From Macrostomum lignano (taxonomy: Eukaryota): 22,469 bases of DNA. Made by a program: the position numbers and the translations under genes. Below the pieces are notes generated by a model. That model was not told the DNA's origin, ran no database searches, and worked only from the letters and a program-made list of their open reading frames with translations. This document shows positions 1 through 22,469 of the stretch, piece after piece (position 1 is the stretch's first letter; each line of letters begins with the position of its first letter). The stretch lies in NCBI GenBank assembly GCA_002269645.1, contig NIVC01002217.1, positions 169,146-191,614 on the forward strand, in the 5' to 3' direction.

Positions 1-3000
1 TCTCAGCCTGGCCGCGCTGACCTCCATCGCTCGGCTGGACGCCTGGGGAGCCGCCAACATCCTGGTGCTCGGAGCCCCACAGCCGGGCTGACGGGGCTGC
101 ACTGTGCCGCCGCCTCTGCGGGACGTCTTCCCCCACTGCGGCAGGGACGGCGTCACGGTAAGGAGGAAGTGATCGTGTGTTAGTTGGGATTCTGATCCCA
201 GATTAGTGGGATTCTGATCCCAGATTAGTAGGGATTCTGATCCCAGATTAGTAGGATTCTGATCCAGATTAGTAGGGATTCTAATCCCAGATTAGTGAGG
301 ATTCTGATCCCAGATTAGTAGGGATTCTAATCCCGGATTAGTGGGATTCTAATCCCAGATTAGTGAGGATTCTAATCCCAGATTAGTAGGATTCTAATCC
401 CAGATTAGTGAGGATTCTAATCCCAGATTAGTGAGGATTCTGATCCCAGATTAGTAGGGATTCTAATCCTAGATTAGTAGGATTCTAATCCCAGATTAGT
501 GGGATTCTAATCCCAGATTAGTGAGGATTCTAATCCCAGATTATTGAGGATTCTAATCCCAGATTATTGAGGATTCTAATCCCAGATTATTGAGGATTCT
601 AATCCCAGATTAGTGGGGATTCTAATCCAGATTAGTGGGGATTCTAATCCCAGATTAGTAGGGATTCTAATCCCAGATTATTAAGGATTCTAATCCCAGA
701 TTATTGAGGATTCTAATCCCAGATTAGTGGGGATTCTAATCCCAGATTAGTTGGGATTCTAATCCAGATTAGTGGGGATTCTAATCCCAGATTGGTGAGG
801 ATTCTGATCCAGATTAGTAGGGATTCTTATCCCAGATTAGTAGGGATTCTTATCCCAGATTAGTGAGGATTCTGATCCCAGATTAGTAGGATTCTAATCC
901 CAGATTAGTAGGGATTCTAATCCCAGATTATTAAGGATTCTAATCCCAGATTAGTAAGGATTCTGATCCCAGATTAGTGGGGATTTTGATCCCAGATTAG
1001 TGAGGATTCTGATTTCATATAAGTGGGGATTCTGATCCCAGATTAGTAGGATTCGGATCCCATATTAATTTGGATTATGATCTAATGACTTCTCAATTTA
1101 CGCAGGATTAGACTAATGACTGTTTACATCAACTAGTCTATTAGTTTAATAATCAGCACAACTAGTCCAACTTTAACCACTTGCTCGCATTTCCAGAGCA
1201 TAGAAATGCGATTCACGGAGGCTCTGTTAGCCGTGTCTGAAGCGTACAAAAACTTGACAAGCGCATCGGCTGCGGTGACCTTCAGTGAAAGCAACTCCAG
1301 CTGCAACCCGCTGCAGCCATGGACCAGCGGGGGATCAGTGGCCCGCTTCATCAAGTCGGTAAGTATTGGGGATGGGGAAAATAGGGATAAAATGCTGTAA
1401 TAATGTCTTATAAGGCTTGACTGTTGACTCTAGGGCCAAATCGTATTTAATAGCAGGTGGAAAGCTAATCTATAGACCACTGATTGCTAGTCTATAGACC
1501 AATGGATTGCTAATCTATAGACCAATGGATTGCTAATCTATAGACCACTGGATTGCTAATCTATAGACCAATGATTGCTAATCTATAGATCAATGGATTG
1601 CTAATCTATAGACCAATGGATTGCTAACCTATAGAATAATTCATTGCTAATCTATAGACCAATGGATTGCTAACCTATAGAATAATTCATTGCTAATCTA
1701 TAGACTAATGGATTGCTGATCTATAGACCAATGGATTGCTAATCTATAGACAATGATTGCTAATCTATAGACTAATTGATTGCTAATCTATAGACTAATT
1801 GATTGCTAATCTATAGACCAATGGATTGCTAATCTATAGACCAATGGATTGCTAATCTATAGACTATGGATTGCTAATCTATAGACCAATGATTGCTAAT
1901 CTATAGACTAATTCATTGCTAATCTATAGACTAATTGATTGCTAATCTATAGACTAATTGATTGCTAATCTATAGACTAATTGATTGCTAATCTATAGAC
2001 TAATGATTGCTAATCTATAGACCAATGGATTGCTAATCTATAGACCAATGGATTGCTAATCTATAGACCAATGGATTGCTAATCTATAGATCAATGGATT
2101 GCTAATCTATAGATCAATGGATTGCTAATCTATAGATCAATGGATTGCTAATCTATAGACCAATGGATTGCTAATCTATAGATCAATGGATTGCTAACTA
2201 TAGACTAATTCATTGCTAATCTATGACTAATGGATTGCTATCTATAGACAATGGATTGCTATCTATAGACCAATGGATTGCTAACCTATAGACTAATTCA
2301 TTGCTAATCTATAGACCAATGGATTGCTAATCTAAAACGCGTCATCCGCAGCTGCAAGGCCTGGACACCTTCCGCTCGGTGATCAGCTACAACGCCAGCT
2401 CGAACCGTCTCGAGGCTCCCTACGTTGAGTTCGCGGCCACCTTCAACGAGCTGGCCGATCAGCCAGTCGAATTTGTAGAGAGCGCCCGGTTCTACCCAGC
2501 CAACGCCAGCCTGCGAGTGCTTCGGACAGTGTCCGGCCGGAGTCTCGTCTTCTCCAACGCCTTTGTGGACTTCAAGAATCGGACTCTGACCGTTTGTGCA
2601 CCGATTGTGAGTGACTGGAATGCAGCCATGGATACCTGACTATTAATGCTCATGAATTGCTCATAAAAACAGAAATTAAACCAGCAATCGGCACCAACCC
2701 CCGTTGGAAAGCCAAAGAAGAATGGGATATTTTTTGAATAAACTAAAAATAGCTTTTGAACTTTCAGCCTTGACATCTCAGCAATTCCCCTCGACATAGA
2801 AATTAATCTCTGATCGATGGCACTAAATTTACAGACCATGAATACAGTCTATGGATTGCTAATCTATAGCCCATCGATTGCTAATCTATAGTTAATTGAT
2901 TGCCAATCTGTATCTTATGGATTGCTAATCTATAGTTAATTGATTGCCAATCTGTATCTTATGGATTGCTAATCTATAGTTAATTGATTGCCAATCTGTA

Positions 3001-6000
3001 TCTTATGGATTGCTAATCTATAGTTAATTGATTGCCAATCTGTATCTTATGGATTGCTAATCTATAGTTAATTGATTGCCAATCTGTATCTTATGGATTG
3101 CTAATCTATAGTTAATTGATTGCCAATCTGTATCTTATGGATTGCTAATCTATAGTTAATTGATTGCCAATCTGTATCTTATGGATTGCTAATCTATAGT
3201 TAATTGATTGCCAATCTGTATCTTATGGATGCTAATCTATAGCATTGATATGTAGACATGCAGAACTGAGACTGGACTTCTCCAAACGTGAATAGATCCT
3301 CATCATTCCAGATCCCGCCGTTCACGGAGTACACGAATGTCAACGATGACCTGACCGGCAATGTCACCGGCGAGATCGCCGAATGGTTTAAAATATTCGA
3401 GCCGAAGCTGAAGTTTCGGTACGCCTGGCGGGTTGGAATTTCTAAGAAAATGATTCGTACTAGCGAATGACAATGCTGCACATAGTGCCGCCACCGACCG
3501 TTCCAGATCGATTTTCAGGCAGGCGCCGGACCGCCAGTTCGGTGCCCCGATTCCCGGCTCAGACTTTTTCAGCGGCTGCATTGGCGAAGTTCAGAAAGGG
3601 TGGGTGAGCAGCTGCTGGAACAGTTTAGGATGAAGTGATGAGATGAGACGTTTGAGGAAGGGTAAAGTGAATGGAGATGAGGGCGAATTGCTGCGAGGTA
3701 AAAATCTTTTTTGGTAAGAGATAGTACAAAATGGTTGGGGATAAGAGCGCAGTGATTGGAGATAAGAGCGCAGTGATTATAGATAAGAGCACAGAGTGAT
3801 TATAAATATAGATAGATAAGGGCGGAGTGGTTAGAGATAAGGCGGAGTGGTTGGAGATAAGGGTGGAGTGGTTAGAGATAAGGGCGGAGTGGTTAGAGAT
3901 AAGGGCGGAGTGGTTAGAGATAAGGGCGGAGTGGTTAGAGATAAGGGCGGAGTGGTTAGAGATAAGGGCGGAGTGGTTAGAGATAAGGGTGGAGTGGTTA
4001 GAGATAAGGGCGGAGTGGTTAGTGATAAGGGTGGAGTGGTTAGAGATAAGGGTGGAGTGGTTAGAGATAAGGACGGAGTGGTTAGTGATAAGGGCGGAGT
4101 GGTTGGAGATAAGGGCGGAGTGGTTAGAGATAAGGGCGGAGTGGTTAGAGATAAGGCGGAGTGGTTAGAGATAAGGGCGGAGTGGTTAGAGATAAGGGCG
4201 GAGTGGTTAGAGATAAGGGTGGAGTGGTTAGAGATAAGGGCGGAGTGGTTAGTGATAAGGGTGGAGTGGTTAGAGATAAGGGTGGAGTGGTTAGAGATAA
4301 GGACGGAGTGGTTAGTGATAAGGGCGGAGTGGTTGGAGATAAGGGCGGAGTGGTTAGAGATAAGGACGGAGTGGTTAGAGATAAGGACGGAGTGGTTAGT
4401 GATAAGGGCGGAGTGGTTAGTGATAAGGGCGGAGTGGTTAGAGATAAGGGTGGAGTGGTTAGAGATAAGGGTGGAGTGGTTAGAGATAAGGGCGGAGTGG
4501 TTAGTGATAAGGGTGGAGTGGTTAGAGATAAGGTTGGAGTGGTTAGAGATAAGGACGGAGTGGTTAGAGATAAGGGCGGAGTGGTTAGAGATAAGGGCGG
4601 AGTGGTTAGTGATAAGGGCGGAGTGGTTAGTGATAAGGGCGGAGTGGTTAGAGATAAGGGTGGAGTGGTTAGAGATAAGGGCGGAGTGGTTAGAGATAAG
4701 GGCGGAGTGGTTGGAGATAAGGGTGGAGTGGTTAGTGATAAGGGCGGAGTGGTTAGTGATAAGGGCGGAGTGGTTGGAGATAAGGGTGGAGTGGTTAGAG
4801 ATAAGGACGGAGTGGTTAGAGATAAGGACGGAGTGGTTAGAGATAAGGGCGGAGTGGTTAGAGATAAGGACGGAGTGGTTAGTGATAAGGGCGGAGTGGT
4901 TAGTGATAAGGGCGGAGTGGTTAGAGATAAGGACGGAGTGGTTAGAACTGAATGCCGCAAATCGATCCGCTCCTTCCCGCAGAACGCGCACCTGTCGATG
5001 CCGTACGCAATCACCACACTGCGCAGTCAGGTTGTGGACTTTTCCTTCCCCCTGGCCTCATCCGGCAATACCATCTTGGTGCGCCGGCCGCCGCCCTCAA
5101 CCCGGATGTGGAACATTTTCGCTCCACTCAGCTACGACGTGTGGCTGCTGCTGCTCGGTGTCCTGTGCACCGCTGCCTTCTTCACTTACCTGCTCGCCTA
5201 CTTCAGCCCGTTCACCGCCTGGAATCTAGGAGTAAACTACTCGTTTGCGGACGAGGTCTGGCTTCAAGAGTACATCTGGTCCTTTCTTGGCAGCCTTTTG
5301 CAGCAGGGCCAGGATTTCTATCCGTTCGCGATGAGCCCGAGAAGCATTTTGGCGTTCTGGTGGTTTCTCACCGTCATTTTGCTTGCCGCGTACACAGGTG
5401 TGATTCGCTTATATCTACTACTTACAGTAGTGCAGATGAGAAGATTTCATAATGAGTAGAATAGAATAAAATAGAACAGAATCGAATCGAACAGACCTCG
5501 TCACCATTGCAGGAAACCTGACCGCCTACCTGACCGTGTCCGTGACGCAGCTTCCAATCAGAACCCTGGAAGATGTGCTCGCCAACCAGCACTACAAAGT
5601 CCTGGTCTCCAAGGGAACCAACATATACGCGCAAATCCTGCTCGACACGTCCGGGCCCTATTATGAGCTGAGAAAGCAGATGAAGGTTGTGGACTCCATG
5701 CCGATCTGCTCCCAGACCGTGAGCCGATGTCCCAATGGCTGCTTTTCAATGCAGAAGTCTGTAACACATCTAACACTAGCGCACCTAACACATTACTCTG
5801 CATTGAAGGTAGCCGTGGATTCGAACCCCTACCAGGTGTGCATCGTGGACCAGAACATCAATATTCACTTCTACAACGCCTACTGCAACAAAGTGTACAT
5901 CGCCGACCAGACGTTCAACGCCTACTCGCTTGGAGTCGCCTTTCCTAAGGGCGCCTTTTACCTGCCTGCCTTCAGCTTCCTGTGAGCCCCAACGCTGGCC

Positions 6001-7074
6001 TCATCCTTACCTTTTACTCCAGCTTTCTGCCACTCACTCCCTGTCACTCCCTGTCACTCCCTGTCACTCCCTGTCACTCCCTGTCACTCCCTGTCACCCC
6101 CTGTCACTCCCTGTCACTCCTTGTCACTCCCTGTCACTCCCTGTCACTCCCTGTCACTCCCTGTCACTCCATATCACTCCCTGTCACTCCCTATCACTCC
6201 CTGTCACTACATGTCGCTTCCTGTCACTCCCTGTCACTCCATATCACTCCCTGTCACTCCCTGTCACTCACTGTCACTCCCTGTCACTCCCTGTTACTCC
6301 GTCACTCCTTGTTACTCCCTGTCACTCCCTGTTACTCCCTGTCATTCCCTGTCACTCCCTGTTACTCCCTGTCACTCCCTGTCACTCCCTGTTACTCCCT
6401 GTCACTCCCTGTCACTCCATATCACTCCCTGTCACTACATGTCGCTTCCTGTCATTCCCTGTCACTCCCTGTCACTCTCTGTCACTCCCTGTCATTCCCT
6501 GTCACTCCCTGTCACTCCCTGTTACTCCGTCACTCCCTGTTACTCCCTGTCACTCCCTGTCACTCCCTGTCATTCCCTGTCACTCCCTGTTACTCCCTGT
6601 CACTCCCTGTCACTCCCTGCCACTCCCTGCCACTCCCTGCCACTCCCTGCCACTCCCTGTCACTCCCTGTCACTCCCTGTCACTCCCTGTCACTCCCTGC
6701 CACTCCCCGTCACTCCCTGCTGTTCCCTGCCACTCCCTGTCACTCTGCCGCTCTCTGCCGCTCTTTACCCTTCTCCACTACCATTCTCAGACTTTCGCAC
6801 TGACTTCCTTAATTATCCAAACCCCCGCAGTCTGGAAAAGTCGCAGGACTCCGGCCTGAGCCAGTGGCTCGAGTACAAATACTTCCCGCGCTCGAACGCC
6901 GAGTGCGTAGTGTCAGCCGTCACGGCCGAGGCCGACCCCATCACCATCGAGGGCGTCGCTGGAGCTTTCATCGTCACAGGCGGGCTGTACGTCTGCGGCA
7001 TTCTGCTTCTGCTGCTGGAGCTGCTGTGGACCTTTTGCTGTAAACAGTCTCCTAATAGGCTGCCTTGCTACTGA
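1..7074 (+). CDS. Divergent ionotropic glutamate receptor-like gene, paralog 1 (5'-truncated by window). Exons: <1-157, 1197-1358, 2352-2606, 3312-3418, 3507-3603, 4983-5397, 5513-5718, 5809-5981, 6831-7074
   Basis: Manual splice model: all introns GT-AG with compatible phases, and exon sizes nearly all match paralog 2 (255, 107, 415, 206, 173, 244 nt). Motifs: CNPLQPW (ATD), IPPF, GCIGEVQKG, YAITTLRSQVVDFS (S1), WSFLGSLLQQGQD (M2), AYTGNLTAYLT (M3), YCN and AEC (S2 Cys pair), M4, TGA at 7072-7074. The first visible exon has an in-frame TGA at 89-91, apparently from paired indels, so it may be a pseudogene or an assembly error. Confidence 0.85.
184..1070. repeat. Minisatellite, 22-23 bp unit GGGATTCTAATCCCAGATTAGT(A/G), about 39 copies (paralog 1 intron)
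   Basis: Direct tandem periodicity. Confidence 0.95.
1464..2335. repeat. Minisatellite, 22-23 bp unit ACCAATGGATTGCTAATCTATAG, about 38 copies
   Basis: Direct tandem periodicity. Confidence 0.95.
2846..3245. repeat. 44 bp higher-order (dimeric) repeat ATGGATTGCTAATCTATAGTTAATTGATTGCCAATCTGTATCTT, about 8 copies
   Basis: ATGG recurs at 2917, 2961, 3005, 3049, 3093, 3137, 3181. Confidence 0.95.
3735..4946. repeat. Minisatellite, 21 bp unit GAGTGGTTAGAGATAAGGGCG, about 54 copies plus a degenerate 5' flank
   Basis: Tandem periodicity; explains the WLEIRAE/VVRDKGG/ISNHSAL pseudo-ORFs. Confidence 0.95.
6030..6745. repeat. Minisatellite, 10 bp unit CTCCCTGTCA, about 70 copies
   Basis: Tandem periodicity; explains the PVTPCHSLSL pseudo-ORFs. 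Confidence 0.95.
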
Positions 7075-7149
7075 AGCAGAGGATGAAATTACCTTTGACT
7101 GGAGGAAAACATTTTCGCACTCTGAGCACCTTGTCGCGCTGGTACCTCC

Positions 7150-7410
7150 GTACTCCAGTACTCTAGAACTCTAGCACTCTAGCACTCTAGCACTCTAGCA
7201 CTCTAGCACTCTAGTACACTAGTACGCTAGTACTCTAGTATTCCAGTACTCTAATACCATATTACTCTAGTAGTCTAGTACTTTAGTACTCTAGTACTTT
7301 AGTACTCTAGTACTTTAGTAGTCTAGTACTTTAGTACTCTAGTACTTTAGTACTCTAGTACTTTAGTACTCTAGTACTTTAGTACTCTAGTACTTTAGTA
7401 CTCTAGTATG
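7150..7410. repeat. 8/16 bp palindrome-rich repeat (CACTCTAG; TAGTACTT/TAGTACTC) in the paralog 1 3' region
   Basis: Tandem periodicity with AGTACT and CTAG palindromes. Confidence 0.85.
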
Positions 7411-7447
7411 CTAGCATCTATCCACTTAAGTCTTATCACTCTAAAGC

Positions 7448-7453
7448 AATAAA
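7448..7453 (+). terminator. Candidate polyadenylation signal AATAAA for paralog 1
   Basis: AATAAA about 375 nt after the stop codon, followed by T/GT-rich sequence. Confidence 0.4.
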
Positions 7454-7921
7454 ACGGTATTAAAATGTTTTCGTAATTTGACACGAGCGTATGTTGTGCA
7501 CTTGAGTACTTTACATATTTTTGCACTTAAGCATACCTTTACATACATATTTCTGTTTCTTAATTACTTCAGTAGAAACAACACTAATGGTGTAAACACT
7601 GCAGTCATTCTACTTGCAATTAGTTAGCCATCTATCTACAGTACTGTATGTAAGTACGTCTATTTTTCCTCTGCAAATTGTTTTTTTTACAACCATGTGA
7701 CCTTGCACACCGATTTCAATGTTTCTTTTCAATGTCCTCGAGTAAAATAAGAACTCAGTCTCTGCGAAAACAGATTTGATCTGCCGTTTAATCCCGGCTT
7801 AACGTTTCTGAAAAGCTCCTTGAAATAAAGCGCCTTGAAATATATTTTTTTATTAATTAGTGACTGTGACCTCACCCAGTCAGCCTGTGGGTCCCGCTGC
7901 CCCTCACCTGGCTGCTGCCAC

Positions 7922-8020
7922 GCTGTCTCCCTGTCTCCCTGTCTCCCTCTGTCTCCCTCTGTCTCCCTCTGTCTCCCTCTGTCTCCCTCTGTCTCCCTCT
8001 GTCTCCTTCTGTCTCCCACT
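7922..8020. repeat. 10 bp repeat CTGTCTCCCT, about 9 copies (intergenic)
   Basis: Tandem periodicity. Confidence 0.9.
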
Positions 8021-8388
8021 GCCCCCCACATAAGCTACGAGCATATTTGAATTCCCCTGCCGCATGCAAAGCACAATTAAAATTGGTTTAGCATCAATTC
8101 ATTGATAAATTTGTGCAGGCTAATTAGGCAATTACTGAGTCAATTAAACAGAGAGCCAGGCCGCACAAAGCTACAAAAGCAAAAGTGTTTGTGCTCAGTG
8201 AAAGCTGATACTGCAGGCACAGCAACCAAAGTTTTGGCTTAGCAACCAAAATCGAACATGAAGCAATCCGAACTGGCATCGATGCTTTCAACTGCTGCCA
8301 GTTAGCTTTCTTCTCAATCATCAAAATGCGAGTTTTCGGTTGAAACTTCATCTCGGATCAAACGACCGAAGTCTATCTGCTTTGATTG

Positions 8389-8402
8389 GTTGTCATGGAA
8401 AC
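8389..8402 (+). promoter_or_regulatory. RFX X-box motif GTTGTCATGGAAAC upstream of paralog 2
   Basis: Exact match to the GTHNYY-AT-RRNAAC consensus, 124 bp before the ATG; overlaps a reverse CCAAT box (ATTGG 8385-8389) by 1 nt. Confidence 0.6.
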
Positions 8403-8415
8403 TAGCAAATGGAGA

Positions 8416-8453
8416 TTATATACAAAGAAGGGCCCCAATTAGCCTGTTCAGTT
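8416..8453 (+). promoter_or_regulatory. Candidate core promoter: TATA-like TATATA (8417-8422) and Inr TCAGTT (8448-8453)
   Basis: About 30 nt TATA-to-Inr spacing; no upstream ATG in the implied ~75 nt 5'UTR; A at -3 of ATG 8526. Confidence 0.4.
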
Positions 8454-8525
8454 GAATAAATTTTTGCCACCCAAAGTTTTGAGTTGATACCAGAGCTGCG
8501 ACGACAGGCACCCACCGCCGAAAGC

Positions 8526-18138
<9,613 letters not shown>

Positions 18139-18185
<47 letters not shown>
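18139..18185. repeat. (AG)n microsatellite starting within and after the paralog 2 stop codon
   Basis: Directly visible. Confidence 0.95.
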
Positions 18186-18188
<3 letters not shown>

Positions 18189-18399
18189 TCATTGGCCTGC
18201 GATTTTTGCAATGTGAACTTGGAAAGTCGAAACTTAAAATATTGGAATTTTGCAATTGCTAAACTATCCACTCTTAGCTTGGCGCAGAAGCTGAGCAATG
18301 CCATTATTGGTGACTCAGCTGCACATTAGTTTATCAAGCTGGCTGATCAGTATGCCACACAGGATCAGTCTCTTCCCTCCATTCGGCGGACAAAGGTCT

Positions 18400-18490
18400 C
18401 TGGCGCCTCTGGTGCTGGCGCCTCTGGTGCTGGCGCCTCTGGTGCTGGCGCCTCTGGTGCTGGCGCCTCTGGTGCTGACGCCCCTGGTGT
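18400..18490. repeat. 15 bp repeat GCTGGCGCCTCTGGT, about 6 copies
   Basis: Tandem periodicity. Confidence 0.9.
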
Positions 18491-18702
18491 TTTTGCACCC
18501 CGCTACGCCCCTGATGCTACAATGAGTGACGCCACTCAAATTGAATTCTGGTGGTTTCTTCACAGGCTACCCAATCACCATTGGCATTGTTAAACTTTTG
18601 TGCCTGAGTTTGGGAGTTTTGGCTATTGCTGAGTAGGCTGGTGTAGCTCAGTGTATTCTCATATATTATTCGAAACTGTCTATTATGAATTTAATTAGTG
18701 CG

Positions 18703-19220
18703 GCAGCCTACAGAGACTGAGAGGGGCAGCCTACAGAGAGACTGGGGGAGAGGGGCAGCCTACAGAGAATGGGGGAGAGGGGCAGCACACAGAGAGACTG
18801 GGGGAGAGGGGCAGCCCACAGAGAGACTGGGGGAGAGGGGCAGCCCACAGAGAGACTGGGGAGAGGGGCAGCACACAGAGAGACTGGGGGATAGGGGCAG
18901 CACACAGAGAGACTGGGGAGAGAGGGCAGCACACAGAGAGACTGGGGGAGAGGGGCAGCACACAGAGAGACTGGGGGAGAGGGGCAGCACACAGAGAGAC
19001 TGGGGGAGGGGCAGCACACAGAGAGACTGGGGGAGAGGGGCACACAGAGAGACTGGGGGAGAGGGGCAGCACACAGAGAGACTGGGGGAGAGGGGCAGCA
19101 CACAGAGAGACTGGGGGAGAGGGGCAGCACACAGAGAGACTGGGGAAGAGGGGCAGCACACAGAGAGACTGGGGGAGAGGGCAGCACACAGAGAGACTGG
19201 GGAAGAGGGGCAGCACACCG
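18703..19220. repeat. G-rich minisatellite, 28-29 bp unit GGGGCAGCACACAGAGAGACTGGGGGAGA, about 18 copies
   Basis: Tandem periodicity. Confidence 0.95.
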
Positions 19221-19411
19221 AAGAACCGGGCGTGTCTCCCTGAGGATGTATGCGATCTCAAAAGTTTGTGAACTTTTCAAACCGATGTTAAACTGCACAC
19301 CGCGTTTATTGAGCTCACAAGACACCGTTATTAAATATTATATATGGGCATGATATTATTCTGCAGACAATGTGTTTATTAATTTGGAAGTCGATTTTAC
19401 ATGATTAGATG

Positions 19412-19580
19412 TCAGTAGGGGTGTCAGGTAGTTGATCAGGAGCCATAGTAGGGGTGTCAGGGAGTTGATCAGGAGCCATAGTAGGGGTGTCAGGGAGTTG
19501 ATCAGGAGCCATAGCAGGGTGTCAGGGAGTTTATCAGTCGCCATAGTAGGGGTGTCAGGAGTTCATCAGAAGCCCATAGC
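19412..19580. repeat. 33 bp repeat TAGTAGGGGTGTCAGGGAGTTGATCAGGAGCCA, about 5 copies
   Basis: Tandem periodicity. Confidence 0.9.
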
Positions 19581-20364
19581 AAGGCCAGGTGTTTTTAGCC
19601 TAAATCAACCGAGCACGCAGAATATCGAAGAGGCAGTGGTTAGGAATCAAATGTTAGGAATCAATAATTACCCAGCTGCACCAAGCAGCGTCACCTGCAT
19701 CCACTGTGGCGATACTTTAAGCCGGCTGTGCAATAAATGTTGCAGAAAATTGGATTCGGGTGCGGCTCTGCGCTCACTCTTGAAAGCTTCTGTCCTCGAG
19801 AAGGATTGCTGGCGTTCTGGAAATCCCAAATGGGATCTCGGTCGTCCTCCACCTCACCCTGATTAGATTATGCAAGAGCGGTCTCCTGGCAGCGGGGGAA
19901 GGAAGTACTTTCTGCTATCCAGTGCCGAGATCAGAATTCTTACACAAATCCCTATCAGATATCTGCGGCTGAGTGAGTGAGGTTTTTGCATGCGGAAATG
20001 CAACATGTAGGCTGATCATTTTAGCAGAAATGTTTCTCTTCCGTCAAAATAGCGTAAATTGAAAATTGATAACCAGAAAGTGGAGATCGTCGATGTACAG
20101 TAGTGTTTGTTGATGCATCAGTTTAAATTTATAACGATAAAGTTTGTGTCCTTTAAATTTTGATTCAGTCATAGGTAGTTTGAGTCGTAATACATAGTTC
20201 GGGTCAGAGATAACTTGAAATCTATATATACATTTGTAGATATATACGACGTATAGACTACGATACATTTCAGGGTAAAGTCAATTTGAAACATACATAC
20301 TTGAAGTAGTTTGGGTCATAGCGCTAGCCAGTTCGGGTCATCGATAGTTTGCGCCATGCACAGT

Positions 20365-20795
20365 TTGGGGATAAACAGTTTAGGTCATAGACAGTTTGGG
20401 TCTCATAGACATTTTGGATCTCATAGGCAGTTTGGATCTCATAGACAGTTTGGGTGATAGACAGTTTGGGTGATAGACAGTTTGGGTGATAGACAGTTTG
20501 GGTGATAGACAGTTTGGGTGATAGACAGTTTGGGTGATAGACAGTTTGGGTGATAGGCAGTTTGGGTCATAGACAGTTTGGGTGATAGACAGTTTGGGTG
20601 ATAGACAGTTTGGGTGATAGACAGTTTGGGTGATAAACAGTTTGGGTGATAGACAGTTTGGGTGATAGACAGTTTGGGTGATAGGCAGTTTGGGTCATAG
20701 ACAGTTTGGGTGATAGACGTTTGGGTGATAGACAGTTTGGGTAATGACAGTTTGGGTAATAGACAGTTTGGGTCATAGACAGTTCAGGTCATAGA
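20365..20795. repeat. 16 bp minisatellite GACAGTTTGGGTGATA, about 26 copies with degenerate edges
   Basis: Tandem periodicity. Confidence 0.93.
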
Positions 20796-21059
20796 AAGTT
20801 CATGTTTGAGGCAGCTTGAGTCATAGAGAATTCAGGATATTGACAGTTTTTCATCGACAGCATCACGCTTTACGACTCGCGATCCACAAAGCATAAAATT
20901 CACCTTCTTACAGAGCGGCATTGGAATGCAAAATTTCGCAGGGTGATGCAAAGCAAATTGAAAAACACGGTAACAGGGACTGGACAGCCAGTCAGACCCG
21001 GCACGATGTGCCTCGCAGAGACGAGCCAATCATTGGCGCCGCGGATTCCCTCGCCACCA

Positions 21060-21719
21060 TCAGGTACAGAACTCCGCCTTCGAGACCTCCTGGATTGTCA
21101 GCGTCGTGACGTCGACGGCCGCCGACCAGCGCCTCCGCTGACGAAGCCAAACCGGTGCGTCGGCGCCGCCGTTGGCTTCGCTGGGGTGGCTCCGCGGCCG
21201 CGCGGCTCTTCGACTCGCGCTGCGGCACCGGCAGCTCAGGATTCTGCCGGCCTGGCGCAGGAACTTCCTGTTGGTCAGGGCGATGAGGGCCAGGTTGCAG
21301 TAGGAGTCCGCCAGTACCAGCAGGTTGCCGAGCAGTCTGGTCAGCACCACGCGCTGGTCTCCTCGCGTTGATGTCCAGCACGGCCAGGGTGGCCGTCGGC
21401 AGCTCGCAGGCGGCGAAGGCGATGGCAACAAGTAGGACTCGCCGGCGGCGCGTCTCGACAGCCGGTCGCTCGGCGTCGACGCTGGCTGCGTGGCGCGGCA
21501 TCGGCGCGCGTCGCTGACTGACCAGGCCTGCGGGCTGCGGCGCAGGAACACGAGGTGGACGGCGATGATCAGCGAGAGGCAGCAGCGCCAGACCGGCCGG
21601 TAGGGGACCCTGCAGTGCGAAGACGATTGTGTGCACCAGGGCGTGGTTGGCCGACAGCGCCGGGCGTAGGCGGGTAGAGCGTCGGCGGTCACGTAGTCGC
21701 TGATGTTCTCGCTGAGAAG
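21060..21719 (-). CDS. Last exon (TM5-TM7 and C-tail) of a class A peptide-receptor-like GPCR (FMRFamide/myosuppressin/Srw-like), frameshifted; upstream exons lie beyond the window
   Basis: Acceptor aaaatcgcag|CTT at 21719. Mosaic of two frames gives LLSENISDY...LSANHALVHTIVFALQGPLPAGLAL/CLSLIIAVHLVFLRR (TM5), RRRRVLLVAIAFAACELPTATLAVL (TM6, CELP motif) and LLGNLLVLADSYCNLALIALTNRKF (TM7/H8); stop TGA at 21062-21060. At least four frame switches are needed, so this is a pseudogene or has consensus indel errors. Confidence 0.72.
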   Translation of the reverse strand, partial: LLSENISDYVTADALPAYARRCRPTTPWCTQSSSHCRVPYRPVWRCCLSLIIAVHLVFLRRSPQAWSVSDARRCRATQPASTPSDRLSRRAAGESYLLPSPSPPASCRRPPWPCWTSTRGDQRVVLTRLLGNLLVLADSYCNLALIALTNRKFLRQAGRILSCRCRSASRRAARPRSHPSEANGGADAPVWLRQRRRWSAAVDVTTLTIQEVSKAEFCT

Positions 21720-21837
21720 CTGCGATTTTGGCAGTGGGGGTAGCGGCAGTGCGTGTGCTATTGGTGTGCGTCTGTGTTGCCGTGTCTATGTAGACTTTTC
21801 ATTTACGAAAGTTGATCACTGAGCATGTATTTCTGAA

Positions 21838-22425
21838 GGGAGTGAGGTGGTTGGGCAAGGAGCGAGGTGGTTGGCAGGAGTGAGGTGGTTGGGCAGGGAG
21901 TGAGGTGGTTGGGCAGGGGTGAGGTGGTTGGGCAGGGGGTGAGGTGGTTGGGCAGGGAGTGAGGTGGCTGGGCAGGGAGTGAGGTGGCTGGGCAGGGAGT
22001 GAGGTGGTTGGGCAGGAAGTGATGGTGGGCAGGGGGTGAGGTGGTTGGGCAGGGAGTGAGGTGGTTGAGCAGAGTGAGGTGGTTGGGCAGGGAGTGAGGT
22101 GGCTGGGCAGGAAGTGAGGTGGTTGGGCAGGGAGTGAGGTGGTTGGCAGGAATGAGGTGGCTGGCAGGGGGTGAGGTGGTTGGGCAGGGAGTGAGGTGGT
22201 TGAGCAGGGAGTGAGGTGGTTGGCAGGGAGTGAGGTGGTGGGCAGGGGTGAGGTGGCTGGGCAGGAAGTGATGGCTGGGCAGGGGTGAGGTGGCTGGGCG
22301 GGGTGAGGTGGTTGGGCAGGGGAGGTGGTGGGCAGGGAGTGAGGTGTTGGCAGGGAGTGAGGTGGTTGGGCAGAAGTGAGGTGGCTGGGCAGGGGGTGAG
22401 GTGGCTGAGGGGGGTGAGGTGGCTT
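21838..22425. repeat. G-rich minisatellite, ~20 bp unit GGGAGTGAGGTGGTTGGGCA, about 29 copies (in the GPCR intron)
   Basis: Tandem periodicity. Confidence 0.93.
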
Positions 22426-22469
22426 CGCAGTTAAAAATCAATTGATAAAAAATCGAAATTGATTGCAAA

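Follow-up and report, generated by a model that had tools for sequence, protein, structure and literature searches.

How can a single exon be almost letter-for-letter the same in two neighboring genes whose other exons have drifted far apart? The question is raised by a locus of the flatworm Macrostomum lignano, in which two tandem ionotropic glutamate receptor (iGluR) paralogs share one near-identical exon, silent sites included. Here we analyze the gene structures, the extent and edges of the shared tract and its divergence relative to the rest of the gene pair, and weigh the explanations that could account for it. The window, as used below, is the whole stretch of 22,469 nucleotides that was analyzed.

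Two tandem iGluR paralogs with a common exon layout

When the window was compared with itself, four non-repetitive similarities between its two halves emerged, one of them 98% identical and the other three 70–73%; tblastx added further collinear coding matches between the halves. The window holds two tandem iGluR paralogs, A and B, both on the + strand (Table 1). In the gene models, A and B agree in intron positions and phases, and all junctions are AG/GT and in frame. Pfam recognizes Lig_chan-Glu_bd and Lig_chan in gene A. In gene B it recognizes ANF_receptor (PF01094, residues 64–346), Lig_chan-Glu_bd (PF10613, residues 429–539) and Lig_chan (PF00060, residues 554–819). Gene B thus has the defining features of an iGluR: an ATD, a ligand-binding domain in two parts and, in the channel domain, both a pore loop and an M3 gate motif. 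The best solved relatives of gene B are kainate and AMPA receptors, with GluK2 at the top (E = 8e-35, residues 47–834). Like the AMPA, kainate and delta iGluRs (GluK2, PDB 8f0o), the M. lignano receptors have the full ATD-LBD-TMD architecture, the QQG pore-loop motif and the SYTGNLTAYLTV M3 motif. Unlike the solved vertebrate receptors, which they match at E ~1e-35, A and B belong to a lineage-specific, expanded M. lignano family.

The close database relatives of A and B are all M. lignano proteins, and the nearest other family members found are 41–50% identical. The UniProt models of the locus include P0009, which represents the N-terminal part of A, and P0001, in which the C-terminal exons of A are wrongly fused to the N-terminal exons of B. 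In the shared exons these two models agree exactly with the window, save two residues in B's exon 1 (P0001). Protein cluster look-ups added no members, and no B-like second copy was found in the protein searches. A distant paralog, P0002, lies at a different locus of the assembly (L001, NCBI GCA_002269645.1), where we found neither a tandem partner nor similarity to the shared exon.

Table 1. Features of the A/B locus, in window coordinates
Feature	Position	Strand	Details and basis
Gene A (iGluR), 3' part	1..7074	+	N-terminal ATD exons off window; stop in 6831-7074
Gene A exons	...-157, 1197-1358, 2352-2606, 3312-3418, 3507-3603, 4983-5397, 5513-5718, 5809-5981, 6831-7074	+	AG/GT, in frame; matches to P0001 and P0009
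Gene B (iGluR), complete	8526..18140	+	13 exons, 848 aa; gene model, Pfam
Gene B exons 1-7	8526-8775, 9586-9726, 10014-10124, 10799-10977, 11197-11409, 12718-12876, 13165-13419	+	
Gene B exons 8-13	14492-14598, 14669-14762, 14880-15294, 15962-16167, 16554-16726, 17897-18140	+	
Gene A exon e0	2352..2606	+	255 nt, phase 0-0, AG/GT; exact protein match to UniProt model P0009
Gene B exon e0	13165..13419	+	255 nt, phase 0-0, AG/GT, residues 352-436; exact protein match to UniProt model P0001
Gene B ATD exon x4, possible second older/shorter conversion tract	10799..10977	+	protein comparison with A's counterpart in P0009
Identity tract, copy A	2335..2602	+	17 nt of intron tail and first 251 nt of e0; 263/268 identical to copy B
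Identity tract, copy B	13148..13415	+	repeat search, self-comparison
23-nt minisatellite, 38 copies, in intron upstream of A's e0	1464..2334	.	TRF
22/44-nt minisatellite downstream of A's e0	2854..3242	.	TRF; 16-mer core GATTGCTAATCTATAG common with the upstream array

The shared tract spans one exon and the end of an intron

The repeat search returned one two-copy direct repeat, the identity tract of Table 1 (268 nt, 98%, spacing 10813). It occupies the homologous position in both copies, namely the same exon (e0) in the same phase, 10813 bp apart and on the + strand in each. Comparing the tract in register, we found intron mismatches at 2338 and 2341, exon mismatches at 2356, 2471 and 2498, and none other. 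The bases at the three exon sites are A/G, A/C and A/G, respectively. Identity is certain from 2342 onward, and 2335–2341 match at 5/7 positions. Within the exon, 248/251 nucleotides are identical (2352–2602), after which all four bases of 2603–2606 differ (GATT versus TTCA). A sequence-only reading of this DNA had described three mismatches in the first 251 nt followed by four differing bases, an acceptor common to both copies, and a collapse of identity in the introns. All three descriptions proved correct: the acceptor, TCATCCGCAG, matches at 10/10 positions, and the flanks of the tract are identical at chance level (11/35 upstream, 11/58 downstream). The tract is 261–268 bp long, with identity dropping to chance within 1–7 nt at each end. 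The term ‘exon-limited’, also used in that reading, holds approximately; strictly, identity starts 10–17 nt inside the upstream intron and stops 4 nt before the end of the exon. At the protein level each copy of e0 keeps private differences, with Q2/E40/...API in A and R2/D40/...APS in B.

Divergence of e0 compared with the rest of the gene pair

We calculated dS and dN between A and B by the Nei–Gojobori method, exon by exon, over the shared exons in the window. For e0, dS is 0.04, dN is 0.02 and nucleotide identity is 97%. For the seven other shared exons, pooled dS is 1.27 (ranging from 0.69 to saturated), pooled dN is 0.29 and nucleotide identity is 57–77% (~67% for the remaining exons as a whole). 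The exons adjoining e0 are identical at 23/53 (43%) and 20/35 (57%) amino acids, in line with the ~43% and ~58% first estimated. A and B are old duplicates that both evolve under purifying selection.

Given a background mismatch of 0.33, the probability of three or fewer mismatches in 251 nt is 8e-39. After shuffling of codon columns (n = 2000), no 251-nt window had more than 220 matches, compared to the 248 observed. Third positions of e0 mismatch in 4/85 cases versus a background of 0.49 (P = 2e-19). Where the amino acids agree, so do the codons in 80/82 cases in e0, versus 153/267 elsewhere (Fisher P = 3e-14). The sequence-only reading had postulated a recent non-allelic conversion of ~265 bp across ~10.8 kb and had named dS along the gene pair as a way to check it; this comparison supports the proposal.

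One may ask whether the near-identity was introduced by assembly or polishing, through reads of one paralog correcting the other or through a chimeric contig. M. lignano is a repeat-rich neopolyploid (PMC5704211, PMC10733133) whose genome is difficult to assemble (PMC10733133), and the public gene models of the locus are full of frameshifts, all of which lends the idea some plausibility. However, a long-read chimera does not look like a patch of 268 bp between unrelated flanks, nor would short reads be misplaced on a copy that is ~33% diverged. The three private differences are kept, moreover, and are reproduced by separate UniProt models, with P0009 and P0012 carrying e0 of the A type and P0001 carrying the B type. 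P0001 also stems from a sequence that differs elsewhere from the window. We consider an artefact very unlikely.

Outside e0, the longest perfect match in any exon is 28 nt. A second tract was considered at the invariant pore-loop motif of the channel exon e3, where 28 nt match perfectly and 13/15 codons are identical. This peak is unconvincing, because the background codon identity is 57% and many windows were tested. The ATD exon x4 is a possible second case. Here, 22/22 consecutive amino acids are identical and overall amino acid identity between B and A (P0009) is ~83%, compared to ~45–66% in the neighboring ATD exons, these being protein-level values since the DNA of A's x4 lies off the window. 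Such a run may fit a mosaic, multi-tract pattern of conversion.

Third-position GC content (GC3) is not raised in e0 (0.75–0.77, versus 0.66–0.81 elsewhere), and hence there is no footprint of GC-biased conversion. We counted this absence against the conversion reading.

Tract edges coincide with the limits of homology

In copy A, the upstream minisatellite array ends at the base directly before the identity begins. Approximately 43% of the window consists of mini- and microsatellites, nearly all of them intronic, and A and B carry different arrays. Past the 3' limit at 2602, four differing bases are followed by unrelated unique intron in both copies. Smith–Waterman alignment, which allows for indels, detected no homology in the flanks on either side of the tract. 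Because the array ends at 2334, the region able to pair would start where A's unique sequence starts. It is the extent of homology that sets the limits of the tract, and not splice sites as such. Conversion tracts in general are mostly seen in exons, since homology decays faster in introns (PMC3966223, section 4.2).

The exon-like shape of the tract had led the sequence-only reading to allow for RNA- or cDNA-templated repair, in which a spliced transcript of one paralog would serve as the template and impart exon-shaped limits. The tract is indeed roughly exon-sized, and its 3' end is no more than 4 nt from the splice donor. Yet the identity also takes in 10 nt or more of the upstream intron. 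The last 10 nt of the intron match at 10/10 positions and the segment from −17 to −1 at 15/17, compared to 4–8/10 and 7–13/17 for the other seven acceptors. Positions −10 to −4 match at 7/7, for which P is ~0.001 as estimated from those seven acceptors. Furthermore, a spliced template would carry sequence of the neighboring exons too, and these are the ones that stand at 43% and 57% amino acid identity. Nor does the 3' limit fall at the junction; it lies 4 nt inside the exon. These data disfavor a spliced template, which we regard as highly improbable.

Constraint on protein or nucleotides does not account for the identity

Exon e0 encodes the last ~50 residues of the ATD, followed by the ATD-LBD linker and the first strand of S1, and it aligns to residues 366–439 of GluK2. 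In B, where e0 covers residues 352–436, the ANF_receptor match runs to 346 and that of Lig_chan-Glu_bd begins at 429. The initial assignment of the exon to the end of the ATD and the ATD-S1 linker is therefore borne out. To what extent could the function of this region explain its conservation? Other paralog pairs are only 32–56% identical in e0 at the amino acid level, no better than in other exons, which argues against protein constraint as the cause. The most conserved exon among the family pairs is the channel exon e3.

Extreme purifying selection acting on the nucleotides themselves, as for an embedded RNA element, a gene on the antisense strand or a regulatory element, could in principle preserve the exon without any exchange. 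Nothing specific speaks for this, save perhaps an antisense ORF (2492–2839, 115 aa) that overlaps part of A's exon. This ORF, however, extends into A's unique intron, without detectable similarity to the flank in B, and no antisense ORF of at least 60 aa overlaps e0 of B. No Rfam family matched in the window, and the predicted fold of the tract is no better than that of shuffled sequences (z = −0.06), giving no excess of structure. In addition, e0 varies freely in other paralogs and in A-like copies. To our knowledge, retention of 248/251 nt while dS exceeds 1 elsewhere would be without precedent for a coding exon. We attach a negligible probability to this explanation.

The changes that followed conversion (two non-synonymous and one synonymous) are too few for anything about selection to be read from them, and neutral persistence of the e0 identity is our default reading. 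The sequence-only reading had suggested that the tract may be retained so that an assembly interface stays compatible; among other family members e0 shows no special conservation. A more speculative reading, which we hold to be unlikely, is that e0 is a shared module maintained by selection. Repeated conversion would then keep the linker identical in two putatively co-assembling subunits for as long as it took all other silent sites to saturate, and the flanking minisatellites would act as break-prone triggers. Were this true, the locus would present an exon-scale island of concerted evolution lasting far beyond the usual point of ‘escape’.

Probable DNA-templated conversion between the paralogs

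The tract very probably arose by DNA-templated non-allelic (interlocus) gene conversion between the tandem paralogs. Judging by how identity is distributed and where it ends, by the build of both genes and by the absence of another explanation, we infer the following course of repair. A break in one copy would have been repaired, without crossover, by copying from the paralogous exon 10.8 kb away. The segment homogenized in this way would comprise the last 10–17 nt of the upstream intron and all of e0 but its last 4 nt, or 261–268 bp. Confinement to about one exon would reflect that this is the sole place where the copies still pair, the introns being unrelated and filled with different minisatellites. 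Two general considerations count against such a course. As a rule, conversion requires closely similar copies, and here the remaining exons share only ~67% identity; a long-lived island of 268 bp, moreover, is near the minimum length thought to allow efficient pairing. The length of the tract falls inside the usual range of tens to ~1000 bp. It is also consistent with published values for non-allelic conversion, which has a mean tract of ~250 bp and a rate that falls as the copies diverge (bioRxiv 10.1101/135152).

Conversion was probably recurrent, leaving an island of identity. The e0 segment would never have escaped concerted evolution, and other segments of the gene would have done so at various times, in keeping with published work in which conversion slows and stops with divergence of the copies (10.1101/135152; PMC3924837). 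A competing version of DNA-templated transfer is a single recent overwrite of an e0 that had already diverged, either through microhomology-mediated template switching during replication or repair, or through conversion that started from short conserved stretches. In every other exon the synonymous sites are saturated, a clear sign that concerted evolution is over there, and both edges of the tract are sharp, with unrelated sequence beyond. The existence of A-like copies with the same type of e0 also fits an e0 native to the A lineage that was copied into B, and A to B is the direction that would fit a single overwrite best.

On the other hand, if e0 had diverged like its neighbors, the homology needed to prime and resolve an overwrite would have been missing, the longest match in any other exon being the 28 nt noted above. 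A 5' edge at the end of A's array is expected where homology stops, whereas an A-to-B copy would have ended there by coincidence. The high-identity run in x4 suggests repeated exchange. A single overwrite is a tenable possibility, albeit the less probable one. We favor a long-lived island kept by repeated conversion as somewhat more likely, because recombination needs prior similarity and the rest of the gene offers little of it, and because such an island fits the position of the tract edge at the array end, the heterogeneous dS of the other exons and the second run in x4.

Timing and donor

With 1.2% divergence, the last homogenization is recent. In a search of protein databases with the e0 peptide, only two fragmentary models matched. 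Two A-like copies, P0016 and P0017, carry e0 of the A/B type and are known solely from error-prone, frameshifted protein models. Residue 13 of e0 is F in P0016 and P0017, as well as in the outgroup paralogs P0002 and P0003, and Y in both A and B. Because the derived Y13 is common to A and B, their last homogenization may postdate the split from the extra A-like copy, a timing to which the frameshifted models lend weak evidence. With these same models as outgroup, R2Q in A and E40D in B look private, having been acquired after the last homogenization.

Outgroup distance is uninformative as to the donor, with e0 of A and e0 of B both at 38% to P0003. The type of e0 found in the A-like copies would fit either A as the donor or an old, recurrent exchange.

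Relation to known cases of conversion

Interlocus gene conversion of a partial or mosaic kind is a familiar process; the A/B tract adds one more example to it and reveals no new mechanism. Between tandem paralogs it is described for col-12/col-13, hsp16 and fog-2/ftr-1 of C. elegans (reviewed in PMC3966223), for human duplicate families (bioRxiv 10.1101/135152) and for HMA4 of A. halleri (bioRxiv 10.1101/2025.10.29.685298). The M. lignano tract resembles these cases in being a short near-identical segment, silent sites included, within otherwise diverged tandem duplicates, in its length of a few hundred bp, its confinement mostly to an exon and the mosaic divergence along the gene. It differs in that the contrast is unusually extreme (dS 0.04 versus >1, against a background of ~67% identity) and in having an edge at a minisatellite array. 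In the literature searched, we found no report of the A/B locus or of conversion in flatworm iGluRs.

Models of ‘escape’ from concerted evolution (Teshima & Innan; Innan PMC3924837; Harpak et al. 10.1101/135152) contain the same slowing of conversion with divergence, with regions escaping singly and a young-looking island left behind. These models and the associated data mostly concern young duplicates that are a few percent diverged, whereas the island in M. lignano would have outlived the saturation of the remaining gene.

The locus offers a very clean natural example of conversion making a mosaic of old and young within one gene pair. Dating, orthology calls and selection scans that include e0 will be misled. 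It also indicates that conversion can still act on ~260 bp when the surroundings have lost homology, which matters for the question of how long concerted evolution can last and on how local a scale. At a practical level, near-identity of paralogs at single exons, on top of neopolyploid redundancy, can confuse read mapping and gene models in M. lignano. The public models of the A/B locus are already mis-fused.

Candidate further conversion tracts

The exon shared almost unchanged by the tandem glutamate receptor paralogs A and B may have a parallel in the N-terminal domain (ATD). Exon x4 of gene B and its counterpart in P0009, the UniProt protein model of A's N-terminal part, have an identical run of 22 residues (PLLEAFQNDLSASGISVMAFQL) and ∼83% amino acid identity overall, compared to 45–66% for the adjoining ATD exons; the A side of this comparison is the P0009 protein only, and A's x4 DNA lies upstream of the window. 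Judged from these sequences, x4 may represent a second conversion tract. In e3, another exon common to both genes, a perfect match of 28 nt, with 13 of 15 codons identical, falls at the pore-loop motif QQGQDFYPFAMSPR. This motif is nearly invariant: the other members of the family that were compared differ by 1–2 substitutions. The e3 match is not significant by itself, and could stem from codon bias or from a very short, old tract.

Splice sites were also compared. The last-exon acceptor region is identical in A and B at 13 of 17 positions, well above the other unconverted acceptors (7–8 of 17), and is aligned by tblastx as well (YPNPRS/YPKPRR). At the end of e2, a further common exon, A carries one more codon (Trp) ahead of the donor than B, because the usable GT has moved by 3 nt.

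Coordinates of the features described in this section and those that follow
Feature	Gene	Position
Exon x4	B	10799–10977
Exon e3, 28-nt match	A	∼5290–5340
Exon e3, 28-nt match	B	∼15190–15240
Last-exon acceptor region	A	6814–6830
Last-exon acceptor region	B	17880–17896
Additional e2 codon (Trp)	A	3601–3603
Example array		180–1067
Example array, one side of converted exon	A	1464–2334
Array, other side of converted exon	A	2854–3242
Example array		3814–4946
Example array		11487–12609
Example array		13521–14432
10-nt array	A	6034–6745
20-nt array		21837–22422
GC-rich block		20900–21700

Satellite arrays

Mini- and microsatellites make up ∼9.6 kb (43%) of the window, in 16 distinct arrays between 180 and 22422 with units of 4–45 nt and copy numbers of up to 161. 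Nearly all are housed in introns, and those of A and B are not alike.

The arrays on either side of A's converted exon belong to the same family: both contain GATTGCTAATCTATAG, a 16-mer core that matches 42 times, against 0 expected, and has the same orientation in each. A's exon thus sits inside a 519-bp unique block bounded by kindred repeats, which are possibly break-prone.

A 10-nt array lying in the last intron of gene A (TCACTCCCTG) and a 20-nt array found where the window ends (AGGGAGTGAGGTGGTTGGGC) resemble reverse complements of each other, forming inverted-repeat arms that are 70–81% complementary and ∼15 kb apart.

Gene models and neighbouring sequence

Public gene models of the A/B locus and its copies (UniProt M. 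lignano proteins P0001, P0007 and P0012–P0017) either mis-fuse neighbouring genes or contain many frameshifts, and the names assigned to them automatically are unrelated (Integron gene cassette protein, TonB_dep_Rec, VWFA, ATP-grasp, protein kinase).

Near the window end, the GC-rich block (63–69% GC) contains long overlapping ORFs of 142–214 aa on both strands and has no Pfam match. This block may belong to an adjacent gene, as its promoter region or a first exon, or may itself be a gene that has degraded.
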